Shown here: in pieces, positions 1 to 63,166 of the stretch
Position numbering within the stretch: position 1 is the first letter of the stretch
Layout of the letters: every line of letters starts with the position of its first letter
From: Thermoproteota archaeon
Lineage (GTDB): Archaea; Thermoproteota; Thermoprotei_A; Sulfolobales; Ignisphaeraceae
Assembly (NCBI GenBank): GCA_013154235.1
Contig: JAADCV010000100.1
Coordinates: 1 to 63,166, forward strand
Direction: 5' to 3'
Length of the DNA stretch: 63,166 nt
The notes under the pieces: generated by a model
Database searches by the model: none
Told to the model about the DNA's origin: nothing
What the model saw: only the letters and a program-made list of their open reading frames with translations
Program-made: the position numbers and the translations under genes

Positions 1-504
1 ATAAGGAGGAGGTTCGACGAGCTTAGAGCTAAGCTAGACTCCGTTAGCTACTGGAAGAAGCTTCGCGAGATACTACCTATTTTGGAGAGGGGCGATACTG
101 TTGGAGCTGTCGCTATCGATCGCGAGGGTAACTTGGCTGCAGCTGCTAGCACTGGGGGTGTATGGCTCAAGCTCCCTGGTAGGGTAGGCGACTCGCCTAT
201 CTATGGAGCTGGGTTCTACGCTACCAGCAACTGCGCTGTGTGCGCTACAGGACTAGGCGAGACGATAGTTAAGGCGATGGCTTGCCTCAGCGTAGCGCGC
301 GCAGTCGATGCTGGCTCTAGTGTAGAGAAAGCATGTAGAGACGTTGTCGAGGCTCATAGTCGTAGGTTTGGCTCTGGAACCATAGGGCTGCTAGCTATGG
401 ATAGGGAAGGCAGGGCTGTTGCTGTGCATAACACGGAGTACATGCCCTTTGCGTGGCGTTCCGAGGAAAAAGTTGTTGTGTCTATGAAGGGGCTGAAGGT
501 CTAG
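1..504 (+). CDS. Isoaspartyl peptidase / plant-type L-asparaginase (Ntn hydrolase), 3' part; 5' end outside window
   Basis: Frame open from nt 1 to the stop at 504. GDTVGAVAID..LAAAASTGG..KLPGRVGDSPIYGAGFYA matches the Thr-nucleophile segment of this family. Confidence 0.85.
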   Translation: MRRRFDELRAKLDSVSYWKKLREILPILERGDTVGAVAIDREGNLAAAASTGGVWLKLPGRVGDSPIYGAGFYATSNCAVCATGLGETIVKAMACLSVARAVDAGSSVEKACRDVVEAHSRRFGSGTIGLLAMDREGRAVAVHNTEYMPFAWRSEEKVVVSMKGLKV

Positions 505-1205
505 AGCTCCTCCTCAACCTTCTCCATTGGTTTTGCCTGCACGGTCTCCCTGATCCTATTTATGAGCTTGAGCGCTTCCTCGTAGCTAACATGTGTTGCG
601 GTCTGTATCACGGTGGATAGCGCTCTCTTTATAGCGTCCTCAATGCTTTGACCTGGCTGGATCTCGAGCTTCACCTTCTCGAATATTGCAGGCGTAGGCT
701 CGATCACGGCACCCCTCTTTAGGACAGCTAGGGTCTCGTTCACTGGAGTAACTATAACAGCACCGACCTCCCTATCGCCTAGGAGCACCTCGTAAACCAC
801 GTCTCCGTCAAAGGTCTCTCCAAGCTTCCTAAGGCTGTACTCAACAGCTGCTGTAGAAACCTCAGCAGCCTTAGCCACGAACTCCTTAACTACTTTATCT
901 ACCTCCTCCTGCGGTATCCTCCTAAATGCTTCGATCTGCAGCGTTTCCCATTTCCATCTTATCTCCTTGTTCTCCTCGTCTATCTCGTACTCTATCCTAA
1001 CCCTAACCACATCTCCCTTATCTATCTTGAGCTGCTCGACTAGGATCGTGTAGAGTAGCCTATTGAGCTGGGCAGCGGCGTAGGCTACCCGCTGCGCCCA
1101 GGATTTATCTCTACGAACATAGTCTCTCATCTGCGCGAATAGCGTCCTACGGATCTTGTCTGCGTACGCACCCGCTATAACGAGCCCTGAGCTCAGTAGA
1201 GGCAT
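501..1205 (-). CDS. Conserved archaeal hypothetical protein, 234 aa
   Basis: Long ORF with ATG start and coding-like composition, tail-to-tail with the asparaginase gene. No motif I can name with certainty. Confidence 0.6.
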   Translation of the reverse strand: MPLLSSGLVIAGAYADKIRRTLFAQMRDYVRRDKSWAQRVAYAAAQLNRLLYTILVEQLKIDKGDVVRVRIEYEIDEENKEIRWKWETLQIEAFRRIPQEEVDKVVKEFVAKAAEVSTAAVEYSLRKLGETFDGDVVYEVLLGDREVGAVIVTPVNETLAVLKRGAVIEPTPAIFEKVKLEIQPGQSIEDAIKRALSTVIQTATHVSYEEALKLINRIRETVQAKPMEKVEEEL

Positions 1206-1331
1206 TCTAACCCCCTTATTCGACTCTAACTACTGTCTCCTACACCTATATAGATTACCTTTGGGTAGCGCGTGAGGTAGCGATATAGAGCCTATATCTT
1301 GCTCTAGCAACGTATCGGTGAGGTAAACATC

Positions 1332-2156
1332 ATGGCTAGCGCAGAGGATGAGCTGAGGAAGCTAGCTGCGGATCGGCGTAGGGGATCGTGGGAGCTGCTG
1401 AAGTCTGTTATAGATGTTCTTAGCGCTGCCTGCAAGAGTGGCGAGTATCTAGATGCGGATAGAGTTAGCAAGCTGGTTGCAGCCATTAATCCAGCGATGC
1501 AGGCTCTCCAGGCTTTAGCTAGCGCTATCTCTAGGTCTCGAGACGTGTGCTCAACTATCGATAGGTGGCGGAGCTACATGACTACAGCTCGCCGCAAGCT
1601 CGTTGAGAACGCCACACACTTCCTAAAGCCCTCGATTGTCACGACAATCAGTAGGAGTAGCGCAGTACTGGACTACCTGCTTAGAGCTAAGCCAGCTAAG
1701 GTCATACTGCTGGAGTCTAGGCCCGGCGAGGAGTCTATAGATGTAGCGAGATCGCTATCATCGCACGGGATCGATGTTGAGGTTGTTCCTGACTCGTGCA
1801 TGGCTAGAGCGGTGGAGCGAAGCGAGGCTGTTGTCATAGGTGCTGACGCTATCACCATCCATGGCGAGATTCTTAACAAGGTTGGGTCGCGTCCGCTAGC
1901 TATGGTTGCTCGCTGCCTATCGAGGCCATTCATAGTACTAGCGGAGAGCCTAAAGATTAGTAAGTCGAGCTGTCGGGAGCTCGAGAAGCTAGTTAGATGG
2001 AGAGTCGCCACAGCGTGGGGAGAGACCTCCGTAGAGGTGTTCGAATGCGTCGAGCCTAAGTACATTAGCTACATCGTTACTGAGGCTAGCGTTATCAAGC
2101 CGTTTAAGGAGATGATCGAGCTCGTTGCCAACGAGCTAGCTGAGAGGCTTGGCTAG
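1332..2156 (+). CDS. eIF-2B alpha/beta/delta-like family protein (initiation factor 2B-related / sugar-phosphate isomerase family)
   Basis: VILLESRPGEES..GIDVEVVPDS..VVIGADAI..G.ILNKVGS..LA is the typical IF-2B family C-terminal Rossmann-like core. Confidence 0.7.
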   Translation: MASAEDELRKLAADRRRGSWELLKSVIDVLSAACKSGEYLDADRVSKLVAAINPAMQALQALASAISRSRDVCSTIDRWRSYMTTARRKLVENATHFLKPSIVTTISRSSAVLDYLLRAKPAKVILLESRPGEESIDVARSLSSHGIDVEVVPDSCMARAVERSEAVVIGADAITIHGEILNKVGSRPLAMVARCLSRPFIVLAESLKISKSSCRELEKLVRWRVATAWGETSVEVFECVEPKYISYIVTEASVIKPFKEMIELVANELAERLG

Positions 2157-2160
2157 ATCC

Positions 2161-3387
2161 ATGAAGAGGCCGAGCTTCATAATTCCATCGCTGTACAGCG
2201 CCTCGATAGCTATAGCTAACATGGGCTCTACCCTAAAGATAATAGAGTTAGGGGGTGGCACACAGCTAGTAGGCCTCTCGTATCTGCTATACAACATTGG
2301 GTTCACGATATCTTCGTGGACCCTCCCATACGTGTTCCGGGGCTCCTCGAGGAAGTCAATGCTATGCATGTGTCTAGGACTGCTATCAGCTACGTTCCTC
2401 GGGATCGCCTTAGCCCCTAACGCGTGGCTTGTAGTAGCGCTTCAGCTTCCCTACGGCTTCATAGCATCCTTCACGTCCTCCGTCCAAACATCGATTTTCG
2501 TTGAGCTCGTGCGTTGCAAGCACCGTGGAGTATACACAATGTATCTCTTCGGAGGGCTTGGATTCGCTGCTGGCGGGGTAGCTGGCGGTATTGCTAGAAG
2601 GCTCCTACCGCTATCTAACGTCATAATGCTATCGTCTCTCTTCACGGCCACGGCCTCGGTAATGGCTATAGCGTTCCTACCCCCAACGCTAGGTGTTGTG
2701 GAGGCCTCTAAGGTTGTAGCTGAGAGAGGGATGCTAGCTGTAGTCGTTGAGAAGGCTAGGCTCCTATACATGTTATTCGTCAAGCCTAGAGCGTGCTTAC
2801 CTAAGGCGCTGAGGTTGGCCTTCGGACGCACCATACCTCTATTCCTTCTAGCGAGCTCCACTGTCTACGTTGCGATAATGATGTTCTTCTCGGCGTTCCC
2901 CGTGTATCTAAGGCGCGTCGCTAAGCTTCCCGAGTCGCTTATGATGGTGCTGCCAGCGGTTTCGGGCTCGACCTCCACAGCCATATACGCTATAATGTCT
3001 AGGCGCGACATAGAGTACACAAAGCTCTGGAGGGCTCACATACTAGCGCTCTTCGCAAGATCAATCCTATTCGCATCACCTATATTCATAGGCTACGCGC
3101 TTAGCAACCCAGCTGCAGCGCTATCGTTCTACTTCTTCGTTGGTCTTACGTGGGCCTTCATAGGGAGCGTTCAAAGCAACGTGATGGTTCATCTAGCTGA
3201 GCCCGCTAGAAGAGAAGAGAGGCTAGGACACTTGAACGCAGCGATAAGCATGGGCAGCATAGTCGGCTCCCTAGCAGCGTCGAGTCTAAGCGGCTTAGGA
3301 TTCAACCCTATCTTTGCTGCAGCTTCATGCATAATAGCTATAGCGGCAGCCCTAAACATAGCAGCTCTAAGAACTATCGCTAGGTGA
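2161..3387 (+). CDS. MFS-type membrane transporter
   Basis: About 400 aa, roughly 12 hydrophobic segments. ATG at 2161 chosen over the TTG at 2149 used by the ORF track. Confidence 0.65.
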   Translation: MKRPSFIIPSLYSASIAIANMGSTLKIIELGGGTQLVGLSYLLYNIGFTISSWTLPYVFRGSSRKSMLCMCLGLLSATFLGIALAPNAWLVVALQLPYGFIASFTSSVQTSIFVELVRCKHRGVYTMYLFGGLGFAAGGVAGGIARRLLPLSNVIMLSSLFTATASVMAIAFLPPTLGVVEASKVVAERGMLAVVVEKARLLYMLFVKPRACLPKALRLAFGRTIPLFLLASSTVYVAIMMFFSAFPVYLRRVAKLPESLMMVLPAVSGSTSTAIYAIMSRRDIEYTKLWRAHILALFARSILFASPIFIGYALSNPAAALSFYFFVGLTWAFIGSVQSNVMVHLAEPARREERLGHLNAAISMGSIVGSLAASSLSGLGFNPIFAAASCIIAIAAALNIAALRTIAR

Positions 3388-3389
3388 GC

Positions 3390-3440
3390 TCAGTGGGTAA
3401 CCGCTTCATCACAAGCTCAAGTCCCCGAAAAACTCATCAT
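3390..3440 (-). ncRNA. C/D box sRNA candidate 1
   Basis: Minus strand 5'->3': C AUGAUGA (3440-3434), 13-nt guide, D' UUGA (3420-3417), 4-nt spacer, C' GUGAUGA (3412-3406), 12-nt guide, D CUGA (3393-3390). Box C contains the UGA stop of the DtxR-like gene. Confidence 0.65.
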
Positions 3441-4096
3441 CGCCTACAGCACCTAATGATCCTCGCGAGCTCGTAATCTACACACGCCTTTTCACCGCTT
3501 GAAGCGATCTCTACCTCTATGCACTCCTCGTTCTTACCTACAACCAGCAGCTCGGACCCTACACCTATGCCTAACCTCTTCGCACGCTCGATAAGTCTCT
3601 CGCTAACAAAGCATAGCACCCTACTCACTATACAGTGCTCCCCTACCCTCATGCACGATAGAGGATCATCATTGATCGTCTCGATGTTACTCGAATCAGG
3701 ACTAGGAATAGGGTTCCCGTGCGGACACCTCTCGGGCCTTCCAAGATAGTTGTAGAGCCTGTAGAAGAACTCGTCAGGCATGTGCTCCAGCATATGAGCT
3801 AGCTTGTGGCACTGCACCTCATCGAATCCAAGCACTTTGTGTAGGAACACCTCGGCTACCCTATGCCTCCATATCACCTTCCTAGCTATGTTCAAGCCCT
3901 TAGGCGCTAGTCTAAAGCCTCTGTAGGGCTCCCAAACAAGGTAACCCTCTCTAGCTAGCCTCTGCAGAACCTTTGTCACGGTAGCTGGGGTGACCCCAAG
4001 TATCTTAGCAATGCTGCTTGTTCTAGCTACCCCATACAGCTCCTCTAGCCTAAGTACCGCAACCAGGTAGTCCTCGAGTACGCTACCTCCTTTCAT
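3437..4096 (-). CDS. DtxR/MntR-family metal-dependent repressor with C-terminal FeoA/SH3-like domain
   Basis: N-terminal wHTH (EDYLVAVLRLEE..ARTSSIAKILGVTPATVTKVLQRLAREGYL), metal-site region (HMLEHMP..CPHGNPI), FeoA-like tail. ATG 4096 chosen; divergent from feoB. Confidence 0.85.
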   Translation of the reverse strand: MKGGSVLEDYLVAVLRLEELYGVARTSSIAKILGVTPATVTKVLQRLAREGYLVWEPYRGFRLAPKGLNIARKVIWRHRVAEVFLHKVLGFDEVQCHKLAHMLEHMPDEFFYRLYNYLGRPERCPHGNPIPSPDSSNIETINDDPLSCMRVGEHCIVSRVLCFVSERLIERAKRLGIGVGSELLVVGKNEECIEVEIASSGEKACVDYELARIIRCCRR

Positions 4097-4102
4097 ATCA
4101 AT

Positions 4103-4124
4103 AAGTTTAGACGCACCTAACCTT
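4103..4124. promoter_or_regulatory. Candidate DtxR-type operator (imperfect inverted repeat AAGTTTAG-N6-CTAACCTT)
   Basis: Arms match in 7 of 8 positions. Lies in the 68-nt divergent spacer and overlaps the feoB TATA-like TTATATAC (4123-4130) by 2 nt. Confidence 0.5.
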
Positions 4125-4164
4125 ATATACTTTGCCACGCACCAGACCACGGGCCGCCAGAGCT

Positions 4165-6276
4165 ATGCTAGAGCTCAGCAACTCCTGGGAAAAGCTAAGG
4201 AAGTGCAAGCGCATCGCAGCATTAGCTGGCCAGCCCAACGTCGGCAAATCAACGCTCTTCACGAGGATAACGGGAGAGATAGCCCACGTGGGAAACTTCC
4301 CCGGAACAACCGTCGAGATAAGCGTGGGGATCGCGCATGTAGATGGAGACGAAATCTGCGTAATCGATCTCCCTGGAACCTACGGTCTATCAGCCTCGAC
4401 TGAAGAGGAGCGTGTCGCTAAGAGAATCCTTCTTAGCGGTCTCCCTCAGGTGACTATAGTGGTGGTCGACGGTATCAGCATCGAGAGAACGCTCTATCTA
4501 GCTATCCAGATTCTGGAAATGTTCCCACGTGTAGTCGTAGCGCTCAACAAGTGGGATGTGCTTCACAAGAAGGGGGTTCATATCAATATCGAGAAGCTCG
4601 CTAGGTACCTAGGGTCCCCGGTTATACCTGTATCCGCCATAACTGGCGAAGGGGTTAGGGCTCTCCTCTTAGAAGCTCTAAAGGAGATGAATAGGGTTCC
4701 CCGGAAGCCTCTTGAGGTAGATTATGGTCCTCTAGAGAGGTTCGTCAGGGAGCTCGAGGACGTTGTTAGCAAGCTAAATCTCTACCCTTCTGCGAGCCCT
4801 AGATGGATTGCTATAGCGATACTGGAGGGAGACGAGGATGTTGCTAACGATTTGCGTAGAGCTAGCGAGAATCTGTATAGAGAGGTTATTGCAATTGTTG
4901 AGAGAGCTAGAAAGGAACTTGGCGCGAACCTACCCGAGGTCATCGCTAGACAGCGCTACGCATTGGCGGAGAGAATCGTTAGGGATTGCGTTGTTAGAGT
5001 CGAGGTTAAGGAGAGCGCGTTTCCAGCTATAGACAGAGCTTTTCTCAACCCTGTTATAGGTCCGATCCTATCGGTTGCGCTTCTAGCTACAGTATTCTTC
5101 GCGGTGTTCTCAATAAACACAGGCTACCCCCTAGTGTTGATACTTAGACACGTTGGTGCATCGAGTGCAGCTGAAGCTCTGGAGAGCTATAGCTTATCTG
5201 GACTCGTAGGAGAGGCGTTCCGCATCCTAAGCGCGTACACAGCTAGCTCGCTGAAACACGTATGCGGCTCAGCGTGCTCAAACCTGATAGCGTACGGTGT
5301 CGTAGGCGGTGTAGGGGTAGTAGTTAGCTTTCTACCTCTAGTCTTCACAATAATGGTCGTGCTAGCTGCCCTCGAGGACTCTGGCCTAGGCCCTAGAATG
5401 GCTTCATCGCTACACAGCCTCTTCAGCGCCTTCGGGTTATCGGGACGCGCTGTCTACCCTATGCTAACAGCGTTTGGATGCAATGTTCCTGCCGTGCTAG
5501 CGTCTAGGGCTGCCATAGATCCCGTGGAGAGAGTTGAGATAGCCATGAGCATAGCGTTCATTCCATGCCAAGCAAGGCTCGTTGTTCTGGCTGCGTTCGT
5601 AACGTTCATATTCTCTTCGTCACCATCGCTCCAGGCAGTAGCAATGGTATCTGTCCTCCTGGGAGGCGTCTTGCTGTACCTTGCGACAGCTAAGCTCGTA
5701 AGAGTGCTGCATCGCGCATCGCCATCTCCAGAGCTCCTCCTAGAGATACCACCGATACACAGACCCTCGTTGAGGGTGATATGGTGGAACTCGTGGGAGC
5801 AAACAAAGCACTTCCTAAAGAAAGCAGGTGTTCTAATATTTGCGCTAAGCGTGGTCTCGTGGATACTCCTCCACTTCGGCTCTATGGGATACGTCGGCGA
5901 TTTGATAGAGAGGAGCTTCGCTGCGAATCTAGGGAAATTCCTAGCGCCACTCTTTGCCACGATATACGGGTTACCCCCATCTTCAGCGTGGAAAATGGGG
6001 TTCGCCACGATCGTAGGCTTCTTCGCTAAGGAGGGTATCCTCGCAGTCTTCGCGCAGCTAGGGAAGGGAAGCATAGCTGCAGCCATAGGAATGAACTCAA
6101 GGCAAGCGTTTGCAGCTCTACTCTTCTTTATGTATTACCTACCATGTCTAGCTACAGCGGTAGTGATGCACCAAGAGCTTGGGAGCATTAAAAAGACTGT
6201 TGCAGCTGTAGCCTACATGATTGGGATTGCTCTAGCTATCTCAGCTGCAGCCTACGCAGTACTTAGGTTTCTATAG
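4165..6276 (+). CDS. feoB: Ferrous iron transporter FeoB
   Basis: G-domain motifs GQPNVGKSTLF, DLPGTY, NKWD followed by a polytopic membrane domain. ATG 4165 is about 35 nt downstream of the TATA-like box. Confidence 0.9.
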   Translation: MLELSNSWEKLRKCKRIAALAGQPNVGKSTLFTRITGEIAHVGNFPGTTVEISVGIAHVDGDEICVIDLPGTYGLSASTEEERVAKRILLSGLPQVTIVVVDGISIERTLYLAIQILEMFPRVVVALNKWDVLHKKGVHINIEKLARYLGSPVIPVSAITGEGVRALLLEALKEMNRVPRKPLEVDYGPLERFVRELEDVVSKLNLYPSASPRWIAIAILEGDEDVANDLRRASENLYREVIAIVERARKELGANLPEVIARQRYALAERIVRDCVVRVEVKESAFPAIDRAFLNPVIGPILSVALLATVFFAVFSINTGYPLVLILRHVGASSAAEALESYSLSGLVGEAFRILSAYTASSLKHVCGSACSNLIAYGVVGGVGVVVSFLPLVFTIMVVLAALEDSGLGPRMASSLHSLFSAFGLSGRAVYPMLTAFGCNVPAVLASRAAIDPVERVEIAMSIAFIPCQARLVVLAAFVTFIFSSSPSLQAVAMVSVLLGGVLLYLATAKLVRVLHRASPSPELLLEIPPIHRPSLRVIWWNSWEQTKHFLKKAGVLIFALSVVSWILLHFGSMGYVGDLIERSFAANLGKFLAPLFATIYGLPPSSAWKMGFATIVGFFAKEGILAVFAQLGKGSIAAAIGMNSRQAFAALLFFMYYLPCLATAVVMHQELGSIKKTVAAVAYMIGIALAISAAAYAVLRFL

Positions 6277-6639
6277 AGATGACTTTCTCTTCAACATCTC
6301 CTCTAGCTCCTTTATCCTCTCCTCCACGCTTCTAAGCTCCTCTTGAAGCTCCTTCAGATCCTCTTCTAGAGCCTTCTTGTACTCCTTCAGCATCTCTAGC
6401 TCCTCCTCTGGAGTTGGGGGCGGAGGAGGCGGTCCGTAGTACATTGGCGGAGGGTAGTACGCAGGATACGGGTAGTAGGGTTGCTGAGGCGCTTGGTACT
6501 GCTGCGGCTGCGACTGCTGTGAGGGTTGCTGTGGATACTGCTGCGGATACTGCGGAGGGTACTGGGGGTAAGGTGGTGGGGGAGGTGGCGGAGGAGGCAT
6601 CCAGTACCTAAACCTTCTCCACCATCCAAACCATGCCAC
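6271..6639 (-). CDS. Low-complexity protein: Trp/Arg N-terminus, Pro9 plus P/Q/Y tract, C-terminal coiled coil (DUF5320-like)
   Basis: GTG start preceded by GGTGA-N6. MAWFGWWRRFRYWMPPPPPPPPPYPQYPPQY... then EEELEMLKEYKKALEEDLKELQEELRSVEERIKELEEML. Confidence 0.6.
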   Translation of the reverse strand: MAWFGWWRRFRYWMPPPPPPPPPYPQYPPQYPQQYPQQPSQQSQPQQYQAPQQPYYPYPAYYPPPMYYGPPPPPPTPEEELEMLKEYKKALEEDLKELQEELRSVEERIKELEEMLKRKSSL

Positions 6640-6650
6640 GCTCCATCACC

Positions 6651-6887
6651 TCACTTAGGTACTTCTACTCTAGCACTCTCTAGAGTCTTTAGGGCTGTCT
6701 CAAAGGCTCTCCTCCATGTTTCTATCACAGCTCTATAGAGCTCTATCGTCACCGCGTAGTAGTATGGCACTAGCATCCACTGCATCGCCACGTACATCAT
6801 TGCCATTGGATCGTAAGGCGGCGGCGCTAGATATGGGTAGTAGGGGTATGGGTATGGCGGGTAGGGCGCGTAGTATGGGTAGCTCAC
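6651..6887 (-). CDS. Low-complexity protein: Tyr/Pro-rich N-terminus plus aromatic helical C-terminal half
   Basis: GTG start 4 nt after the upstream stop, GGTGG 7 nt upstream. MSYPYYAPYPPYPYPYYPYLAPPPYDP... Confidence 0.5.
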   Translation of the reverse strand: MSYPYYAPYPPYPYPYYPYLAPPPYDPMAMMYVAMQWMLVPYYYAVTIELYRAVIETWRRAFETALKTLESARVEVPK

Positions 6888-6891
6888 GGTC

Positions 6892-7164
6892 TTACCACCA
6901 TGGGTACGGGTAGTAGGGATACGGTGGATAGTACGGTGCTCTTAGCGGAGGTAGCCAGGGATAGGGGTAGTAGCTCCATCTAGCTACCCATCCTGGGGCC
7001 CCGAATAGCCACCAGCACGCTCCCCTACCGTAGAGCCATCCCGGCCTCATCCACGGTGGTAGGTGGCTCCAGGGACCTCTTCCTGGCCATGGTCCACTCC
7101 ATCCCCATCTGTATCCTCTTCCCCATCCTCCTCTCCAGCCCCATCCGAAGGGTATCCACGCCAT
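6892..7164 (-). CDS. Low-complexity protein: Trp/Gly/Arg-rich N-terminus, Tyr/Pro-rich C-terminus (DUF5320-like N-terminus)
   Basis: ATG 7164 preceded by GGTGA-N5. MAWIPFGWGWRGGWGRGYRWGW...YYPPYPYYPYPWW. The ORF-track start at 7275 would overlap the DUF134 gene and is rejected. Confidence 0.55.
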   Translation of the reverse strand: MAWIPFGWGWRGGWGRGYRWGWSGPWPGRGPWSHLPPWMRPGWLYGRGACWWLFGAPGWVARWSYYPYPWLPPLRAPYYPPYPYYPYPWW

Positions 7165-7197
7165 TTCTCTCACCGTTTCTGTGCTACTGCTCAGAAA

Positions 7198-7205
7198 CTT
7201 ATATG
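7198..7205 (-). promoter_or_regulatory. TATA-like box (CATATAAG on minus strand) upstream of the low-complexity ORFs
   Basis: AAAAACATATAAGTT in the 76-nt spacer, about 34 nt upstream of ATG 7164. Confidence 0.35.
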
Positions 7206-7240
7206 TTTTTCTGTCATGAATCCTAAGCAGTTTCACAGAA

Positions 7241-7591
7241 TCATTTCTCGCGAGACTGAATCGAGGGAATGACAATGGGCCTCATCTCTACAAGAGCTTG
7301 CACAAGCTTCTTGCGGGCGCTATCAAGCATTCTCCAAAGCGTTCCTCTAGAAACGTTCATTCTTCTCGCTGCCTCCTCCTGAGTCAATCCCTCTAGATAC
7401 ACGAGCCTAAGGGCTTCAAGTTCATCGGGCATTATGTACACAGGCTCCTTTTGAATTGGTTTTCCACTACTGTCTATCGGTATGAAAGTGGCGCCACCGA
7501 TCTCGAACCATATGAACCTAGGCTTAGGTCTTCTGCCTGGTCCTTGCCTCCCCCAGCACCACCTCCATGGTGGCCCCCTGGCCTCTCCCAA
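7241..7591 (-). CDS. DUF134-family putative DNA-binding protein (sigma-70 region-4-like HTH)
   Basis: GRRPKPRFIWFE..F.P.. then DELEALRLVYLEGLTQEEAARRMNVSRGTLWRMLDSARKK. TTG start; W/R/G-rich N-terminal extension. Confidence 0.75.
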   Translation of the reverse strand: MGEARGPPWRWCWGRQGPGRRPKPRFIWFEIGGATFIPIDSSGKPIQKEPVYIMPDELEALRLVYLEGLTQEEAARRMNVSRGTLWRMLDSARKKLVQALVEMRPIVIPSIQSREK

Positions 7592-7608
7592 GGCTCTCGA
7601 TCCTAGTC

Positions 7609-8490
7609 CTAGGTCTGCTGACGCGCTCTTATGTACTCCCTACCCCTATACTTAACTATGGTTAGGGACCCCCTCTCTAAGTACCTTCGCAGAACCTCCA
7701 TAGCCTTATCCCCATGTTCGCGCTTGAGAAGCGATAGTGCTAGGTCTAGGGGTACTGGGTGCAGCTTCGCTATCTCTAAGAGGCTTTCTATAGTGCTAGC
7801 TCTAGCGAGAACCTCGTCTATCTCCGCCAGAGGTAGCAAGATAACTCGGTGCTTCCCGAGGTACATCGATAGCCTCTCCGCGAAGATCCTCAGTCTATCG
7901 ACTCTAGGCACCCTAACCCACTTCTCGGCTGGAGGCCTAATCGGGGCGTTGATGTACACTACGTATGGCTCCACCTTTCTGAGGGCCTCAGCTAGAAGAT
8001 CAGCATGCCAAGAACCATCGTTTACACCATCGACTAGCACCGTCTCTATAGATAGGATGCCGCTAATCTCCTTGGATAGCTCTTCGAGGCCGCTGATAAT
8101 GGCGCTGATCCTTATAGCGTTATCAGGTCTGTTGACTCTGCGAAAGACGCTTGGCGTAGCAGCGTCGAGCTTCATGGAAACGAAGTCGAATACCGTAGAG
8201 TCCTCCCTAACATCGCGTCTCCACACCAGCGAGGCATTGGATATTAGCGCTACCCGATACCCAAACTCTCTCGAGACTAGAGTAGCCGCCTTACCTAGAA
8301 GGCTGTAGAGGGTGGGCTCACCGTCACCTACAAACGTTAGGTAGTCTACCCTATCAACATTCTCTAGAGCCCGCTCAACAACTCTAGCAACTTCCTCTGG
8401 CTCGCAGTACCTACGCCTAAGTATGCTAGTCCTAATGGTTCTACCTAGCTGACAGTATATGCACGAGTAGCTGCAGGTCTTCATAGGCAC
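7609..8490 (-). CDS. Radical SAM protein (COG0731-like); true N-terminus probably lies upstream of the called start
   Basis: CSYSCIYC (CxxxCxxC) at residues 6-13 of the called ORF. The conserved YGPVLSRRLGFSLGI segment is encoded in frame upstream (to 8562) without a canonical start. Confidence 0.8.
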   Translation of the reverse strand: MPMKTCSYSCIYCQLGRTIRTSILRRRYCEPEEVARVVERALENVDRVDYLTFVGDGEPTLYSLLGKAATLVSREFGYRVALISNASLVWRRDVREDSTVFDFVSMKLDAATPSVFRRVNRPDNAIRISAIISGLEELSKEISGILSIETVLVDGVNDGSWHADLLAEALRKVEPYVVYINAPIRPPAEKWVRVPRVDRLRIFAERLSMYLGKHRVILLPLAEIDEVLARASTIESLLEIAKLHPVPLDLALSLLKREHGDKAMEVLRRYLERGSLTIVKYRGREYIRARQQT

Positions 8491-8816
8491 AACGCTTATA
8501 CCGAGAGAGAAGCCTAGGCGCCTTGATAAAACGGGTCCGTAAGCCCTAGGTATATGTGCCGTGGTTTCACCTTGCGCTAGAGAGCTAGGGATGCAGAAAA
8601 AGGTTTAGCGCTTGACATCTACTAGACACCGTTGAGCGCGGGAATCATGCCTCATCACGCACCAGATAGTTCGCTCTCACAAAGTATCGAGGGGAACTCA
8701 GCGGATCCCCGCACCATCTCAATGCTTGCTGCTACGAGCAGCAGTGCCTTACTATGTAGAACAAGGTGCTGGTCGCATATACCCAAGCGGTTCCTCGAGA
8801 CCGCGGGCTACAGCTT

Positions 8817-9152
8817 CTAGCTCTTGATCCCTATCAGCATCCTGATACTCTTAGCGTCGCCGCGCTTCACGAGCTCAAGTAGTTCGTACTCGAGCCCTGG
8901 CCTACCTAGCTTTATGGCTATCGGCTTCAGAATTAGTGAGACTAGGGCGAAGTCTGCAGACGCCTCGTCTCCCCCATACCTCTGCTTTATGAACTCGTAC
9001 GCCTCCTTGGGGTTCTCTATTAGTAGCTCCACGAATTTCTTGCCGTACTTAGCCATACACACGTTGTCGAGCATACGGAGGAAGCCTGGTATCCTGCTCT
9101 CAGCCCACTGCCTTACGTACCTTACAAGCTCCTCGATCATGGTTATAGCCAC
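8817..9152 (-). CDS. Hypothetical protein, 111 aa
   Basis: ATG-initiated ORF with coding-like composition; no recognisable motif. Confidence 0.5.
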   Translation of the reverse strand: MAITMIEELVRYVRQWAESRIPGFLRMLDNVCMAKYGKKFVELLIENPKEAYEFIKQRYGGDEASADFALVSLILKPIAIKLGRPGLEYELLELVKRGDAKSIRMLIGIKS

Positions 9153-9407
9153 TCGTGTACACTATTCCTCTATGTCTCCATAGATACTTAAACGACATGA
9201 GTACAATAAATAAAGTTTGTTCTCACTGCATGACGTCCACGATGTGAACCAGTACAGGTATAGATGGTACTACTCGCATTCAACGTGCGATACGTTTACT
9301 ATAAGCTACGTGCCTACTGGAACACTAGCTTCATCGATACTGAGTCAAGTACCTTAATTATCTGTGAAAGCTGCCTGACAGATGAGCGCATCCAGAGGTG
9401 AGCATCT

Positions 9408-10112
9408 GTGTACATGCTGAAGATGATACACGAGTTCGAGAAGGTCGAGAGGAGGAAGCCTATAGACGGCACATACATAGTGCTCGTAGGTCTCTTCGTT
9501 GGCTGTCTAGTAAGCGCGAACTTCATAGCGATAAAGCTATGTAATATATTCGGCCTAGTAGTTCCAGCTGGAGTAATAGCGTACTCAATAACGTTCACGG
9601 TAACCGACATCATAAGCGACGTCTACGGCAGGAAAGCCGCTAGCTACGCCGTGTGGGCTGGATTCGCTGCAAACATAGTTATGGTGGCTATGGTGTTTGG
9701 AGGCTGGCTTCTACCACCTCTATCACCAGCCTTCCAGAGCAAGTACCAGGTGCTACTATCGACCCCTAGGATAGTAGCTGCTAGCATGGTCGCATACCTC
9801 CTAAGCCAGAATCACGACGTTCTAGCATTCCACTTCTGGAAGGCCCTCACAAAGGGTAGGCACCTATGGCTTAGAAACAACGCCTCTACAGCTGTTAGCC
9901 AGCTCATAGATACGTGCACCTTCATAACGCTAGCGTTCTACGGAGTCGTGCCGAACTCAGTGCTGCTAAACATGATCCTCGGCCAGTACCTCATTAAGCT
10001 GCTGATAGCGATCTGCGATACTCCATTCGTGTACCTAGGAGTGAAGCTGATAAGCGGGAGGAACGTCTCGTTTAAGGAGATTGCTCTTCGGAGCCCCTCC
10101 GTAACCTCCTAA
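9408..10112 (+). CDS. Queuosine/preQ0 precursor transporter (YhhQ/DUF165 family)
   Basis: VPAGVIAYSITFTVTDIISDVYGRK..A...VWAGF plus 6 TM segments. Start could be GTG 9408 or ATG 9414/9423. Confidence 0.75.
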   Translation: MYMLKMIHEFEKVERRKPIDGTYIVLVGLFVGCLVSANFIAIKLCNIFGLVVPAGVIAYSITFTVTDIISDVYGRKAASYAVWAGFAANIVMVAMVFGGWLLPPLSPAFQSKYQVLLSTPRIVAASMVAYLLSQNHDVLAFHFWKALTKGRHLWLRNNASTAVSQLIDTCTFITLAFYGVVPNSVLLNMILGQYLIKLLIAICDTPFVYLGVKLISGRNVSFKEIALRSPSVTS

Positions 10113-11445
10113 CGATTAGTGTAAAGCCCTTTCTACCTATGACCTCTACTTCCTCTCCAGGCTCTATGGTCTCGTCGCTTATCGCTGTCCAGTACTCGCC
10201 CTCAACCATAACGGTGCCTGGCTTACCTGGCTCAATCCTATCTACCGCTTTGCCGACCGCTCTCTCTGGACTATACCTAATTCTCGGCTTGCTCCTTATA
10301 GCACGAGCAGCCTTGTACATTATGAAGGTGAAGAATGCTGCTAACCCCCCTCCCACAACACCCACGATAGCCCTCACCTCATTTATTGAGGCTGCGAACA
10401 CGCTTCGGCCCGGCATTGCCGGAAGGAGTAGTAGACCGAATATTATAGCGGCAATCCCGCTAGCGCCCAGTATTCCGAAGCCGGGCGTTACGAAGAGCTC
10501 TATCGCTAGCATAACGCTTCCAAAGACTATCAGCGCTATCGCTATGTAGTTAACCTGCATGCCTCCAGCACCAACGATGGCTAGAAGCAGCATAACTAGG
10601 GTGAGTGGCAGAACTTCGTACCTACCGCTTAGCAGCGCTGCAAACGTTCCGAATACGCCTATGAACCAGAGTATGGATTGCACTACAGCGTTTCGAAGCA
10701 CGGCAAAGAACACTATGTTTATTGCTGGAGACACGTAGGTGTAGCCACTTATGTTTATTGTTACTGTTTTGATCACAACCCCATTCACCGTTATGTTGAC
10801 CTTCATTCCATTAACCTTCTTTATAAGGTCGCTTAGTGAGTATGCGACAAAGTTGGCTATCCCAACCTTAACAGCCTGCTTTCCGGTGAACACGTAGTTG
10901 TGGAGCACGAAGCCCTCGGCTGCAGTCACGTTTCTATGTCTAGTCTCCGCCCATAGTCGTATCTTAGCGAGGATGGGGTTTATGATCTTGCTCTCATTAA
11001 TGAACTTGACCTGCCCAGTAGCTGGATTATATAGGATTGGCTGCGCAGCACCTATGGTTGCCGTGGGACCAACAGCTATTATATGCATCGGTATGAGTAT
11101 TATGCATGCAGCGCTAAACGCCTTGTTAGGCACGTACCCTATTACGGGCACTCTAGCATTGAAGAACGCCTCGCCGAACTTGAACATCGTTGCTAGGTAC
11201 CCTCCATAGCTATCAACCTCAACGATTAGCGGAACCCCTTCGCTCTCCGCTAGCTTAAGCCCTTGATTAACAACGTAGTCGTATGCGGGCTCGTCTATCT
11301 CGCTCACGATACCCGATATCTTAACTAGGATCGCGTTTCGGTACCCACCTTTCTGAGCTGTAAGCACCACTGATGTAGCTACTGATGCAGCTATGAATGC
11401 TAGCATCATCAGCGTAAATACGTAAAAAGCTCTTTGCACCCCCAT
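10072..11445 (-). CDS. NfeD-type membrane-bound ClpP-class serine protease (long form, C-terminal OB domain)
   Basis: N-terminal ClpP-like domain, central TM bundle, C-terminal GTVMVEGEYWTAISDE..IEPGEEVEVIG NfeD OB-fold. Directly upstream of the stomatin gene. Confidence 0.8.
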   Translation of the reverse strand: MGVQRAFYVFTLMMLAFIAASVATSVVLTAQKGGYRNAILVKISGIVSEIDEPAYDYVVNQGLKLAESEGVPLIVEVDSYGGYLATMFKFGEAFFNARVPVIGYVPNKAFSAACIILIPMHIIAVGPTATIGAAQPILYNPATGQVKFINESKIINPILAKIRLWAETRHRNVTAAEGFVLHNYVFTGKQAVKVGIANFVAYSLSDLIKKVNGMKVNITVNGVVIKTVTINISGYTYVSPAINIVFFAVLRNAVVQSILWFIGVFGTFAALLSGRYEVLPLTLVMLLLAIVGAGGMQVNYIAIALIVFGSVMLAIELFVTPGFGILGASGIAAIIFGLLLLPAMPGRSVFAASINEVRAIVGVVGGGLAAFFTFIMYKAARAIRSKPRIRYSPERAVGKAVDRIEPGKPGTVMVEGEYWTAISDETIEPGEEVEVIGRKGFTLIVRRLRRGSEEQSP

Positions 11446-11464
11446 CCCTATCCACCGGACCCCT

Positions 11465-12280
11465 CTACGTTCCTCCTTCGCTCTTCTTTTTCAGCGCAGC
11501 CATGGAGGCTCCAATGGCTTCGGCGACGCGCTTCTCCGTGAGCGATCCAGCTATGCTTTCCGTAACTAGTATCAGGTTGCGCTCCTTAGCTATGTCTATG
11601 TATGTCTGCAGCTCCCTTAAGCGGAGGGCTATCGGGTGCTGCTCGTACACAAGCGCTGCTTCGCCTAGGATCTTAGCAGCTGTTCTCTCTGCCTCAGCCT
11701 CTATTATTCTAGCTCTTCTAAGCCTCTCCGCCTCAGCCTGCTTAGCCATAGCCCTAACGAGCTCTTCAGGGAGCTCGACGCTCTTTATCGTAACCATGCT
11801 GACCTTTATTCCCCACGGACTGGTTATCTCGTCCATTATCTGCTGGATCTTCTTGTTCAGCTCCTCCCTCTTGGTCAGCACATCGTCTAGCTCGCTCTGA
11901 CCAATGACGTCCCTCAGCACAGTCTGTGCGAGAAGCGCGACTGCATAGTAGTAGTCGCGCACCTTCATAACGGCCTTCTCCGGATCAACAACTCTGAAGT
12001 ACACCACAGCATCTACAGCCACGGTAACGTTATCCCTAGTTATCACCTCTTGTTTAGGAACATCGACTGTGAGCAGCCTCAGATCGACTACAAGACCTTT
12101 ATCAATGAATGGCACTAGAAACACTAGGCCCGGCCCCTTTATCCCTATGTACTTGCCGAGCCTCAGCACTATGAGCCTCTCCCACTCCTTAACGACCCTT
12201 ATAGCCTTAGCCAGTATGGGTAGGAATATCACGAGCAGTATAACGATGCCGACTATTGTCTCCACGGGAACTTGGTCCAT
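11465..12280 (-). CDS. Stomatin/prohibitin-homology (SPFH, band 7) protein
   Basis: RVVKEWERLIVLRLGKY..GPGLVFLVPFID..TRDNVTVAVDAVVYFRVVDP..LAQTVLRDVIG..WGIKV. Confidence 0.9.
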   Translation of the reverse strand: MDQVPVETIVGIVILLVIFLPILAKAIRVVKEWERLIVLRLGKYIGIKGPGLVFLVPFIDKGLVVDLRLLTVDVPKQEVITRDNVTVAVDAVVYFRVVDPEKAVMKVRDYYYAVALLAQTVLRDVIGQSELDDVLTKREELNKKIQQIMDEITSPWGIKVSMVTIKSVELPEELVRAMAKQAEAERLRRARIIEAEAERTAAKILGEAALVYEQHPIALRLRELQTYIDIAKERNLILVTESIAGSLTEKRVAEAIGASMAALKKKSEGGT

Positions 12281-12361
12281 TACAGTACACCCATCCTAGT
12301 GTCCACTAATGCACTACCTCTGCAGAAGATATAGAGCTTTGCTAGAGTCGGCAGCAGCTGA

Positions 12362-12775
12362 ATGATAAAAGAGTTTTATCTCCTCGATCCGCGATGCAGT
12401 GCTACGGGGGTAGGTATGCACGCAGAGCAAGAGTCTAGTGAGAGCGTTAGCAGAGGTGAGCAGGAAAAGAACCTTGTCAAGAGGCTCGAGGAGCTGCTTT
12501 CAACAATGAAGGACTGGGAGCGCAGACCCATAGTTGAGGTTGGTAGCGCTGTTGTGGAGCTAGTTAAACTCCCTAAGAGGCAAACTAAGAAAGGTACTGA
12601 ACCTGAGAGGCTCGCTCTTCATCTAAGGCTTAAGGATAGCTTCAAGGGGGTATTCATAGAGAACTTCAACGAGCTAGACGATATAGTTAGAGCTCTAACG
12701 ACAAAAAGCGTTCAGGAGGTTGCTAAAGCTCTAGACGAGCTAAGCCGCAAGCGCGTTATAGAGTACGGCCTCTAG
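12362..12775 (+). CDS. Hypothetical protein, 137 aa (start uncertain)
   Basis: ORF only; charged, helical-looking sequence. Confidence 0.45.
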   Translation: MIKEFYLLDPRCSATGVGMHAEQESSESVSRGEQEKNLVKRLEELLSTMKDWERRPIVEVGSAVVELVKLPKRQTKKGTEPERLALHLRLKDSFKGVFIENFNELDDIVRALTTKSVQEVAKALDELSRKRVIEYGL

Positions 12776-12793
12776 AATGCTCGAACGCTTCCG

Positions 12794-12844
12794 GTGATGA
12801 TGCTCTACCGACTGATACCTGATGAGGAAAACGAACCCCTCTGA
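12794..12844 (+). ncRNA. C/D box sRNA candidate 2
   Basis: C GUGAUGA 12794-12800, 11-nt guide UGCUCUACCGA, D' CUGA 12812-12815, C' AUGAGGA 12822-12828 (alt. CUGAUGA 12819-12825), 12-nt guide, D CUGA 12841-12844. Lies in a convergent intergenic gap. Confidence 0.6.
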
Positions 12845-12884
12845 TCCTATGCAGAGCCATGCATCTGTTTAGAACACACGCGCT

Positions 12885-14066
12885 TTAATTACTCAAAACC
12901 TTGTTTATGAGCGAGATCATTGATTCGGGTGAATGGACCCCGACAACGATTAACCCGTACTGCTTCTCACGATTCCATATTATGAAGCCGGGAGTGCCCG
13001 AGATACCGTATCTCAGCGCCTCGTTGGTGTCATACTGTATTATCTCTTTGGATTCGTTCACGTATTTCTGCAGCTGGCTTATCTTTAGTCCACTAGCTCT
13101 CTCTATGAGGCTGAAGACGTAGGCGTCGCTTATCTCCTTGTCCACGGTGTTCTCGTAGCACTGGTTCTTGACGAAGCACGTATCGTATAGCCGGCTGTAT
13201 ATATGCTCCATAACGTAGAGCACGGCTGAAGCGTTCCTAGTCGCTAGATACATTGCCTCTATGTATACATGCTGCTCTAGGGACTGCGGGTGAACTATGA
13301 GGTTCTTGAACACTATAGCTAGCTTACCTTCCTTCACGAGCTTGAGCAGCGAAGGCATTGTTTCGTGGTAGAACATGGCGCAGTAGGGACAGTGACTATC
13401 TTCGTATATGAAGAGGTACACTGGAGCGCTTCTAGATCCTAAGACAGGCGTAGCATTGTCAATTCTAGGCTCAACTCTAGTTTCCACAGGTATGCTCTCA
13501 TAGGGTAGGTACTGGGTTAGCCTACCCAGTAGGTACGATGTTAGGGTTTCCTTAGCTATGAGCAGCCCGCTAACGTTGTTGAATAGGTTATATAGCTCCT
13601 TAGATACCGATCCTCGAAGCGCTAAAGCTACGACGGGATACGAGTATGTCTCCACTTCTCGAAGTAAGCTTGGCTCCTTAGACACGTTTACTAGGCACAC
13701 CCCTACGGGTGCACTGAGCTTAGCGTATCTAGATAGAACGTTATCGAATACTCGCTGAACCATCTTCACGAACGTTGCGTTAGGCTTCGTCTTGAGGTAC
13801 AGGATTACTAAGAGGTTACTGCTCTTACCGCATACACTATCCAGCAGGCTCTTCATAGATCCTCGAGGCCCCGATAGCGAGACATATACCATCCTAGTCG
13901 TGGTAGTAACTGGAGTAGACGACTGAGCTGTGTGGATCGGAGCTGGCGTTGCTGTGTAGTACCAGTTCCACAGCCTGCCTCTAGCAACGATTAGTATTAC
14001 CGACGCTACCACTATACCTATTAGAACAGCCGCTATGACTGCAAAGGCAACCCTCTTAAGAGCCAC
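12885..14066 (-). CDS. Membrane-anchored thioredoxin-fold (DsbA-like) protein with CPYC site
   Basis: N-terminal TM anchor. ..YLFIYEDSHCPYCAMFY.. and C-terminal ..GISGTPGFII.. are typical of DsbA-like thiol-disulfide oxidoreductases. Confidence 0.7.
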   Translation of the reverse strand: MALKRVAFAVIAAVLIGIVVASVILIVARGRLWNWYYTATPAPIHTAQSSTPVTTTTRMVYVSLSGPRGSMKSLLDSVCGKSSNLLVILYLKTKPNATFVKMVQRVFDNVLSRYAKLSAPVGVCLVNVSKEPSLLREVETYSYPVVALALRGSVSKELYNLFNNVSGLLIAKETLTSYLLGRLTQYLPYESIPVETRVEPRIDNATPVLGSRSAPVYLFIYEDSHCPYCAMFYHETMPSLLKLVKEGKLAIVFKNLIVHPQSLEQHVYIEAMYLATRNASAVLYVMEHIYSRLYDTCFVKNQCYENTVDKEISDAYVFSLIERASGLKISQLQKYVNESKEIIQYDTNEALRYGISGTPGFIIWNREKQYGLIVVGVHSPESMISLINKVLSN

Positions 14067-14117
14067 TTTCCTCGCCGTTGCTTAACCTTCGACACTAGGG
14101 ATAAAATACGCGATTGC

Positions 14118-15671
14118 TCAAACCTCAACAGGCTTATGTGTATACTTACCTCTTCTAGCCTCCTCAATTATTTCCCTAACCCTTCTCTCTAGGCTCCTCT
14201 TCTTCCACTCTACGAACCTTAGGAAGAGCCTAATAGCAAACCTAACGAACGGATTCTCAGCTAGGTACTTCCTAGCGAGCTCTGGAGCCCATTTCAGCGA
14301 GTGCTCTAGACACATCCACATAACCTCGACGTGCTCGGGCTTAATGGAGAAGTTCAGCAGCGCTCTCTTATCCTTGAGCACGCCCATAGGCACGAAGTAC
14401 ATAGGCACTATCAGACTAGGGTAGTCACGCAGACGCTCGATTAGCCTCACTGTGGCGTCGAGATCCTCCTGCTTCTCCTCCGGTAGGTTGAGAATTATGG
14501 TCGCAGCCGGAACGATATCGTTGTCAGCCATTATAGCGAAAGCCTCCTCAACTATATCCGGCCAGGACTCCGCTGGGAAGGGCGCTGACTTTCCCGGCAT
14601 TATTATCTTCGCGAGCCGAGGCGACCCCGTTTCGATACCCGTTTGGACTCCTATGAACTTCTGCCCGGTACCACTCTTAATCAGGTCCATAACCTTGCTA
14701 ACTATCTTAGATTCGCGCTGCCCAGCAACGACTGCTGCCAAGCTAACGTGTGCCCATCCAATAGTCTCCACCCTAGTCGAGATAATAGCTTCGTGAAGCT
14801 TGAGAAGGGGCTCCTCGCGAGGAACAACGCCGTAGGAGCCGTAGAGAAGCACGTCCTCCGAGTGCAGCAGCGCATGGTTTATCCCAAACTTCTTGTTTAC
14901 CTCTATCTCCGAGACCACCATATCTATGGGGATGTACCTCAGCGGCCTGAGAGTAACGCTGCAGAACCTGCAACCCCTAGGGCACCCCCTCATTATCTCT
15001 ACGAGCCCGTTGACACTAGCTCCAACAATTGTCGGTATCTCCTCAACGCTGGGAACCTCGTGCGGTGCAACATACACGTATCTAGGCAGCGGCTCACCAT
15101 CGATTATCCTCTGCGCTATGTCAACTATAACCTTCTCAGCCTCACCATCTATCACCGTATCGACTCCCCAAGAATCCCATAGATCCTCGACGTGTAGCCA
15201 CTGCCACGCTGCTGGCCCTCCGATAACGATCTTACCCCCTCTTCTCTTGAACGCTCTCACGGGCTCAGAGTTCATCAGCTTTATGAAGTGCTTTCTATTG
15301 ACTGGCTCCCTCTTCGTTATTGCCCACCAGACGTTGCTTGGCGCGCAGAACGCGAAGAAATCGTGGTGCCCTATCATCAGCGCCTTAGCTCTAGGGAGGT
15401 GCTTATCCAGGTGATCGGGATCTATTATCTCTGCACGGAATCCAGCCCTCTTGAGCGCAGCCTCAACCTTCCTGAGCCCATAGGGAGCCACAATAGGTCG
15501 TCCAAGCTCATCAACCTTTGGCTTTGGCGCGCATATCCACATCCATAGTTTCTCAGGCATTCCTACCGCTGGCGCTGTCGTCATGAATCCTATGAATTCC
15601 TTCCCGTGGTGATCAGTCATCAGCGTGCGGTCGACAGTTATCACGAAGTCTATCGGCGGGTCTATCGACAC
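14118..15671 (-). CDS. Radical SAM protein with N-terminal B12-binding-like domain, 517 aa
   Basis: EIMRGCPRGCRFCS (CxxxCxxC) after a Rossmann-like N-terminal domain. Confidence 0.8.
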   Translation of the reverse strand: MSIDPPIDFVITVDRTLMTDHHGKEFIGFMTTAPAVGMPEKLWMWICAPKPKVDELGRPIVAPYGLRKVEAALKRAGFRAEIIDPDHLDKHLPRAKALMIGHHDFFAFCAPSNVWWAITKREPVNRKHFIKLMNSEPVRAFKRRGGKIVIGGPAAWQWLHVEDLWDSWGVDTVIDGEAEKVIVDIAQRIIDGEPLPRYVYVAPHEVPSVEEIPTIVGASVNGLVEIMRGCPRGCRFCSVTLRPLRYIPIDMVVSEIEVNKKFGINHALLHSEDVLLYGSYGVVPREEPLLKLHEAIISTRVETIGWAHVSLAAVVAGQRESKIVSKVMDLIKSGTGQKFIGVQTGIETGSPRLAKIIMPGKSAPFPAESWPDIVEEAFAIMADNDIVPAATIILNLPEEKQEDLDATVRLIERLRDYPSLIVPMYFVPMGVLKDKRALLNFSIKPEHVEVMWMCLEHSLKWAPELARKYLAENPFVRFAIRLFLRFVEWKKRSLERRVREIIEEARRGKYTHKPVEV

Positions 15672-15674
15672 GCT

Positions 15675-16046
15675 TCACACCTTCACTAGATCTACAGCTA
15701 CACTCCACTCTCTAAAAATATGGCTTAGCTCCTCCGCTACACCGCTTAGACTCTCCTCAAATATTATCTTAGCGTCGGAGATGGTCTTCCTAGATGCGAA
15801 CTTCTCTAGGGCTCTCCTAAGTAGCTGTGGCCTATAGTCGTCGATAGTGAGTATAACTATGCCCATCGCAACGTTGTTCAGCAGCGTATCTCGCACCTGC
15901 GGAATGACATCGCTTATCCTCGAGGCTCTAAACACAGCTATAACACCACGGTGCGCGGATAGCTGCGCATCTCGAACCTCCTTAGCGAAGGTGCTGCCCA
16001 CCTTACTCATGTCGTTAACCACGTACACTAAGCACCTATAGCTCAT
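15675..16046 (-). CDS. Hypothetical protein, 123 aa, likely co-transcribed with the radical SAM gene
   Basis: ORF ends 3 nt before the start of the downstream radical SAM gene on the same strand. Confidence 0.5.
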   Translation of the reverse strand: MSYRCLVYVVNDMSKVGSTFAKEVRDAQLSAHRGVIAVFRASRISDVIPQVRDTLLNNVAMGIVILTIDDYRPQLLRRALEKFASRKTISDAKIIFEESLSGVAEELSHIFREWSVAVDLVKV

Positions 16047-16103
16047 CGCTGCTTACCACCGCGTTACTTATCGTTGCGGTCCCGATATATGTAGGGAGGC
16101 TTC

Positions 16104-16463
16104 ATGCCGGCCAAGCTCTACCCAAATAGCTGCGTCAAGAGGATTCTAGCTGGTATCCCCGATGGCCACATGCATCTAAGGCTCGTGATAGAGCTGTGCG
16201 ATCAAGCGATAGTGCTTCATGAGGCGACCGTGGCTGCGATAGTGCGTGCCTACGCTTCTGTCGCTCTGCATCCTAAGCGGCGAGCGATAGAGCTAAGATC
16301 TAGGAGGATGAGCAAGGATGAGCGCAAGCCTCTGTTTGCAGAGCACCAGCTTCTGGAAACAGACCAGATAGAGTCCTCGCTGATTACGGAGCTAGAGAAG
16401 ATTCTTAGGGATGCAGAGTTAGTTAGGTGCGGATGTGCTGAGCCTGCCGACGCTGATAGGTGA
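16104..16463 (+). CDS. Hypothetical protein, 119 aa
   Basis: ATG ORF; no recognisable motif. Confidence 0.45.
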   Translation: MPAKLYPNSCVKRILAGIPDGHMHLRLVIELCDQAIVLHEATVAAIVRAYASVALHPKRRAIELRSRRMSKDERKPLFAEHQLLETDQIESSLITELEKILRDAELVRCGCAEPADADR

Positions 16464-16516
16464 TGATGCCCCGCGAAAGCGAATGAGGAAATCGATGAGG
16501 GTGCTCGCTACGTAGG

Positions 16517-16564
16517 ATGATGTGTTATCGGATTACTGAGAAGTGATGAGCCCTGGGAAGCTGA
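16517..16564 (+). ncRNA. C/D box sRNA candidate 3
   Basis: C AUGAUGU 16517-16523, 12-nt guide, D' CUGA 16536-16539, 3-nt spacer, C' GUGAUGA 16543-16549, 11-nt guide, D CUGA 16561-16564. Lies in a convergent intergenic gap. Confidence 0.65.
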
Positions 16565-16565
16565 C

Positions 16566-16883
16566 TCATCTCCTGCGAATAGATGCTAGGATCTCTATCG
16601 GGATAGCTAGAAGCAGTATCATTATCAGGAACAGTATGAGCTTTCCGCTGCCGGGCGTTAGTCGAGATGATTCCTTAACTAAATGAAGCGCGTAGTTAAA
16701 GTTCGATACGAGCGACGAGATCTCCCTCTTAAGCGGGTCTAGCGCCTTGAACGGGTTGAAGCCTAGCTTAAGTTCTTTCAGGATCAGCACTAGATTCACC
16801 ATGGCGATAGCGATCAGAACGAGAATGAATAGCGTTGCCTTAGCGACTCCGCTATCCCCTTTCACAACTATCGCTCCTAGCAT
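16566..16883 (-). CDS. Small membrane protein (2 predicted TM helices)
   Basis: Two long hydrophobic stretches flank a polar loop. Confidence 0.45.
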   Translation of the reverse strand: MLGAIVVKGDSGVAKATLFILVLIAIAMVNLVLILKELKLGFNPFKALDPLKREISSLVSNFNYALHLVKESSRLTPGSGKLILFLIMILLLAIPIEILASIRRR

Positions 16884-16947
16884 CTAGATTCTGACGGACT
16901 AGACTAAAAACTTACGCTGCGGAACTTCAAGAAGTCGAACGATTCAT

Positions 16948-17682
16948 CTACAAAAGCTTTATTCTACCTTTAAACTTTTCGAACAGCCTTCTATTGTGTT
17001 CCCTAGCCTCCGGCAGATGGCTGCTTACCCATATGGGGGGCTCAACACCTTTCTCTAGGAGTATCTGCACAGCTCTAGCAATCAGCGTATTACCAATGAA
17101 GCAGTTGAGTATCGTTGATACGGGGCTCACTTTGGTGGGAATGCCTAGGTCTAGTACGGCGTCTCCGCGAGGAACCTTGTTGTCTATGTATACCTCGACT
17201 ACCTCGTAGAGTCTCTTGCCAAAGCTATTCCTAGGCTCTAGGCTTCGTGAGTACTCTACAGATGTTATGCCTATAGTAGCTGCCCCTAGTTCCTTGGCCA
17301 CTATAGCCGCCTCCACAGGAAACATGTTTACGCCAGACGTCGAAACAACTATCACGACATCACCCTCCTTAACCGGCGCTGATCGAAGCAGCGCGCGAGC
17401 GTATCCAGGTATGCTCTCCATCATCGTGGACTTCTCCGCGCCATGCGATACGTTTATGTCCGTGTCTATGATTGGGCTCACGTTAGCTAGGCCGCCAGCT
17501 CTATAGAATAGCTCCTCGCCAAGCATCGCTGAGTGGCCAGCTCCAACAACATGTATTATCCTATCGTCCTCTGCAGCCCTAGCTATGAGCTGCGCAGCTC
17601 TCTCAATTCTAGACGCTTCTTCCGTAACTATCCTGTTCATGAGCTCGACTAGCGTATCGAGATAGGCTCTAGCGACGTTCAA
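16948..17682 (-). CDS. SIS-domain protein (UPF0309 family)
   Basis: IHVVGAGHSAMLGEELFYRAGGLA..VIVVSTSGVN..AKELGA..IGITS..GKRLYEV..VYIDN..PRGDAVL matches the UPF0309/SIS_2 pattern along the whole length. Confidence 0.8.
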   Translation of the reverse strand: MNVARAYLDTLVELMNRIVTEEASRIERAAQLIARAAEDDRIIHVVGAGHSAMLGEELFYRAGGLANVSPIIDTDINVSHGAEKSTMMESIPGYARALLRSAPVKEGDVVIVVSTSGVNMFPVEAAIVAKELGAATIGITSVEYSRSLEPRNSFGKRLYEVVEVYIDNKVPRGDAVLDLGIPTKVSPVSTILNCFIGNTLIARAVQILLEKGVEPPIWVSSHLPEAREHNRRLFEKFKGRIKLL

Positions 17683-17689
17683 CGCTGAA

Positions 17690-18664
17690 TCACGCTAGGG
17701 GGAGCTTTACGGCGCGCCCCTCTCTAGAAGCTATGTAGATAGCCTCAACCACCTCCTGCACCTCCAATCCCTGCGCTGACCCTGGATAAGGCCTGTCTCC
17801 TCTCTCTACGTGGTCTAGGAACGACTCAAGTTCATTGATGTACATAAGCTCGATCGGCTCGCTGAACTCTATGGTCTCTATCCTTCCATCGATCGAGGAC
17901 ATCGTGTAGGGTCCCGAGAGATAGCTCTCGACAGTTACCCTACCGCGCCTAGCCTGAACACCCCACTTCCTATAGCGGTGTCCGCCGCTCCACGACTGGA
18001 AGTAGTGCGACACAGCCCCGCTCTCATGAACTAGCGTTAGCGCGGCGTTGTCCTCTATCTCGATATCGCTTCTAACTCTCCAGGTTCGCGCGTGAACCTC
18101 CTTAATTCTGCCTCCGTACCACATGTATACGAATAGCACGTGAACCGCGTGCTCGTTTATCATTCCACCACTAATATCCTTCTTACCTATCCAGTCGTAA
18201 GGAGGTTTGTTGCCTAGCGCTACGTGCCACATGTACAGCGGTCCGCCAAGGCCCTCCACGATCCTGTATATATCTCTGTACATCTTGTGGAAGTACAGGC
18301 TGAAAGCTATCATGAGCTTGCCGCTATCGGCTTCAGCTATTCTTCTAGCGCTCTCTAGGTTCGTGGACATCGGTTTCTCTAGTAGGACGTATAGCCCTCT
18401 CCTAAGCGCGTAGATAGCTTGCTCCTCGTGAAACCTCGGCGGGGTCGCGATAATCACTGCATCAATTCCAGCGTTATCTATGAGGTCGCGATAATCGCTG
18501 TAGAGGTTCTCGACACCTAGCTCCCTAGCCTTAGCCCTAGCGCTTTCAGCAACATCGCAGACAGCGATTAGCTTAGCCCTAGCTCTAAGCCTATCGCTTT
18601 CAACGAGTAGCTTGCCGAGTGTCGAACCCATGTATCCGAAGCCTATTATCCCTAGCCTTATCAT
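17690..18664 (-). CDS. Gfo/Idh/MocA-family NAD(P)-dependent oxidoreductase
   Basis: N-terminal IRLGIIGFGYMG Rossmann motif; ..EKPM.. catalytic-region motif. Confidence 0.8.
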   Translation of the reverse strand: MIRLGIIGFGYMGSTLGKLLVESDRLRARAKLIAVCDVAESARAKARELGVENLYSDYRDLIDNAGIDAVIIATPPRFHEEQAIYALRRGLYVLLEKPMSTNLESARRIAEADSGKLMIAFSLYFHKMYRDIYRIVEGLGGPLYMWHVALGNKPPYDWIGKKDISGGMINEHAVHVLFVYMWYGGRIKEVHARTWRVRSDIEIEDNAALTLVHESGAVSHYFQSWSGGHRYRKWGVQARRGRVTVESYLSGPYTMSSIDGRIETIEFSEPIELMYINELESFLDHVERGDRPYPGSAQGLEVQEVVEAIYIASREGRAVKLPLA

Positions 18665-19467
18665 CGAGAACCACCAAAGATCTCGCGAAGCGACCTAAGG
18701 GTGTCTTCAGCAGCCCTATACGGATGACCTCTATAGGGAGGAACCTCGGCTACAACATAGCCGCTGTATCCAAGTTCTCGGAGCCTGCGCGATACTGCAC
18801 TCCAGTTAACATCTCCGGTCAGCGGTATGCCGAACCTTAGCTCGGCAATGCTAAAGTCCTTCACGTGTATCTGCGCAATCAGGTCAGCGCCGAGCACGTC
18901 TATCCAGTGCTCTGGCAAGCTGTGCGGAAGAGTGTTACCCACATCAAGATACACCTTAACGTTGTCCGCGCTAACTCTCTCAATAACTACCTTCATCTCG
19001 AGGGGCGAGCCAAGGATTCTATTCCATACGTTCTCGACACCTACGGTAACGCTGCTGCCTCGAGCTATTGAGCTAGCTCTCTTGAGGAAATCAACAAGTC
19101 TGCTTAGACACTCGTCGAACTTCATCTCCGAAAGCCCAGTACCGGGGACTACAAGGATAGTCCTAGCTTCAACTATCTCCGCAGCGCGGCACAGCTTTCT
19201 AACTATCTTTAGAGCTCCCTCCGCATCTCTCAGCGGGTTTACTCTCCAAAAGAGCCCCGTCGCAACACTCGGCACATCTATTCCCACATCGCTTGACGCC
19301 TTCCTAATGCTACGCCATAGCGCATCGAAGTCAGTGTCCGATAGCTGTAGTTGCTCTAGTGTGAGGGCGGGCTCAAAGCCGTCGTATCCAAGGGTCTTCG
19401 CGGCATTGATAGCGTCTTCGGTGCTTACCCCCTTGGGAAAGCTCCAGACGTTTATCCCGAACTTCAA
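18661..19467 (-). CDS. Xylose isomerase-like TIM-barrel protein (sugar phosphate isomerase/epimerase)
   Basis: MKFGINVWSFP.., ..GYDGFE.., ..VENVWN.., ..DVGN.., ..HVKD are typical AP-endonuclease-2/TIM-barrel motifs. TTG start with GGTGA-N4. Confidence 0.75.
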   Translation of the reverse strand: MKFGINVWSFPKGVSTEDAINAAKTLGYDGFEPALTLEQLQLSDTDFDALWRSIRKASSDVGIDVPSVATGLFWRVNPLRDAEGALKIVRKLCRAAEIVEARTILVVPGTGLSEMKFDECLSRLVDFLKRASSIARGSSVTVGVENVWNRILGSPLEMKVVIERVSADNVKVYLDVGNTLPHSLPEHWIDVLGADLIAQIHVKDFSIAELRFGIPLTGDVNWSAVSRRLRELGYSGYVVAEVPPYRGHPYRAAEDTLRSLREIFGGSR

Positions 19468-19523
19468 GTACTCACCGTGAAGCTAGGTTGTTGGGTCTAG
19501 GAATAAGATGCTCGCTAAGTAAT

Positions 19524-19541
19524 GTAGTTACGCGTTACTAC
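19524..19541. promoter_or_regulatory. Near-palindrome GTAGTTACGCGTTACTAC upstream of the sugar-enzyme genes
   Basis: 18-nt inverted repeat (two T:T mismatches) in the 87-nt spacer between the ceramidase-like and TIM-barrel genes. Confidence 0.3.
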
Positions 19542-19554
19542 GGCGCTTATGACT

Positions 19555-20847
19555 CTATGAGAGTGCCTCGAGAAGCATCTCCTCAACTCGGGGATACTCG
19601 CTAGGGTCTACTATCGAGACCATAGTCTCGTAGCACTGAATGTTCTCGTAGCTCTTGTGAGGAAAGTACCCTAGGTACCCGTTGGAGTACCCAACCACTA
19701 TGACCTCCTTACCCTTCTCCCTAGCGCGCCTCTTCGCCTCTAGCTGGTACTCCACGAACAACTCACCCGGAAAGAATATCGCTAGTATTCTATCCCCTAT
19801 CCTAACAACGCCTAGCTCCACATCGACAGTGCTCGGCACCCCCTCAGCGAGTCGCTTCAGCAGAACCTCTATTGCATACAGCTTGCTTAGAAGCGCTCTC
19901 AGAACACCCTTGGGAACGTTACTCCTTCTAGCGCTCTCAATCTCGCTAACCACACGAGATTTCATCTCTTCAAGCTCATCCTTTCTAGGGAGGCTCCTAG
20001 ACCTAAGGCTCTTTCTCAGATACGTGATGTCGAGACACCCAACACAGTTAACCCTACACCCCCTAGAGATCACCGACGATACGATTGCGCTAGAGAGCTT
20101 TCTGCCCATCCTAGCAACCTCATCAAAGCCGTATCCCATTCGGGAGAACCTAGTGCTAACGTTTCCAGCCGCACCATTACATATCATTGCCACACCACCG
20201 AGAGCCTCCTCAACTTCCTGCGCTGCAAATCCGAAGAAGTCCCCGGAGTAGAGCGTGTTTATCGCTCCTAGTATCGTGGGGTGGCACGCGAAGTTAGCTA
20301 CTATAGCCACGAGCCTCCCACGGCTCCAGACGCTCGCTAGCGCAACCTCCTCGTCTACCGGCCGCCTAGGGTCTATCCTATTTGTTGCAACCTCCTTCAC
20401 GAGCCCCCGGGACACCCTGAGCTCGCTAGCCTCAGCTCTCTCCATAGCTTCGAGAGCAGCGCTAGCGCATCTAGTAGCTACGAACCTTATGTATCTACCA
20501 ATATCGCTTCTCTTCAGGGATATGTCCTGCGTAGCCCACATACTCAAGCTAACTTCGGGACCCGCATGGGTATGCGTAGCCGCAACGAACACATCCCTAA
20601 TCCCCGTCGCTGACGAAACGCTCCTCCTAACCTCCTCGAGCAGCATTCCCTCGACTCTTATAAGATCCAAAACAAGGAGGAGGAGCTCGGTTCTTCCATC
20701 GTCTAGATAGAGAGCTCTAGCAAACAACGGATCGTGCGCTCCTACTGCTAGTCCCTTACGCTCAAGGTAGCCCGCCATCGGCAGGCCCGGCGGGGGAGTG
20801 ATATCTATTCTCGCTGCTCCGCACCTCAAAACCATAGAGGGCTTCAC
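19555..20847 (-). CDS. Neutral/alkaline ceramidase-like N-terminal-domain protein
   Basis: GAARIDITPPPGLPMAGY......GAHDPLFARALYLDDG...LLLVLDL resembles the neutral ceramidase family N-terminus. Function in archaea unknown. Confidence 0.5.
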   Translation of the reverse strand: MKPSMVLRCGAARIDITPPPGLPMAGYLERKGLAVGAHDPLFARALYLDDGRTELLLLVLDLIRVEGMLLEEVRRSVSSATGIRDVFVAATHTHAGPEVSLSMWATQDISLKRSDIGRYIRFVATRCASAALEAMERAEASELRVSRGLVKEVATNRIDPRRPVDEEVALASVWSRGRLVAIVANFACHPTILGAINTLYSGDFFGFAAQEVEEALGGVAMICNGAAGNVSTRFSRMGYGFDEVARMGRKLSSAIVSSVISRGCRVNCVGCLDITYLRKSLRSRSLPRKDELEEMKSRVVSEIESARRSNVPKGVLRALLSKLYAIEVLLKRLAEGVPSTVDVELGVVRIGDRILAIFFPGELFVEYQLEAKRRAREKGKEVIVVGYSNGYLGYFPHKSYENIQCYETMVSIVDPSEYPRVEEMLLEALS

Positions 20848-21074
20848 CTACACATTCCTCGGGACTTTGTTCTCGGTTGAATAGATAACCTTGAGACAAC
20901 AACTGTGGGTGCCTTCCATGTAAAGCTACAACCGCTCATCTAGACGCATTTCACAGATAATTCCCGGTAAGTAACTAAAGTACCTCGGAGGAAGCTATGA
21001 GAAGAATACACAAGAGTTGCCCAACTATAGGAGCAGGAAGCTAGAGAAGGTCGCTATAAAAAGGTAGCTCAGTC

Positions 21075-21407
21075 TCATATCCTAACCTTTATCACTCCCT
21101 TCTTAGCGAGGCTCGTCACAAGCCTCCAGAACCTCCCCTCCGTAAGAAACCTAGTGTCGAAGCCCTGATCCTCTAGGTACTCCTTTACGGCATCGAATAG
21201 CGAGTCTATGTTGCCCCTCGTTATCACCCCTCCGCAAACCTCCTTTATCGCTTCAGCAACATCCTCATTGCTAGGAAAAGGCCTCTTGCTTCCGCTCCTG
21301 CGGTGTCTCTCGAGCTCGCTACGCTCGTATTCCTCAACCTCTTTAAGAACATCCTCTGGAACCATGCTCATTAGCTTCTCGAGCTCCTTAACTCCACGGC
21401 TTTCCAC
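21075..21407 (-). CDS. Hypothetical protein, 110 aa
   Basis: ATG ORF, charged helical composition. Confidence 0.45.
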   Translation of the reverse strand: MESRGVKELEKLMSMVPEDVLKEVEEYERSELERHRRSGSKRPFPSNEDVAEAIKEVCGGVITRGNIDSLFDAVKEYLEDQGFDTRFLTEGRFWRLVTSLAKKGVIKVRI

Positions 21408-21466
21408 AGCTTGAGCACCTCAGCTTATAGCTACCTACCCCTATTTCTATACCGCGGTAAATAGCA

Positions 21467-21781
21467 ATGGATCCTCAGAACCTCGAGGAGTTTAGCGGAT
21501 ACGTTCTCTACGGCAGGGACGCTAAGGATCTTCTTGAGAGGGTAGTGAGATTCGCTAGAGGCTGCGAGAAGCTAGTCTTTGATACGAGGCTCAGCGAGTT
21601 AGCGCGGGAGGTCTGCAAAGACGCTGTTGAATTAGTGGAGTTCAGCAGCCGTAGAGATGTCGAGGATTGCCTTTCTAAAGGTAAGTATGCTGTGATACTC
21701 CTGAGACCCCCTATAGATGGTATTGAGAGTATAGCCCTCATTGTCGGTCGCGCTACTGAGAAGAGTAAGCGTAGGCACTAG
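21467..21781 (+). CDS. Hypothetical protein, 104 aa
   Basis: ATG ORF divergent from 21075-21407. Confidence 0.45.
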   Translation: MDPQNLEEFSGYVLYGRDAKDLLERVVRFARGCEKLVFDTRLSELAREVCKDAVELVEFSSRRDVEDCLSKGKYAVILLRPPIDGIESIALIVGRATEKSKRRH

Positions 21782-21839
21782 ACGCATACCTTTTCTAAGT
21801 CCTGCTCCCACTATACACGCAGCTGAAGTCTAGGCAAAG

Positions 21840-22262
21840 GTGGTTCGTGTGCCCAACATAGCGTTTAGAATCGAGAGCATAAGGGCGGAGAGATACAACT
21901 TCGATACCGTTGAGACTCTCGGAATAAACATGCAGATCATGCTCGGCAAGCCCGAGAAGAGCTCTGACACGACGTACAGCTACGGGTTTCTGGTTAAGGT
22001 GGACTGCCTACCTCCAATAGCCTCCATAGACATAAGAGGAACACTCTTCGTAACCCCGCAGTCTAAGGAGGAGGTTGAGATGATAGAGAAGAGCTCTAGA
22101 GAGGGAACCCCTCCACCACCACTGATAATGGCTGTCTACAGCTATGTGCTCCCCCTAGCAGCTCTACTGGCGAGGGAGCTAGGCCTTCCTCCGCCTTGCC
22201 CACCTCCCCAGCCTCAGCAACCTCAGTCGCCTCAGCGCATGCAGCCTGGCTACCACGTCTAA
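21840..22262 (+). CDS. Hypothetical protein, 140 aa, with Pro/Gln-rich C-terminal tail
   Basis: GTG ORF. C-terminus LGLPPPCPPPQPQQPQSPQRMQPGYHV. Confidence 0.45.
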   Translation: MVRVPNIAFRIESIRAERYNFDTVETLGINMQIMLGKPEKSSDTTYSYGFLVKVDCLPPIASIDIRGTLFVTPQSKEEVEMIEKSSREGTPPPPLIMAVYSYVLPLAALLARELGLPPPCPPPQPQQPQSPQRMQPGYHV

Positions 22263-22294
22263 GCCCAGCTGTCTGAGCCCTTAGGTGAAACCTC

Positions 22295-23185
22295 ATGAGG
22301 ATGCTTTCGGATTGCTTAGCTTGCTTAGCGGTAGTGAGAATGAAGGATGTTCACAAACTGTTCAACGATGAGCAAAAGAGGTACGAGGTAGCCTCGACAG
22401 TCATATCCATGATAAAGAATCTGGCGATCGATAGAGGAATCTCTAGCTCCCCAAGGGTTGCCACTGCCATATTTAGGTGGCTCAAGAGAGTCAGCGGTGT
22501 CAGCGATCCTTATGCTAGCGAGAAGAAGCTAGCTGACGAAAACGCTTTGAGAATCTATAGAGAACTGAGGCGCTCAGTTATAGAGGCTAGCCCCCGTGAA
22601 CGGCTCTACAAAGCAATATCCCTTTCAGCTGCTGGCAATGCTCTTGACCTGGGCGTAGCTACATACCATCCGCCTAGCGTGGAGGAGGTAGCTACCTTAG
22701 CTAAGAGGAAGCCGCCGGTAGGTGTGGAGAGTTGCATAGATGCGCTACTCAAGGCTAGGCGTATAGCTGTAATCCTAGATAACGCTGGAGAGGCTGTGCT
22801 TGACAGACTTCTTGGAGACGCACTACTGTCTCTGAATAAGGAGGTTGTAGCGATAGTCAAGTCTGGAGCCTTTCAAAACGATGAGACTATGAATGATATT
22901 AGGAACTCAATGCTATACGAGAGTTTTAGCGAGGTTCTTCCTACCGGAACTGATGCTGCTAGCATATTTCTAGAGGAGATCAGCGAGCGTACGCTAGAAG
23001 CATTGAGAAGCAGCGATATCATAGTATCGAAGGGAATGGCTAACTACGAGTACATTAGCGACGTCGAGGAGCTTCTGGGCAAGCCCGTTATATACGTGCT
23101 TATAGCTAAGTGCAGGCCCATAGCGCTGAGCCTAGGCGTTGAGACAATGACCCTCGTAGCGAGGCTATCACGCCCCACAGCTTAA
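22295..23185 (+). CDS. DUF89 / ARMT1-like damage-control phosphatase
   Basis: N-terminal CLACL, central ILDNAGE..VLD and KGMANYE motifs. Confidence 0.7.
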   Translation: MRMLSDCLACLAVVRMKDVHKLFNDEQKRYEVASTVISMIKNLAIDRGISSSPRVATAIFRWLKRVSGVSDPYASEKKLADENALRIYRELRRSVIEASPRERLYKAISLSAAGNALDLGVATYHPPSVEEVATLAKRKPPVGVESCIDALLKARRIAVILDNAGEAVLDRLLGDALLSLNKEVVAIVKSGAFQNDETMNDIRNSMLYESFSEVLPTGTDAASIFLEEISERTLEALRSSDIIVSKGMANYEYISDVEELLGKPVIYVLIAKCRPIALSLGVETMTLVARLSRPTA

Positions 23186-23224
23186 CAGCGTGACTAGAGA
23201 CAACAGTCTCGTGGGGACTAGGTC

Positions 23225-23611
23225 TTGAATGCTTGCGTTGAGGAGCAGCTGAGGATCATTAAGTCGGCGGGAACGCCGCTCTACCTAGAGGTCGTCAAGG
23301 CAATAGCGTCGCTATGCGGCGTGGATCCATACAGGCTTTGGGAGTGGATCGCATCTAGATCCTCTATACGTGCTGCTGCACCGCAAGTTTCGAGACCTCA
23401 AGCTCAAGCACAGCAGCGGGCTTCCGGTGCGTGCTGGAGATGCCCCGCGTGCGGAAGAACCTTCGAGTCTCCATCGAAGCTAGCTAGTCACATCCTCTAC
23501 TTCCTTAGAAAGAGAGATTATGCACATATAAAGCTGTATAAGGAGATTAAGAAGAAAGTGGAGGAAACCGGTAAGACATTTACGAAAGTCGTGGAAGAAT
23601 TTACTTGCTAG
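23225..23611 (+). CDS. Zinc-finger-like small protein, 128 aa
   Basis: CWRCPACGRTFESPSKLASH.. Cys/His cluster; TTG start. Confidence 0.45.
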   Translation: MNACVEEQLRIIKSAGTPLYLEVVKAIASLCGVDPYRLWEWIASRSSIRAAAPQVSRPQAQAQQRASGACWRCPACGRTFESPSKLASHILYFLRKRDYAHIKLYKEIKKKVEETGKTFTKVVEEFTC

Positions 23612-24119
23612 TTCTAGATTTTGCAAACCTTATCTTGTACGCTGTATAAGCGCTTCCACCAACTAGTAGGAGCGCTGCTCCCACAACCATGAAGAGAAGC
23701 GCTGGGAGACTCAGCCATGCGTACTTGGTCTGCACATAGTAGAAACTTAGTGTTAGCGCTGCAGTACAGCTCTCGTTAGCCCCGATCACGATTCTAGGAG
23801 CAACGAACCTCTCTAACCCACGTATAACGGTCTCGTTATACACGCGAACCTCCTTAACTACCCTACCCCTACCAATCTTCTCTACGATCTCCAGGTTCAG
23901 CGGTCTGCAATCCGTCTTAACAAACAACGTGATGTTTTTGGAGAACGCTCCGGTGATAGCCCAGATGTCGAGAGTGCTACTATGGTTAGGAGCTACAGAG
24001 TAAGTTTGCTCATACGTTCTGTGCACTGCGGAGGAGCCGCTCATGGCGGCGAATGACAGCACTAGCGCTAGCACTAGCAACCCTATGCCTATCAGCGCTA
24101 TCGTTAGATACCTGTTCAA
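23601..24119 (-). CDS. Membrane protein with N- and C-terminal TM anchors, 172 aa
   Basis: Hydrophobic segments at both ends flank a beta-rich ectodomain-like region. Confidence 0.5.
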   Translation of the reverse strand: MNRYLTIALIGIGLLVLALVLSFAAMSGSSAVHRTYEQTYSVAPNHSSTLDIWAITGAFSKNITLFVKTDCRPLNLEIVEKIGRGRVVKEVRVYNETVIRGLERFVAPRIVIGANESCTAALTLSFYYVQTKYAWLSLPALLFMVVGAALLLVGGSAYTAYKIRFAKSRTSK

Positions 24120-24171
24120 GGCTCACCATCTGTGTAAGGGGAGGCAAACTAAGTTTAAGAGCGTTAAGGCG

Positions 24172-24903
24172 TTAAGCGCGCCTAGCAATCCTAGCGAGCG
24201 CCCGTACAGCATCTATGAAGGAGCGCGGAGCCGTAACGATAACACCGTCCACTAGATCTCGTAAACACTCAATGAACTCCTCCACCTCTTCAATTGTAAA
24301 GACCTTTTGGTGCCCCTTAAGCATCTCGAAGACTATGCTCCTTTCGCTCTCGCTAGATACGACAAGGTACGGCACAACCCTAACCCCTCTTCTCCTAGCA
24401 CTACTGAAGACACTGTGCATCAGTTGCTCAGGGCGCCAGAGCCTCGTGACGAGCACAAAGTCTATGCTTAGCCCTAGGAGCCTCTCGCTTATCTCTGCGT
24501 ACCCTTTAGCTAGGCTAACTATAGCTCCTAGCCTAAGGTGCTGTACTCTTCTATCCGACCTAGCTAGCCTAACAGCGTCCTCCGTACCAATATCATCAAC
24601 AGCGCTTCCAAACACTGGAGGATCTCCGCGGGTAACCACAACGCCATCGATATCGAGCAGCACTGCTGCCCCGAGAAGCGATAGAAGTGCGTTAGCGTTG
24701 ACATCGCGCGTCCTCACGCTTGCAAAGGCTCTCAGCCCCGACAGCTCCTTCACAACGTGAGCTACCGCAACCGAATGAGCTCGAGGATAGCCTAGGGGCG
24801 CCTCAGGAATGAATACTGCATCAACAAGGTCTCTGACCAGAGACACCTTCTCGAGTATTCGCTCCCTTCTAGTGCTAGGCACGAGCTCTATCCATAGCTC
24901 CAC
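24172..24903 (-). CDS. Methylenetetrahydrofolate reductase-like (MetF family) protein
   Basis: ..SVRTRDVNANALLSLLGAAVLLDIDGVVVTRGDPP.. resembles the HLTCRD..L..GI.N.L.LRGDPP core of MTHFR; shorter than canonical. Confidence 0.45.
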   Translation of the reverse strand: MELWIELVPSTRRERILEKVSLVRDLVDAVFIPEAPLGYPRAHSVAVAHVVKELSGLRAFASVRTRDVNANALLSLLGAAVLLDIDGVVVTRGDPPVFGSAVDDIGTEDAVRLARSDRRVQHLRLGAIVSLAKGYAEISERLLGLSIDFVLVTRLWRPEQLMHSVFSSARRRGVRVVPYLVVSSESERSIVFEMLKGHQKVFTIEEVEEFIECLRDLVDGVIVTAPRSFIDAVRALARIARRA

Positions 24904-25000
24904 AAGGTAGCACCTACAAATGAAGAAAGGATTGGAGAACTACCTATCTCTCGCTTATAACAGTTAAAGAGGTTTTAACGTGTTTTGCCGTGCATCAACG

Positions 25001-26554
25001 CTACTTCTTAACTAGCTCAAAGCCCACCTTCCTCCTAGAGAATGGGTACGTCACGATACCGTACCACACCGCTGCGCTCTCAAAAAGCCCTGCTAGAGGC
25101 GCTAGTATCAATGCTGCTAGCCTTATCGAGTTCTTGACCTTGGCTGGGATAGGAAGGTGCCACGTATTTATCTTGCATCCCTCCCAGTACATGTAGAGCC
25201 ACACCGCCATCAACAGCCCTAGGAACGGCGTCATAGCTATCGTTGGCAGCGGGGTTGGCATAACGAGGTTCAGTATGCTTATAACAGCCGCTGGAAGACC
25301 ACCGAGCCAAAGCAAGTAGTTTAGCCCAACAAGAAACTTGTTCTTCGCATCTATGTCTCGATGCCTGAGGATATCTATTATGCCCCAGACCCATCGGCGA
25401 CGCTGCTTAAAGAAGTCGACTACGCTAAACGGGCTCTGCTCATAGAGCTTACCCCTCAGCCATCCCCAGACCCTACCTACTCTAGAGGAACTCATTAGTC
25501 CGAAGATGAGGTCCTCTGCCATAACGGGGCCGAAGTCCCATCCAACCTTATCCTCTAGATCCGTCCTTATCAGCATGTGCGAGCCGTGAACAGCGAATAG
25601 GGGTCTGCCGTACTCGTACTGGAATCTCATCAGCGTAACGTCTTGAAGAGGTCTAACGCTATCGAATATGCTTGGAAGAACGCTCTTACCCCAGAAGTTG
25701 CTGTACACAACAAGTCCCTGAGCAGCCATCTTTCCATGTTCTTGGGCCCCCTCTATGAACTCGACGATGCTGAGTATCGTATCCTCTCCAACCACACTCT
25801 CCTCATCCATTAAGTAAACCCACGTCCTATCGTTTACGTAGCCTAGCCTCCTTCTAACATCAAGTGCGTAGCACAGCGCTCTCGCCTTGAACAGCGTTCC
25901 CTTAGGGGTTCGGTAACTCCTAGGTACGTAGATTACCCTTAGCTTATCTCCGAGGCTCCTCTTCAGCTCCTCGAAGAAGAGCTTAGAGCTCTTAGGCGCA
26001 TCCTCCTCCGTAACAACCCATATCTCGAAATTCTTAAGGTATTGCGGGGCCCAGTGCATAACCGATAGAACTCCCCTTCTAACTGCATCGACCTCTACGC
26101 CCCTAGTCACTATCTGGAATATGACCTTGTACTGCTTTCGTTGCTTAACTCTCTGCAGCCCGAAATCCTTCGAGGGATCAAATCTGTATATCGAGTACAC
26201 TATTATCAGAGAGATCGGTAGGTAGAACAGCCAGACGTACTTGAGGTACTGCAGCCATGAGGGTGCGCTAGCGCTGTACGGCACTGGATTCAGTATTGCT
26301 CCACCTATCGTAGCTGCCGAGCATGCAACGATGAACAGCGTGAACTCTAGCTTAGAGTAGTTAAGTCTCTTATGAACGTCGAGGACATAGTTGCGCCAGA
26401 ACTCCCCCTCGAACGCCTCGAGTATCCTCCTTAGTATCTCCTTAGCTCTCCGTATCATCATCAATGACTCAATTTCGAAAACCTTATATATTAAGCTTAA
26501 ACCCTTAGCCCGCTCTATCTGTATAGATGCGGAGATGAGGAGTCTTACGGCCAC
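25001..26554 (-). CDS. Membrane-embedded family-2 glycosyltransferase with QxxRW motif (cellulose/chitin-synthase-like)
   Basis: YLMDEES.., MAEDLIFG, FFKQRRRWVWG motifs plus N- and C-terminal TM segments. Start (GTG 26554 or ATG about 26460) uncertain. Confidence 0.75.
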   Translation of the reverse strand: MAVRLLISASIQIERAKGLSLIYKVFEIESLMMIRRAKEILRRILEAFEGEFWRNYVLDVHKRLNYSKLEFTLFIVACSAATIGGAILNPVPYSASAPSWLQYLKYVWLFYLPISLIIVYSIYRFDPSKDFGLQRVKQRKQYKVIFQIVTRGVEVDAVRRGVLSVMHWAPQYLKNFEIWVVTEEDAPKSSKLFFEELKRSLGDKLRVIYVPRSYRTPKGTLFKARALCYALDVRRRLGYVNDRTWVYLMDEESVVGEDTILSIVEFIEGAQEHGKMAAQGLVVYSNFWGKSVLPSIFDSVRPLQDVTLMRFQYEYGRPLFAVHGSHMLIRTDLEDKVGWDFGPVMAEDLIFGLMSSSRVGRVWGWLRGKLYEQSPFSVVDFFKQRRRWVWGIIDILRHRDIDAKNKFLVGLNYLLWLGGLPAAVISILNLVMPTPLPTIAMTPFLGLLMAVWLYMYWEGCKINTWHLPIPAKVKNSIRLAALILAPLAGLFESAAVWYGIVTYPFSRRKVGFELVKK

Positions 26555-26670
26555 TGAAACGATGATGAACGCTAACTACACCGATCCACGTATCACAAGC
26601 TTACAAAACTATCTAGGGAACCTCATTTTTAAGTAGCTTGCTACGTGTTCTAGCTTCTTAGGTGTCTTAG

Positions 26671-27207
26671 TTGGCTACTGCGAGCAGCAGCGAAGAGATT
26701 ATAGAGCGCGTTAGCTCGATATGCAATAAGAGCCCAAGCGAAGTGAGGGCAGCAGTAGAAGGAGTTGGGATGAGTATTAGGATCAGAATACTGGAGCTTC
26801 TCTTAGAGCACGGTGCTCTAAGATTCAACTCGTTGCACAGAGAGCTTGGTGTATTCAAGGGAACTCTAAAGTGGCATCTTGAGAAGCTCGAGAGAGCGGG
26901 CATCATAGCTTCATTCAAGTTTCGAAACTCTAGGTACATATACATAAGGGGGCTGGAGTTTCGACTCATTAAAAAGCTCGTTAAGGACTATAGAAGGCGT
27001 AGGAGGAGAAGTAGGAGTAGCGATCTTGTGAACCTGCTTAGGGATATGTGCTTCAGCGATGATGTAGAGGATCTAGCGAGGAGGTACGGCGTTGAGGTGA
27101 GTGCTGTTGAATCTCTTCAGAGAATAGTTGTGTCCGCTTTTGGCAATGCTAGAGGAGATGATTGCTTCGTGCTACTGCAGTTGATGGCTATCTTCACTTC
27201 CTCCTAG
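26671..27207 (+). CDS. Winged-helix (ArsR-like) transcriptional regulator with basic RS-rich linker
   Basis: RIRILELLLEHGALRFNSLHRELGVFKGTLKWHLEKLERAGII. Possible later start at ATG 26770. Confidence 0.6.
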   Translation: MATASSSEEIIERVSSICNKSPSEVRAAVEGVGMSIRIRILELLLEHGALRFNSLHRELGVFKGTLKWHLEKLERAGIIASFKFRNSRYIYIRGLEFRLIKKLVKDYRRRRRRSRSSDLVNLLRDMCFSDDVEDLARRYGVEVSAVESLQRIVVSAFGNARGDDCFVLLQLMAIFTSS

Positions 27208-27384
27208 CGCGAGCTCTAGGCTCCCTACCTTAGAGCCCTCAACCCACTTAACGCGTGCAATGCCTCTCGTGTTAGGTCCGTAGAACCTGTAGATCCACGT
27301 ATCCTTAGATTCCATGGATTCCAGCACCACTAACTCTACCGAATCCTTGACGATTCTAGAAATCATGTTTGCGAGGGGCTTCAC
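27172..27384 (-). CDS. Small hypothetical protein, 70 aa
   Basis: ATG ORF with plausible beta-rich sequence. Overlaps the convergent 3' end of 26671-27207. Confidence 0.35.
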   Translation of the reverse strand: MKPLANMISRIVKDSVELVVLESMESKDTWIYRFYGPNTRGIARVKWVEGSKVGSLELALGGSEDSHQLQ

Positions 27385-27484
27385 CGTATCACCGGAAATA
27401 ACAGCTCCCTTGCGACTGAAAGCATCTCCACATATAGTTCTCGCGCCTAGCTATGTTACGCTAGGTACTATGTTGGGCATACGG

Positions 27485-27534
27485 ATGATGAGCCTTTCCC
27501 TCATCCGATTGGTGAGGATAGCAACCCGTGCTGA
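27485..27534 (+). ncRNA. C/D box sRNA candidate 4
   Basis: C AUGAUGA 27485-27491, 12-13-nt guide, degenerate D' CCGA 27505-27508, C' GUGAGGA 27512-27518, 12-nt guide, D CUGA 27531-27534. D box ends 42 nt upstream of the Fap7-like start. Confidence 0.55.
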
Positions 27535-27576
27535 CGCTGATAAGCTAGCTCTGTACGCGTATGAAGGGGATAGGTT

Positions 27577-28167
27577 TTGAAGGCGATAGGCATCTCGGGA
27601 ACACCCGGTGTTGGGAAGAGCACGGTTGCTGAGCTCGTATCTAAGAAGCTAGGCATCCCAAGAGTTGATCTATCGAGGGTAGTTATAGAAAGAAGGTTGT
27701 ATACAGAGTTCGACGAAGTGCGGGGTAGCTACGTTATCGATGAGGATGCTGTGAGGAAGTACCTCAGGGATCTCTATAGCAGTATAGGGCCTTTCGTGCT
27801 CGATAGCCACTACGCTGAAGTTGCTCCGCGAGAGATACTGGAGATTGTTGTTGTGATAAGGCTGGATCCGATGAAGCTGATAGATAGGCTCGTCGCTAGA
27901 GGCTGGCCTATGAGGAAGATAGCTGAGAATGTTGAAGCAGAGCTCCTCTCCGTTCCAACGCTGAACGCTGTTGAGGAGCTAGGCGAGGAGCTAGTTCTCG
28001 AGATAGACTCTACTGGTAAGAACGCTGAGATTGTTGCTAGCGAAGCTCTGTCTGTCATCTTCGGGGATCTCCCTATTGAGCTAGGCCACAGAATAGACTG
28101 GTTGTCGCAGCTTCCACCCGAGCGATTGGAGCGTGTTCTGAGGTTCATTGAGACACATCGAGGCTAG
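27577..28167 (+). CDS. Fap7/AK6-type adenylate kinase-like NTPase (small-subunit rRNA maturation factor)
   Basis: TTG start; IGISGTPGVGKSTVAE P-loop; size and layout of archaeal Fap7. Confidence 0.75.
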   Translation: MKAIGISGTPGVGKSTVAELVSKKLGIPRVDLSRVVIERRLYTEFDEVRGSYVIDEDAVRKYLRDLYSSIGPFVLDSHYAEVAPREILEIVVVIRLDPMKLIDRLVARGWPMRKIAENVEAELLSVPTLNAVEELGEELVLEIDSTGKNAEIVASEALSVIFGDLPIELGHRIDWLSQLPPERLERVLRFIETHRG

Positions 28168-28925
28168 CCGTTTAGGATCTTAGCTAGATACGCTCTAGCT
28201 CTAGGATCGTTTGCAGGCCTGGTGAATGTTGCTAGCCCAAGCACAGCCGCAAGATCTCTCGATGTGGTGTCTAGAGGCTCAAATAGAGATACGTACCCCT
28301 TGCCGAGAGCTAGAATGACATCGCTGTCCCCTATCCTCACTAGCGTATCTATAAATGGCTTGAGCTTCTCTGAGACCTCCCTAACTACGCATCTCTTTAC
28401 TCTAGCAACACCTCTCACCCTCAAAGATTTTAGAAATAGGAACAGTAGGTTCACTCGCGGCTCCAAAGCAACCGCTCCGCTCACCTCCTCTGCGCAGCCC
28501 ACGCAGCACGCAAGGCCTCCCTCAACGACGCTAAGGGCTTCCTCCCCTAGGGTTTCCTCGATGCTAACCGTTGCTACACCCAGCTCTTCATCGATCTCTA
28601 TACCGAGCTCGCGGAACCATGGACAAGATGGGCGCGATGCTAACGGTACTAGAAGCCCAACGTCTAACCATGTAGGCTCTGCAAGCTCTATGTAGTCGCA
28701 CACTGCTAGAATTCTCTCCATGGCATCGTCGCTGCACAGCACTGCGCTTCCCGCAGCAACAGCTACGCTTCTCTTCACGCCTCTAACCTTCGTCACTATA
28801 GTTGTTGGGTGCAGAACTACGTAGATAGGTGTTTCCCTAGCTATCTCGATTAGCGCTCTGACGTACTCAAAGCCACTCTTAGCACTCTCTATTTTCGCTA
28901 GAGCGCAGCCCTCACTAAACCTCAT
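28164..28925 (-). CDS. Hypothetical protein, 253 aa
   Basis: Long ATG ORF; no recognisable motif. Confidence 0.5.
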   Translation of the reverse strand: MRFSEGCALAKIESAKSGFEYVRALIEIARETPIYVVLHPTTIVTKVRGVKRSVAVAAGSAVLCSDDAMERILAVCDYIELAEPTWLDVGLLVPLASRPSCPWFRELGIEIDEELGVATVSIEETLGEEALSVVEGGLACCVGCAEEVSGAVALEPRVNLLFLFLKSLRVRGVARVKRCVVREVSEKLKPFIDTLVRIGDSDVILALGKGYVSLFEPLDTTSRDLAAVLGLATFTRPANDPRARAYLAKILNG

Positions 28926-29008
28926 TCTCTAACCCACTCCTGATACATAGCGATGTCAGAGAGCTTTGAGCTTATCTAGCTGCTACAGTAGTGAGGGGCG
29001 GTGGTGGT

Positions 29009-30415
29009 ATGAAGGCTCTAGAGCTATTCTTCAACCCTAGGGGCGTAGCTGTAGTCGGTGCAAGCTCTCGCCCTGGCTCCGTAGGCTACGTGATTGTCGA
29101 CCAGCTGAGGAAGAGGTTTAGAGGGAAGGTCTACCCAGTCAACCCGAAGTACAGCGAGATTCTCGGCTTGAAGTGCTACAAGAGCGTTGAGGAGGTTCCG
29201 GATCCCGTTGACCTAGCGGTTATCGCCGTTAGAGCAGATCTGGTTCCCAACGTTATGGAGAGCGTCGGTAAGAGGGGCATTAAGGCCGCCATAGTTGTCA
29301 GCGGTGGATTCGCTGAGGTAGGACCGGAGGGCGAGGAGAGGCAGCGCAGACTCGTAGAGATATCGCGCAAGTACGGCATTAGAGTTGTTGGCCCTAACTG
29401 CATAGGGGTGCTGGACAATCATAGCGGCATAGACACGTTCTTCCTACCCGAGGACAGGTTGAAGAGGCCGCCGAAGGGAACGATATCCATAGCTAGCCAG
29501 AGCGGCGCACTTCTATCCATGTGGATAGACTGGATGGCTATGAAGGGCATGGGGCTCTCCAAGGCTCTTAGCTACGGCAACAAGGTAGACATAGACGAGG
29601 TGGACGCCCTCGATTACTTCATAGACGATCCTAACACGCACGTCATCCTCATGTACATAGAGGGCTTGAAGCCCGGTAGGGGCCAGGAGTTCATTAAGAT
29701 GGCTAGGAAGGCTATTGCGGCAGGCAAACCAGTCATCGTGCTGAAGGGAGGAAGAACGAGAAAGGGCTTCGCAGCCGCTGCATCGCATACTGCAGCTATG
29801 GCTGCTGGATACGAGATCTATAGAGCGGTGTTTAGGCAGGTCGGAATAGTGGAGGTTGATGAGATGGAGGAGATGTTCGATGTTGCAAAGGCGTTCACGA
29901 TGCTGCCTCTGCCTAGGGGAGATAGAGTACTTATACTGACTAATGCGGGTGGAGAGGGTGTTCTTGCAACTGATTTCGCTGAGAGGTACGGGCTTAACGT
30001 AGTCGATATGCCTAAGGAGGTTCAGGAGGAGCTTAGGAAGCAGCTACCACCGCACGTTGTTGTGAGGAATCCTATAGATCTAACTGGAGATACTGACGAT
30101 GAGAGGTACAGGATAGCTCTAGAGACCGTTCTTAAGCATGGTGCGGTAGACTCCGTGGTACTGATAGCTCCTCCGCACCCACCTGCAATGACAGGCGCTG
30201 TCGTGAAGTATGCACGTGACTGCATGGATAGGTACGGAGTTCCTATAGTAGCTGTTGTTACCGGTGGCGTAATCGCTGAGGAGTTCGCGAGGAAGTTCGA
30301 GGAGGCTGGTATACCAGCCTACGGCTCTCCAGAGCGCGCTGTAAAGGCGCTAGCAGCAATGGTCAAGTTCGCGAAAGCGAAGAAAAAGGCTTCATCTAGC
30401 CAAAGCCTTTCTTAG
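29009..30415 (+). CDS. ADP-forming acetyl-CoA synthetase alpha subunit / CoA-binding protein
   Basis: FNPRGVAVVGASSRPGSVG.., ..VGPNCIG.., ..SQSGAL.. match the succinyl-CoA-synthetase-like alpha-domain pattern. ATG 29009. Confidence 0.8.
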   Translation: MKALELFFNPRGVAVVGASSRPGSVGYVIVDQLRKRFRGKVYPVNPKYSEILGLKCYKSVEEVPDPVDLAVIAVRADLVPNVMESVGKRGIKAAIVVSGGFAEVGPEGEERQRRLVEISRKYGIRVVGPNCIGVLDNHSGIDTFFLPEDRLKRPPKGTISIASQSGALLSMWIDWMAMKGMGLSKALSYGNKVDIDEVDALDYFIDDPNTHVILMYIEGLKPGRGQEFIKMARKAIAAGKPVIVLKGGRTRKGFAAAASHTAAMAAGYEIYRAVFRQVGIVEVDEMEEMFDVAKAFTMLPLPRGDRVLILTNAGGEGVLATDFAERYGLNVVDMPKEVQEELRKQLPPHVVVRNPIDLTGDTDDERYRIALETVLKHGAVDSVVLIAPPHPPAMTGAVVKYARDCMDRYGVPIVAVVTGGVIAEEFARKFEEAGIPAYGSPERAVKALAAMVKFAKAKKKASSSQSLS

Positions 30416-30748
30416 ATCCTCCACAAGCTTTGCGGGATCGCTGTAGCTCCTAACAATGTATAGGTAGGGGTAGCTAGGCAAGCTAGTATCGATCTCGTAG
30501 CTAAGCTCACCATTTTCAAGCTCTGCTGCTATCTCAAGAGCTCTCCTAAAGCTCTTTACAACGTTCTCAACATCCTCCCTGCTAGCTCCTTCCGGCATTA
30601 GTTGCAGAGATAGTGTTACCTTGGCTCCCTGCTCCGTGGGAGTAACCTCGATTATAATGTCGTCGACGTGAATCCTAACGCTCTCCTCCTTCTCATAGCT
30701 AAGGCCCAGCTCCCTCGCTACTTTAGCAACCTCCTCAAGAACATCCAT
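30392..30748 (-). CDS. Hypothetical protein, 118 aa
   Basis: ATG ORF, acidic. Confidence 0.45.
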   Translation of the reverse strand: MDVLEEVAKVARELGLSYEKEESVRIHVDDIIIEVTPTEQGAKVTLSLQLMPEGASREDVENVVKSFRRALEIAAELENGELSYEIDTSLPSYPYLYIVRSYSDPAKLVEDLRKALAR

Positions 30749-30804
30749 CTCCTACACCTCCCTCGAGCCTAGATCTTCTTAGCTTATTAGCCTATCACAC
30801 CCTC

Positions 30805-31881
30805 ATGGAGCTGAGGGGCGCGGTAGTGATATTCATAGTGATAAGGCTATTGAAGCGCGTGCTTCGAGAGCCAACGAAGCGGAGGTTAGTGCTAACTCTG
30901 GTAGCGTTCACTGTATCCACGCTAGTGAGCGGCACGCTATTCTATCTAGTCGAGGGCGTTTACGGTCCCCAGAAGGATCTAACCTGGAGCCGCTCGATAT
31001 ACTGGGCCATAGTGACTATGGCTACCGTCGGGTACGGCGATATCGTTCCTAAGACCTTCTGGGGACGCGTTGTAGCTTGCGTAACCATAGTCGTTGGAAT
31101 AGCAATGTTCTCTCTATTCATATCGACGCTCGCTGACGTATTTATGCAGGGCAGCCTAAAGCGTGTGCTAGGGTTGGGAAGAGTGAAGAACGTTGATGTC
31201 GTGGTCGTAGGGGCTAACGAGGTTTGCCGAGAGGCGATAAACGAGCTCAGGCGTAACATGCCCAAGATAAGGGTGGCGTGGGTCATGGAGAAGAAGCCTA
31301 GAACCCCTCCAGAGGATGTTGACTTCGTGGTGGGCGACCCGACTGACGATGATACCTTGAAGAGGGCGGGAATAGAGAAGGCTAAGGATCTGATAGTTTG
31401 CGTGCTAGACGATTCTACAGCTATACACATTGTGCTAACAGCCAAGAAGCTAAACAAGGGGCTCCGCATAGCAGCGCTAGCGAAGAGCTCTAGAGCAGCC
31501 GAGCTACTGAAGGAGGCTGGCGTCTCCATTGTCGTTCCATTCAAGAGGCTCGGACGCGAGCTAGCTTCAGCGGTATTTGAGCCGAGTGTAGTGCACTTCC
31601 TAGAGGAGGTCACTACAGCTAGAGGGCGCGCCGATTTAGTAGAGATAGTTATAGATCCTTCTCACGCTGGGAAGGATGTTAAGGACATAATAAGGGAGCT
31701 TCAAGTAGCTGATAGAAACGCTAGGTACCTAGCTGTAATGCTTGCAAAGAACAGCGGCGAGCAGGTTTTCGCTCCAAAGGACGATACGAAGCTTGACCTA
31801 GGTGATAAGCTCGTTCTTGTAAAGGTTAAGGAAGGTGTGGAACCGCAAAAAGCTGCATCTGTGAGTCAGCAGCAACAGTAG
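30805..31881 (+). CDS. Potassium channel with C-terminal RCK/TrkA-N domain
   Basis: Selectivity filter TVGYGD between two TM helices; VVVVGANE Rossmann-like RCK domain. Confidence 0.85.
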   Translation: MELRGAVVIFIVIRLLKRVLREPTKRRLVLTLVAFTVSTLVSGTLFYLVEGVYGPQKDLTWSRSIYWAIVTMATVGYGDIVPKTFWGRVVACVTIVVGIAMFSLFISTLADVFMQGSLKRVLGLGRVKNVDVVVVGANEVCREAINELRRNMPKIRVAWVMEKKPRTPPEDVDFVVGDPTDDDTLKRAGIEKAKDLIVCVLDDSTAIHIVLTAKKLNKGLRIAALAKSSRAAELLKEAGVSIVVPFKRLGRELASAVFEPSVVHFLEEVTTARGRADLVEIVIDPSHAGKDVKDIIRELQVADRNARYLAVMLAKNSGEQVFAPKDDTKLDLGDKLVLVKVKEGVEPQKAASVSQQQQ

Positions 31882-31899
31882 TTATGTTCTTCAGACTCC

Positions 31900-32346
31900 T
31901 TACCTCCTTGATCTTGAGGATCTATACCTTCTGGGTCTAGTGTATAGCTGGTACCCACCGCCCCTGCTACCGAATCTAGGCTGTGCTTGCGGAGGTGCCT
32001 CAGGTCTATCCTCTGGAACCTCCTCGATTTGGGGGACCTCGGTGTCGTCGACTCTCTCTATAACGCTACTTCTACCGATATTCAGCTGAACTTCTCCTCT
32101 GTAGCTCGATACCCATGCATTAGAGATCTTGACACTATCGCCAGCCTCGAGCGACGCAGCCTTGGAACCCCATGCAACTAGCGTTACTCTACCACTATCG
32201 TCGCCCACTGTGTACAACCCTATAGTTCGATCTCCAGCTCTAGTCCTGATGGTTTTGATACCCTTTCTCTCGAGAACCCTTACCTTAACCTCCACATTCT
32301 CTTGACCGGGCTTTAGATCCTTTACCTTGGACTCGGAGTTCGACAT
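31900..32346 (-). CDS. ssb: Crenarchaeal single-stranded DNA-binding protein (single OB fold plus flexible R/G-rich tail)
   Basis: MSNSESKVKDLKPGQENVEVKVRVLE..GRVTLVAWG..GDSVKISNAWVSSYRGEVQLNIG aligns by eye with Sulfolobus SSB. ATG 32346 preferred over 32379. Confidence 0.85.
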   Translation of the reverse strand: MSNSESKVKDLKPGQENVEVKVRVLERKGIKTIRTRAGDRTIGLYTVGDDSGRVTLVAWGSKAASLEAGDSVKISNAWVSSYRGEVQLNIGRSSVIERVDDTEVPQIEEVPEDRPEAPPQAQPRFGSRGGGYQLYTRPRRYRSSRSRR

Positions 32347-32395
32347 CCGGGATCTATCTCTTCGGGTCTGTCGCACCATCCATCTACTTCGCCGT

Positions 32396-32403
32396 ATTTA
32401 AAT
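32396..32403. promoter_or_regulatory. Palindromic TATA-like element ATTTAAAT between divergent ssb and alba
   Basis: The only AT-rich element in the short divergent spacer. About 40-50 nt from both preferred starts (32346 and TTG 32444). Confidence 0.4.
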
Positions 32404-32410
32404 CCGGCGG

Positions 32411-32740
32411 GTGGAACCATTAACCAGTTGGTGCCTCAAGATCTTGAGGGAGAGTAGGTGCCTCGATAGGACGATCCTCGTAGGCAAAAAGGGGATAGCG
32501 AGGTACGTTCTAGCTGGTCTATACAAGGTTTTCATTGAGCAGTGCAGTTCCGTAAGGTACGCCGCTCTAGGCAAAAGCATATATAGAGCTGTATCGGCTG
32601 CAGAAGCCCTATCTAGGCTCTTAGGCTTTCTATACATAAAAAGGGTGCAGATCTCCAGCTTGATAGTCAGCGGCGAAGGCAAGACGAGGAGGGTCTCGAG
32701 GATAGAGATAGAACTGCATAGAATAGACGAAGAGCCCTGA
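32411..32740 (+). CDS. albA: Alba-family chromatin/RNA-binding protein
   Basis: ILVGKKGIARYVLAGL..AALGKSIYRAVSAAEAL......SRIEIEL. Start more likely TTG 32444 than GTG 32411. Confidence 0.75.
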   Translation: MEPLTSWCLKILRESRCLDRTILVGKKGIARYVLAGLYKVFIEQCSSVRYAALGKSIYRAVSAAEALSRLLGFLYIKRVQISSLIVSGEGKTRRVSRIEIELHRIDEEP

Positions 32741-32741
32741 G

Positions 32742-33641
32742 GTGCATCTCATGAACATGCTTCAGCGTCTGCGCGATGCCCTAGCGCCACAGAGTCTCGT
32801 TCTCTTACTAGGTAAGCCGCTCACAAGAGCTATTCTCGGGATTAGCTGCGATGCTGGAGCTATAGATCTAGGTAGCGAGAGATGCTACTGCGTGAGGTCG
32901 CTAGCAAGCGACGAAGAGCTAGAGAAATGCGTCGATATACGTTTCTCGTTCGCACCCGTAGAGAAGCCGCACATTGCAGGATCCTTGATAGACGCTCTCA
33001 TAGCGGTAGCCAAAAGCGCTAAAGGGAGACAGCTAGCGATCGCTTCTACAGATCTATCTATGTTACTAGAGAGTCAGCTGAAGATGAAGGTATTTCCGGT
33101 GGATCCCTCGCTTATCGATAGACTACTCAAGCCTAGACACGATTCGGAGGCGCTGAGAGCGCTTAGCGAGGCCTCACGAGCTCTTCAGATAGCTACCAAC
33201 CTGCTTTCGTCTAAACCAGTTGCTGTTGATAGCAGCGAAAGGTGCACGATTCGCGTGGATAGCAGCTGCATAGAGGTTTACTGCTATGACGACCTTGTCG
33301 GCGGATACATCGCGCTTCCAACAAGCCTTACCGATAGTGATAAGGTGTATAGAGCGCTACACCTTGCTGTAAGAAGCGGACTTCGGGATCGAGAGGCAAA
33401 CACTCTACTATCATCGCTAGCAGCTCTCCTAAGCAGGTCAGGACTCGAGGTTCGAGATATTTCATTGCTTCGCCTATGTACCGAGGGCCCTGCACCGTAT
33501 ACAGGTAGCATAATCGAACCGCCGGACGCTCTGGGAATCAAGGTGATTGCTTTGGACAAGGGTAAGAGGGTTTGCATCGGTATGACAACAGCTATTTTGT
33601 CGAGCGGCGAGGTGCGTATCATAGCGCCTAGAGCTAGCTGA
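32742..33641 (+). CDS. Hypothetical protein, 299 aa
   Basis: Long ORF starting 1 nt after the alba stop; no recognisable motif. Confidence 0.5.
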   Translation: MHLMNMLQRLRDALAPQSLVLLLGKPLTRAILGISCDAGAIDLGSERCYCVRSLASDEELEKCVDIRFSFAPVEKPHIAGSLIDALIAVAKSAKGRQLAIASTDLSMLLESQLKMKVFPVDPSLIDRLLKPRHDSEALRALSEASRALQIATNLLSSKPVAVDSSERCTIRVDSSCIEVYCYDDLVGGYIALPTSLTDSDKVYRALHLAVRSGLRDREANTLLSSLAALLSRSGLEVRDISLLRLCTEGPAPYTGSIIEPPDALGIKVIALDKGKRVCIGMTTAILSSGEVRIIAPRAS

Positions 33642-33642
33642 G

Positions 33643-33873
33643 GTGTGGGTAATGGAGGAGCGCAGAGCGGAGGAAGGTAAGACCGCTGTTATAGATCTCG
33701 AGGAGCTTGGGAGAGCTATCGTTAGCTACGATGATGTTACCGACACACTGTACATAGTCCTAAGCGATGAAGAGGGCGAGGAGTCCCTGCTGCTACCTAA
33801 CGATATAGCTGTCCGAATCTCGCGCGGTCGTGTTGTATCGATAACTGTGAGGGGGGTTAGGTACCGAAGTTAA
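33643..33873 (+). CDS. DUF2283-like small protein
   Basis: ..YDDVTDTLYIVLSDEEGEES......V.I..GRVVSITV pattern. Confidence 0.55.
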   Translation: MWVMEERRAEEGKTAVIDLEELGRAIVSYDDVTDTLYIVLSDEEGEESLLLPNDIAVRISRGRVVSITVRGVRYRS

Positions 33874-33969
33874 TACTAGTAAAAACCGGTAAGTACATTA
33901 AGGGCCTAGCCTAAGCATCAAGATCAAATGTATTTACCGAACCGTAACTGACTGTTAGGAACACAATCC

Positions 33970-33977
33970 TTTTATAC
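33970..33977 (+). promoter_or_regulatory. TATA-like box TTTTATAC upstream of the AbrB-PhoU gene
   Basis: About 30 nt upstream of GTG 34007; consistent with a near-leaderless transcript. Confidence 0.4.
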
Positions 33978-34006
33978 ATCTTTAGGCACATTGATTGCGG
34001 TGCTGA

Positions 34007-35071
34007 GTGTTGTCTAGGATTGCAGAAACGCGCAAGGTACAGCGCTTCGGCAGATCGACACTAATGGTTTCACTACCATCGGAGTGGGTCAAGAGCGTTG
34101 GGCTGAAGCCTGGAGACCTAGTTAGGATAGAGGTTAGGGACGACGGAACGCTGATGATAGTACCCGAAGCGCTTATAGAGAAGAGAATGAAGGGGAAGGA
34201 GGTGACCATAGTTGTCGATCATACAACCCCGGAGGAGGTTCTCGTCAGAAGCATCTACGCAATGTACATAGCGGGATACGATAGAATAAACGTGGAGTGC
34301 GACGAGCCTTACATACTGAGCCAGCAACTGCACGCGATACGAAACATTGTCAGGATGCTGATTGGAGCTGAGATAGTTGAGCAGACAGCCAACAAGGTAT
34401 CCATACAAGTGTTCATAGATGTTGAAAAGTATGGGCTCGAGAACCTTGTGCTTAGAATGATTAACGCATTAAAGAGCATGCTCGACTTCCTAATGCTCTC
34501 CATAAAGAGCGGAAAGCGCGAGCATCTACGCGAGCTCATGGAGCTAGAGTACGAGCTCGATAGGGTGCACGCGTTGGCTGTTAGATACACCTACGTTCTC
34601 AGCATGATGGGCGGAACCCCCTTCCTTACTGAATACAGGGCTCTCATAAAGGACTTTGAGGATATAGGCGACTCGCTAACTTGCGCTGCACAAGCCTTCG
34701 AAGATCAGCCCGAGATACTGAGCAAGATAGGGACCTCACTGTCTTACCAGCTCGATGAGCTAAAGGAGCTGCTATTCTATGCGTTCGATGTTATATACGA
34801 TGCGCTGACGAAGGAGGATGTTTATATAGCTACGAAGGCTGTCGACATAGCTATAGAGGTATCGAAGTTTGTATCTAAGCTAGAGAGCGAGATACTGCCG
34901 AAGTTCAACACCGCCGAGGAGTACTCGAGGATAAAGACATTCTTCGACAAGATGCAGCTTGTATGCAACCATCTTCAGGGAGCCGCGGAGCTATCCTTTG
35001 ATATTGTGTTGGGTAAGAGAAAGGAGCGAATAGACTTGCGTAGGAAGCCTAAGCTCACTCACTCCCGCTAG
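34007..35071 (+). CDS. AbrB/SpoVT-domain plus PhoU-domain regulator (archaeal PhoU-like)
   Basis: N-terminal KVQRFGRSTLMVSLPSEWVKSVGLKPGDLV swapped-hairpin domain, then two PhoU-like helical repeats. Confidence 0.75.
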   Translation: MLSRIAETRKVQRFGRSTLMVSLPSEWVKSVGLKPGDLVRIEVRDDGTLMIVPEALIEKRMKGKEVTIVVDHTTPEEVLVRSIYAMYIAGYDRINVECDEPYILSQQLHAIRNIVRMLIGAEIVEQTANKVSIQVFIDVEKYGLENLVLRMINALKSMLDFLMLSIKSGKREHLRELMELEYELDRVHALAVRYTYVLSMMGGTPFLTEYRALIKDFEDIGDSLTCAAQAFEDQPEILSKIGTSLSYQLDELKELLFYAFDVIYDALTKEDVYIATKAVDIAIEVSKFVSKLESEILPKFNTAEEYSRIKTFFDKMQLVCNHLQGAAELSFDIVLGKRKERIDLRRKPKLTHSR

Positions 35072-35729
35072 ATCTCTCCAGCACATCCCTTAGGTACGGT
35101 GATAGCGAAGCTACTTTCTCTAGTTTATCCCTATCAACCTTCAGGATCCCCTTCTCGATCAGCCTCTTTAAGCATCTTCGTAAAACCTTTCTTATTAGCC
35201 ATCTCTTGCTGAGGGTTCCGAACAGCTTTATAGATGCCTCTCTAATGCTTCTATACCTCATTACAGCATCCAGAATCCTAAGGTCTTCTTTCGACAGCTC
35301 GTTTCTTAGATATCTATAGGCTATGCGTGCAACATCAATAGGACTGAGACCTAGGTATACATCCTCGGGGTTAAGGTCCGTAAACGTTTTCTCCACTTCG
35401 AACTCTATGATCGTGACCGTATCGTCCGGAGATATCTTCCTTCCATAGACTCTCTCCAGATCCTTCAAGAGCTCGTCTAGAGACTCATATCCATCCTTTC
35501 GAGCATCTTCCTCAGTAAGCTCCCTAACCTTCTTATGCACGACCCTAACTATACGAGCTTTAGCTATAGGCCTTCCACCGCCGTGAATTATAACCTCGCT
35601 GTACCTAGGAATGACCTTTCCTAGCCTTATGGTGCTCCTCTTCCTCCCACTTAATATGAGATCCACGAACCTCCCTTTGACCATTATGTGCCTTCGCAAG
35701 AAAACCTTCTCGTCGCCCACGCCCTTCAC
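35055..35729 (-). CDS. ASCH-domain protein with C-terminal helical extension
   Basis: RFVDLILSGRKRSTIRLG....YSEVIIHGGGRPIAKARIVRV....ELTEEDARKDGYESLDELL. Confidence 0.6.
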   Translation of the reverse strand: MKGVGDEKVFLRRHIMVKGRFVDLILSGRKRSTIRLGKVIPRYSEVIIHGGGRPIAKARIVRVVHKKVRELTEEDARKDGYESLDELLKDLERVYGRKISPDDTVTIIEFEVEKTFTDLNPEDVYLGLSPIDVARIAYRYLRNELSKEDLRILDAVMRYRSIREASIKLFGTLSKRWLIRKVLRRCLKRLIEKGILKVDRDKLEKVASLSPYLRDVLERSSGSE

Positions 35730-35796
35730 CCTCAGATCAGATTCCGTTTAGAGGATATAGGTCGCTGCTGGTATAGGCTTTCGCGAGGTAGAGGGC

Positions 35797-36519
35797 ATGA
35801 GGATTCTCGTAATTAGCGATATACATGGAAACGCTGATGCACTTCTAGCTGTGCTCAACGCAATCAAGAGCTTCGACAACGTTATCGTGCTAGGAGACCT
35901 TGTTGACTACGGTCCGGAGCCCGAGAAGGTGATCGATATAGTTAGGAGCCATGGGTACACCGCAGTGATGGGCAACCATGATTACGCTGCAGCCTTTAAC
36001 GAAGACTGTAGATGTGGGCCAGCAACAAAGGACCTGAGTATCTACACAAGGAAGAACATAACGCTCAGAAAGCTCAGCAAAAACGATTTAGCATACCTAT
36101 CATCGCTGCCTAAGATGCTAGAGCTTAGCGTAGGCGCAAGAATGGTGCTCTGCGTTCACGCAACCCCGCGCGAGCCCCTGTTCAAGTATCTATACCCCTG
36201 GTCACCGCCAATGGAGATAAACGAGGAGGTGCTCTCTGTAGCCGGTAGCTATAGCGCTGTTCTAGTAGGCCACACGCACCACCAGTTCTTAAGAACCCAG
36301 AGAAGCATATGGCTGATCAATCCCGGTTCTGTAGGACAGCCTAGAGATGGCGATCCACGTGCCTCCGCAGCGTTAGTGGATGAGGAGGGGGTGAAGTTCA
36401 TTAGGGTGAAGTACGATATCGATACGGTTCTTAGGAAGCTGAGGGACGAGGTCAAGCAAGACGATGTGTACTCGAGACTAGCTAGCATACTGCTCAGAGG
36501 ATGCGTTCAGCTCACATAA
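35797..36519 (+). CDS. Metallophosphoesterase (MJ0936/YfcE-like)
   Basis: ISDIHGN, GDLVDYGPEP, GNHD, GHTH motifs in canonical order. Confidence 0.85.
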   Translation: MRILVISDIHGNADALLAVLNAIKSFDNVIVLGDLVDYGPEPEKVIDIVRSHGYTAVMGNHDYAAAFNEDCRCGPATKDLSIYTRKNITLRKLSKNDLAYLSSLPKMLELSVGARMVLCVHATPREPLFKYLYPWSPPMEINEEVLSVAGSYSAVLVGHTHHQFLRTQRSIWLINPGSVGQPRDGDPRASAALVDEEGVKFIRVKYDIDTVLRKLRDEVKQDDVYSRLASILLRGCVQLT

Positions 36520-36520
36520 G

Positions 36521-37237
36521 TTATCTCATACCTGGCGGCACGCAAACTACTGGAACTATTGCTAGAGCTGCCGCAACATTCTCACTGAACTCCTTTTCGC
36601 GGAGTATACTGAGCGAAACTCTAAGCATATCGATGTATAGCAGGAATGGTTCCCCTTGACTCCTCGAGATCCTCCAATACCTCTTAATATCGCTCGATAT
36701 TCTGCTACGACGCTCCTCAACGATTTTCTCCGCATTGACTAACCCTGATCTCAGAAGCTCTATGGATTCCGTTACGCACTGCTCGTAGAAATCAAGAACC
36801 GTATAATCTGCGATCCTCAGATGCAGCTTCCAATCCTGGACCTTCATCGAGGAGAGATCGGTGAGCACCTTAGCCGCAGCGAGCTTTTCGTAGACCGCTA
36901 TGGTTTGCCTACCGATCGCTATAAGCGGCGATATGTATGTAGATGCTAGGACCAGCGCCTCCGCAGCTGTCTCCTCTAGTCCTAGGGCTCTCCCAAGCTC
37001 GTTAGCGAACCTCTCCAGCTCGCTTACAGGATAGACTAGCTGTCGAAGAGGTTTACCTAGATACCTCTCCAGCTTGCTTCTGTAGCGAGCTAGTAGCGTA
37101 GGACCTACGCCTAGATCCCTATATCTGAACCTAGCTGCTAGCCACTTAATGCTCTCCTCGCAACCATCCTCATCAAGATGCGCGGCGATTACCCCACGAA
37201 GGTTCTTGACTATAGCTGCGTACCTAGCGAACGACAT
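36521..37237 (-). CDS. Hypothetical protein, 238 aa
   Basis: Long ATG ORF, helical; no motif recognised. Confidence 0.5.
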   Translation of the reverse strand: MSFARYAAIVKNLRGVIAAHLDEDGCEESIKWLAARFRYRDLGVGPTLLARYRSKLERYLGKPLRQLVYPVSELERFANELGRALGLEETAAEALVLASTYISPLIAIGRQTIAVYEKLAAAKVLTDLSSMKVQDWKLHLRIADYTVLDFYEQCVTESIELLRSGLVNAEKIVEERRSRISSDIKRYWRISRSQGEPFLLYIDMLRVSLSILREKEFSENVAAALAIVPVVCVPPGMR

Positions 37238-37241
37238 TATC

Positions 37242-38048
37242 TCACTTCACTAGAACCTTCCCACAGCTTTGCCATCCTAGCTTTCTGAGTATCCTAACAA
37301 CTTCGTTAACAGCTGATATAACCAGATCTCGCGGTACCCCACTAACTCCAGCAGCTACTATCAACACTCTCTCAGTTCTATCGCTTACACAAGTCTCAAC
37401 GCTATCCCTATGAGGATACAGATGCATAACCACGCCTCTAGAATCAACCATTATTGGCACGCCTCTAGGCACGACACGCTCCTTACCACCAATGGGCTTA
37501 AACAGCTCTCCCCCGCTACTCATTACTATACGTAGAGGGGGCATCGCCCTATCGAGGTCGTATATACCTATAGCTACAAGCGTTCTAGCTGAAGCAATAT
37601 TGCCAGCATCTACAACAGGGTTTATGCGTGGGAAAGCACCCCTTATAGCTCTACGCAGCAGCGCCTCGCTAGCTGGCCTAGTCTTTGTAGGATCAATTCC
37701 TATTCTCCAGAAGAAGCTTCTGTAAGCCCTAACTACGGGATTTTCCTTCAGCGACTCTAGATCGTATCGCTCTCCAACCTCTTCGAGCAGCGAACTGATT
37801 TCCTTGTCGATAACCTTTTCGTCTAGCTTCAGCTGCTCCGAAGGCTTCCAAGCGACTGTGTACGCAACGTGAACTCCTATACTCTTACAATCGCTATCGA
37901 TATCTAGAACCCTTTCGAGATCCTCGCATACGGGATCCACCTCCAAAGCCCTACCCCGTGAAGAGGTCTTAAAAACCGAGTTATGAGTTCGCTTGAGGAG
38001 CGAGGTAATGGCTGGAGTAATCAAGGGTATAGCTAGAGCTCCACGCAC
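37242..38048 (-). CDS. B3/B4 tRNA-binding-domain protein (PheRS-beta B3/4-like)
   Basis: IDPTKTRPASEALLRRAIRG.FPRINPVVDAGNIASARTLVAIGIYDLD. Start uncertain because the called ORF overlaps the divergent neighbour. Confidence 0.65.
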   Translation of the reverse strand: MRGALAIPLITPAITSLLKRTHNSVFKTSSRGRALEVDPVCEDLERVLDIDSDCKSIGVHVAYTVAWKPSEQLKLDEKVIDKEISSLLEEVGERYDLESLKENPVVRAYRSFFWRIGIDPTKTRPASEALLRRAIRGAFPRINPVVDAGNIASARTLVAIGIYDLDRAMPPLRIVMSSGGELFKPIGGKERVVPRGVPIMVDSRGVVMHLYPHRDSVETCVSDRTERVLIVAAGVSGVPRDLVISAVNEVVRILRKLGWQSCGKVLVK

Positions 38049-39372
38049 TATCTATGCTGCCTTCGCTCTAGAGGCGCTGATATCGGGGTTCTACGTAGTT
38101 ATAACAAGGAGCCTCGCACCGATATTCTTTGCTGTATATGGGCTCCCGCTCGTCGATATAGTCAAGCTCAATCTTCTCGCTAACATTGCAGCTCTAGCTC
38201 TCGCACTAGCTATCTACAGCTACGGAAACATCTTTGTCTCTGGAAGAACGAGGGCAAAGCTAGCGCTGTTCCATGGTCTAGAGCGCGTGTGCTGGGCGAT
38301 GATACCTCTATCAGCGTTCTACGCGCCCTCGCTACTCCCGGTAACGTACGCTGCTGCAGTATGCGCTACCGTTCCAACGAGCATACTCATCAACGTCTCC
38401 ATAATAAATAGCGTGGATAGCCAGACCGTGAAGAGGCTGTTCGCGCATAGAAGTGCGCTAGGTGCTGTGTCTAGCGTTATAGGGCAAGTCACTATGGTTG
38501 CTGCGCTCGCTCTAATCCCCTCGTTCTCCAAGTACCTCTACCTCTACCTGCTAGCATCTGGAGTAGGGCTCATAGCAACCACGATAGTCGCGTCAGCACC
38601 CATAGTGGGAGTAGAGAACGTGTATAGCGAGAGCGAGGAGGAGGCTCTGGTTAAGGCATCGACCTCCTTCACTTTCTTCGTAACACTGCTAGCGTCCACG
38701 TCAATACTTGGGGTGGTATGGGGGCCGCACCTAATCAAGGATCTTCGTGCCCCAGCGTTCGTCGCAGCATCGCTAGGTCTTGTACAGACAGTTACAAGCA
38801 TCGGTGCATCTATACTATGGCAGCGCGCTAAATACACCATGTATCGGGCGGCTGTTCTAGGCACAGCAGTCACGCCTATACTCGTAGCGCTTGTCCCTAA
38901 TCCCTACGCACACCTAGGGATAGCAGCACTCTATGCTTTTACCAATACTGGAGCCAACTTCCTAGCTAGCTTCATATTCGCAGACGTATCTAGAAGGGTG
39001 GGCGTGTTCAAGTCATCAACGATGCTCACCAGCGCTTGGGTACTATCGCAGGTCGTTGGTTTAGCCCCTTGCTATCTAGCGCTAGCTGCTGGTGCGCCAA
39101 CGTGGGTCGCATTCGCTGTATGCATAGGCTTCGTCGCGCTCTCAAGCTTTATCGCATTTACAGCCCTCCCAGAGGTAGCCCTGGTACCGCCTCACATAGC
39201 TAATCTCTACGCTAGAAACCTCTACCAGCTCTCTATAGCTAGCTACACCTTCGTAATGTTCACGGTCAAGAGCTACGCGCTGCTAGCTGTAAGGCTCCTA
39301 GCTTTAGCGTTCGTAATTCTCTTACTGTTCGTAATTTATAGGGTTCTCTACTACTTAGCGTCGGCTGGATAG
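38008..39372 (+). CDS. Polytopic membrane transporter (MFS-like)
   Basis: About 12 hydrophobic segments; ATG 38008. Confidence 0.6.
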   Translation: MAGVIKGIARAPRTIYAAFALEALISGFYVVITRSLAPIFFAVYGLPLVDIVKLNLLANIAALALALAIYSYGNIFVSGRTRAKLALFHGLERVCWAMIPLSAFYAPSLLPVTYAAAVCATVPTSILINVSIINSVDSQTVKRLFAHRSALGAVSSVIGQVTMVAALALIPSFSKYLYLYLLASGVGLIATTIVASAPIVGVENVYSESEEEALVKASTSFTFFVTLLASTSILGVVWGPHLIKDLRAPAFVAASLGLVQTVTSIGASILWQRAKYTMYRAAVLGTAVTPILVALVPNPYAHLGIAALYAFTNTGANFLASFIFADVSRRVGVFKSSTMLTSAWVLSQVVGLAPCYLALAAGAPTWVAFAVCIGFVALSSFIAFTALPEVALVPPHIANLYARNLYQLSIASYTFVMFTVKSYALLAVRLLALAFVILLLFVIYRVLYYLASAG

Positions 39373-39376
39373 AGCG

Positions 39377-40018
39377 ATGAGTGCATCGCCTCTAGCCAAC
39401 GAGACCCTGATAAACGTGCTGCGGGAGGCGCTTCGAAACACTATCCGTGACCTACTGGCGATAGCGCCGAAGGTTTTCGTAGCTGCGCTGGTGGTTGCGC
39501 TGATTGCGGTCGTGGGGATGCTGATTGTTCGCATGGTTAAGAGGATCCTTGCATCGCTACGCGTGGATGACCTCGTGAAGCCTGTTGTCGAGCGGTACCA
39601 GATACCAGTATCCATAACCGGTATAGTCGTGGCACTAATCGAGGTTGGACTAGCTATTCTAGCGATATACGCAATAACCTACAGTCTATTCCCGAGTTTC
39701 GTGACCTACGTCAACGCATTCATGAACTTGGTTGGCAAGGTGATAAGCGTTATCGTAATGATATTCGTTGTTGTAATATCACTAACGCTAGTGGTCGAGA
39801 GAATGCGTATAGAGCGTGGTCTCAGAGGATTCATGCTTCTTCTAACTCTTCTAATATCACTAACGCTAATCATAGACGTGACCAACATAAGTCCGGATCT
39901 CAAGAAGGCGCTAGCCTGGGGGCTAAGCTTAGGGATAGGCCTATCGATAGGTGTATTCACAGCATGGTACTTCTTCGGCGAGCTGCTCGAGAAGAAGTGC
40001 CGTAGCGACCAACGCTAG
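39377..40018 (+). CDS. Membrane protein, 213 aa
   Basis: Five or so TM segments; follows the previous gene by 4 nt. Confidence 0.55.
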   Translation: MSASPLANETLINVLREALRNTIRDLLAIAPKVFVAALVVALIAVVGMLIVRMVKRILASLRVDDLVKPVVERYQIPVSITGIVVALIEVGLAILAIYAITYSLFPSFVTYVNAFMNLVGKVISVIVMIFVVVISLTLVVERMRIERGLRGFMLLLTLLISLTLIIDVTNISPDLKKALAWGLSLGIGLSIGVFTAWYFFGELLEKKCRSDQR

Positions 40019-40671
40019 CACTCCACCACCCTCTCAATGCATTCAGGAGGAACATACTCCACTGTTCTTACGCTAGACGAAGCCTCGTAAACGCGTATAC
40101 CCTTGCTACGTAGGCACTCAGCATCGATCACTAGCACAACCACGTCGTTCCCGTGCCTCTTACCCACGCTACACGCGTCCCCGAGCGTTGTAGATAGGTG
40201 CACGAACATCCTCCTCATGGGCTTCACGCCCTCGCGCAGTATTCTAGTCAAGGCTCTTCGCGTAGTCCCGTGATACAGCACACGAGCACTGCGATCCAAC
40301 GGATACTCTATTTTTAGGCCTAGACGAGACGCGTGCCCGTACCTAGCGCGAATGAGCCCGTTTCTAACCTCGTATCTCCCCTTAGGATCCGTTAGCGCTA
40401 CCGCCATGATATGCAGTGGCTGCACCCACCTGTACTCATCTCTATTCCTCCAACGCTCTCTGATCGCGCGAGCAAGCTCATCGATGGGAACCCATCCACC
40501 GTCATCAAGCTCTAGCCCAGCACTCTCTGGGCAGTGCCGTAGAAGAAACGCCATTAACTTACTGAGCTTAACCCTTCTCACGCCGTCAATCACTAGCTCT
40601 GCTTGTTCACCACAGTGGTAGGGAAGCTCCGTGAAGCTACCGCACTTCCTACATCTATAAACGGACTTCAT
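40015..40671 (-). CDS. kptA: RNA 2'-phosphotransferase (Tpt1/KptA) with N-terminal zinc-ribbon-like extension
   Basis: LSKLMAFLLRH.P, ..RYE......IRARYGHS, ..LYHGT......I...G.KPM.R..VHLS motifs. Extra N-terminus YRCRKCGSFTELPYHCGE. Confidence 0.8.
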   Translation of the reverse strand: MKSVYRCRKCGSFTELPYHCGEQAELVIDGVRRVKLSKLMAFLLRHCPESAGLELDDGGWVPIDELARAIRERWRNRDEYRWVQPLHIMAVALTDPKGRYEVRNGLIRARYGHASRLGLKIEYPLDRSARVLYHGTTRRALTRILREGVKPMRRMFVHLSTTLGDACSVGKRHGNDVVVLVIDAECLRSKGIRVYEASSSVRTVEYVPPECIERVVEC

Positions 40672-40700
40672 ACCCTAGGGGTATAGGTAACGGGGGTAAA

Positions 40701-41501
40701 ATGGTGATCTGCAACGAGATCGCAGCTCCGGAAGTACCTATAGAGAAAGCCATGATAGCTCTGTGCTATCCAGCGCCGTGGGATACCTCGTGCAAGGACA
40801 GGATTCGTGAGCTGAGAAGCTTAGGGATTACCTCTATACTATCCTATGGAAGGTTCCGCGTAACGCAATTCATATCGGTTGTAGGAAAAGGTCATGCAGC
40901 TGTAGTCCTCCTAGCTAGGCACTCGAAGCACGGGATTGTCGCTGTAAAGGCTAGAAGGCTCGATTCTAAGCGCAGCAGCCTTGAACTCGAGGGAAGGCTT
41001 CTAGAGATAGCTCGCGAAACGTGCTTCGTTCCGTCGGTATACGCGTATACGCGCAACTTCATAGTGAGAGAGTTCATCGAAGGCCCAACGCTCCAAGAGT
41101 ACCTACGGAAAGCTCGCAGAGATCGCGAGTCTAGGTCTACGCTCCGCATGCTGTTCTCGAGAGTAGCGCTCGGATTCGCTAAGCTTGACGCTATAGGTAT
41201 AGATGTTGATGAGGTCTCGAGACCACTAACGCAAATAGTTATCGAGTGCGGCGATCCAAACAAGCCAAAGCTTATCGATTTAGAGAGCGCGAGGCTCTCG
41301 AGCCGACCTAGCAGCCTCACAAGATTTCTAGGATCCCTAGCTAGAGCAGTAGACGGAATCCCCATCTTCGAGCTGCTGGGTCTAAGCCTAGAGGAGTTTA
41401 GGGCGCTTCGCGAGCTAGCTAGCGAATATAAGAGGTCCGTACACTCAACACAACGTGAGAAGGTGGTGAATCGCATCATATCCTTGCTAAAGGGCGCGTG
41501 A
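40701..41501 (+). CDS. Protein-kinase-like (RIO/Bud32-like) protein
   Basis: GKGHAAVVLLA.....VAVKARR.., ..FIVREFIEGPTL.., ..IDLES are kinase-like subdomains; assignment tentative. Confidence 0.5.
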   Translation: MVICNEIAAPEVPIEKAMIALCYPAPWDTSCKDRIRELRSLGITSILSYGRFRVTQFISVVGKGHAAVVLLARHSKHGIVAVKARRLDSKRSSLELEGRLLEIARETCFVPSVYAYTRNFIVREFIEGPTLQEYLRKARRDRESRSTLRMLFSRVALGFAKLDAIGIDVDEVSRPLTQIVIECGDPNKPKLIDLESARLSSRPSSLTRFLGSLARAVDGIPIFELLGLSLEEFRALRELASEYKRSVHSTQREKVVNRIISLLKGA

Positions 41502-41550
41502 TGAGCACGGCTGTATCTGAGACCCCGATGATGTGAACCCGTGTTTCTGA
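41498..41550 (+). ncRNA. C/D box sRNA candidate 5
   Basis: C GUGAUGA 41498-41504 (contains the UGA stop of the kinase-like ORF), 12-nt guide, D' CUGA 41517-41520, 7-nt spacer, C' AUGAUGU 41528-41534, 12-nt guide, D CUGA 41547-41550. Confidence 0.75.
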
Positions 41551-41553
41551 TAA

Positions 41554-42474
41554 TCACTCGTACTTGTAGTACGGCTCTCTGAGCTCGTTAACCTCAACAA
41601 ACTTTGCTATAACACAGTCCAACACTCTTCCTTCATTACTCTTAAAACAGTTGAATAAATCAATCGACGACCTCAATGCAATACAGGGAAGCAGCTTTCC
41701 ATCAGGAGAAAGCCTAACGCGATCGCAGAACATACAGAACCTTGGGTTGCCAAACCACGCAACAATCTCAACCTCAACTCCGTTCTCTAGAACATAAACC
41801 GGTCTAGCATGAAGCTGCCTTGTATACACTCTACGAGCGCGCGCCTCTAGGCGCTCAACTATATCGTTTAGAGATCTATGATACCTCGAGAACACATCTA
41901 TACCCGACCCCACGGGCTCGAGCTCAATGAGCCTTAGTCTAGCCTCGTATCTCGAGGCTAACTCAAGCAGTCTCTCGAGATCCTCTATGGTGAAGCTCTT
42001 GAGAACAACTGTGTTTATAGTTATAGGCGTTAGCCCATAGAGATACGCCTCCTTAATACCATTCAAGACCTTCTCTAGAGCATCAACGCCAGTTACAGAC
42101 CGGAAAACATCTCTTCTCGTACTAGGAAGACTTACGCAGACCCTCCTCAACCCAGCCTCCGCAAGCTTACCCGATAGCTCTGCCAGGTAGAACCCATTTG
42201 TCGTCATAGAGACCTCCTTAACGTTCTCAGAAAAGACTCTAACTATATCAACAACATCCTCTCTAACGAGAGGCTCGCCACCAGTTAACTTAACTCTTTC
42301 TATACCAAGAGCTTTGCACGCTCTACCAACAACTTCGTAATGATGGGGAGACAAGAGCTCACTGCAGCTCCTAGGCATTCCCTCATTATGGCAGTACACG
42401 CACCTAAAGTTGCAGCGAGATGTCACCGATACTCTAAGGCTCTTAAGTGGTCTACCGAAGCGATCTCTTAGCAC
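41554..42474 (-). CDS. moaA: GTP 3',8-cyclase MoaA (molybdenum cofactor biosynthesis)
   Basis: LRVSVTSRCNFRCVYCH radical-SAM cluster, KLTGGEPL, C-terminal CxxCxxxRL..DG second cluster. Confidence 0.9.
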   Translation of the reverse strand: MLRDRFGRPLKSLRVSVTSRCNFRCVYCHNEGMPRSCSELLSPHHYEVVGRACKALGIERVKLTGGEPLVREDVVDIVRVFSENVKEVSMTTNGFYLAELSGKLAEAGLRRVCVSLPSTRRDVFRSVTGVDALEKVLNGIKEAYLYGLTPITINTVVLKSFTIEDLERLLELASRYEARLRLIELEPVGSGIDVFSRYHRSLNDIVERLEARARRVYTRQLHARPVYVLENGVEVEIVAWFGNPRFCMFCDRVRLSPDGKLLPCIALRSSIDLFNCFKSNEGRVLDCVIAKFVEVNELREPYYKYE

Positions 42475-42535
42475 CAGGCGTCAGCACCCCTGCACTATAC
42501 CTAGGATCGATTGCTGCATCTATAAGGGTGTTACT

Positions 42536-43858
42536 ATGATTAGAAGCCTGGGCGTAGCAATACTGTACTTCTCGAGAAGCGGTAAGTATGGTGCATACGC
42601 TCTAGCTGCAGCTCTCGAATCGAGGCACAAAGACCTGCACGCTCTCCTCATAGATCTCGATAGGGAATCGTGTGTTGTAGAGAGACTGCGGGAACTCGCT
42701 AGGAAGTTCCGCAAGCTGATAGTTGGCGTGTCTTTCAACAGCTTGAAGCTCGATTACGTGCGACACCTAGCCTCAGCCATAAAAACTTTCATTCCTAACG
42801 CTATCCTTGTTGCCGGAGGCCCGCATCCCTCAGCTGATCCCCTAGGAACGCTAACAAAGCTAGGCTTTGATCTAGCTGTGGTAGGAGAAGGAGAGGAAAC
42901 AATGCTAGAGCTTGTAGAGGATATGCGCAACGGAGGCGAGGGGCGTGTCTGCGGAACTGCATACATCGAAGGTAGCTCTGTAGTTGTTAAGAGGAGGTCG
43001 AGATTCGTAAACCTAGACGAGTTCCCTCCGACTCCCACATGGAGAGGGATATTCGGCCCAATAGAGATAATGCGTGGCTGCGCCTCTTGTTGCCGCTTCT
43101 GCCAAGTATGCTACGTTTTCGGAAGGCCGCGTTACAGATCCAAGTACGCCATCCTTAGCTACGCTAGAGCTATGTGGAGCAAGGGTCTCCGGGATCTCCG
43201 CTTTATAGCCCCGAACTCATTTGGCTGGGCAAGCAACGATGGTATCAAGCCTAATCCCTCAGCACTCCTAGACCTCTTAGAGTCTTTGAGAGCCGAAGCC
43301 GATAGATATGGAGGAAGAATATTCCTCGGCACATTCCCAAGCGAGGTTAGGCCTGATTCTACGGATCCAGAAATGGTTAAAGAGCTTCGAGGCTTAGTTG
43401 ATAACAAGAGAGTTATAGTGGGTGCGCAGAGCGGTTCGGATAGAATGCTCAAGCTGATGAATAGGCGCCACAGTGCGCAGGATGTCATTGATGCCGTAGA
43501 TGCGCTAATCAAAGCAGGCTTTGAGGTAGACGTAGACATAATATTCGGACTTCCCGGCGAGACACACGATGATATTCTCGAGACCTTAAAACTGTGTAAA
43601 GCGCTCGTAGACATGGGAGCGCGAATACATGCACACACATTCATGCCCCTACCGGGAACCCCTCTCGACTCTGCACCGCCGGGTTCCATCCCTCACTGGG
43701 TTAAGAAGGAGATAGCGAAGCTTGTAGGCAAGGGAAAAGCTTATGGGTATTGGCGTGAGCAAGAGGTTCTTGCACGCGTTCTCGTCAGCTTCCGAGAGTC
43801 CAAGCTCTTTTACACCCTACATGAACAGAGAAAACGTATAAAAACGGTAATTTGCTAA
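42536..43858 (+). CDS. B12-binding-domain/radical SAM protein (MJ1487-like)
   Basis: N-terminal Rossmann-like domain (VGVSFNS..VAGGPHPS), EIMRGCASCCRFC cluster. ATG 42536 avoids overlap with moaA. Confidence 0.8.
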   Translation: MIRSLGVAILYFSRSGKYGAYALAAALESRHKDLHALLIDLDRESCVVERLRELARKFRKLIVGVSFNSLKLDYVRHLASAIKTFIPNAILVAGGPHPSADPLGTLTKLGFDLAVVGEGEETMLELVEDMRNGGEGRVCGTAYIEGSSVVVKRRSRFVNLDEFPPTPTWRGIFGPIEIMRGCASCCRFCQVCYVFGRPRYRSKYAILSYARAMWSKGLRDLRFIAPNSFGWASNDGIKPNPSALLDLLESLRAEADRYGGRIFLGTFPSEVRPDSTDPEMVKELRGLVDNKRVIVGAQSGSDRMLKLMNRRHSAQDVIDAVDALIKAGFEVDVDIIFGLPGETHDDILETLKLCKALVDMGARIHAHTFMPLPGTPLDSAPPGSIPHWVKKEIAKLVGKGKAYGYWREQEVLARVLVSFRESKLFYTLHEQRKRIKTVIC

Positions 43859-43887
43859 CATCTGTCCAAGACCTCTGCGCAAAATTG

Positions 43888-43901
43888 TGAACATATGTTC
43901 A
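43888..43901. promoter_or_regulatory. Perfect 14-bp palindrome TGAACATATGTTCA upstream of glnA
   Basis: Self-complementary sequence read directly. About 100 nt upstream of glnA ATG and 30 nt downstream of the preceding stop. Confidence 0.4.
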
Positions 43902-44002
43902 TGAAGTAAATCACGTGCCCAGCTGCAGCCATTAGACGAACGTCCATTATCTAAAGCCGCTCAGCATATCAACCTATCCTTGCAACCCCTAATCCGAGGT
44001 GA

Positions 44003-45391
44003 ATGGATACGGCAAGCGTAGTGAGCAAGATACGTGGATCAGAGGTTGAGTGGATAGACCTGCACTTCACCGATCTTGCCGGGTACCTTAGGCACGTAAC
44101 TATTCATGCATCGCTCGTAACTGAGGATGCCATTAAGAGAGGGCTGGGAAAGCTCGATGGAAGTAGCGTGAAGGGGTTTAGCGATATACACGAGAGCGAC
44201 CTTGTACTAAGACCTCTTGAAGAGACCTTCGCGTTAATTCCCTGGAGCAAAGGGCTTGCCAGATTCATATGTGCTGTTCACTCACCCGATGGATCCAGAT
44301 TCCCTAGAGACCCTCGGTGGATAGCAGAGAGAGCTGAGCAGTATCTCGCTGAGCAAGGACTTAGAGCTCTCGTAGCAGCAGAGCTCGAGTTCTTCATATT
44401 CGACTCAGTAAAGGTCTCTATCCAGCCGACAAAGCAGTGCTACGAGATAGTATCTAGTGAGATCGAGGGAACTAACTTCTTCAACAGGGTTAAGGAAGGA
44501 TACTACGTGCCTACGCCACACGATAAGTACCTAGATCTAAGGATGGAGATCTGCGACCACCTAAGGAAGTACTTTGGCATACCCACAACAGTCGCTCATC
44601 ACGAGGTCGCCGCCGCTGGCCAAGCAGAGATAAATTACGAGGCTGACTCGCCAGCGCGCTCAGCTGATGCAGTTCAAACAATAAAGTTCGTTGTAAAGAA
44701 CGTTTCGTGGAAGCACGGGCTCACCGCAACATTCATGCCGAAACCCATTGCCGGAGACAATGGGAGCGGAATGCACGTCCACGTATCAATCTGGAGAGGC
44801 TCTGAGAACCTCTTCTACGATCCTAGCGATGAGTACGCCGAGCTAAGCCAATTCGCTAGATACTTCATAGGGGGACTCATAGAGCATGGCAGAGCGCTAT
44901 CAGCTATCGTTAGCCCTACGATAAACAGCTATAGAAGACTCATACCCGGGTACGAAGCACCGGTTTACCTCGTTTGGAGCCGCGCTAACAGGAGCGCAGC
45001 TATAAGAGTGCCCTACTACTTCAAGCGGGACGAACCCTCCAAGAAAAGAATTGAGTTTAGGCCTCCGGACCCCAGCGCTAACCCCTACCTAGCGTTTGCA
45101 GCTATAATCATGGCTGGAATGGACGGCGTTAAGAAAGCCATAGACCCTGGAAGCCCCATTGATGAGAACGTGTATAGACTAGATGATAGCGTTAGGAAAG
45201 CTATGGGCATAAGGACTGTTCCTAGATCACTTGAAGAAGCCCTAGACGAGCTTGAAAGCGATAACGAGTGGCTCAAGCCGGTGTTCCCCAGGGAGGTCAT
45301 AGAGACCTACATAGAGATGAAAAGACTCGAGTGCAAGAGATTTGCACAGGCGGTGAGCCCAATAGAGCTCTTCATGTACCTAGACGTGTAG
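44003..45391 (+). CDS. glnA: Glutamine synthetase type I
   Basis: 462 aa; ..KPIAGDNGSGMHVHVS.., ..NSYRRL.PGYEAP.., ..RIEFR.PD.SANPYLA motifs. Confidence 0.92.
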   Translation: MDTASVVSKIRGSEVEWIDLHFTDLAGYLRHVTIHASLVTEDAIKRGLGKLDGSSVKGFSDIHESDLVLRPLEETFALIPWSKGLARFICAVHSPDGSRFPRDPRWIAERAEQYLAEQGLRALVAAELEFFIFDSVKVSIQPTKQCYEIVSSEIEGTNFFNRVKEGYYVPTPHDKYLDLRMEICDHLRKYFGIPTTVAHHEVAAAGQAEINYEADSPARSADAVQTIKFVVKNVSWKHGLTATFMPKPIAGDNGSGMHVHVSIWRGSENLFYDPSDEYAELSQFARYFIGGLIEHGRALSAIVSPTINSYRRLIPGYEAPVYLVWSRANRSAAIRVPYYFKRDEPSKKRIEFRPPDPSANPYLAFAAIIMAGMDGVKKAIDPGSPIDENVYRLDDSVRKAMGIRTVPRSLEEALDELESDNEWLKPVFPREVIETYIEMKRLECKRFAQAVSPIELFMYLDV

Positions 45392-45447
45392 AGCTAAACA
45401 CCTATAACCCGTTTTCCCACGCTTATACCGAGCGGTGGACTCAAGGC

Positions 45448-46263
45448 GTGAAGAGATACAACCTTGTGTACGTGATATTCGCGCTAGCTGTGCTAGGATC
45501 TATAGTAAAGATCTTCGGGGGATTCGAGTACGGGTCGCGTGCACTATTCATAGACGCGCTAACATCCATGGCCAACCTCGTAGCCCTTGGACTAACAGCG
45601 CATTTTCTAAAGATGAGCTTAGCACCCCCAGACAAGGACCATCCCTATGGTCACTACCGAGTTGCTCTAGGAGGGCCATTCTCAACGCTGATAGCATACG
45701 CGTTTGTTGGAGGGATCGCTGTAACCGATCTAGTCAAAGTATCTCCGTATCACGTCTCGATATACGCTGCCATCTGTGCCGGGATAGGGCTATTCTTGTA
45801 CCTAGGAGCCATTCTGCTCTCCCGGAAGCTAGGAGGAGCACTATCAACCTACGCTGTATTTACGTGGACTGAGGTTCTCGAAAGCTCCATAACTATTGCA
45901 GCAGCGCTTGGAGGAGCGATCTTCTCCTACCTAGTCGACTACGTAGGCGCTATAGTGATAACAGCCTTCATATTCTACGAGATAGTGGAGGAGGGACGCA
46001 AGTTTCTAGAAATGATTAGCGACATAACGCAACCGCAGCTGATAGAGGAGATAGTAAGCGAGTTGAGCAAGCGTGGGCTTAGAGTGAAGTGCGTAAGAAT
46101 ACGAAGAGTCTCGCACAGCGTGTACCAAGGAGATATAACTATAGAGCTAGACCCCAATACCCCCCTAGATAAGGCTCATCAAGTTGCCGACGAGATCGAG
46201 AACCTTCTCAGGAACAAGTATCGCGTAGAAGCCGTGGTTCACGTAGAGCCGAGATCCTCTTAG
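45448..46263 (+). CDS. Cation diffusion facilitator (CDF) family metal efflux transporter
   Basis: Six TM segments plus cytoplasmic C-terminal domain (..VRIRRVSH.VYQGDITIELD....L.KAH.VADEIE....VHVEP). GTG 45448 chosen; the track start 45268 lies inside glnA. Confidence 0.75.
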   Translation: MKRYNLVYVIFALAVLGSIVKIFGGFEYGSRALFIDALTSMANLVALGLTAHFLKMSLAPPDKDHPYGHYRVALGGPFSTLIAYAFVGGIAVTDLVKVSPYHVSIYAAICAGIGLFLYLGAILLSRKLGGALSTYAVFTWTEVLESSITIAAALGGAIFSYLVDYVGAIVITAFIFYEIVEEGRKFLEMISDITQPQLIEEIVSELSKRGLRVKCVRIRRVSHSVYQGDITIELDPNTPLDKAHQVADEIENLLRNKYRVEAVVHVEPRSS

Positions 46264-46298
46264 TACGGCATATACAAGTTTTAGCGCTTATCCAACAG

Positions 46299-46305
46299 TT
46301 TATAT
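46299..46305 (+). promoter_or_regulatory. TATA-like box TTTATAT upstream of the TFS paralogue
   Basis: About 50 nt upstream of ACG 46354. Predicts a transcript that includes GGTGA (46343-46347). Confidence 0.35.
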
Positions 46306-46380
46306 CCGTGCATAGCTCTAGCTATTTCGAGGAGCCGCGGTAGGTGATGAGCCACGTTCTTCTGTCCGAAGTGCGGTTCA

Positions 46381-46683
46381 GTGATGAGGAGCGTAAAGGG
46401 GAAGCTCGTATGCCCACGCTGCGGGTTTACACGTGATGCAAGCCCTAAGGACCTGGCGTCGATGAGAAAGGTGATCGTGTTCGAGCGAAGAATAGAGGCT
46501 AAGATAATCACCGTAGGCTTACCTCCAGGAGCGATACTTAGAAGCGATGTAACGTGCCCACGCTGCGGGCACAAAGGCGTGTATTACTGGCGTAGACAGC
46601 GCAGCAGTGCAGAAAGCTCGGATCTTATAGAAAGGGTCTGGAAGTGTCCCTCCTGCGGCCATGAATGGGTCGAAATAGAGTAG
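46381..46683 (+). CDS. TFS/TFIIS-type zinc-ribbon protein, second paralogue (N-terminal Zn ribbon extends upstream of the called start)
   Basis: C-terminal CPRCGH..VYYW...Q....KCPSCGHEW ribbon. In-frame upstream codons 46354-46380 encode TFFCPKCGS, the first CxxC of the N-terminal ribbon. Confidence 0.75.
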   Translation: MMRSVKGKLVCPRCGFTRDASPKDLASMRKVIVFERRIEAKIITVGLPPGAILRSDVTCPRCGHKGVYYWRRQRSSAESSDLIERVWKCPSCGHEWVEIE

Positions 46684-46742
46684 TCGTGTCTCTCGCAAGC
46701 TATCTTTATATGCCTTCCCTCGTTCATAGCGTTGGGTGCGCG

Positions 46743-47345
46743 ATGAAGCGGGTGAAGCAAGTAGATACATCATGTCCTCACGGAATATACGTATACGATC
46801 GCGAAGCTGACGAGTGGGTGCTGGTAGCTACAGAAGGAGAACCCTTTAAGCCAACTAGGGATGGTATCTACGCTATATATTTCGATAACACCAAGTGCCC
46901 AGCATGTCGGAGGTACGATCCAATATGGTTTAACTACGTTAAGAAGTACTCGCAGAAGAATCCTCAAATGAACTTCGTAATAGTTCTATGCGAATGGTTT
47001 GCTCGGAACTGCAAATCTGAAGCAGCATCAAAGACGTTTAAGGAGTTCGACGTGCATGCGTCGCCCACTACCGTATTCCTCTACGTTAAGGGTGGGAAAG
47101 CCGTCTATAAGGAGAAGTACGAGGGAGTTCTCTACGAGTTCGAGCTATCAATGATAACAGACGGCTTCGCGGATCGCGCTGAGCGTAGCTTGCGTGGAGA
47201 AAAGGTTCAGCCACCCATAAAGGCAACAGCTTCATCAGCGCTTCAGCAACTAATATCAGAGCTGCTGAAGATGATTATAGAGAAGGAGATGAAGCAAGGA
47301 GCTAAAAGCGAAGAAACTAAAGAGAGCCCCGAGTCGGGAACCTGA
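46743..47345 (+). CDS. Thioredoxin-fold protein with CPAC site
   Basis: ..IYFDNTKCPACRRYDPIW.. and ..ASPTTVFLY.. (cis-Pro-loop-like). ATG 46743. Confidence 0.6.
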   Translation: MKRVKQVDTSCPHGIYVYDREADEWVLVATEGEPFKPTRDGIYAIYFDNTKCPACRRYDPIWFNYVKKYSQKNPQMNFVIVLCEWFARNCKSEAASKTFKEFDVHASPTTVFLYVKGGKAVYKEKYEGVLYEFELSMITDGFADRAERSLRGEKVQPPIKATASSALQQLISELLKMIIEKEMKQGAKSEETKESPESGT

Positions 47346-47421
47346 TTCGCTATCCGATGAGGAGGTTCCTGCCGGACGGCTGATACCATGATGAATGAGG
47401 CCGCGACCTGAGGTATCTGAC

Positions 47422-48300
47422 ATGCGTGCTCTTTTCGTCGGGAACTTAACTATCGATGTTCTAGATAATAGGGTTCGTGTGGGAGGATCTGGATTCTATG
47501 GTGGTGTAGCACTATCGGAGTACCTAGGTGTTGAGACGTACGTGCTTTCTTCGGCTAGCGAGAAGTATGGACCTCTTTTTCGAAGTGTTCTATCGACTTA
47601 CGGGATTAAGCTTCTCGAGGTGAAGTGCCACTCTGTCGCCACCTTTAGGATAAGCGGTAGGAAAATGTGGATCCTCGATAGTGGGTGTTGCATACCTAAG
47701 TCTAGCATCGATACATCGATATCGGTAGTGCGTCCCGATATACTCTTGCTGACTCCAGTATTCAAAGAACTTGCGATTAGCGACTCTCTAGAGGTGTTAA
47801 GCTCCTTTAACGGGGTTAAAGCTGTTGATCTGCAGGGCTTCGTTAGAGAGAGACTTGACTCGCGCTTAGCTTGCGTTTGGAGGGAGCAACTCAAGGATGT
47901 TGTTATGAACTCGACGGTTGTTCATGGAAACATAAAGGAGTTTTGTATAGGGGCAGACGCCGCTGATGTCATGCGGTGGCTTAGGGATTATAGTAAAAGA
48001 TGCTCCGCATTAATACTGGCTAGCCTCGATGAAAAAGGGTGCTACGCAGCATATCGCGGAAGGGTATACCTCGTACCAGCCCCACCAACATCAGCTATCG
48101 ATGATGTGGGTGCGGGGGATATACTGACCGCCGTAGCTGCATACTACCTAGCTCAAGGAGTAACCCCGCTAGAGGCTGCATGCCGCGGGGTTGCAGCAGC
48201 ATCGTTAAAGGTGGAGAACCCCTATAGCGCATGGTTCGATAGAGAGTCCATAGACACTGTATCAAAATCCTTGCTGCATCTAATTAAAGAAATCGTCTAG
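47422..48300 (+). CDS. PfkB-family carbohydrate/nucleoside kinase
   Basis: N-terminal FVGNLTIDV and C-terminal AIDDVGAGD anion-hole motif. Confidence 0.8.
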   Translation: MRALFVGNLTIDVLDNRVRVGGSGFYGGVALSEYLGVETYVLSSASEKYGPLFRSVLSTYGIKLLEVKCHSVATFRISGRKMWILDSGCCIPKSSIDTSISVVRPDILLLTPVFKELAISDSLEVLSSFNGVKAVDLQGFVRERLDSRLACVWREQLKDVVMNSTVVHGNIKEFCIGADAADVMRWLRDYSKRCSALILASLDEKGCYAAYRGRVYLVPAPPTSAIDDVGAGDILTAVAAYYLAQGVTPLEAACRGVAAASLKVENPYSAWFDRESIDTVSKSLLHLIKEIV

Positions 48301-48355
48301 ATGATGACTTCAGCCTACGCTGACGAAGCTACGTGATGAGTACGACGGGGGCTGA
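48301..48355 (+). ncRNA. C/D box sRNA candidate 6 (best)
   Basis: C AUGAUGA 48301-48307 (abuts the UAG stop of the PfkB gene), 12-nt guide, D' CUGA 48320-48323, 9-nt spacer, C' GUGAUGA 48333-48339, 12-nt guide, D CUGA 48352-48355. Confidence 0.8.
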
Positions 48356-48375
48356 GTCACCGCGTGGGTTTTTCA

Positions 48376-48723
48376 TCATTTATCAGCTCTTAAAACCTCG
48401 ATCATCCCGGCTCTCGCTCTCGCACCCACCTCTACCGCTAAATGTATCGCCTCATATACCTCGCGCCTAAGCCTTCTAGGGATACCAATAATGTTGACTA
48501 CCTCAACTCTAGCTTCCCTAACGCGGTCTACGCAAGCATCGTTAACTGGTAGGACGCAGTTAATCTCTCCAGCTACACCCTTCTTGCTAGCTAAGAACTC
48601 CTTAAGCTCCTCGCAAGAGCTGAATATCTCTACATGCTCGACTCCCAGAACACCACGCAGTAGTACGCCTACGATAAGCTTACATACGTCAACTACTACC
48701 AGGATTCTTCTCTCTAGCTTCAT
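48376..48723 (-). CDS. Hypothetical protein, 115 aa
   Basis: ATG ORF immediately downstream of, and slightly overlapping, rpoL. Confidence 0.5.
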   Translation of the reverse strand: MKLERRILVVVDVCKLIVGVLLRGVLGVEHVEIFSSCEELKEFLASKKGVAGEINCVLPVNDACVDRVREARVEVVNIIGIPRRLRREVYEAIHLAVEVGARARAGMIEVLRADK

Positions 48724-49012
48724 GCTCCCTCATCGCTGCCTCGAACTCTGTTAGAAATCTGTTCGCTAGCTCTCTAGCCTCACTTAGAACCTCTTCTAAA
48801 ACCTCGATCGGGTGCCTAGTTCCGTCGGTGAGTATCACAACCTCTGGGTCTGACACCAGCGGATGATCTATTATGTAAGCAGCGTAGACAACACCCTTCT
48901 TCCTGATAGCCAGCTTAGCGATGAGATTCGGAAGCGAGTGCTTGTCTGGATCCCTCACGTAGAAGCGCAGCTCGCGATCGCTGCACTTCTTCAACTCTAT
49001 GTCTACGGGCAT
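48689..49012 (-). CDS. rpoL: DNA-directed RNA polymerase subunit Rpo11 (L)
   Basis: ELRFYVRDPDKHSLPNLIAKLA....V.YAAY.IDHPL...PEVVI.TDG. ATG 49012 preferred over 49063. Confidence 0.85.
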   Translation of the reverse strand: MPVDIELKKCSDRELRFYVRDPDKHSLPNLIAKLAIRKKGVVYAAYIIDHPLVSDPEVVILTDGTRHPIEVLEEVLSEARELANRFLTEFEAAMREHEAREKNPGSS

Positions 49013-49072
49013 ATACACACCTAGCACTAGCTCGTAGAGAGACTCAAAAACTCTTTCTCTCAATAGCCTGGG

Positions 49073-49123
49073 TCAGCGAGTGCAAGGATCCTCATCTACT
49101 CGGTGGGCTCAGGCATTCATCAC
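49073..49123 (-). ncRNA. C/D box sRNA candidate 7 (weaker)
   Basis: Minus strand: C GUGAUGA (49123-49117, contains the UGA stop of the upstream ORF), 12 nt, poor D' ACCG, C' AUGAGGA (49095-49089), 12-nt guide, D CUGA (49076-49073). Confidence 0.4.
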
Positions 49124-49728
49124 CCTTCTTCTGCATACTCTAGAAATCTCCTAATAGCTTCCTCGATACTGACCACAAGCTCTCCATCCTCGTTAAGAAG
49201 CCCGTACTCAAACGCTCTCCTAGCTACCTGGTGAGGCTCTAGCCCCGTAAGGATGCTGCAGGCTGCCGCGAAACGCCTTGTAGTATATGGCAGGGGGAGT
49301 CTTGAAGCCTTCTCTATGGCTTCCCCTAGCTCTCTAGCGTACTGAACTAGCGTATCCATATCGGTGTCAGCATATATCATGTCTCCTTTCACTGTTGCCG
49401 GAATACCGTTCGATCTGAGAACCGCTGCCAGAACGTCTAGAGGTACAGCTCTCTTAGCGAGCTTCGCAAGCTCATCAGCCTTAACGCCATGTTTAGGACT
49501 AGCACGGCTTCTCCTAACTAGGTTAATTATCTCCCTAAGCCTAAGTACGGTTCTCTGAACCTCAGGCTCGAACCCTATGACCCTAAACCTCAGTTTGCCT
49601 CCCCTAACCTCAGCAATAATGGTTGCATGCGAGGAAAGCTCCTCATCGATCCTCTCCAGAAGCTCTGTGCAAAAATCCTGAGAACCGCACTCTATATGGA
49701 CTACCTTCTCTACGATTCCTCTCTTCAA
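49120..49728 (-). CDS. Conserved archaeal hypothetical protein, 202 aa
   Basis: ATG ORF between csl4 and rpoL, 4-nt overlap with csl4. Position typical of the archaeal exosome/RNAP neighbourhood. Confidence 0.55.
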   Translation of the reverse strand: MKRGIVEKVVHIECGSQDFCTELLERIDEELSSHATIIAEVRGGKLRFRVIGFEPEVQRTVLRLREIINLVRRSRASPKHGVKADELAKLAKRAVPLDVLAAVLRSNGIPATVKGDMIYADTDMDTLVQYARELGEAIEKASRLPLPYTTRRFAAACSILTGLEPHQVARRAFEYGLLNEDGELVVSIEEAIRRFLEYAEEG

Positions 49729-50309
49729 CTCTTCTTCGAACCCCTCCTAGCGGTAACCATGTAGTCTATAGATATCTTGCGTGTCTCAACGTTTCCACAA
49801 GCACTGCAGATAAGCGTTCCATCTCGCTTAGCTAGCACTGCACCACACCTAGAGCAGTGCGCTAGTATCACACCCATTCTCGGCTCCTTCGTGCTCAGCA
49901 ACAGCGGTACATAGCTATTCACAACTCTAGCCCTAATCAAGTCACCTAGTTTTACTGCATCGTATATGGTCTCAAGGCGCTGATCGGAGATCTGCGATAT
50001 GTGTAGCAAGCCCGTTATGGGGTTCTTGAACGGTGCATAGATATCGAATCCTATCACTTTAACTATAGCTACATCCTCCTTCACAGCAGCGACAATCCCA
50101 ACAACCGCATCGCCCTGCTTAGGTAGCGCGCTCTTGCGGACAAGCGGTTTGACACTGACTCTCCTCGAAGCCATGTCGAACACGGGCTCTCCTATAATCG
50201 CAGCTCTAACAACACCCTTATCGTCAAGGTAGGTTCCTGGCCCCGGCATGAACTCTTCCTCGACGCATAAGGGTTCGCCTGGCATCACTATTCTCTTGCT
50301 CAGCGACAT
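49725..50309 (-). CDS. csl4: Exosome complex RNA-binding subunit Csl4
   Basis: N-terminal VMPGEPL..EEF.PG.GTY, central S1 domain, C-terminal Zn ribbon CSRCG....LICSACG. Confidence 0.85.
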   Translation of the reverse strand: MSLSKRIVMPGEPLCVEEEFMPGPGTYLDDKGVVRAAIIGEPVFDMASRRVSVKPLVRKSALPKQGDAVVGIVAAVKEDVAIVKVIGFDIYAPFKNPITGLLHISQISDQRLETIYDAVKLGDLIRARVVNSYVPLLLSTKEPRMGVILAHCSRCGAVLAKRDGTLICSACGNVETRKISIDYMVTARRGSKKS

Positions 50310-50928
50310 GGCTTCGCACCCTCTTCATTACGTATAGCGCTACTCTAAACCTATGAACTTTCCTCCTATGCCTTTCATACATAGCCGGTATAGCTATGTC
50401 TCTAACATCGATAATGCTAGGTTTAAAACCGTGGAGAACAGCCTCGCGGACAATGATTGCGTTGCTCTCCTCGTTAAACTTGTGGATAGTGTACACAGCC
50501 TCCCTAGCAATGCGCAGCGCTACCCTAAGGAACTCTATGTCTGCCCCGCGCCTGACGACGCCAAAGGGAGGATTCATCACGACCGTATCCACGCCCCTAA
50601 GACTGAGGAGCCTAACATCGCTAACAACGAGGTGAATAAAGGCGTTACCCCCAAGGTTCCTCGAGGCCACGTAAACTGCATCGCTATCTATGTCTATGCA
50701 GATCACGTCCCGAGCACCGAGTAGGAAAGCACCATAGCTGAGGATCCCCGTTCCGCAACCTAGGTCGGCTACCGCTCTCCCATAGATATCCCCAAGCATG
50801 TGTGCTGACCAGAGGAGTGCGCTAGCTGTATCTGGATCCGTGGGGTACTGCTCTAGCCTCCGCTTAGGGTTGGCGAAGCCCTGCAAGCGACTCAGCGCCA
50901 TGCTAAGCTCCTTCCGGCTTCTCACCAT
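50224..50928 (-). CDS. Class I SAM-dependent methyltransferase with NPPFG motif (METTL5-like)
   Basis: LEQYPT, DLGCGTGIL, VVMNPPFG. 3' end overlaps csl4 by about 60-86 nt. Confidence 0.8.
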   Translation of the reverse strand: MVRSRKELSMALSRLQGFANPKRRLEQYPTDPDTASALLWSAHMLGDIYGRAVADLGCGTGILSYGAFLLGARDVICIDIDSDAVYVASRNLGGNAFIHLVVSDVRLLSLRGVDTVVMNPPFGVVRRGADIEFLRVALRIAREAVYTIHKFNEESNAIIVREAVLHGFKPSIIDVRDIAIPAMYERHRRKVHRFRVALYVMKRVRSHVAEQENSDARRTLMRRGRVHAGARNLP

Positions 50929-51893
50929 GGGTACACATACCTATCTATTCTACCCTCTAAAGCCATTAGCGCCTCCCCTGGCGTGAGTACGGGCTTTTCG
51001 TATCTAGAGAGATCATCTATTGCTATCCTAGGGCATGCAGCTACCACAATGCAGTCGTAGCTGCACGGATCGATGTTGCGAATAGTGCTCTCGTCTATGC
51101 TGTACGCTACTGCAACGTGGATGCGCTGCGAACTCGATAGAGCACTTCGTATCCTGTCGATGACGGTGCTGCGGTGCTGGCCGAGAACGCCGTCTATTAC
51201 TAGCCAATGTCTAGCGTTAATGCATTTACTAATCTTCCAGAGCCTCACTCTAAGTATCTTTTCGACTAAGCTGCGCGCACCCTTAACGTTACGTTCGTAG
51301 GGGTCTATGCAGATAACCTTGTTAGCGCTAGTCATAAGCGCTGCTGAGACGCAGTGAAAGTCACCACCAGCAATAACCACTACTCTATCGCAGCTAGCTG
51401 CAGCAGGTGGTGCGTAGCAACCAAGTATCAACCCTACAAATCTTGCACGGGCAAGCCCGCTAGCAACTCTAGACGCCTTGAGATGCTGAGCTGTTGTTAC
51501 CACGCAGCAACTCTCTACATCCCTGCACACCTCCTCAATCCTCTCAGCCAGCCATTCAATGTTAGCGCCTCTCCACTCTAGAGGTATGTACAGCACTGGA
51601 ATGCTTGGGCTGTAGAATGGGTACTCTAGGTGACCGAAGTGCACTAGCGCTTCAGCTCCAACAGCTCTAGCACCAACCTCGTCAACTAGACAAGAACCGT
51701 AGCTAGGGTTCGCGCTAAGGGTAAGTATAACATTTTCGATTTGACTCTCGATCTCGCTATAAATGTAGCTAAAGCATCTCATTAGCGCTGGTGGAAGCTG
51801 TATCAAAACCTTCCTGTATCCTCCGCTCCTTAACCAGTTCACAACTCTATCAATTTCAAAGTCGTACTCTAGGCAAAAACTGGGATACGACAT
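50922..51893 (-). CDS. dph2: Diphthamide synthesis radical-SAM enzyme Dph2
   Basis: YDFEIDRVVNWL....Y..VLIQLP, ..NPSYGSCLVDE.., ..ALVHFGH. Confidence 0.85.
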   Translation of the reverse strand: MSYPSFCLEYDFEIDRVVNWLRSGGYRKVLIQLPPALMRCFSYIYSEIESQIENVILTLSANPSYGSCLVDEVGARAVGAEALVHFGHLEYPFYSPSIPVLYIPLEWRGANIEWLAERIEEVCRDVESCCVVTTAQHLKASRVASGLARARFVGLILGCYAPPAAASCDRVVVIAGGDFHCVSAALMTSANKVICIDPYERNVKGARSLVEKILRVRLWKISKCINARHWLVIDGVLGQHRSTVIDRIRSALSSSQRIHVAVAYSIDESTIRNIDPCSYDCIVVAACPRIAIDDLSRYEKPVLTPGEALMALEGRIDRYVYPW

Positions 51894-51895
51894 TG

Positions 51896-52408
51896 CTAAG
51901 CCTTAACTACCTCACGTATCACTATCCTAGTCTTTATGGGGAGCTTCGACGCAGCTCTTCTCAGAGCTTCCTTAGCGTGGTCAGCAAATCTGCTAAAGGT
52001 CCTAACCTCTATTATCTCAGTGCCGAGATCGACCCTTGCAGCAGTACCTACCGGTTTCCCAAATGCTAGCCTCATGCCTTCCTGAAGCCTATCAGCTCCA
52101 GCGAATGCCATCATCTTGTGCTCTCTCAGCACGTGGTGCGGGTACGTCCTTATTATTAACATGTAGTTCTCGTCCCCTATGTTCGTGCTTAGGTACTTAT
52201 GTGCCATTACTCTAGCCGCTTCAAGCGCGTTATGCCTTATAACTCCTTTCTCAAGAGAGACAAGCACTCCGACGATCTCTGGCTGTATATGTGGGTTACC
52301 CATTACGAACTTCGCTATCTTAGGCGGCGGGACTCCATGTATGTACTCCTTCCTAGTGTATGGAGGCCTATCCTGGTGAGTATAGCATCTAGCTGGCTTC
52401 ATGGGCAC
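51896..52408 (-). CDS. rpl10e: 50S ribosomal protein uL16 (L10e)
   Basis: [31 protein letters not shown].. is the canonical L10e N-terminus. Confidence 0.92.
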
Positions 52409-52445
52409 GCCTTGCTCACCCGCTGCGAGGTTGCTGTGCTGAGGT

Positions 52446-53204
52446 CTATAAGCGATTCACATCCTTATCCTTAAGGCACTGCTCTACTATTCTTCCAACT
52501 CTTCTAAGCATCATAGTTACGTAGCCTAGCTCTGCCCTAGTGAGCTTAGATATGCGAAGCATCCTCTTCATAGTCATCGACATGACCTTCTTCTGTCTAT
52601 CGTCGCTAGCGACGAGCTTCGCGAGAAGCTCTATGTATTTATCAGCGATTCTTATCGACTCCTCCGTAGCTATATCGAGGAGGTCTAAGCTAGATCTAGC
52701 TGAAAGCTCTCTGAACATCTCGTACAGGAATATCGCTACAGCATGGCTAAGATTAAGCGTTGGGTACTCCGGGTTTGCAGGTATGTGCGCCAACACGTGG
52801 CATCTAGCTATCTCCTCTCTAGTTAACCCAACGCTTTCACGACCGAACACTAGCGCAACGCTACTATACCTCCTAGCTATAGATGCTGCCTCCCTAACGT
52901 CTAGAGCCTTCCTCAGCACATCCCCTTCCTTACCCACGTGAGCTGAAGTACATACAGATAGAGCGACTCCACTAAGCGCTTCATCAAGAGTGCTAACAAC
53001 TACCACCCTACCGCTATCAAGGTAGTCGCTTCCGTGCGCTGCGAACCTCCTAACCTCCTCGCTGAACGGATCTATGCGGGGAGACACGAGGTAGAGCTCA
53101 TCAACACAGAAGTTCTTGCACAACCTCACTATGAACCCTAGATTCGCTTCACCCTCAGTACCAACAAGTACAACTCTCACCTTAGTTCTATCCACGGTTC
53201 GCAC
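52446..53204 (-). CDS. SpoU/TrmH-family RNA 2'-O-methyltransferase (TrmJ-like)
   Basis: [24 protein letters not shown].., ..[12 protein letters not shown].., ..IP.....[10 protein letters not shown]. An alternative GTG start at 53180 would give a GTGA start/stop overlap with the upstream gene. Confidence 0.8.
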
Positions 53205-53794
53205 CCCCTACCCACTAAACACCCTAACCTCTCAAAGAAGAAGCTCCTTTCCCAAGACAGAACAACCTCCCGGCATGATTTAGCAAGCAAGTTCACTAAC
53301 ACCTCATACCTCTGAAGCGATGATACTATCATCAGAACCGTGCACTCCCTCTTGCAAGACCTAAGCATATTCTTGAGGAACCTAAGAGGGATCTCAATAC
53401 CTTTTGCGCCCCCGGAATCCCATACGAATCCCTCATCACCTTCTATAGGTAGGTACGGAGGGTTGGAAACCGCGACATCGATTGCTCTCGACCTAAGGCA
53501 CTCACCGGAGTCGCACTGAACCACATCCACTAACGCATCAACTCCACACATTCTCGAAGTTTCAGCGCAGCACTGCGCAGCACAAGGAGATACATCTATG
53601 CATACGGAGATAAATCCGCGTTTCGCGAGCAACGCGCAGAGGATTCCGGATCCGCAGCCAATATCCGCTGCTGTAGCTAAGCTGCCACCGCGAGCAAATT
53701 CAGATATCTTCTCTAAAGCTAGAAAGCTATCATCGCTAGGATCATACACAGATCTAGTCAAAGCTATTCTTAGAGCTCCTAGATCCTTCAGCAC
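53177..53794 (-). CDS. HemK/PrmC-like SAM-dependent methyltransferase (NPPY motif)
   Basis: VYDPSDDSF, DIGCGSGIL, VSNPPYLP. GTG 53794 chosen because it removes an 85-nt overlap with ksgA. Confidence 0.75.
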   Translation of the reverse strand: MLKDLGALRIALTRSVYDPSDDSFLALEKISEFARGGSLATAADIGCGSGILCALLAKRGFISVCIDVSPCAAQCCAETSRMCGVDALVDVVQCDSGECLRSRAIDVAVSNPPYLPIEGDEGFVWDSGGAKGIEIPLRFLKNMLRSCKRECTVLMIVSSLQRYEVLVNLLAKSCREVVLSWERSFFFERLGCLVGRGCEPWIELR

Positions 53795-54609
53795 TCTCCG
53801 TTCTCTGCACAGATACGAGCTATCTCTAGGAACAGCAAGGGGTCTAGATCCCGAACCCTTAGACTCCTCCACCTCTCTTCACCAGATAGGATTCGGTAAG
53901 TGCTTGGGAAGCAGTTCCTAAGCGCTTTAGAAGCAAGCTTATTCCTATAGCTAAATAGGCACCTAGTAACCTTCTCTACGCATGCAGCATGCTCGTCGAA
54001 GTCCCTAATCCTCTCTAGTACGAGGGTAGCTGAAGATACCTCGGGCCTGGGAACGAAGTACTTCGGAGGAATGTAAAGCTCTATTCTAGCACGAAACAAT
54101 AGCTGCATTATGACACTGAGCCTACCAAAGCTATCCGTACCAGGCCTAGCAACCACCCTCTCCGCAACCTCACGCTGGAGAGTAACTACAGCAGCCTTAG
54201 CACCGCTACGCGCTATTGATAGAAGTAGCTCGCTAGATATGTGATAAGGTAGGTTGCCAACCACAACCTCTGCACGACTAGTCCTAATAGCGTCTCTAGC
54301 ATCAGATATTACTGGATTGAATAGCGGAAACTCGCGCGATACCATCTTCAGCAAGGGCACAAACCTATTATCGATCTCTATACCAACGACATCTAGACCC
54401 TCTCTAAGTAGGAAGACAGTTAGCGTTGCTGGTCCACACCCTATCTCGTAAACCCTTCGCGAGATAGGCTCTGCAACACGCTTAGCTAATCGAGCGATGC
54501 TTTGCAGTACCCGACGGTTTACGAGAAACACTTGGCTAAGCTTCTTCCTAGGCCTAATACCGTACAGCTTCAGTAGCCTGAGAAGATCTTTGACGTCCAT
54601 CTTTACCAA
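53788..54609 (-). CDS. rsmA: 16S rRNA (adenine-N6,N6)-dimethyltransferase KsgA/Dim1
   Basis: KKLSQVFLV....L..I, EIGCGPATLT, GNLPYHISS. Confidence 0.9.
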   Translation of the reverse strand: MVKMDVKDLLRLLKLYGIRPRKKLSQVFLVNRRVLQSIARLAKRVAEPISRRVYEIGCGPATLTVFLLREGLDVVGIEIDNRFVPLLKMVSREFPLFNPVISDARDAIRTSRAEVVVGNLPYHISSELLLSIARSGAKAAVVTLQREVAERVVARPGTDSFGRLSVIMQLLFRARIELYIPPKYFVPRPEVSSATLVLERIRDFDEHAACVEKVTRCLFSYRNKLASKALRNCFPSTYRILSGEERWRSLRVRDLDPLLFLEIARICAENGEC

Positions 54610-55265
54610 GGGTCTCTGTAACCGACTCTCTCGTAGAGAAACCTTAGATAGTTTAGAAATCTGTGATCAGGGTTTCTGGGGTAGGGCTCCACAAAGAGGT
54701 AATACCTTTCACCTCCTTGCAACTCCTTTATTATTCTATCAACAATGAGCTTCGCCGGATCGTTTATTCGGACCCTCTTCTGTATATCCTCGAAGGACTC
54801 GAACGGCTTTTTCTTTCGCTCAGCTAGGATCTGCATAAGGGTCTTCTTGCCAACTCCCGGGAGCAGCTCTAGACTATGCAGTCTGATGTTGATCGGCTCC
54901 GCAACATTAAAGAACTCCACAAAGACCCGCTCCTTCTCAACGACTATCTTGCGCACTATGCTAGGTAGGTTCTCCCTAGCCACTGTTGTTAGGTCAGCGT
55001 AGGTAATCCTATCGCTAACCCTATGACCCGGGGCATTAGGTGTTGTTGCTATAGGGACCCGCTCCCCTATAGTGGGGACAATGTTTGGGAGAGGCTCTAT
55101 CTCTACGAGCGTAAGCCATTTAGAGCCTATAGCCTGCGCTACGGGCATTCTTCGGTGCTGCGGATGCCTATCTATAGGGTTGCCGTAAGGCATGTAGTCT
55201 AGCACATATGCAAACTCATCGCGGACAAACGGCCCTCTTCTACCCCTTGGACCACCCCGCTTCAA
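54603..55265 (-). CDS. DUF655 RNA-binding protein (OB plus helix-hairpin-helix)
   Basis: DEFAYVLDYMPYGNP.., ..RLHSLELLPGVGKKTLMQILAERKKKPFESFEDI. Conserved position between rpoF and ksgA. Confidence 0.8.
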   Translation of the reverse strand: MKRGGPRGRRGPFVRDEFAYVLDYMPYGNPIDRHPQHRRMPVAQAIGSKWLTLVEIEPLPNIVPTIGERVPIATTPNAPGHRVSDRITYADLTTVARENLPSIVRKIVVEKERVFVEFFNVAEPINIRLHSLELLPGVGKKTLMQILAERKKKPFESFEDIQKRVRINDPAKLIVDRIIKELQGGERYYLFVEPYPRNPDHRFLNYLRFLYERVGYRDPW

Positions 55266-55337
55266 TACACATCACTCTGCGGAGCTCTAGAAGGAAGTTC
55301 GTAGGTATCCTATTTAGTGTGTTGCGCTAGGAATCCA

Positions 55338-55694
55338 CTACTCCAAAGTGCAGTACTCCTTAAGCATCTCTATAACTTTCGTCAAAACCTCCTCCTCAGG
55401 GACACTAGCCTCGAATTGTAGAAGCGTCCTGAGCTCATCAACAACTGTCGGAACGATATTTATTATCATGGCCGCGGTAACCTCCTTGAACCCTATATCC
55501 TTTGTGAGCTTCTCAAAGAGCTCCCCAACTCTATCGGGGTCGCATTTCGTGAACGCAGATGCATAATCGTACATAGACTCAACTATCTGCTCTACGCTAA
55601 GCCCGCTCCTCTTTAGAAGTTCTATGTATTCCTCTAAGTACTTCTTAGCGAGCGGAATAGGTATGTCCCTAAACGAGATAGTCTCGTAGCTCAA
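55338..55694 (-). CDS. rpoF: DNA-directed RNA polymerase subunit Rpo4 (F)
   Basis: 118-aa helical protein in the conserved eL21-Rpo4-DUF655-KsgA order. Confidence 0.7.
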   Translation of the reverse strand: MSYETISFRDIPIPLAKKYLEEYIELLKRSGLSVEQIVESMYDYASAFTKCDPDRVGELFEKLTKDIGFKEVTAAMIINIVPTVVDELRTLLQFEASVPEEEVLTKVIEMLKEYCTLE

Positions 55695-55704
55695 AACGAG
55701 CCCC

Positions 55705-56112
55705 CTAGGCCTTAGCTATCTTAGCGAGAGCCTCCCTAGCAAGCTTCTTCTGCTTATTCTTCTCCTCCATCACCTTTCTAAGGACATTCACAACCTCCTT
55801 AACACGCTCCTCTACAGAGAATGCAGGCCTCATATGCTCGGGAAGAAGGAATAGCGTCTTAGTCTTAGACCCTACTTTTAGCTGAACTATGTAAGCCCTG
55901 CCTCGCCTACCAACAACGGTCCCTACTTTCCCATAGTATCTGCGGTGAGGTAGAGCCTTATGGATAGCTGGATCCGCAATTATGTACACCTTGTCGCCCG
56001 GATGATAATCTATTAGGATCCTGCTGAGCGGAGGTACAGCTCCCTTCTCCCTAACTCTCTTCCTAAATAGCTTCCTTGTTCTGTGCCTAAGTCCTTGAGG
56101 TGCCTTCACCAT
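55705..56112 (-). CDS. rpl21e: 50S ribosomal protein eL21 with Lys-rich C-terminal extension
   Basis: MVKAPQGLRHRTRKLFRK....GA.P.SR.L..Y..GDKV.I..DP..HK..PHRRYYGKVG. Confidence 0.88.
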   Translation of the reverse strand: MVKAPQGLRHRTRKLFRKRVREKGAVPPLSRILIDYHPGDKVYIIADPAIHKALPHRRYYGKVGTVVGRRGRAYIVQLKVGSKTKTLFLLPEHMRPAFSVEERVKEVVNVLRKVMEEKNKQKKLAREALAKIAKA

Positions 56113-56156
56113 TTTCTAGCACCCGTTGCCGTTGAGCTACTCGCTAGAACCGATTC

Positions 56157-57446
56157 TTAAATCTGCTTCTGGACGTATACAACGTCTAGCTCGAGACACA
56201 CCGCCTTAGTATTTAGAACCTCGCTGAAGCTAGGAGTTGTCCTACCATCGTCACCGGAGATGAGCTCCTTTATGTATAGCCCTCCCTCAGCCTTTATCAG
56301 CGCCTCAAAGAGATTGCTATCCAACCTCATAGCTCTAACAGATATCACTTTCCTCCTTCTTAGAGCCTCTCTCTTCCTACGGAGAACTCTCTTAGGTGTC
56401 CACTGCTCAACAACTCTCCCCCGGAAGAAGCTCTCTAGCATAGATAGATCCTCTTCACTAACGCTTCTCTCTGTAAGGACGAGCGCTCGATATATCTTAT
56501 AGCCCCTACTACCCTTGACGTTCGCCACGACCTCTCGTCTAACGCTCATCTCGAGCTCGAAGCCTAGCCAGGGGCTGAAGCTGTTTATCTTTTCCTCTAC
56601 GATCCTCAGGTCAACGCTATGATCCAGCGCTCTGTGGATCTCTAGAACAAACGGTCTGCCGCTGCCAAGCATCCTAACATCGACATCCTCTCTGCCACCA
56701 CCGTGAAACACAGCTTTATCGCCTCTCGCTACCTCTGCTGCTGCTTGAAGAGCATCCTCTATAGCGAGAGGATATCTTCGCGATCCATCTTTTTCGATCC
56801 ACGGTACCTGAGATATTCTTCTACCAAGTTTCCAGTACGTTCCTAGAATGAGTAGGGAGGGCACCTCTACACGAACGCTCATAGTGTTCATGTCTAGGAT
56901 TATTGTTACGCAGGGGTTCTCAAAGTCTGGTTTAAAGCCATACCTATCACGCACAGCCTTACCTATAACTCTCTTTAGCTCGCTTCTCACGCTCTCCCAC
57001 GTTGTTAATCCAGTAGCTCTAGCAACCTCCTTCTCCTTCTCAACGATATCAGATGGTGGAACAACTCCAACAAGAAACCTATCTACACCTAGCTCGCACA
57101 GCTTCTCCTTAACTGCCTCCACGCCCCATTCTATCAAGTGCTCCAACCTGTTTCCGCATATGTAGCAATTCCCCGCGCCCGCCTCCGCAGAGATCCCTAG
57201 AGTCTCGAGAACCCTCCTAACCTCATCGCAACTCTTAGCCACGTCCTTTACATCATCAACGCTTACAGTACCGGCGGACAAAGCTTGATGAATCTCCATA
57301 GCTAGGCACGTCTTTATCGCTCTGCCGCGCTCTGCGTTATCAAATCCCTTGCCTAGCTGTGCAAACAGTCTCCCTAAGCATCTATCGCATAGAGGGTAGC
57401 GCCTAAGCACCTCCAGAGCCTTGCCAAGTACCCAGCAGAGCTCCAT
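56157..57446 (-). CDS. pus10: tRNA pseudouridine synthase Pus10
   Basis: N-terminal Zn module (CDRCLGRLF..CYICGN), THUMP-like middle, C-terminal synthase core (..GGREDVDVRMLG.GRPFVLE..). Confidence 0.85.
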   Translation of the reverse strand: MELCWVLGKALEVLRRYPLCDRCLGRLFAQLGKGFDNAERGRAIKTCLAMEIHQALSAGTVSVDDVKDVAKSCDEVRRVLETLGISAEAGAGNCYICGNRLEHLIEWGVEAVKEKLCELGVDRFLVGVVPPSDIVEKEKEVARATGLTTWESVRSELKRVIGKAVRDRYGFKPDFENPCVTIILDMNTMSVRVEVPSLLILGTYWKLGRRISQVPWIEKDGSRRYPLAIEDALQAAAEVARGDKAVFHGGGREDVDVRMLGSGRPFVLEIHRALDHSVDLRIVEEKINSFSPWLGFELEMSVRREVVANVKGSRGYKIYRALVLTERSVSEEDLSMLESFFRGRVVEQWTPKRVLRRKREALRRRKVISVRAMRLDSNLFEALIKAEGGLYIKELISGDDGRTTPSFSEVLNTKAVCLELDVVYVQKQI

Positions 57447-57453
57447 GGATTCC

Positions 57454-58806
57454 CTAGCCCTCTGTGTCTAGCTTTGACAAGTCTATTCCTAGCCTCCTTA
57501 GGAATCCGCGACGCTTGATATTCTTTATCATATGCCTAACCATATCGTAGTACTTCAGAAGCTCCTTAACGTCTTCAGGGCTCGTTCCTGAACCTCTAGC
57601 TATCCGGATAACTCTACGCCTATCAATTATGCTTGGATTCCTAAGCTCCTCGTAAGACATCGAATCCAGTATCGCTAGCCACTTACGCATCTTCTCCTCG
57701 CTAAGCTTCACCTGACTCTCATCTATCGGAAGAAGCGAGAATCCCGGTATTAGTTGCAGAAGCTTTGATAGGGGGCCTAGCTTACGCATAGACTTTAGCT
57801 GCACGTATAGGTCAGCTAGCGTTATCTTACCGGATGCTATGGCTCTACGGAACCTCTTCTCTAGCTCTTCGCGATGCTCAAGCTCCTTGAGCCTCTCTAT
57901 TAGCGCAGGCAGATCGCCAAAGCCTAGGAGCCTTCCTACGAATCTCCTAGGCTCGAATACCTCTATCTCCGGTATTTTCTCTCCAACACCAATGAACTTT
58001 ATCTGCGCACCCGTAGCTGCAACCGCTGATAGCGCCCCACCACCCTTTGCCGTTCCGTCAAGCTTCGTTATAGCTATTGATCCTATTGGCGTGAACTCAT
58101 GGAACCTCTTCGCTAGATCAAAAGCTTTTTGACCCATCGAAGCGTCTATTATCATCATTATCTCGTCGGGCTTTACGGCATCGGCTATAGCCTTCATCTC
58201 CTCTAAGAGCGCTTGTTCAGACCCATACCCATGCCTTCCCGCAGTATCAACTATGATTATGTCGCTACCCCTCGATATACACCAGTCGATGCACCTCCTA
58301 GCTATGTCTACAGGATCCTTAGACTTTGGATCTCCGCACATGGGAACATCTATCTGCTTAGCTAGCTGCGCAAGTTGATCGTAGGCTGCGGGCCGGTAAG
58401 TATCGGTGCATATTAGACATGGTCTGTACTTGTACCTCTTGTAGAAGTAAGCTATCTTCGCAGCTGTAGTTGTTTTGCCAGAACCCTGAACCCCCACAAG
58501 CATTATCACGTAGGGCGTCTTGCTAGGGAAGACCTGCGGCTTTCTATCACCACCAAAAAGCTGTGAGAGCTCATCGTAAACTATCTTCACGAACCACTCG
58601 CGCTTAGATACGTAGGCTGGCGGCCTCTCCTTAAGGGCTCGCTCACGAATCCTCTTGCTGAGCTCTAGAACAAGCTTCACGTTTACATCGGCGCGCAGCA
58701 GCGACTTTTGAAGCTCTTTAACGAAGTTCTCTACCGCTACCTCGTAAGGCTGCTTACCTTTGATGAACTCTGCGAGCGCCTTTCTAACACTATCCAAAAA
58801 CTTCAT
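57454..58806 (-). CDS. srp54: Signal recognition particle protein SRP54
   Basis: GVQGSGKTTTAAK, DTAGR, TKLDG G-domain motifs plus Met-rich M domain. Confidence 0.92.
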   Translation of the reverse strand: MKFLDSVRKALAEFIKGKQPYEVAVENFVKELQKSLLRADVNVKLVLELSKRIRERALKERPPAYVSKREWFVKIVYDELSQLFGGDRKPQVFPSKTPYVIMLVGVQGSGKTTTAAKIAYFYKRYKYRPCLICTDTYRPAAYDQLAQLAKQIDVPMCGDPKSKDPVDIARRCIDWCISRGSDIIIVDTAGRHGYGSEQALLEEMKAIADAVKPDEIMMIIDASMGQKAFDLAKRFHEFTPIGSIAITKLDGTAKGGGALSAVAATGAQIKFIGVGEKIPEIEVFEPRRFVGRLLGFGDLPALIERLKELEHREELEKRFRRAIASGKITLADLYVQLKSMRKLGPLSKLLQLIPGFSLLPIDESQVKLSEEKMRKWLAILDSMSYEELRNPSIIDRRRVIRIARGSGTSPEDVKELLKYYDMVRHMIKNIKRRGFLRRLGIDLSKLDTEG

Positions 58807-58832
58807 GGTTTTAATCTCGCCCAGCGCATACT

Positions 58833-59231
58833 TTACTCGCGAACCCTAACTATCAGCTTTCTCCCCATAACAACCCAGTACTCTACCTCCTTACCTGGCG
58901 CTAGCTTGTCAGCGATAGCTGGATCGCTAGGCTTCTCTACTTCGAAAGTCTCGTAGGTTTCTAGATCCATTATCTGCACTAGGTTATCGTACATAGCTGT
59001 CACTTGCCCAACCTTCTTCTCTATTATCGGAACCTCTACCCGCTGGTCGACAGGCCCAACGAGAGTCTTTCTGGATCCGCTGAACATCCCTATAGCCACT
59101 AGATGAACCTTAGCACTACCGTGCTTACCGGTCTTAGCCTTAGAGATCTCCACTACTCTACAAGGCTCTCCATCTATAACTACGTAGCTACCCTCCTTCA
59201 GCTCACCCAGCTCCGCGTAGGTTATACTCAT
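58833..59231 (-). CDS. eif5a: Translation initiation factor 5A (aIF5A)
   Basis: Hypusination loop [14 protein letters not shown]; 132 aa. Confidence 0.92.
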
Positions 59232-59297
59232 ACAAATCCACCCTCAAAGCAATGGTTTACAACGAGATAAAAGAGTTGTTGGAGCTCGACAACTACG

Positions 59298-59681
59298 GTG
59301 GCAGCTGTGGTAAGCATAGACTCTATAGAGGCTAGAGCTAGGGAGATGCTCCGCTCTAAAGAGCTCGATAAGATGGAGGTATACTACCTAGTAGAGACGC
59401 TATTCACCGAGTTGGGAGAGGCCATAGGATCCAAGCAAAGCAAGGAGGCTGCAAAGAGGGGAGCGTGGAACGTAGAACTCTTAGACGATGCCGTTGACTC
59501 CATAGTGGATGCGCTAGGAGGCAGCTACGCAGTTCTAGATCTATGGGAATCTGCTTGGGAGCTAAGGGTAGGTAATGGAGATGCTGCTGCAACTCTCGAG
59601 AAGCTCATAAATGTTATAGATCTAGTAAGACGCAAGAGAATAGGAAAGGGAGCCAGGCCAAGGAACTCGAGAAGACGCTAA
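59298..59681 (+). CDS. Hypothetical protein, 127 aa, basic C-terminus
   Basis: GTG ORF; no recognised motif. Confidence 0.45.
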   Translation: MAAVVSIDSIEARAREMLRSKELDKMEVYYLVETLFTELGEAIGSKQSKEAAKRGAWNVELLDDAVDSIVDALGGSYAVLDLWESAWELRVGNGDAAATLEKLINVIDLVRRKRIGKGARPRNSRRR

Positions 59682-59890
59682 ACGAGTCTCCTTCTTCTCC
59701 TTCTCACAATCTCTATAACGTTCTTCAAGCCCTTCCTGCTAGCTGCTGAGACTCGAAACTCTACTATCCTCCCGTTAGAGTCTAGTCCAACCTCAATGTC
59801 ATCCGATATGGGTACGTAGGTCTGCGGAGCCTCAAAACCAACCTTTATTATCAGTGTATCGATGTCAGGGCGATAGTCTATCGATGACAT
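59678..59890 (-). CDS. DUF2283-like small protein
   Basis: IDYRPDIDTLIIKVG.......D.IEVGLDSNGRIVEFRV. Confidence 0.55.
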   Translation of the reverse strand: MSSIDYRPDIDTLIIKVGFEAPQTYVPISDDIEVGLDSNGRIVEFRVSAASRKGLKNVIEIVRRRRRRLV

Positions 59891-59967
59891 GCTGATCCCA
59901 CTTGCTCTAGCTCTTTCAAGAGCAATACCTTATAAGTAGGGTGGTTCCTATACCCCTTGTGGGAATC

Positions 59968-60300
59968 ATGCGGTTCTGCCCTAAGTGCGGATCAATAATG
60001 GTTGTGGATAGAAGCAAAGGCGTACTGAGATGCCCTAGGTGCGGCTACACTATGGATAGCAAGGGTGGGCTGGTGCTGTCAAAGTCTATAACCCACAGCG
60101 TTAAGGAGAAGACCGTTGTAGTGGATGCATCAACTGCGAGCGTGCCTCCGGGAGCCGTGCTGCTGAAGGGGGAGGTGCGCTGCCCTAAGTGTGGTCACGA
60201 TGAGGTGTATGCGTGGCAGATGCAGACCAGGGCTGCCGACGAGCCTCCGACAACGTTCTACAAGTGTGCCAAGTGCGGTCATACGTGGAGGGAGTACTGA
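59968..60300 (+). CDS. tfs: Transcription elongation/cleavage factor TFS
   Basis: MRFCPKCGSIM....LRCPRCG N-ribbon. C-ribbon CPKCGHDEVYAWQMQTRAADEPPTTFYKCAKCGHTW with intact acidic DE tip. Confidence 0.9.
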   Translation: MRFCPKCGSIMVVDRSKGVLRCPRCGYTMDSKGGLVLSKSITHSVKEKTVVVDASTASVPPGAVLLKGEVRCPKCGHDEVYAWQMQTRAADEPPTTFYKCAKCGHTWREY

Positions 60301-60331
60301 AGTAGAAGAGTTGAAAAATGTTTTGGTTCCT

Positions 60332-61099
60332 TCAGCCTTTGAGATCGCGTATTATGACTTCTGCAACCCTTTTGCCCGATAGCAGCATACCGCTGAATAT
60401 GGGTCCCATCCTGGGCAATCCGTGTAGCTCAGCTACAGCCATCCCCGTAGCGTAGAGCCCTGGAACCACCTTCCCTGTATACTTAACCACGAGCTCCTCT
60501 CCACGAGCAGCGTCCATCGGTCCCGCTCCGCGCGGGTTCACTCCGAGTTCGGGAACCTTCTTACTAACTATCCTTATGATTGATGCGTCGTGCCCCGTCG
60601 CGTCCACTACAGCTCTAGTCATTATGCTCAGCGGATCTACGTGAAGCCCAGATATGTGTATCGCTGACCACTGAACAACTATTCCAGCTATCCGCAGAGG
60701 ATTTGTTCTGACTACGACGTCCTCTACGGAGGCGCCGAGCAGAATCTTCGCTCCGCTAGATATCGCCCCTGACGCGAGCTTCGCTATAAGCTCCGATGCA
60801 TCAGTAACTAGCAGCCCGTTGCGCTCGCTGTACCTAACACCAAAGTCGTCCAGAATGCTCTTAGCTTCCTTGAGCGACACAACCTTGTGGAACAGCATTC
60901 CTCCTCCTCCTATCCCTCCACCGAAGCTAAGCTTACGCTCCACGATGAGCACCTTGAGCCCAGCTTCCGCTAGATACTTAGCTGCAGTCATTCCGGAAGG
61001 ACCGGCTCCAACTATCGCAACGTCTACGCTGCTCAGCTCCGAGAGCTCTTTCGATGCCTCCTCAATAATGGTTCTCGTTATCAGCGCATCGAGCTCCAT
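60332..61099 (-). CDS. thi4: Thiazole synthase Thi4 family protein
   Basis: VDVAIVGAGPSGMTAAKYLAEAGLKVLIVERKLSFGGG..; 255 aa. Confidence 0.88.
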   Translation of the reverse strand: MELDALITRTIIEEASKELSELSSVDVAIVGAGPSGMTAAKYLAEAGLKVLIVERKLSFGGGIGGGGMLFHKVVSLKEAKSILDDFGVRYSERNGLLVTDASELIAKLASGAISSGAKILLGASVEDVVVRTNPLRIAGIVVQWSAIHISGLHVDPLSIMTRAVVDATGHDASIIRIVSKKVPELGVNPRGAGPMDAARGEELVVKYTGKVVPGLYATGMAVAELHGLPRMGPIFSGMLLSGKRVAEVIIRDLKG

Positions 61100-61117
61100 T
61101 GCAGATCGCCGAGCTAC

Positions 61118-61723
61118 CTATCTATGCGAGGGCTTAAGTTTAGCGGGTTGAAACAGGAGTAGCGACCTCTCGTCTCTAATAAGCCTACCTATGTCGAAAA
61201 CGTTGAGTATCGCAACATCGAGGAGCCTACCCATGTTCTTAGCGCGCTCAACACCATCCCTATCCAGCACCGCAACTCCAACACCGATGACAGAACCATC
61301 GCGTCCGTCAACAACCGCTACATAGCTACCTACCCGTACGGGCTCGCGGATACGCAGAACCGATGCAACAAGAACATCGTTTCCATAGAGAAACGCCTTA
61401 ACTCCCTGCTCTCCGATCTCCACAGCACACTTGTATTCGTACCCAATTCTCTTCAGCTCGTCGAATAGCCATGGACTAGGAACGAACCCTCCCCTAGATA
61501 GCCAGCCAGCAATTACTCCGCTAGCCACAGCTTTTGCAAGGATTGCCAGAGGGGCTCTCTTTGCGAGGCTCTTCTTCACGAGCATCACTGCCGTGCCTTT
61601 TGAGTACCTCAGGACCTCGTATCTCGTCAGCAGCTCGTGAAAAGCCTCATCGCCGTAGCACCTAGACACAAAGCTGCGAAGCGCTCTGAGCTCAGTTGGC
61701 CTAGCTTTGCTCAGCACGTGCAT
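61118..61723 (-). CDS. Nip7-like pre-rRNA processing protein with C-terminal PUA domain (UPF0113)
   Basis: ..GVKAFLYGNDVL..SV........G..V.V........IGVG PUA-like C-terminal half; N-terminal RPTELRALRSFV resembles Nip7. Confidence 0.65.
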   Translation of the reverse strand: MHVLSKARPTELRALRSFVSRCYGDEAFHELLTRYEVLRYSKGTAVMLVKKSLAKRAPLAILAKAVASGVIAGWLSRGGFVPSPWLFDELKRIGYEYKCAVEIGEQGVKAFLYGNDVLVASVLRIREPVRVGSYVAVVDGRDGSVIGVGVAVLDRDGVERAKNMGRLLDVAILNVFDIGRLIRDERSLLLFQPAKLKPSHR

Positions 61724-61761
61724 AATATCATCACTTCTCAGAGCCGGTGGAGGCTCATCAC
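61711..61761 (-). ncRNA. C/D box sRNA candidate 8
   Basis: Minus strand: C GUGAUGA (61761-61755), 13-nt guide, D' CUGA (61741-61738), 3-nt spacer, C' GUGAUGA (61734-61728), 13-nt guide, D CUGA (61714-61711). The 3' half overlaps ATG 61723-61721 of the Nip7-like ORF. Confidence 0.65.
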
Positions 61762-62433
61762 CTTTGTAGGCCTGCCGCAGCGCTGTATCTAGGGTACAGC
61801 TTGCTAGACGCCTTAATCACTGATCTAGATGGCACTCTGGCTAGGCTCCCTATAGACTGGGAGAGGTTCTATAGCTTGATGAGAGAAGAGCTCGGCAAGG
61901 AGATGAAGTTTCTCGAGTTCCTATCGAGGTTCCATGCAACACCCATCTTCTGGCGCCTGCATAAGGCGCTGGAGCTTCTAGAGCTCGAGGCGTGTGAGAA
62001 TATGGAGGTTTACAGCGATGCTAAAGCATTTCTCGAAGAGGCTCAGGGCCTAGCCGAGCGGCTAGTTATAGTAACTATGCAAAGCGCCTCAGCCTGCCTT
62101 AGAGCTTTGGAGAAGCTAGGCCTTGAAGATAGGGTCTGCATGTGTGTATCGAGAGAGGTTGCTCCCACAAGGCTAAAACAGCTCGCTTACGTAATTCATA
62201 GCCTAGGTCTAGATCCTAGAAAAACCCTTTTCGTAGGTGATAAGGTTATAGACGGCTTTGCCGCTTCATACAACGGGCTGAGTACTGTAGTGGTTCTTCG
62301 GAACCCGCGATGTAGAGCAGTGAGCGATACCGATGATATAATTGAGGATCTGCTAAGCGCTGGGGTAGTCGTAGTCGAATCCCTTGAGCAGGCTATCCCC
62401 ATAGTTAAAAGACTTGCACAGCGGACTATCTAA
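61747..62433 (+). CDS. HAD-superfamily hydrolase
   Basis: ALITDLDGTL (DxDG motif I), ..VTMQS.., ..FVGDKVIDG. The true start may be TTG 61801, which puts DLDGT at residues 7-11. Confidence 0.7.
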   Translation: MEAHHLCRPAAALYLGYSLLDALITDLDGTLARLPIDWERFYSLMREELGKEMKFLEFLSRFHATPIFWRLHKALELLELEACENMEVYSDAKAFLEEAQGLAERLVIVTMQSASACLRALEKLGLEDRVCMCVSREVAPTRLKQLAYVIHSLGLDPRKTLFVGDKVIDGFAASYNGLSTVVVLRNPRCRAVSDTDDIIEDLLSAGVVVVESLEQAIPIVKRLAQRTI

Positions 62434-62512
62434 GCATCTTCGCAGATATCCTTCATCTATATATCGCCCCACTCTAAGTAGTGTCCTAGGATTCGTACTA
62501 GAGGTAGTAACC

Positions 62513-62983
62513 ATGGAGGCATGCATTACTAAGGGAGTTAGTCCGCTAGTCTCCGCAATAATACTGACTCTCATAGTTCTAGGTGTAGGCGCCTACATAG
62601 TTGCCTACGCAATAACGAGCTTCAACTCTATGGTTCAGAGAATAAAGTTTAGCAACCAGAGGGTACTGTATCAAGTGTCTCAAGACCTAGCGATTCTAGC
62701 TGCCTACATAAACTCCTCGGCGTTACCAACAAAGCTCTACGTACTTGCTGCAACCGGGGGCTCGCCAGCGAAGCTCTTAGCTATATACGTCGACAACCAG
62801 CCGTACAACTCGCAGTGCTTAGTATCCGTCGATGGCTCGACCCCTACACTCATACCGAAGGAAGGCATTTACATACCTCCGCAGTCCTTCGTATCGATAA
62901 CGTGTCCAGCACCCGGCAAGACAGCTACCGTAACCCTCGTTTATGAGGGTGGAGAGGTGACTGTGCATGCAAGCGCCATCTAG
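62513..62983 (+). CDS. Archaeal type IV pilin-like protein (class III signal peptide, DUF361-like)
   Basis: MEACITKG/VSPLVSAIILTLIVLGVGAYIV is a prepilin-peptidase-type motif followed by a hydrophobic helix. ATG 62513. Confidence 0.7.
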   Translation: MEACITKGVSPLVSAIILTLIVLGVGAYIVAYAITSFNSMVQRIKFSNQRVLYQVSQDLAILAAYINSSALPTKLYVLAATGGSPAKLLAIYVDNQPYNSQCLVSVDGSTPTLIPKEGIYIPPQSFVSITCPAPGKTATVTLVYEGGEVTVHASAI

Positions 62984-63166
62984 AGCTGGCATAAGCACCG
63001 TAGTAGGAATGGTGCTCTTCGTACTGATAGCAATAGCGCTACTAGCAACAATATACATCGTATTCAACAACATGATGACTACCATCAACAAAGTAATGAA
63101 TCTAGCAACCTATAGGATAACTGAGTCAGAGCTAGCTAACTCGATCACTGGATGGTGGAGCCTCCA
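62967..63166 (+). CDS. Second pilin-like protein with class III signal peptide; 3' end outside window
   Basis: ATG 62967 then MQAPSRAG/ISTVVGMVLFVLIAIALLATIYIV.. Frame open to the window end; not in the ORF track because no stop is reached. Confidence 0.55.
   Translation, partial: MQAPSRAGISTVVGMVLFVLIAIALLATIYIVFNNMMTTINKVMNLATYRITESELANSITGWWSL

Follow-up and report, generated by a model that had tools for sequence, protein, structure and literature searches.

A conserved archaeal operon of three low-complexity proteins related to DUF5320, with a candidate DUF134 operator

Three tandem genes for small proteins of extreme composition, here called ORF-A, ORF-B and ORF-C, lie in a 63,166-nucleotide stretch of DNA from a Thermoproteota archaeon (GCA_013154235.1, JAADCV010000100.1; hereafter the window, with positions counted from its first letter). 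They are genuine genes under purifying selection, and they are translationally coupled in one operon that is conserved in archaea. Judged from the sequences, the trio is a split form of DUF5320 (PF17253), an uncharacterised family, with ORF-A keeping the core, ORF-C keeping the coiled coil, and ORF-B added only in the split form. Upstream of the operon we found a previously undescribed palindrome, conserved across archaeal phyla, which is a candidate operator for the adjacent DUF134 protein. As a tentative explanation of the whole, to which we give a probability of about 0.45, the three proteins may be non-enzymatic, oligomerising partners of a DUF134-controlled Fe/Fe-S module.

Three genes in one operon

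The initial annotation had proposed three back-to-back reading frames, and an ORF check of the whole window returned all of them on the minus strand with the same coordinates and translations. A Shine-Dalgarno-like motif does lie ahead of each.

7164..6892, minus strand: ORF-A, ATG start, 90 aa
6887..6651, minus strand: ORF-B, GTG start, 78 aa
6639..6271, minus strand: ORF-C, GTG start, 122 aa, with nine consecutive Pro
7174-7170, upstream of ORF-A: Shine-Dalgarno-like GGTGA
Upstream of ORF-B: Shine-Dalgarno-like GGTGGT, made by the last two Trp codons of ORF-A
Upstream of ORF-C: Shine-Dalgarno-like GAGGTGAT

Against a baseline of 1.0% W, 3.3% Y and 4.4% P (means of the long ORFs of the window), ORF-A has 18.9% W, 20% P, 16.7% G and 12.2% Y, ORF-B has 19% Y and 17% P, and ORF-C has 25% P, 12% Q and 11.5% Y; when window ORFs of at least 60 aa are ranked by W+Y+P, the three take places 1-3. 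The 11-mer GGGTAGTAGGG is found once in each, as annotated (6470, 6835 and 6908), and a fourth copy occurs at 56504 on the minus strand, the chance expectation being 0.03. A TTG at 7275 was considered as the start of ORF-A and rejected, as the MAW N-termini of orthologs favour the ATG at 7164.

That such frames had opened by chance within low-complexity DNA is scarcely credible. Gene callers do mishandle the region, mis-calling A and C: an assembly that is 99.7% identical is annotated with a 39-aa out-of-frame call in the place of A, and with a 40-aa fragment and an antisense call in the place of C. ORF-C also has no database match under bias correction. However, dN/dS relative to the nearest relative is 0.13 for ORF-A, 0.21 for ORF-B and 0.05 for ORF-C, far below 1 in each, and below 0.15 in their low-complexity parts; ORF-A has 203 homologs; and orthologs of all three occur in many genomes, with frames, starts, Shine-Dalgarno motifs and gene order kept across dozens of them. 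The selection and the conserved arrays rule the artefact out, and the view that these are translated genes rather than noise is upheld.

The triplet is no isolated case. A-B-C or C-A-B arrays occur in dozens of archaeal genomes and are kept in Desulfurococcales, Thermofilales, Methanomethylicota and others, including Hyperthermus butylicus, whose array has no adjoining DUF134 gene. A and B are at most 19 nt apart in 33/33 pairs. Where the gap is short, the Shine-Dalgarno motif of B is supplied by the terminal TGG-TGG codons of A, and where A lacks this ending, an explicit GGAGGTGA-type motif lies within the spacer.

Relationship to DUF5320

The resemblance to DUF5320 that had been pointed out reflects a genuine relationship, but the two halves reside in two genes, and the N-terminal core is on ORF-A, not on ORF-C. 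The elements concerned are listed below together with the helix of ORF-B.

7006-7095, minus strand: DUF5320-type core of ORF-A, residues ~24-53, including Cys50
6666-6809, minus strand: helix of ORF-B, residues 27-74 (AF2 monomer, pLDDT 85-97)
6286-6411, minus strand: canonical heptad coiled coil of ORF-C, residues ~77-118, with L/I/V/M at 10/13 a/d positions

ORF-A runs from a W/G/R-rich N-terminus through the core to a W/Y/P tail with a WW end. Its core carries the motif of archaeal DUF5320 proteins, PWPGRGPxSxLPPWxRPGWxxGRGxC, and many of its homologs bear the PF17253 tag. In an alignment of 119 sequences (ORF-A and 118 homologs), the columns P27, G28, G30, L35, P36, P37, W38, R40, P41, G42, W43, G46, G48 and C50 never vary, and at least 90% of the sequences keep R47. 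The A homolog of H. butylicus is without the GRGAC motif and has its Cys elsewhere in the protein. ORF-C consists of a W/R-rich N-terminus (MAWFGWWRRFRYW), Pro9, a Q/P/Y-rich tract, Pro6 and the coiled coil, an architecture common to ~40 orthologs. With PF17253, ORF-A has in common the N-terminal Gly/Arg/Pro motif with GRGxC, ORF-C has in common the C-terminal coiled coil of ~35-40 residues, and both have the adjacency to DUF134 that is usual in the family. Here, however, the halves are separated by a third gene; A lacks the coil and has a ~60-70% W/Y/P tail in its place (mean W 21%, Y 22% and P 18% in 58 orthologs), and C lacks the GRGxC motif and has a W/R motif and a Pro/Gln/Tyr spacer instead of the core (mean P 29%, Q 13% and Y 13% in 40 orthologs).

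A check against Pfam models gave a divided answer: the neighbouring DUF134 gene is a clear match, but neither A nor C of the window attains the 27-bit DUF5320 cutoff. ORF-C scores 22.7 bits (E=2.3e-4), residues 69-104 aligning with profile positions 63-98, which is the coiled-coil part only. ORF-A has no match because the coiled coil, the main scored part of the model, is missing from it. The cutoff is passed by an ORF-C ortholog (L024, 31.0 bits), a fused A+coil protein (L021, 30.9 bits) and a paralog (L033, 37.2 bits).

The distribution of the genes points in the same direction. Among 19 loci with a fused A+coil protein, a separate C is missing in 18 and a separate B is found in none, whereas the 62 loci with A only include 46 with a separate C and 34 with B; from this we conclude that the trio is a fissioned DUF5320. 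Single-chain intermediates, with an A core, a Y/P tail and a C-type coil, are also found (P0004, P0016 and P0024).

ORF-B is a separate small family, not DUF5320, and has no Pfam model; searches of Pfam, NCBIfam, PHROG and PADLOC gave no match. Its 35 orthologs all lie immediately downstream of an A-type gene, and the family comprises 22 representative clusters among 1.84 billion proteins. A predicted disordered Y/P-rich arm (residues 1-26; Y+P+W is 62% in the arms of the family) precedes the single long helix, which has the conserved motif PYYY..T.E.YR..I..WRK..E. The AF2 predictions cover monomers only. For ORF-A, a mean pLDDT of 51.7 with a deep alignment means no confident monomer fold, and the protein is predicted to be disordered. 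None of the three belongs to a known defence or viral family in PADLOC or PHROG, where ORF-A has no match and ORF-C has weak coiled-coil matches only.

Candidate operator and neighbouring genes

The surroundings of the operon contain a regulatory gene and several genes related to iron.

7609..8490, minus strand: radical SAM protein of 293 aa with a single CxxxCxxC, ending 17 nt ahead of DUF134 (PF04055, E=4e-13)
7241..7591, minus strand: DUF134 (UPF0251, PF02001), 76 nt upstream of ORF-A, with W/R-rich N-terminal arm GPPWRWCWGRQGPGRRPKPR
7221..7240, minus strand: degenerate second operator copy TTCTGTGAAACTGCTTAGGA, 4 mismatches, directly after the DUF134 stop codon
7198..7205, minus strand: TATA-like box CATATAAG, read from the sequence, preceded by an A-rich BRE-like tract
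7177..7196, minus strand: palindromic candidate operator TTCTGAGCAGTAGCACAGAA, 20 bp, between the TATA-like box and the Shine-Dalgarno motif of ORF-A
4132..6276, plus strand: FeoB ferrous-iron transporter (FeoB_N E=2.3e-51, plus Gate, FeoB_Cyto and FeoB_C)
3437..4150, minus strand: iron-dependent repressor of the DtxR family, with FeoA as its C-terminal domain; divergent from FeoB

DUF134 proteins are small HTH proteins resembling sigma-70 region 4. The assignment of the upstream gene (7591..7241) to this family is borne out by a Pfam match of 66.8 bits (E=2.6e-18; cutoff 27), and its sigma-70-region-4-like helix-turn-helix also matches Sigma70_r4 and Sigma70_r4_2 at 1e-8. DUF134 is a recurrent neighbour of DUF5320, lying no more than 1.5 kb from the A-type gene in 50/81 loci, and in one MAG (L009) the two are joined in a natural fusion, DUF134::A-core::coil. 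In contrast to the canonical MxRPRKCRR start of the family, A-linked DUF134 proteins begin with the arm PPWRW[CR]WG.RGRGRPPKPR; W/R-rich N-terminal arms are common to DUF134, A and C.

The palindrome (consensus TTxTGTGC-N4-GCACAxAA) occurs ahead of the A-type gene in 72/83 loci. Real sequence contained 106 sites, 93 of them upstream of A-type genes, against 0 in shuffled sequence, and an unbiased 6-mer analysis found GCACAA in 54/76 upstream regions compared with 6.7% of background chunks (p ~1e-45). The window copy, with a PWM score of 21.7 bits, is the sole strong site within the 63 kb. No covariation was found between the half-sites, and their independent variation favours a protein-binding site over an RNA hairpin. 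As in the window, relatives can have two copies, at 5686 and 5719 in H. butylicus (L001) and 24 nt apart in Bathyarchaeia. The TATA-like box, which is conserved in L003 and L005 and belongs to a class of 6-mers enriched upstream of A-type genes, forms with the BRE-like tract a putative A-B-C promoter, and the candidate operator overlaps it in the DUF134-ORF-A intergenic region. The palindrome is most probably bound by the adjacent DUF134 protein, although another transcription factor could be the binder. In Methanocellales loci, where DUF134 is of the canonical MVRPRKCRR type, the operator is absent. The literature that we searched reports no operator for DUF134.

On the other side of the operon, FeoB is convergent with ORF-C, the stop regions overlapping at 6271-6276, and the DtxR gene has Pfam matches to Fe_dep_repr_C (2.7e-24), Fe_dep_repress (1.4e-16) and FeoA (8e-4). 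The complete order radical SAM-DUF134-A-B-C-FeoB-DtxR is repeated in L003. The recurrent neighbours of A-type genes are NifX-like (Nitro_FeMo-Co), MinD/NUBPL-Fer4 (CbiA/NUBPL-ParA+Fer4), IscU (NifU_N), EncFtn-like/rubrerythrin, FeoB (~10 loci) and DtxR-FeoA proteins and one radical-SAM family. In 9 loci, natural fusions attach a DUF5320 coil to a NifX-like domain.

This gathering of domains recalls nitrogenase cofactor maturation, in which NifB combines a radical SAM domain with a NifX-like domain and acts alongside NifU and NifH-like ATPases. The same types, NifX/NafY-like (PF02579) proteins, MinD/NUBPL-like P-loop ATPases with 4Fe-4S (Fer4), NifU_N and radical SAM, surround A-type genes at many loci, and DUF5320 coils are fused to NifX-like domains. 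However, there is no nitrogenase, the radical SAM protein is not NifB (subfamily models gave no specific assignment and no NifB match), and no NifX-like or MinD-like gene lies within the 63-kb window, so that carrier partners are absent locally. Among the roles suggested at first, a metal or cofactor function fits the gene neighbourhood best, while envelope and fibre roles are unsupported.

The radical SAM gene, on the same strand and two genes upstream, raises the thought that A, B and/or C are RiPP-like substrates that it modifies, for example with aromatic cross-links. Such cross-links are made by radical SAM enzymes in the darobactin, streptide and triceptide systems, and the proteins proposed as substrates contain very high proportions of W, Y and R. 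In five or more distant lineages, orthologs of the enzyme lie close to A-type genes: L049 (2.6e-66), L052 (1.4e-52), L080 (2.3e-31), and L071 and L082 (~1e-23). We nevertheless consider this quite improbable. The gene is present in only ~12-16 of 82 loci; the protein has a radical SAM core domain with a single CxxxCxxC, and neither a SPASM nor an RRE domain was detected; no protease or exporter was found nearby; the A core is invariant across phyla and lacks a leader/core pattern; and the coiled coil and NifX-like fusions are unlike RiPP precursors.

The adjoining FeoB gene suggests another role, in which the proteins would be anchored at the membrane interface through their W/R-rich N-termini and aromatic segments to aid FeoB-type iron uptake, C serving as a Pro-rich stalk comparable to TonB or TolA. 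Wimley-White interfacial free energies of -31.6 kcal/mol for whole A and -6.2 for the first 19 residues of C accord with it, as do weak TolA and IcmG matches to the Pro-rich and coil region of C. Those matches fall far under their cutoffs, however, the majority of loci have cytosolic neighbours and no FeoB, and a search for signal peptides and transmembrane helices found none (Kyte-Doolittle 19-residue maxima of 0.52 for A, 1.06 for B and -0.82 for C). We hold this role to be very improbable, and the same absence speaks against the envelope and fibre roles. In composition, the N-terminal parts of A and C (WGWRGGWGRGYRWGW and WFGWWRRFRYW) are similar to indolicidin and tritrpticin, which are Trp/Arg-rich antimicrobial peptides, but A and C are intracellular by context, lack an export signal and sit in conserved operons that include a transcription factor; the likeness is a resemblance only.

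Possible role of the three proteins

As the basis is sequence and gene context, function is assigned here by guilt by association, and it is from this that we infer the operator binder, complex formation and the Fe-S link. Two further readings of the unusual compositions have to be weighed.

In the first, RNA, single-stranded DNA or G-quadruplexes would be bound by the W/R/G arms, which resemble RGG, and the trio would be a nucleic-acid chaperone, not a module linked to metal. A scan for RG motifs in Methanosarcina mazei flagged a putative G4-binding motif in one DUF134 and one DUF5320 protein (PMC7565180), and the literature searched gave nothing further on these proteins; the N-terminus of A is indeed RGG-like. 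The motif match is compositional only, however, and the Fe-S neighbourhood and NifX-like fusions are left unexplained, which gives this reading a low probability.

In the second, Arg/Trp/Gly-rich A would combine with Tyr/Pro/Gln-rich B and C, with C oligomerised through its coiled coil, into a heterotypic coacervate or gel based on aromatic-arginine contacts. Such a membraneless compartment would gather NifX-like, EncFtn-like and MinD-like carriers of Fe-S or metalloclusters at very high temperature, and DUF134 regulation would be secondary. There is a parallel in FUS/hnRNP proteins, whose Tyr-rich prion-like domains interact with RGG domains: here too, Tyr/Gln-rich and Arg/Gly/aromatic-rich disordered segments occur with an oligomerisation domain, and composition is conserved more than sequence (in A tails, C spacers and B arms). 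The predicted disorder of ORF-A, the complementary net charges of A (+8) and C (-3), the valency added by the coiled coil, and the 9 loci where NifX-like domains are tethered to this coil and to linkers rich in G, R and M are all in keeping with it. Candidate archaeal prion domains have been described (bioRxiv 10.1101/2020.07.20.212902). A, B and C, however, contain a great deal of Pro and Trp, are tiny (78-122 aa) and stem from relatives of hyperthermophiles; in composition, the spacer of ORF-C is Q- and Y-rich with 25-29% Pro, and known prion-like domains are not usually so rich in Pro. Moreover, the residue-level invariance of the A core suggests specific binding and not generic stickers, and a pure scaffold does not need a tight link to a transcription factor and operator. 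We therefore regard a condensate as unlikely, though it deserves more weight than the other alternatives.

In the reading that we prefer, that of partner proteins, A, B and C would be non-enzymatic and mostly disordered, and would assemble via the coiled coil of C and aromatic-arginine contacts between W/R-rich and Y/P-rich arms. As partner or adaptor subunits they may connect NifX-like carriers of Fe-S or metalloclusters with the DUF134 regulator, the conserved GRGxC motif of A being a likely ligand or sensor site, and their operon would have its own promoter, overlapped by the palindrome that DUF134 would bind. Iron or Fe-S status would thereby be coupled to transcription and cofactor handling.

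Evidence for three translated genes

Three independent lines of evidence, namely low dN/dS, orthologs in the same order and translation signals that co-vary with the coding sequence, establish that ORF-A, ORF-B and ORF-C, three small tandem reading frames rich in Trp, Tyr, Pro and Gln, are genes. The initial annotation had described them as consecutive minus-strand ORFs that are translated rather than low-complexity noise, and a six-frame list of ORFs and the sequence of the reverse strand agree with it exactly in coordinates and translations:

7164-6892, minus strand: ORF-A, ATG start, 90 aa
6887-6651, minus strand: ORF-B, GTG start, 78 aa
6639-6271, minus strand: ORF-C, GTG start, 122 aa

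Their composition is as unusual as had been claimed: when all ORFs of the window with 60 aa or more are ranked by W+Y+P, these three come first to third. ORF-A contains 18.9% Trp, 20% Pro, 16.7% Gly, and 12.2% Tyr, ORF-B 19% Tyr and 17% Pro, and ORF-C 25% Pro, 12% Gln, and 11.5% Tyr, against averages of 1.0% Trp, 3.3% Tyr, and 4.4% Pro in the long ORFs of the window. The 11-mer GGGTAGTAGGG, reported once in each ORF, is present at all three positions (0.03 copies expected by chance), and the Shine-Dalgarno-like motifs lie where they had been placed. A fourth copy of the 11-mer is found outside the three genes, at 56504-56514 on the minus strand. An Rfam search of the whole window returned zero RNA families.

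Substitution in the three genes is not neutral. In comparison with L003, the locus of the closest relative, which is an uncultured Desulfurococcaceae genome, A has a dN/dS of 0.13, B of 0.21, and C of 0.05; the neighbouring DUF134 gene has 0.04. The low-complexity parts taken alone gave dN 0.165 and dS 1.84 (residues 1-70 of ORF-C) and dN 0.21 and dS 1.62 (the tail of ORF-A). Gene order is also kept: three consecutive reading frames of Hyperthermus butylicus resemble A (81 aa), B, and C, the A homolog (5752-5997 of its locus L001, CP000493) being absent from the called genes on the record. A scan of one genome per species identified 310 loci with a relative of A. In the 80 that were fetched, the next ORF downstream of A is B-like in about 34, and a C-like ORF adjoins A in about 46; most loci belong to metagenome-assembled genomes. 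That such low-complexity frames are open merely by chance has, given this substitution pattern and gene order, next to no likelihood.

The translation signals point the same way. In all 33 A-B pairs the two genes are 19 nt or less apart. With a short gap, A ends in Trp-Trp-stop and TGGTGGT(A/G)(A/G) is itself the Shine-Dalgarno motif of B, and where A ends in YY, PY or YW there is a longer spacer with an explicit GGAGGTGA-type motif. At 6892-6900 of the window, and at the equivalent places in 33 loci, the terminal Trp-Trp codons of A plus the stop (TGGTGGTAA/TGA/TAG) thus double as the Shine-Dalgarno motif of B. These signals co-vary with the coding sequence.

The nearest record, GCA_054002435.1 (L083, JBPLWE010000009.1), is 99.7% identical to window 4241-10591; among named relatives, uncultured Desulfurococcaceae and H. 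butylicus come closest. Across the three genes this assembly differs from the window by a single substitution, a conservative R-to-K exchange in C. Its gene calls give B correctly, an out-of-frame 39-aa ORF in place of A, and, instead of C, both a C-terminal fragment of 40 aa and an antisense ORF of 55 aa; the exact ORF-C product has no record in the sequence collection searched. The region therefore exposes an annotation blind spot, in which standard gene callers swap ORF-A and ORF-C for out-of-frame or antisense calls, and because such genes are missed, surveys of predicted proteomes under-count proteins of this kind.

Split and fused forms of DUF5320

The DUF5320 (PF17253) pattern invoked in the initial annotation stands in part: alignment and synteny make A and C the two halves of this family, but both miss its formal Pfam cutoff. 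ORF-A has 203 database homologs, many with a precomputed PF17253 tag, and a 119-sequence alignment defines an invariant core (P27 G28 G30 L35 P36 P37 W38 R40 P41 G42 W43 G46 G48 C50) that reads PWPGRGP(F/W)SxLPPWxRPGWxxGRGxC. Beyond the core, the family continues either into a coiled coil, the form that Pfam recognises, or, as in ORF-A, into a tail of about 40 residues with on average 21% W, 22% Y, and 18% P and commonly a WW end. Despite the depth of this alignment, AF2 predicted no confident fold for the ORF-A monomer (mean pLDDT 51.7), and the A profile gave nothing meaningful when searched against PDB sequences.

ORF-C matches the DUF5320 model in its coiled-coil part only (22.7 bits, below the 27-bit cutoff), and its ortholog in the relative locus L024 passes at 31.0 bits. 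About 40 C orthologs share one architecture: the N-terminus is W/Y/R-rich and is followed by poly-Pro, first a Gln-rich and then a Tyr/Pro tract, poly-Pro again, and a coil with the motif (T/S)PEEEL.MLE.YK..LEE.L..LQEELKSVEERIKEL; the coil of ORF-C has a canonical heptad pattern. With bias correction on, a database search with ORF-C returned zero matches. The orthologs were recovered within the fetched loci by synteny and phmmer/jackhmmer with --nobias, and because this setting can pick up unrelated coiled coils, they were judged by position and the conserved [ST]PEEEL..LE.YK..LEE motif.

Family scans of ORF-A and ORF-B gave zero matches in Pfam, NCBIfam, PADLOC, and PHROGs. In a set of 1.84 billion proteins ORF-B matches just 22 representative clusters, and the searches leave it unclassified, as a family without a match in any library searched. 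Each of the 35 locus copies of B has the Y/P-rich arm, a DP motif, and a helix with the motif PYYY..T.E.YR..I..WRK..E, and AF2 predicts for the monomer a disordered arm followed by a single long helix (residues 27-74, pLDDT 85-97). A transmembrane helix in B is unsupported (Kyte-Doolittle maximum 1.06).

The distribution of the genes follows the form of A. In fused loci, where the A-type protein carries its own coiled coil, a separate C is missing in 18 of 19 and B occurs in 0 of 19; loci with a coil-less A have a separate C in 46 of 62 and B in 34 of 62, and a number of the other A-only loci are on contigs that are truncated. Three homologs (P0004, P0016, and P0024) are single-chain intermediates that combine the core of A and a Y/P tail with a coil of the C type. 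Judged by alignment and gene order, the A-B-C trio is a fissioned DUF5320. There is also a third type of small DUF5320 paralog, with the N-terminal motif CRWFPWLPRRWWTG(I/M)YGP and a coiled coil (L017 5700-5951, L033 5792-6064, L044 5739-5984, L047 4111-4374, and L052 5780-6073), whose copy in L033 scores 37.2 bits against Pfam DUF5320.

Gene neighbourhood and the upstream palindrome

In the window, the radical SAM gene is followed by DUF134, a gene for a small helix-turn-helix protein (UPF0251, PF02001), and then by A, B, and C; L003 keeps this order and also has FeoB and DtxR next in line. The identification of the upstream neighbour as DUF134 proved correct.

8490-7609, minus strand: radical SAM gene
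7591-7241, minus strand: DUF134 gene, Pfam 66.8 bits
4132-6276, plus strand: FeoB, convergent with ORF-C
4150-3437, minus strand: DtxR-FeoA repressor, beyond FeoB

The stop regions of FeoB and ORF-C overlap by 6 nt (6271-6276). If the longest ORFs are taken, the divergent DtxR-FeoA and FeoB genes share 19 nt at their starts (4132-4150), so their true starts may differ.

The best matches of the radical SAM protein are weakly viperin-, MoaA-, and NrdG-like and no subfamily fits; viperin, NifB, and MoaA were rejected on scores far under the cutoffs. PDB searches with the DUF134 and radical SAM proteins gave weak generic matches only. Nitrososphaeria, Brockarchaeota, and Asgard loci have orthologs of the radical SAM gene in the vicinity of DUF5320/DUF134 genes. 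That A, B, and C are substrates of this enzyme is improbable in our estimate.

Sequence comparison associates the A-type genes, those encoding the DUF5320 core, with DUF134 and with iron/Fe-S genes. DUF134 lies within 1.5 kb of the A-type gene in 50 of 81 loci, and Pfam runs on representatives from 82 loci identified as recurrent neighbours NifX-like (PF02579, Nitro_FeMo-Co) proteins, CbiA/NUBPL-ParA ATPases with 4Fe-4S domains, NifU_N, EncFtn-like/rubrerythrin proteins, FeoB, and DtxR. The 63-kb window has no NifX-like or MinD-like gene. FeoB being among these neighbours, A, B, and C could be its membrane-interface helpers, a role to which we give slightly less credence still than to that of radical SAM substrates.

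Natural fusions of two kinds connect these modules. In nine loci (L030, L033, L041, L042, L044, L047, L049, L050, and L064; e.g., L041 5193-5891), a NifX-like domain is joined, at either end, to a DUF5320-type coil via G/R/M- or Q/P/Y-rich linkers. A candidate 200-aa fusion of DUF134 (residues 2-94), the core (115-157), and a coiled coil occurs in a Thermoplasmata MAG (L009 4656-5258) and is followed by a NifX-like gene; it is a single case and may be an assembly or frameshift artefact. DUF134 proteins beside A-type genes also bear a W/R-rich arm, PPWRW[CR]WG.RGRGRPPKPR, which resembles the W/R arms of A and C.

The spacer between DUF134 and A is strikingly conserved in the window, L003, L005, and even H. 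butylicus, and contains a candidate operator of the form TTxTGTGC-N4-GCACAxAA:

7205-7198, minus strand: TATA-like box CATATAAG, read from the sequence
7196-7177, minus strand: candidate operator, 20-bp palindrome TTCTGAGCAGTAGCACAGAA, between the TATA-like box and the Shine-Dalgarno motif of A
7240-7221, minus strand: second, degenerate operator copy in the same spacer

Of the matches from a seeded motif search, 92 lie no more than 320 nt from an A start, compared with 29 in the other ~656 kb. In an unbiased 6-mer test, GCACAA/TTGTGC occurred in 54 of 76 upstream regions versus 6.7% of background chunks (p ~1e-45), and TATA-like words were likewise enriched. A PWM (consensus AATTTTGTGCAATTGCACAAAATT) detected 106 sites in 72 of 83 loci and 0 in shuffled loci; 93 of the 106 lie upstream of A-type genes and the rest mostly upstream of C, DUF134 or NifX-like genes. 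The sites extend across Thermoproteota, Bathyarchaeia, Nitrososphaeria, Hadarchaeota, Methanomethylicota, and Asgard lineages, and the motif varies with the DUF134 subtype, being missing from the two Methanocellales loci with a canonical MVRPRKCRR-type DUF134. A, B, and C form a conserved, selected, translationally coupled operon with a conserved operator at its putative promoter.

The window has only one strong operator site. A weak one at 35682-35705 (13.4 bits, CATTATGTGCCTTCGCAAGAAAAC), in the 5' part of an unrelated 224-aa ORF (35055-35729, minus strand), is probably a chance match.

Observed versus expected pairings at the symmetric variable positions are 46/44.3, 69/66.9, and 36/37.7. 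On this lack of covariation an RNA hairpin was rejected, and a site for a dimeric protein is favoured. Position and co-occurrence make DUF134 the candidate binder, and an operator that lies past the TATA box but ahead of the start codon hints at repression.

Possible function and significance

DUF134 and DUF5320, both listed by Pfam as families of unknown function, occur widely among anaerobic archaea and bacteria. The literature searched contained no functional study of DUF5320, DUF134, UPF0251 or NifX-like/MinD, and in relation to it the split into three genes, the family of B, the extreme W/Y/P tails, the evidence from fusions, and the candidate DUF134 operator appear to be new. Every functional statement on A, B, and C has a comparative basis.

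The reading that we prefer, with a probability of about 0.45, is that A, B, and C are non-enzymatic, mostly disordered partner subunits that would link the DUF134 regulator to Fe-S or metallocluster carriers. C would oligomerise via its coiled coil, the invariant Cys-bearing core of A could be a ligand or sensor site, and B would contribute a helix. The W/R and Y/P arms would mediate assembly with each other and with the W/R arm of DUF134, and the operon would be under feedback control at the palindrome. That the three proteins form a heat-stable aromatic-arginine condensate or scaffold for cofactor carriers strikes us as unlikely. A motif scan (PMC7565180) gave a hint of RGG-type nucleic-acid binding, to which we assign the same low standing as to the radical SAM substrates.

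The 20-bp palindrome, kept across phyla including Asgard lineages, provides a candidate operator for DUF134. The split form is a natural dissection of DUF5320 into three genes, one for the core with its Cys, one for the coiled coil, and one for an additional helical subunit, and the fusions to DUF134 and NifX-like cofactor carriers name likely partners of DUF5320 modules. Proteins with about 19% Trp that stay under strong purifying selection in organisms related to hyperthermophiles are also material for studies of high-temperature disorder and aromatic-arginine assembly. A broader and quite speculative possibility, which we rate somewhat below the condensate or scaffold, is that DUF134/DUF5320 might be an ancient pan-archaeal iron/Fe-S-responsive switch, found from Thermoproteota to Asgard, in which tiny, almost fully disordered Trp/Arg- and Tyr/Pro/Gln-rich proteins would build a heat-stable aromatic-arginine assembly or condensate, nucleated by coiled coils, which holds NifX-like metallocluster carriers and controls how DUF134 binds the TTxTGTGC-N4-GCACAxAA operator. 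If true, it would be a membraneless, sequence-encoded compartment and sensor near 100 °C.

What the first reader, a model, noticed from the sequence alone, without database searches (positions are those of the whole stretch)
6271..8607. Operon-like run: radical SAM - DUF134 regulator - low-complexity triplet, abutting the iron-uptake locus
All five genes lie on the minus strand. The order is a radical SAM gene (to 7609), a 17-nt gap, a DUF134-type HTH protein (7591->7241), a 76-nt spacer with a TATA-like CATATAAG, then the three low-complexity ORFs. The run ends tail-to-tail (6-nt overlap) against feoB, and the DtxR-like repressor lies just beyond feoB. The N-terminus of the DUF134 protein (GPPWRWCWGRQGPGRR) is itself W/R/G-rich, like ORF-A and ORF-C. 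A radical SAM enzyme next to small, unusual, repeat-rich proteins invites the hypothesis that the proteins are its substrates, by analogy with RiPP maturation (cross-linking or modification of Tyr/Trp/Pro). An Fe-S or metal-related module under DUF134 control is an alternative. Neither idea is supported beyond gene adjacency.
Basis: inference. Interest (0 to 1): 0.7.

Follow-up and report, generated by a model that had tools for sequence, protein, structure and literature searches.

The report
Conserved archaeal iron-sulfur handling gene cluster
The five-gene run is real: it is a trimmed copy of a widespread but unstudied gene cluster of anaerobes that is genomically tied to iron-sulfur handling proteins, and its three odd, repeat-rich small proteins are conserved genes with their own regulated promoter, not leftovers or antibiotic-like peptide precursors.

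Summary
All five minus-strand genes exist at the stated coordinates, with the stated gaps and the 6-nt overlap with feoB.

- **Conservation.** The same order, rSAM–DUF134–A–B–C, occurs in at least four related contigs. dN/dS is 0.05–0.3.
- **Small proteins.** ORF-A and ORF-C are the two halves of a split archaeal DUF5320 protein. ORF-B appears only next to coil-less ORF-A.
- **Full cluster.** In contig L089 the run continues directly into a NifX/IssA-like gene and two MinD-ferredoxin ATPases.
- **Neighbourhood statistics.** This rSAM family has NifX-like or MinD-type neighbours in 33 of 80 loci (19 of 35 with full flanks). ORF-A-type genes have DUF134 nearby in 45 of 80 loci.
- **Regulation.** The 76-nt spacer holds a TATA box followed by the palindrome TTyTGTGC-N4-GCACArAA. 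That layout is conserved before DUF5320, DUF134 and Thermococcus IssA-like genes. So A–B–C is its own regulated unit, probably under DUF134.
- **feoB/dtxR.** This linkage is lineage-specific: absent in L003, L089 and Hyperthermus butylicus.
- **RiPP idea.** No support: no SPASM or auxiliary cysteines, no RRE, and near-invariant "precursors".

Best reading: an IssA/ORP-type iron-sulfide handling module with trans-acting IssA-tail-like proteins. The biochemical function is inferred, not shown.

The parts
7609..8553 (-). Radical SAM enzyme of a widespread, uncharacterised family of about 315 aa. JGI labels the family 'wyosine synthetase', but it is not TYW1. The start is uncertain: ATA at 8551-8553 aligns with the GTG start of relatives, and the first canonical start is GTG at 8490.
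   Evidence: - Pfam PF04055 E=2e-13.
- No NCBIfam family reaches its cut-off; TYW1 scores 20.7 against 318.
- About 4000 homologues, with the N-terminal motif FGPVPSRRLGxSLG invariant.
- AF2 model pLDDT 90.
- Foldseek nearest hits are NifB at 6e-11, TYW1, Mmp10, viperin and RlmN.
- Start-codon comparison.
7241..7591 (-). DUF134 (UPF0251) helix-turn-helix protein with an Arg/Trp/Gly-rich N-terminal arm. It lies 17 nt after the rSAM gene and is the presumed regulator.
   Evidence: - PF02001 66.8 bits, plus Sigma70_r4-like HTH matches.
- NF003257 E=1.7e-26.
- Adjacent to the rSAM in L001, L003, L005 and L089.
- Near ORF-A-type genes in 45 of 80 loci.
7221..7240 (-). Degenerate upstream copy of the palindromic operator (TTCTGTGAAACTGCTTAGGA), immediately after the DUF134 stop codon and upstream of the TATA box.
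   Evidence: Read directly. An operator-TATA-operator layout is seen with good copies in L088, L108 and H. butylicus. Assigning this degenerate window copy to the motif is inference.
7198..7208 (-). TATA-box-like element (AAACATATAAG) of an internal promoter for ORF-A/B/C.
   Evidence: Sequence. A TATA-like box occupies the same position in the upstream regions of dozens of ORF-A homologues. Promoter activity was not tested.
7176..7197 (-). Palindromic operator TTTCTGAGCAGTAGCACAGAAA. The consensus is TTyTGTGC-N4-GCACArAA. It lies between the TATA box and the GGTGAG Shine-Dalgarno/ATG of ORF-A.
   Evidence: - It is the only match in the 63-kb window; 0.01 are expected by chance.
- ORF-A-anchored loci hold 86 sites against about 10 in shuffles.
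- The excess sites lie upstream of ORF-A, ORF-C and DUF134 genes.
- Consensus built from 74 unique sites.
- The same layout precedes Thermococcus IssA-like genes and H. butylicus ORF-A.
6892..7164 (-). ORF-A: 90 aa, pI 10, no acidic residues, W17 G15 P18 Y11 R8, one Cys and one His. It is the N-terminal-domain subfamily of archaeal DUF5320, with the invariant motif W.GPWPGRGPFS[HY]LPPW.RPGWL[FY]GRGACWWLF. It ends in a Tyr/Pro/Trp tail instead of a coiled coil.
   Evidence: - About 200 homologues, many flagged PF17253.
- Alignment A2.
- Composition.
- dN/dS 0.12-0.14.
6651..6887 (-). ORF-B: 78 aa, with a Tyr/Pro-rich N-terminus followed by a conserved hydrophobic/amphipathic helix (QWMLVPYYYAVTIELYRAVIETWRRAFE). 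It starts 4 nt after ORF-A.
   Evidence: - No Pfam or NCBIfam match.
- Found after coil-less ORF-A in 25 of 48 cases and never (0 of 21) after coil-bearing ORF-A.
- Family alignment.
- H. butylicus homologue P0242.
- dN/dS 0.23-0.31.
6271..6639 (-). ORF-C: 122 aa. It has a cationic-aromatic N-terminus (MAWFGWWRRFRYW), a poly-Pro and Gln/Tyr-rich middle, and a strongly conserved C-terminal coiled coil (TPEEELEMLKEYKKALEEDLKELQEELRSVEERIKELEEM) of the DUF5320 type. It starts 11 nt after ORF-B.
   Evidence: - PF17253 E=2e-4, 22.7 bits, below the 27-bit cut-off.
- Homologues L065 and L035 pass the cut-off.
- Family alignment.
- dN/dS 0.01-0.08.
3437..6276 (.). Neighbouring feoB (4132-6276, +) and DtxR-like repressor (3437-4150, -). 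They are not part of the conserved cluster.
   Evidence: Pfam match for DtxR. feoB/dtxR is present after ORF-C in L001 and L005. It is absent in L003, where the MFS gene follows directly. In L089 it is replaced by NifX-MinD-MinD. It is absent in H. butylicus.

Best explanation
The run is a trimmed, lineage-specific copy of a widespread anaerobe gene cluster.

Full cluster. Its complete form is: COG0731-like radical SAM enzyme, DUF134 HTH regulator, DUF5320 small protein(s), NifX/IssA-like PF02579 protein(s), and two MinD-type ATPases with ferredoxin inserts (Orp3/Orp4-like). The window keeps only the first five genes. A convergent feoB sits where the NifX and ATPase genes follow in the sister contig L089.

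Small proteins. The three low-complexity ORFs are real proteins under purifying selection. ORF-A and ORF-C are fission products of an archaeal DUF5320 protein. A carries the invariant W/G/R/P motif with a single Cys. C carries the coiled coil. ORF-B is a partner found only with coil-less A.

Transcription. The run is probably two units. rSAM-DUF134 is read from upstream. A-B-C is read from a promoter in the 76-nt spacer, whose TATA box is followed (and, degenerately, preceded) by the palindrome TTyTGTGC-N4-GCACArAA. A dimeric HTH protein, most likely DUF134, would bind there and block RNA polymerase recruitment.

Proposed function (inferred). A, B and C would co-assemble through their Tyr/Pro-rich segments and the ORF-C coiled coil into a cationic, aromatic matrix. 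That matrix would bind anionic iron-sulfide species (thioferrate-like polymers or clusters). [quoted passage not shown]

The radical SAM enzyme belongs to the same pathway. Its substrate is unknown.

Shown: gene reality, synteny, family assignments, neighbourhood statistics, operator conservation. Inferred: the DUF134-operator pairing, the direction of regulation, iron-sulfide binding, and any rSAM role.
For: Synteny
- rSAM-DUF134-A-B-C occurs in L001, L003 and L005.
- L089 carries rSAM-DUF134-A-B-C-NifX (with a G/R/W-rich N-terminus)-MinD/Fer4-MinD/Fer4 on one strand.

rSAM-anchored genome scan
- PF02579-like or MinD-type genes lie within 6 kb in 33 of 80 loci, and in 19 of 35 loci with full flanks.
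- DUF134 lies within 6 kb in 11 of 80 loci.
- The custom labels were verified with Pfam.
- In Pyrococcus ST04 the rSAM is directly followed by two CbiA/Fer4 ATPases.
- In Thermococcus L015 the rSAM is directly followed by an IssA-like gene.

ORF-A-anchored metagenome scan
- DUF134 in 45 of 80 loci, ORF-C in 38, NifX-like in 34, ORF-B in 23, MinD-type in 18, rSAM in 9. Most contigs are only 1-6 kb.

Small-protein family relationships
- ORF-A homologues carry PF17253 and share an invariant motif.
- Coil-bearing and coil-less forms correlate with the absence and presence of ORF-B.
- L035 is a fusion of a DUF5320 coil, a GR-rich region and a PF02579 domain.

Composition
- ORF-A: 90 aa, pI 10.1, 8 R, 0 D/E, 30 aromatic, 15 G, 18 P, 1 C.
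- Thermococcus IssA-like tail: 90 aa, pI 11.5, 10 R, 0 D/E, 18 aromatic, 17 G, 17 P, 1 C.
- Published P. furiosus IssA tail: 70 aa, 11 P, 7 cationic, 14 aromatic, 15 G, one Cys, pI 10.7; proposed to wrap anionic thioferrate (PMC5524996).

Operator
- Unique in the window, with 0.01 expected by chance.
- About 9-fold enriched in ORF-A loci.
- The excess sites lie upstream of ORF-A, ORF-C and DUF134 genes.
- Consensus.
- The same TATA-palindrome-GGTGA-ATG layout precedes Thermococcus IssA-like genes.
- It occurs twice before H. butylicus ORF-A.

Other
- dN/dS is far below 1.
Against: - No PF02579 gene and no MinD-type gene lies anywhere in the 63-kb window or in the L001, L003 or L005 flanks. The proposed partners are therefore not shown to exist in this genome.
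- The similarity of ORF-A and ORF-C to IssA tails is compositional only. BLASTP with compositional adjustment finds nothing (E of 2 or more).
- No DUF134 or DUF5320 protein has been characterised in the searchable literature.
- DUF134 as the operator's binder is guilt by association. In H. butylicus the operator is present without an adjacent DUF134. DUF134-containing bacterial, Asgard and Hadesarchaeal loci lack this palindrome.
- Thioferrate-like iron forms in P. furiosus even without IssA (PMC8219758), so even the reference function is debated.
- The rSAM may be N-terminally truncated or may use a non-canonical start here.
Confidence: 0.6

Rival explanations
1. RiPP-like or protein-maturation system. 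The radical SAM enzyme post-translationally modifies ORF-A, ORF-B or ORF-C, for example by cross-linking Tyr, Trp or Pro. DUF134 regulates the operon.
For: - The rSAM is tightly linked with DUF134 and A-B-C in five related contigs.
- DUF5320 lies directly upstream of the rSAM in the bacterial loci L067 and L083.
- The rSAM has a C-terminal helical and beta-hairpin domain that could bind a protein partner.
- PFL-activase and Mmp10, which are protein-modifying rSAMs, are among the structural neighbours.
Against: - Only the CxxxCxxC cysteines are conserved; there is no SPASM/twitch domain or auxiliary cluster.
- There is no RRE/PqqD match; the best winged-helix E-value is 0.1.
- The small proteins are near-invariant across phyla instead of having variable cores.
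- No protease or exporter gene is present in the cluster.
- The rSAM is near ORF-A-type genes in only 9 of 80 loci, whereas NifX-like or MinD-type neighbours of the rSAM occur in 33 of 80 loci.
- In H. butylicus A-B-C has no adjacent rSAM.
Confidence: 0.12
2. Nucleic-acid-binding RG/RGG-type proteins. The W/R/G-rich small proteins and the basic arm of DUF134 bind RNA or structured DNA (for example G-quadruplexes) and form condensates, unrelated to metal handling.
For: - A computational screen listed both a DUF134 and a DUF5320 protein of Methanosarcina mazei among the four top hits for a quadruplex-binding RG motif (PMC7565180).
- ORF-A is strongly cationic, aromatic and predicted to be unstructured.
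- DUF134 is an HTH protein.
Against: - The gene neighbourhood is dominated by Fe-S related families (PF02579, MinD/Fer4, rSAM), not by nucleic-acid enzymes.
- DUF5320 is fused to a PF02579 domain in L035.
- The motif carries an invariant Cys and a near-invariant His or Tyr that are not typical of RGG boxes.
- The paper's evidence is motif matching only.
Confidence: 0.1
3. Cell-division or cytoskeletal scaffold, as proposed for the D. vulgaris ORP complex. The coiled-coil and low-complexity proteins would build a structural assembly positioned by MinD-like ATPases.
For: - The ORP complex (NifX-like and MinD/Mrp proteins) has been linked to cell division, and MrpORP localises to cell poles (PMC6345978).
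- ORF-C has a strong coiled coil.
Against: - The window lineage lacks the MinD-type genes near the triplet.
- Nothing in the A, B or C sequences resembles known archaeal division proteins.
Confidence: 0.08
4. Part of the iron-uptake locus. The run would be functionally one unit with feoB and the DtxR-like repressor and would be regulated by DtxR in response to iron.
For: - ORF-C overlaps feoB tail-to-tail by 6 nt, and the DtxR-like gene lies next to feoB.
- The same arrangement occurs in L001 and L005.
Against: - feoB/dtxR is missing at this position in L003, L089 and H. butylicus.
- The genes converge, so they cannot be co-transcribed.
- The conserved operator before ORF-A is TGTGC-N4-GCACA. 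It is found at loci without dtxR.
Confidence: 0.05

Closest known systems
IssA (PF2025) iron-sulfur storage protein of Pyrococcus furiosus (Vaccaro et al. 2017, PMC5524996)
   Same: - The IssA tail is Pro-rich, then cationic, aromatic and Gly-rich with W/G/R repeats and a single Cys. ORF-A has the same composition.
- Thermococcus IssA-like genes carry the same TATA-palindrome-GGTGA-ATG promoter layout as ORF-A.
- One of them lies directly after a member of this rSAM family.
- In L089 and L023 a PF02579 gene directly follows ORF-C.
   Different: - ORF-A, B and C have no PF02579 (NifX-like) globular domain.
- There is no detectable sequence homology to IssA-like tails.
- The tail-like parts are stand-alone proteins split over three genes.
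- The window has no PF02579 gene at all.
ORP (orange protein) complex gene cluster of Desulfovibrio vulgaris, DVU2103-2109 (Fievet et al. 2011; PMC6345978)
   Same: [quoted passage not shown] The full form of the present cluster (L089, L067, L072, L043) has the same NifX plus two MinD/Fer4 core.
   Different: - ORP is regulated by sigma-54/OrpR, not by DUF134.
- The papers read here mention no DUF5320 or rSAM component in the ORP system.
- The window copy lacks the NifX and MinD genes.
DUF5320 (PF17253) and DUF134 (PF02001/UPF0251) families
   Same: - The DUF134 protein is a clear member.
- ORF-C matches the DUF5320 coiled-coil end.
- ORF-A's homologues include proteins flagged PF17253, and they share its N-terminal motif.
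   Different: - The canonical DUF5320 is one protein (N-terminal motif plus coil). Here it is split into A (motif plus aromatic tail) and C (aromatic, poly-Pro region plus coil), with an extra partner B.
- ORF-C scores below the Pfam cut-off (22.7 against 27), and ORF-A has no direct Pfam match.
NifB (radical SAM plus NifX-like domain, FeMo-co precursor synthase)
   Same: - NifB gives the best Foldseek matches of the rSAM model (E about 6e-11, TM 0.55-0.66).
- NifB pairs a radical SAM core with a NifX-like domain, as this family does through gene neighbourhood.
   Different: - There are no conserved ligands for auxiliary K-clusters; only three Cys are conserved.
- Sequence similarity is marginal (PDB phmmer E=0.01).
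- TYW1, viperin, RlmN and PFL-AE score nearly as well.

Membership tests
Radical SAM superfamily (PF04055) | CxxxCxxC cluster-binding motif and the partial TIM-barrel core | tested here: met
   CSYSCIYC is present. PF04055 E=2e-13, 51.3 bits against a cut-off of 29.5. The AF2 model aligns to rSAM cores.
TYW1/Taw1 (wyosine synthesis), the label JGI gives to homologues | Match to the TYW1 equivalog model and a second Fe-S cluster site | tested here: not met
   TIGR03972 scores 20.7 bits against a cut-off of 318. Only three Cys are conserved in the family.
rSAM RiPP maturase system | SPASM/twitch auxiliary-cluster domain in the rSAM | tested here: not met
   No SPASM or twitch Pfam or NCBIfam match. 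No conserved Cys beyond CxxxCxxC.
rSAM RiPP maturase system | RiPP recognition element (PqqD-like) in the enzyme or a neighbour | tested here: inconclusive
   The C-terminal 80 aa model as helix-helix-helix-beta-hairpin. Foldseek gives only weak winged-helix hits (best E 0.1) and no PqqD/RRE among the top 50.
rSAM RiPP maturase system | Precursor peptides with a conserved leader and variable core, plus a protease or exporter | tested here: not met
   ORF-A's motif is near-invariant across archaeal phyla. ORF-C's coil is highly conserved. No protease or transporter belongs to the conserved cluster.
DUF134 / UPF0251 (PF02001) | Pfam model above the gathering score; sigma-70 region-4-like HTH with a basic N-terminal arm | tested here: met
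   66.8 bits against 27. Sigma70_r4_2 E=1e-8. NF003257 E=1.7e-26. A basic arm is seen in all homologues.
DUF5320 (PF17253) | Pfam model above the gathering score (N-terminal G/R-rich motif plus C-terminal coiled coil) | tested here: inconclusive
   ORF-C scores 22.7 bits, below 27, and matches the coil only. ORF-A has no direct hit. HMMER homologues of ORF-A are flagged PF17253 and share its motif. ORF-C-like proteins in L065 and L035 pass the cut-off.
IssA-type iron-sulfur storage protein | IPR003731/PF02579 globular domain | tested here: not met
   No PF02579 match in ORF-A, B or C, and none anywhere in the window.
IssA-type iron-sulfur storage protein | Pro-rich, then cationic, aromatic and Gly-rich tail with high pI and one Cys | tested here: met
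   ORF-A composition compared with the Thermococcus IssA-like tail and the published values. The similarity is compositional only, with no alignment.
IssA-type iron-sulfur storage protein | Binds Fe and S as thioferrate and forms nanoparticles | not testable with these tools
   Needs anaerobic reconstitution, Fe/S analysis and EM or Mossbauer spectroscopy.
ORP-like NifX/MinD cluster | NifX-like gene(s) plus paired MinD/Mrp ATPases with Fe-S motifs in the same locus | tested here: not met
   Absent from the window and from L001, L003 and L005. Present in the sister locus L089 and in 33 of 80 rSAM-anchored loci.

The most novel reading that the evidence does not exclude
DUF134, the DUF5320-type W/R/G proteins and this orphan radical SAM family form a previously unrecognised, widespread system in archaea and anaerobes for sensing and sequestering iron sulfide.

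- DUF134 would be the missing iron/sulfide-responsive regulator. It would act through the TGTGC-N4-GCACA operator on both DUF5320 genes and IssA-type genes.
- In hyperthermophilic Thermoproteota, the split A/B/C triplet would build a protein matrix that templates or detoxifies thioferrate-like iron without any NifX domain. Thioferrate-like iron in P. furiosus does not require IssA, which leaves room for other iron-sulfide-binding proteins.
Probability: 0.3. Interest if true: 0.8.

Novelty: new variant of a known kind. Interest (0 to 1): 0.6.

Why it matters
How strict anaerobes store, traffic and detoxify iron together with sulfide is poorly understood. IssA and the ORP complex are the only studied entry points, and their regulators and partners are unknown.

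This analysis ties three families without function to that biology through synteny, a domain fusion and a shared promoter architecture. The families are DUF134, DUF5320 and a roughly 4000-member radical SAM family that is mislabelled as wyosine synthetase.

It also yields three directly testable items:
- a precise operator sequence for DUF134;
- a defined three-protein set (A, B, C) for reconstitution;
- a cultured organism that carries the triplet and two perfect operators (Hyperthermus butylicus, CP000493.1, around positions 569,100-570,150).

Finally, it shows that gene callers routinely miss ORF-A-type genes.

Tried and rejected
- **Literature searches** for DUF5320, DUF134, UPF0251, COG1342, COG1433, COG1149 and COG0731 returned nothing functional. 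Two DUF134 text hits were actually DUF1349 and DUF1345. Fievet 2011 (PMC3133258) is not held.
- **BLASTP** of ORF-A and ORF-C against Thermococcus IssA-like proteins gave no significant alignment. I therefore dropped homology to the IssA tail and kept only the compositional analogy.
- **Foldseek of the whole rSAM model** does not discriminate. NifB ranks first, but TYW1, Mmp10, viperin, RlmN and PFL-AE are close. I did not file the enzyme as NifB-like.
- **Foldseek of the rSAM C-terminal domain** gave only weak winged-helix hits, which neither supports nor excludes an RRE.
- **Operator and DUF134 in the rSAM-anchored set.** A test of whether the operator tracks DUF134 there was not significant (5 of 11 against 21 of 69, Fisher p=0.32). 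The palindrome is specific to the archaeal SRGTxWR-type DUF134, DUF5320 and IssA loci, and is not a general DUF134 feature.
- **ORF-B homologue search** found only two database proteins, probably because gene callers miss these genes. No informative fusion was found.
- **ORF-B as a membrane anchor.** By my own hand calculation, the Kyte-Doolittle mean over its most hydrophobic 19 residues is about 1.1, below the usual 1.6 threshold. I rejected this idea.
- **The upstream 111-aa ORF (8817-9152) as a sixth member.** It is syntenic only in the closest relatives and is replaced by other genes in L089, so I rejected it.

Full report
**1. What is in the sequence**

All five genes lie on the minus strand.

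- A radical SAM (rSAM) ORF ends at 7609. It carries CSYSCIYC, and Pfam PF04055 gives E=2e-13.
- After a 17-nt gap comes a DUF134 protein at 7241-7591 (PF02001, 66.8 bits against a cut-off of 27).
- A 76-nt spacer (7165-7240) contains CATATAAG at 7198-7205.
- ORF-A (6892-7164), ORF-B (6651-6887) and ORF-C (6271-6639) follow, separated by 4 and 11 nt.
- ORF-C overlaps the end of feoB (4132-6276, +) by 6 nt.
- A DtxR-like gene (3437-4150, -) lies beyond feoB.
- ORF-C matches the coiled-coil end of DUF5320 below threshold (22.7 bits against 27). ORF-A and ORF-B match no Pfam or NCBIfam model.

The one correction concerns the rSAM 5' end. The coordinate 8607 is only the upstream in-frame stop. The family-invariant N-terminus (FGPVxSRRLGxSLG) is encoded from about 8550. 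No ATG, GTG or TTG precedes it. ATA at 8551-8553 aligns with the GTG start of L005 and L089.

**2. The genes are real and the order is conserved**

Close relatives of the rSAM (52-58% identity) lie on contigs L001, L003 and L005. Those contigs keep rSAM-DUF134-A-B-C in the same order. For A, B, C and DUF134, dN/dS against these relatives is 0.05-0.31, with synonymous sites near saturation.

L003 has no feoB or dtxR after ORF-C; the MFS gene follows directly. The contact with the iron-uptake locus is therefore not part of the conserved unit.

Automatic gene calls on these contigs usually find ORF-B. They miss ORF-A, often miss ORF-C, and call antisense ORFs instead.

**3. What the small proteins are**

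A database search with ORF-A found about 200 archaeal proteins of 71-151 aa, many flagged PF17253. All share the near-invariant motif W.GPWPGRGPFS[HY]LPPW.RPGWL[FY]GRGACWWLF (alignment A2).

- Bathyarchaeal and other forms continue into a C-terminal coiled coil. This is the canonical DUF5320 architecture.
- The window's type ends instead in a Tyr/Pro/Trp tail.

Among ORF-A homologues in the fetched loci, none of the 21 coil-bearing forms is followed by ORF-B. Of the 48 coil-less forms, 25 are followed by ORF-B, and 28 have a separate ORF-C in the locus.

ORF-C has a cationic-aromatic N-terminus, a poly-Pro and Gln/Tyr middle, and a highly conserved coil. ORF-B has a Tyr/Pro N-terminus and a conserved helix.

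The triplet is therefore best read as a fission of an archaeal DUF5320 protein plus an added partner. Hyperthermus butylicus carries the triplet; there ORF-A is not annotated.

**4. The wider cluster**

*Scan anchored on the rSAM.* A genome scan with the rSAM alignment returned 80 diverse archaeal and bacterial loci. I annotated six-frame ORFs with custom HMMs and motifs, and checked the labels with Pfam. Within 6 kb of the rSAM:

| Neighbour | Loci |
|---|---|
| PF02579 (NifX/IssA-like) | 28 of 80 |
| MinD-type P-loop ATPases, often with ferredoxin inserts | 26 of 80 |
| Either of the two above | 33 of 80 (19 of 35 with full flanks) |
| DUF134 | 11 of 80 |

Example clusters:
- L067: DUF5320-rSAM-NifX-MinD-MinD-DUF134.
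- L083: DUF134-DUF5320-rSAM.
- Pyrococcus ST04: rSAM followed by two CbiA/Fer4 ATPases.
- Thermococcus L015: rSAM followed directly by an IssA-like gene.

*Scan anchored on ORF-A.* A metagenome scan returned 80 loci, mostly contigs of 1-6 kb.

| Neighbour | Loci |
|---|---|
| DUF134 | 45 |
| ORF-C | 38 |
| PF02579-like | 34 |
| ORF-B | 23 |
| MinD-type | 18 |
| rSAM | 9 |

- L089 carries rSAM-DUF134-A-B-C-NifX (with a G/R/W-rich N-terminal extension)-MinD/Fer4-MinD/Fer4 on one strand. The window is this cluster cut after ORF-C.
- L035 encodes a single protein that joins a DUF5320 coil, a GR-rich stretch and a PF02579 domain.
- No PF02579 or MinD-type gene lies in the 63-kb window.

**5. A conserved operator**

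The upstream regions of ORF-A homologues share three features: a TATA-like box, the palindrome TTyTGTGC-N4-GCACArAA, and a GGTGA Shine-Dalgarno sequence before the ATG.

In the window:
- The palindrome is at 7176-7197 with one mismatch. It is the only copy in 63 kb, where 0.01 are expected by chance.
- A degenerate copy lies at 7221-7240, upstream of the TATA box.

Across loci:
- ORF-A-anchored loci hold 86 core sites, against about 10 in shuffled sequence.
- Of 121 sites in all loci, 85 lie within 250 nt upstream of ORF-A, ORF-C, DUF134 or other cluster genes. The remaining 36 equal the random expectation.
- The consensus from 74 unique sites is TTTTGTGCAATTGCACAAAA.
- The same TATA-palindrome-GGTGA-ATG layout precedes the IssA-like genes of two Thermococcus contigs.
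- Two perfect copies flank the TATA box before H. butylicus ORF-A.

A site between the TATA box and the expected start point is the classic position of an archaeal repressor. This last statement rests on established knowledge and is an inference here.

DUF134 is the obvious candidate binder because of its co-occurrence. This is not shown:
- The palindrome is absent from bacterial, Asgard and Hadesarchaeal DUF134 loci.
- In the rSAM-anchored set the association is not significant.

**6. Link to known biology**

*IssA.* IssA of P. furiosus has a PF02579-type domain followed by a tail. The tail is Pro-rich, then cationic, aromatic and Gly-rich, with one Cys. It is proposed to wrap anionic thioferrate (PMC5524996).

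| Protein segment | Length | Pro | Gly | Cationic | Aromatic | Cys | Acidic | pI |
|---|---|---|---|---|---|---|---|---|
| ORF-A | 90 aa | 18 | 15 | 8 Arg | 30 | 1 | 0 | 10.1 |
| Thermococcus IssA-like tail | 90 aa | 17 | 17 | 10 Arg | 18 | 1 | 0 | 11.5 |
| P. furiosus IssA tail | 70 aa | 11 | 15 | 7 | 14 | 1 | not stated | 10.7 |

There is no alignable homology between ORF-A or ORF-C and these tails.

*ORP complex.* In the D. vulgaris ORP complex, NifX-like and Mrp/MinD proteins bind and pass on Fe-S clusters (PMC6345978).

*Caveat.* Thioferrate-like iron forms in P. furiosus even without IssA (PMC8219758).

*Literature.* No accessible paper connects DUF134, DUF5320 or this rSAM family with these systems.

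**7. The radical SAM enzyme**

- The family has about 4000 members, and only the three rSAM cysteines are conserved.
- It is not TYW1: 20.7 bits against a cut-off of 318.
- The AF2 model (pLDDT 90) is closest to NifB (E=6e-11), but other rSAM cores score similarly.
- The C-terminal 80 residues look weakly winged-helix-like, with no RRE match.
- Its strongest genomic partners are NifX-like and MinD/Fer4 genes, not DUF5320.

A RiPP-type role is therefore not supported. A protein-modifying role cannot be excluded.

**8. Verdict**

The RiPP analogy is not.
- The most likely mechanism is a DUF134-gated A-B-C unit whose products form a cationic, aromatic, coiled-coil assembly that binds iron-sulfide species in trans, like an IssA tail. 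This is inference at about 0.6 for the overall picture, and lower for the biochemical step.
- It is a new variant of a known kind (IssA/ORP-type clusters). It comes with a newly defined operator, a split DUF5320 architecture and a cultured test organism.

Noticed in passing
window 8484-8607 (-): The rSAM gene has no canonical start codon upstream of its family-invariant N-terminus. ATA at 8551-8553 aligns with the GTG start of L005 and L089. L001 also lacks ATG, GTG and TTG there, yet the amino-acid sequence is conserved through many synonymous changes. Possible explanations are a non-canonical start, a recent start-codon loss with use of GTG 8490 or ATG 8484, or an assembly error.
   Followed up: partly
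L168 7752-7997 (H. butylicus CP000493.1); L001 7328-7609; L003 7455-7733: ORF-A-type genes, and often ORF-C, are not called by the gene finders used for these records. Spurious antisense ORFs are called instead. In the complete H. butylicus genome ORF-B and ORF-C are annotated but ORF-A is not.
   Followed up: partly
L007 903-1415; L086 6436-6921; L168 6579-7088; also L042, L046, L114: A TrmO_N (PF01980, UPF0066) family gene sits next to the rSAM or the DUF5320/IssA-like genes in six loci from different lineages. This may be a further, weaker member of the neighbourhood.
   Followed up: partly
L035 9567-10316 (-): A single Nitrososphaeria protein fuses a DUF5320-type coiled coil, a GR-rich stretch and a PF02579 NifX-like domain (Pfam 56.2 and 27.4 bits).
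   Followed up: yes
L015 7669-7881 (+): Between two IssA-like genes of a Thermococcus contig lies a 70-aa ORF with an MPRGMGRYGRGRG N-terminus followed by two hydrophobic, membrane-like segments. It may be a membrane-anchored relative of the RG-rich small proteins.
   Followed up: no
L089 8730-9917 (+): In L089 a 395-aa ORF directly follows the two MinD/Fer4 genes of the full cluster. By eye it resembles MoeA (molybdopterin molybdenumtransferase). This was not checked against Pfam.
   Followed up: no
window 8817-9152 (-): A 111-aa ORF with no Pfam or NCBIfam match lies upstream of the rSAM. It is syntenic in L001, L003 and L005 but not in L089. Its function is unknown.
   Followed up: partly
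window 3437-6276 compared with L003 8338-8479: Relative to L003, the window, L001 and L005 carry a feoB-dtxR pair between ORF-C and the MFS transporter gene. This is an insertion or deletion polymorphism of the iron-uptake pair among close relatives.
   Followed up: yes
L007 1450-1910 (-): A Thermococcus contig has two tandem coil-less ORF-A-like genes (62 and 73 aa) directly after a NifX-like gene. That NifX-like gene has a long Pro/Gln/Tyr linker resembling the middle of ORF-C and ends in a Cys-containing region.
   Followed up: partly

What the first reader, a model, noticed from the sequence alone, without database searches (positions are those of the whole stretch)
8488..8607. Radical SAM gene: conserved N-terminus is encoded but lacks a canonical start; GGTGA-N4-ACG sits where the start should be
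The ORF caller starts the gene at GTG 8490 (MPMKTCSYSCIYC), five codons before the CxxxCxxC cluster. The frame stays open for 38 more codons upstream (stop TAA at 8607-8605). Those codons read ...TAHIPRAYGPVLSRRLGFSLGISVV. From memory, the GPVxSRRLGxSLGI motif they contain normally precedes the Cys cluster in this radical-SAM subfamily. There is no ATG, GTG or TTG anywhere in that stretch. The only initiation-like arrangement is GGTGA (8571-8567), 4 nt, then an in-frame ACG (8562-8560). That would give a product beginning (M)AHIPRAYGPV, a typical N-terminal length for the family. The TFS paralogue at 46354 shows the same arrangement. Possible explanations are genuine ACG initiation, C-to-U editing that creates AUG (as in plant organelles), a T-to-C substitution or assembly error, or an N-terminally truncated protein.
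Basis: partly seen in the sequence, partly recalled or inferred. Interest (0 to 1): 0.68.

Follow-up and report, generated by a model that had tools for sequence, protein, structure and literature searches.

The report
Conserved ACG start codons in an archaeon
Two genes of an uncultured heat-loving archaeon (a radical SAM enzyme and a transcription-factor-S paralogue) encode essential, conserved N-termini with no ATG/GTG/TTG, and each has a ribosome-binding site placed before an in-frame ACG that related lineages also keep, so ACG most likely serves as a natural, weak start codon, which has not been described for archaea.

Summary
On the minus strand the radical SAM frame is open from TAA 8607-8605 to the called starts (GTG 8490, ATG 8484). 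It encodes the family's invariant N-terminal motif and contains no ATG, GTG or TTG. AGGTGA (8572-8567) lies 4 nt before an in-frame ACG (8562-8560).

- The ACG is not an assembly error: two independent assemblies of about 99.8% identical strains carry it.
- The upstream codons are under purifying selection (pN/pS 0.11-0.34 at near-saturated pS). They form a confidently modelled beta hairpin.
- Two sister lineages also have GGTG-N7-ACG in frame.
- Another lineage has only CTG/ATC.
- About 75 distant family members almost all have a canonical start there.
- The TFS paralogue (46354) is the cleaner case. Only four codons (GCC ACG TTC TTC) separate a double TGA from the first zinc-ribbon cysteine. 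ACG sits where orthologues have ATG (MFFCPKCG), after AGGTGAT-N5. Three lineages and nine assemblies conserve it.

The best explanation is Shine-Dalgarno-guided initiation at ACG by the initiator tRNA, giving hard-wired low expression (confidence about 0.68). Truncation, frameshifting and sequence error are disfavoured. C-to-U editing cannot be tested here. I rate it a new variant of a known kind, non-canonical start codons.

The parts
7609..8562 (-). Radical SAM gene as proposed here: ACG start to stop (317 codons plus stop). Annotated versions start at 8490 (GTG, 293 aa) or 8484 (ATG, 291 aa).
   Evidence: ORF and translation. PF04055 51 bits, cut-off 29.5. Homologues cover 96-98% of the ACG-started product. 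AF2 model pLDDT 93.3.
8560..8562 (-). Proposed ACG initiation codon of the radical SAM gene.
   Evidence: In frame, 7 codons before the Y of YGPV. Identical in GCA_054002435.1 and Logan SRR33956862 assemblies. In-frame ACG after GGTG-N7 in L001/L002/L007 and L003.
8567..8572 (-). Shine-Dalgarno sequence AGGTGA, 4 nt before the ACG (5 nt counted from GGTG).
   Evidence: This spacing class precedes 20/81 first starts against 19/811 internal start-like codons in the window.
8485..8550 (-). 22 codons (PRAYGPVLSRRLGFSLGISVVP) encoding the invariant family motif. They lie upstream of every canonical start.
   Evidence: pN/pS 0.11-0.34 with pS 0.6-1.0 among five lineages. Invariant columns. Beta strands at residues 6-13 and 17-23, pLDDT 84-91.
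8605..8607 (-). In-frame TAA that closes the frame upstream; 14 codons lie between it and the ACG.
8482..8490 (-). GTG 8490-8488 and ATG 8484-8482, the starts chosen by gene callers. Neither has a GGTG 3-8 nt upstream.
46354..46683 (+). TFS (transcription factor S) paralogue as proposed here: ACG start to stop (109 codons plus stop). Callers start it at ATG 46384 (99 aa), which loses the first CxxC of the N-terminal zinc ribbon.
   Evidence: With the extension it matches TIGR01384 TFS_arch at 71.7 bits (cut-off 64.75), model positions 2-100 of 101.
46354..46356 (+). Proposed ACG initiation codon of the TFS paralogue. It aligns with the ATG of orthologues that begin MFFCP[KR]CGS.
   Evidence: ACG is kept in the window strain relatives (L105, L106), the sister lineage (L093-L098) and the L099 lineage.
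46342..46348 (+). Shine-Dalgarno sequence AGGTGAT, 5 nt before the ACG. The ATG inside it (46347) is out of frame.
   Evidence: It matches the archaeal SD consensus GGAGGUGAU, as used in PMC6237735. The 25-nt block GTAGGTGATGAGCCACGTTCTTCTG is identical in the sister lineage, which is 72% identical at protein level.
46345..46350 (+). Two in-frame TGA stops, one codon (GCC) before the ACG. Only GCC, ACG, TTC and TTC lie before the first Cys codon.
46299..46305 (+). TTTATAT, a putative TATA box conserved in the sister lineage. It implies a leadered mRNA of roughly 25 nt that contains the SD (inferred).
   Evidence: Sequence read. The TSS position is inferred from the usual archaeal TATA-to-TSS distance and was not measured.

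Best explanation
Both genes are translated from an ACG codon. A Shine-Dalgarno sequence (AGGTGA / AGGTGAT, complementary to the 3' end of archaeal 16S rRNA) places the ACG in the 30S P site, where it is read by the initiator Met-tRNA with a C-A mismatch at the middle position. The products are full-length: (M)AHIPRAYGPVLSRRLG... for the radical SAM enzyme and (M)FFCPKCGS... for the TFS paralogue. Because a near-cognate start is inefficient, the arrangement probably fixes a low translation rate for these two proteins. Shown here: the N-terminal codons are translated (purifying selection, invariant residues, structured strands); no canonical start exists; ACG and the SD are conserved across lineages and assemblies; ACG is homologous to the orthologues' ATG. 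Inferred: initiation really occurs at ACG, with Met, and at low efficiency.
For: (1) No ATG, GTG or TTG lies between the upstream stop and the conserved motif in either gene. (2) The start-less codons are under purifying selection. For the rSAM gene, 22 codons give pN/pS 0.11-0.34 at pS 0.6-1.0 in all 10 pairs of five lineages. For the TFS paralogue, 9 codons show 5-6 synonymous against 1-3 non-synonymous changes. (3) These codons carry residues invariant in 50 homologues and a beta hairpin at pLDDT 84-91. The extension is also needed for the first CxxC of the TFS zinc ribbon and for a full-length TIGR01384 match. (4) In the TFS paralogue only GCC, ACG, TTC and TTC lie between a double stop and the first Cys codon, and ACG is the only near-cognate among them. 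Orthologues read ATG TTC TTC TGC with a homologous SD. (5) ACG is conserved in three TFS lineages and three rSAM lineages despite saturated synonymous divergence. In L003 the SD is spaced for the ACG and not for the downstream GTG, which occupies a conserved I/V position. (6) Independent assemblies rule out sequence error. (7) The SD spacing (GGTG-N5 and GGTG-N7) falls in the window's own start-site mode of 4-8 nt, a class enriched 10-fold at starts. A window-wide and 500-kb scan for SD-ACG-ORF returns only these genes plus two junk frames. (8) Base rate: of about 75 distant family loci, all but one have a canonical start before the motif. (9) ACG can initiate with Met in E. coli reporters (10.1101/063800), and near-cognate initiation peaks were seen in Haloferax ribosome profiling (PMC7261190).
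Against: There is no RNA or protein data, so initiation at ACG is inferred only. aIF1 is reported to discriminate against non-canonical codons in Sulfolobus (PMC4705826 and PMC6237735). The rSAM frame also holds in-frame ATA (8553-8551) and ATC (8592-8590). One rSAM lineage (L004 = the sister genome of L093) has ACA where the others have ACG, and would have to use CTG or ATC. L005 uses TTG, and L099 has an in-frame TTG six codons upstream of its ACG. ACG is therefore not universal in the clade. Only two genes in 63 kb show the arrangement, and no further case turned up in about 30 kb of syntenic comparison.
Confidence: 0.68

Rival explanations
1. The annotated short proteins are the real ones. 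Translation starts at the internal ATG or GTG (8484/8490; 46384), and the upstream codons are untranslated remnants or are conserved for another reason.
For: All pipelines called internal starts. ATG-to-ACG looks like a knock-out mutation.
Against: Changes in the upstream segments are almost all synonymous while synonymous sites are saturated. The segments hold family-invariant residues and a structured hairpin. The truncated TFS would lack half of its zinc ribbon. The internal starts have no SD, whereas the ACGs do. Callers disagree among themselves (275, 291, 300 and 302 aa in one 90% cluster).
Confidence: 0.08
2. Initiation is non-canonical but not at ACG. The rSAM gene would use ATA 8553-8551 or ATC 8592-8590.
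For: ATA and ATC are accepted table-11 starts. L004 has ATC at the position of the window's ATA, and L003 has GTG there.
Against: That position is a conserved I/V residue (GTT in L001 and L005, which cannot initiate). The SD would be 13 nt from ATA, outside the 4-8 nt mode. ATC 8592 has no SD. The TFS paralogue offers no alternative to ACG.
Confidence: 0.08
3. A ribosome starts at an out-of-frame AUG or GUG inside or near the SD (ATG 46347; GTG 8570; ATG 8618) and shifts frame into the gene.
For: ATG 46347 followed by a +1 shift would give MATFFC, reminiscent of the possible MMAMFFC reading in L100.
Against: The ATG-to-ACG distance is 7 nt in the window and in L093 but 8 nt in L099, so the required shift differs between lineages. 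The rSAM gene would need a -1 or +2 shift. In L001 the GTG is followed at once by TAG. No slippery heptamer is present and no homopolymer longer than T5. These ATG and GTG triplets are explained as part of the GGUGAU SD consensus. ATG 8618 is not conserved in relatives.
Confidence: 0.04
4. C-to-U editing of the mRNA converts ACG to AUG, as happens in plant organelles.
For: It would give the same conserved protein and explain strict retention of ACG. A C-to-U deaminase acting on tRNA (CDAT8, Methanopyrus) is known from my own knowledge.
Against: No archaeal mRNA editing is known and no editing factor was identified here. Two unrelated sites would need recognition. The L004 lineage (CTG/ATC) cannot be rescued by C-to-U editing to AUG.
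Confidence: 0.03
5. Sequencing or assembly error, with the true codon being ATG.
For: A single-base difference from ATG.
Against: The same ACG appears in the JGI contig, GCA_054002435.1 and Logan SRR33956862, strains with 6-28 differences elsewhere. It also appears in six assemblies of the sister TFS lineage and three assemblies of the L001 rSAM lineage.
Confidence: 0.01

Closest known systems
Conserved non-canonical start codons in bacteria (infC AUU/AUA; Deinococcus dnaA ATC and rpsL CTG; PMC2830850)
   Same: A near-cognate codon replaces AUG in specific genes and is conserved among relatives. It is recognised by comparing conserved N-termini and is mis-called by annotation pipelines. It is thought to set or regulate expression level.
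   Different: Here the codon is ACG, which is not among the table-11 starts (ATG, GTG, TTG, CTG, ATT, ATC, ATA). The organism is an archaeon with eukaryote-like factors (aIF1, aIF1A, aIF2). No proteomic confirmation exists.
ACG initiation in eukaryotes and their viruses (near-cognate starts read by Met-tRNAi; own knowledge, and PMC3542737 listed)
   Same: The same codon and presumably the same decoding: initiator tRNA, mismatch at the second position, low efficiency. The archaeal initiation factors are homologues of the eukaryotic ones.
   Different: Eukaryotic ACG starts are found by scanning and depend on Kozak context. Here positioning is by an SD, 4-5 nt upstream. In eukaryotes ACG usually gives an extra isoform, whereas here it would be the only route to a functional protein.
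ACG-to-AUG start-codon creation by C-to-U editing in plant organelles
   Same: A genomic ACG at the position of the start codon of a conserved protein.
   Different: It needs an editing machinery unknown in archaea. Not testable here and considered unlikely.
Experimental ACG initiation in E. coli reporters (10.1101/063800)
   Same: An SD-led mRNA with ACG in place of AUG yields full-length protein starting with Met at low level.
   Different: That is an artificial construct, whereas these are natural, evolutionarily retained sites.

Membership tests
Genes with a conserved non-canonical (near-cognate) start codon | Conserved, selected coding sequence lies upstream of the first canonical start, with no canonical start back to the previous in-frame stop | tested here: met
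   no start; pN/pS 0.11-0.34; TFS 5-6 synonymous against 1-3 non-synonymous changes; invariant residues.
Genes with a conserved non-canonical (near-cognate) start codon | The near-cognate codon sits at the position where orthologues have their start, and is retained among relatives | tested here: met
   TFS: ACG against ATG in MFFCP[KR]CGS orthologues, with a homologous SD; ACG in three lineages. rSAM: ACG in three of five lineages; the other two have CTG/ATC or TTG.
Genes with a conserved non-canonical (near-cognate) start codon | Ribosome-binding site at functional spacing | tested here: met
   GGTG-N5-ACG and GGTG-N7-ACG. The window's own starts have GGTG at 4-8 nt (mode 7), enriched 10-fold over internal codons.
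Genes with a conserved non-canonical (near-cognate) start codon | Experimentally determined N-terminus or initiation footprint at the codon | not testable with these tools
   No proteomic, Ribo-seq or transcript data are available.
Programmed ribosomal frameshift genes | An upstream out-of-frame ORF with a start, in a fixed frame relation, and a conserved shift site | tested here: not met
   The frame relation differs between lineages (7 against 8 nt), GTG is followed by TAG in L001, and there is no slippery motif.
Organellar-type ACG-to-AUG RNA editing | The transcript reads U where the genome reads C | not testable with these tools
   No RNA data are available.
Radical SAM superfamily (PF04055) | CxxxCxxC cluster motif and a Pfam match above the cut-off | tested here: met
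   C30, C34 and C37 are invariant. PF04055 scores 51.2 bits, cut-off 29.5. Fold matches to NifB, TYW1, PFL-AE and RlmN have TM 0.5-0.59. No specific subfamily model is passed.
Archaeal transcription factor S (TIGR01384) | A full-length match above the curated cut-off, including the N-terminal zinc ribbon | tested here: met
   71.7 bits against a 64.75 cut-off, model positions 2-100 of 101, obtained with the ACG-started product.
Archaeal transcription factor S (TIGR01384) | Acidic DE pair at the tip of the C-terminal ribbon (catalytic for transcript cleavage; own knowledge) | tested here: not met
   The paralogue has RSSAESSD where the window's canonical TFS has RAADEPP. It is not TFS4 either: NF047723 scores 34.9 bits, cut-off 120.

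The most novel reading that the evidence does not exclude
The genomic ACGs are converted to AUG in the mRNA by site-specific C-to-U editing. This would be the first mRNA editing, and the first editing-created start codons, in Archaea.
Probability: 0.03. Interest if true: 0.95.

Novelty: new variant of a known kind. Interest (0 to 1): 0.62.

Why it matters
Archaeal start codons are taken to be AUG, GUG and UUG, and every gene caller and genetic-code table 11 excludes ACG. Suppose ACG, positioned by a Shine-Dalgarno sequence, is a retained start codon in Desulfurococcales-like archaea. Three things would follow.

- Archaeal start-codon selection by aIF1/aIF2 would be more permissive than assumed, and closer to eukaryotic near-cognate initiation. 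This can be tested directly with existing Sulfolobus or Pyrococcus in-vitro systems.
- Weak start codons would be an evolved device for keeping certain proteins scarce. Here that includes a TFS paralogue with a damaged catalytic loop, plausibly an RNA-polymerase regulator.
- Annotation pipelines would systematically truncate such genes. One 90%-identity cluster has four different called starts, and some calls remove the Fe-S cysteine motif.

Tried and rejected
- **Syntenic stop-to-stop ORF comparison.** I compared the window with sister loci (L001, L003, L004, L005, L093; about 30 kb) to find more start-less conserved N-termini. Only the two known genes stood out. The DUF2067 gene (49746) looked similar but is explained by overlap with the end of the Csl4 gene and a TTG/TGA coupling site.
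- **Pattern scan.** I scanned about 500 kb of fetched loci for GGTG-N4-8-ACG followed by an ORF. It returned no new genes, only two junk frames in high-GC loci.
- **tRNA and Rfam scans of the window.** Nothing was found, so no initiator tRNA or RNA element could be examined.
- **Function of the rSAM gene.** The PDB sequence search gave only a weak RlmN match. The fold search gave generic radical SAM folds. NCBIfam gave no model above its cut-off. I considered a link to archaeosine (RaSEA), because the neighbouring gene is Vut_1, but could not test it.
- **Genome-collection scan.** It added one further copy of the L001 lineage (L007) but no new lineage.
- **Literature.** Seven searches found no report of a natural ACG start in archaea. 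This is absence within an open-access library, not proof.
- **Upstream out-of-frame ATG 8618 with a T5 run.** I considered an indel or slippage site and rejected it, because the arrangement is not conserved and independent assemblies agree.

Full report
**1. The observation**

On the minus strand the radical SAM reading frame is closed by TAA at 8607-8605 and stays open down to the starts chosen by gene callers (GTG 8490, ATG 8484). The intervening 38 codons read TFFCIPSSLAQGETTAHIPRAYGPVLSRRLGFSLGISVV. None of them is ATG, GTG or TTG.

The product belongs to the radical SAM superfamily (PF04055, 51 bits, cut-off 29.5). No specific NCBIfam model is passed.

**2. The start-less codons belong to the protein**

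A search with the ACG-started product found thousands of relatives. Typical members are 306-347 residues long and cover 96-98% of the query. They begin 2-10 residues before a motif FGPVxSRRLGxSLG(I/V).

- In an alignment of 50 homologues, G9, S13, R14, R15, L16, G17, S19 and G21 (numbered from the ACG) are invariant, as conserved as the C30/C34/C37 iron-sulfur triad.
- An AlphaFold model built on that alignment has mean pLDDT 93.3. It folds residues 6-13 and 17-23 into a beta hairpin at pLDDT 84-91.
- A protein started at Met27 would lack all of this.

**3. Relatives show the same oddity**

The four closest protein clusters are syntenic with the window: Vut_1, a small protein, the rSAM gene, then DUF134. 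Their upstream DNA shows the following.

| Lineage | Assemblies | What lies before the motif |
|---|---|---|
| L001 / L002 / L007 | three | no canonical start; GGTG-N7-ACG in frame |
| L003 | one | GGTG-N7-ACG, and a GTG three codons later at a position that is I or V in all lineages (ATA, GTT, GTG, ATC, GTT) |
| L004 / L008 | L004 and L008 are one contig (JALWBS010000114.1); same-cluster members come from other assemblies | ACA in place of ACG; only CTG and ATC as near-cognates (GGGGT-AACA-CTG) |
| L005 / L006 | two | an upstream TTG |

Among these five lineages the 22 codons from P-R-A/V-F/Y-G-P-V to V-V-P give pN/pS of 0.11-0.34. Synonymous differences are near saturation (pS 0.6-1.0) in all ten pairs. 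The segment is therefore translated in all of them.

As a base rate, I examined the 80 more distant family loci from metagenomes in which the motif could be located, about 75 loci. All but one have ATG, GTG or TTG in the open frame before the motif, usually ATG 4-14 codons upstream. The exception, L057, has only ATC and ATA.

**4. The TFS paralogue is the cleaner case**

At 46342-46365 the sequence reads AGG TGA TGA GCC ACG TTC TTC TGT CCG AAG TGC. After two in-frame stops only GCC, ACG, TTC and TTC precede the first cysteine of the N-terminal zinc ribbon. ACG is the only codon one base away from AUG.

- More distant orthologues begin MFFCP[KR]CGS. At the DNA level one of them reads GGAGATGATGGCG ATG TTC TTC TGC, against the window's AGGTGATGAGCC ACG TTC TTC TGT. 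ACG therefore occupies the homologous start position behind a homologous Shine-Dalgarno sequence.
- A sister lineage is 72% identical in protein and was assembled six times from different samples. It has the identical 25-nt block GTAGGTGATGAGCCACGTTCTTCTG. This is followed by six synonymous changes and one K-to-R change in FFCPKCGSV.
- A third lineage (L099) reads GGGGATGAGAAT ACG TAC TTC TGT.
- With the extension, the protein matches TIGR01384 (TFS_arch) at 71.7 bits (cut-off 64.75) over model positions 2-100 of 101. The called 99-residue version lacks half of the ribbon.

**5. Not an artefact**

The window is the first 63 kb of JGI contig Ga0072504_101417. Two independent assemblies (GCA_054002435.1 and Logan SRR33956862) come from strains that differ at 6-28 positions in the regions compared. 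They carry the same ACG at both genes.

**6. The ribosome-binding site**

In this window GGTG lies 4-8 nt (mode 7) before the first canonical start of 20 of 81 long ORFs. The same spacing class precedes only 19 of 811 internal in-frame ATG/GTG/TTG codons.

- The two ACGs have GGTG at 5 and 7 nt.
- The internal ATG and GTG chosen by callers have none.
- Of 31 GGTG-N4-8-ACG occurrences in the window, only these two open an ORF of at least 80 codons with no canonical start back to the previous stop.
- The same scan over 500 kb of fetched loci returns only relatives of these two genes plus two junk frames.
- AGGTGAT matches the archaeal consensus GGAGGUGAU, which lies 4 nt before the AUG of the Pyrococcus aEF1A mRNA used for initiation studies (PMC6237735). 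This also explains the out-of-frame ATG and GTG triplets inside the motif.

**7. Mechanism**

The best-supported reading is SD-guided initiation at ACG by the initiator Met-tRNA. It would give full-length proteins at reduced efficiency.

- Shown: translation of the upstream codons, absence of canonical starts, conservation and homology of ACG, and the SD spacing.
- Inferred: the initiation event itself, Met as the first residue, and low yield.
- Plausibility: E. coli reporters with ACG in place of AUG give Met-started protein at low level (10.1101/063800). About 30% of putative alternative initiation sites in Haloferax ribosome profiling were near-cognate codons (PMC7261190).
- Against: aIF1 is reported to discriminate against non-canonical codons (PMC4705826 and PMC6237735). 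ACG is not universal in the rSAM clade.

The pattern looks like start-codon turnover in genes that tolerate, or need, weak initiation: ACG in three lineages, CTG or ATC in one, TTG in one.

A rationale exists for the TFS paralogue. Its catalytic loop reads RSSAESSD where the window's canonical TFS has RAADEPP. It may therefore be a cleavage-deficient factor competing for RNA polymerase, whose level must stay low. This rationale is inference.

**8. Rivals**

- **Truncated proteins:** contradicted by selection, invariance and structure.
- **Other near-cognates (ATA 8553, ATC 8592):** they lack proper SD spacing, sit at a position where other lineages have the non-initiating GTT, and do not exist in the TFS gene.
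- **Frameshifting from out-of-frame AUG or GUG:** the frame relation changes between lineages (7 against 8 nt), GTG is followed by TAG in L001, and there is no slippery site.
- **Sequence error:** refuted.
- **C-to-U editing:** cannot be addressed without RNA data. It has no archaeal precedent and cannot rescue the CTG/ATC lineage.

**9. Comparison with what is known**

This resembles the conserved non-canonical starts of bacteria, such as infC AUU/AUA and Deinococcus dnaA ATC and rpsL CTG (PMC2830850). It also resembles eukaryotic and viral ACG initiation.

It differs in three ways. The codon is ACG, which is absent from table 11. The domain is Archaea. Positioning is by an SD rather than by scanning.

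Searches of the held literature found no natural ACG start in archaea. That is a limited search and not proof of novelty.

Only two genes in 63 kb show the feature, and syntenic comparison of about 30 kb found no more. This is gene-specific use and not a changed code.

**10. Verdict**

I rate it a new variant of a known kind, with confidence in ACG initiation of about 0.68 and interest of about 0.62. It is clearly testable by N-terminal proteomics, transcript reads and archaeal in-vitro initiation assays.

Noticed in passing
window 46354-46683 (+), compared with the canonical TFS at 59968-60300: The TFS paralogue has RSSAESSD where the canonical TFS has the acidic hairpin RAADEPP. One catalytic acid is lost and the loop is two residues longer. 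It passes TIGR01384 but not the TFS4 model, so it may be a cleavage-inactive RNA-polymerase regulator.
   Followed up: partly
window 6271-7281 (-): Three small ORFs of extreme composition lie downstream of the DUF134 gene: a P9 run with YPQ repeats, YPYPYY repeats, and GW/RG repeats. They are conserved at 52-77% identity in L001, L003, L004 and L005. Function unknown.
   Followed up: partly
L057 (Ga0272443_10004516), about 1470-1510: An unrelated member of the same radical SAM family also has no ATG, GTG or TTG before AYGPVPSRRLG. GAGGAGG is followed by in-frame ATC ATA. This is possibly another non-canonical start in a different organism.
   Followed up: no
P0005 cluster (L004 and contigs of GCA_054005835.1, GCA_054006855.1 and others): Members of one 90%-identity cluster of the sister-lineage rSAM gene were called at 275, 291, 300 and 302 residues by different pipelines. 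The 275-residue calls lack the CxxxCxxC motif. This lineage has ACA-CTG where the window has ACG.
   Followed up: partly
window 43983-44005 (+), glnA start: GAGGTGA abuts the ATG of glutamine synthetase with zero spacing. Either this is not used as an SD (leaderless mRNA?) or initiation here is unusual.
   Followed up: no
window 8817-10112, and L003/L005: Synteny is conserved: a divergent Vut_1 (PF02592, queuosine-precursor transporter family) gene, then a 107-113-residue protein, the rSAM gene and DUF134. This hints at a 7-deazaguanine or tRNA-modification role for the rSAM enzyme. Untested.
   Followed up: no
window 49720-49750 (-): The DUF2067 gene starts at a TTG that overlaps the TGA of the preceding Csl4 gene (AGTTGAAG). 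This is an ordinary coupling site that mimicked a start-less conserved N-terminus in the comparison.
   Followed up: yes
window 8591-8604 (-); L001 and L003 equivalents: A T-rich box (AAACCTTTTTCTGC; CCTTTTTGAA in L001; CTCTTTAGAG in L003) lies 34-38 nt before the ACG in three lineages. If it is the TATA box, the rSAM leader would be only about 10-14 nt and would begin at the SD.
   Followed up: no
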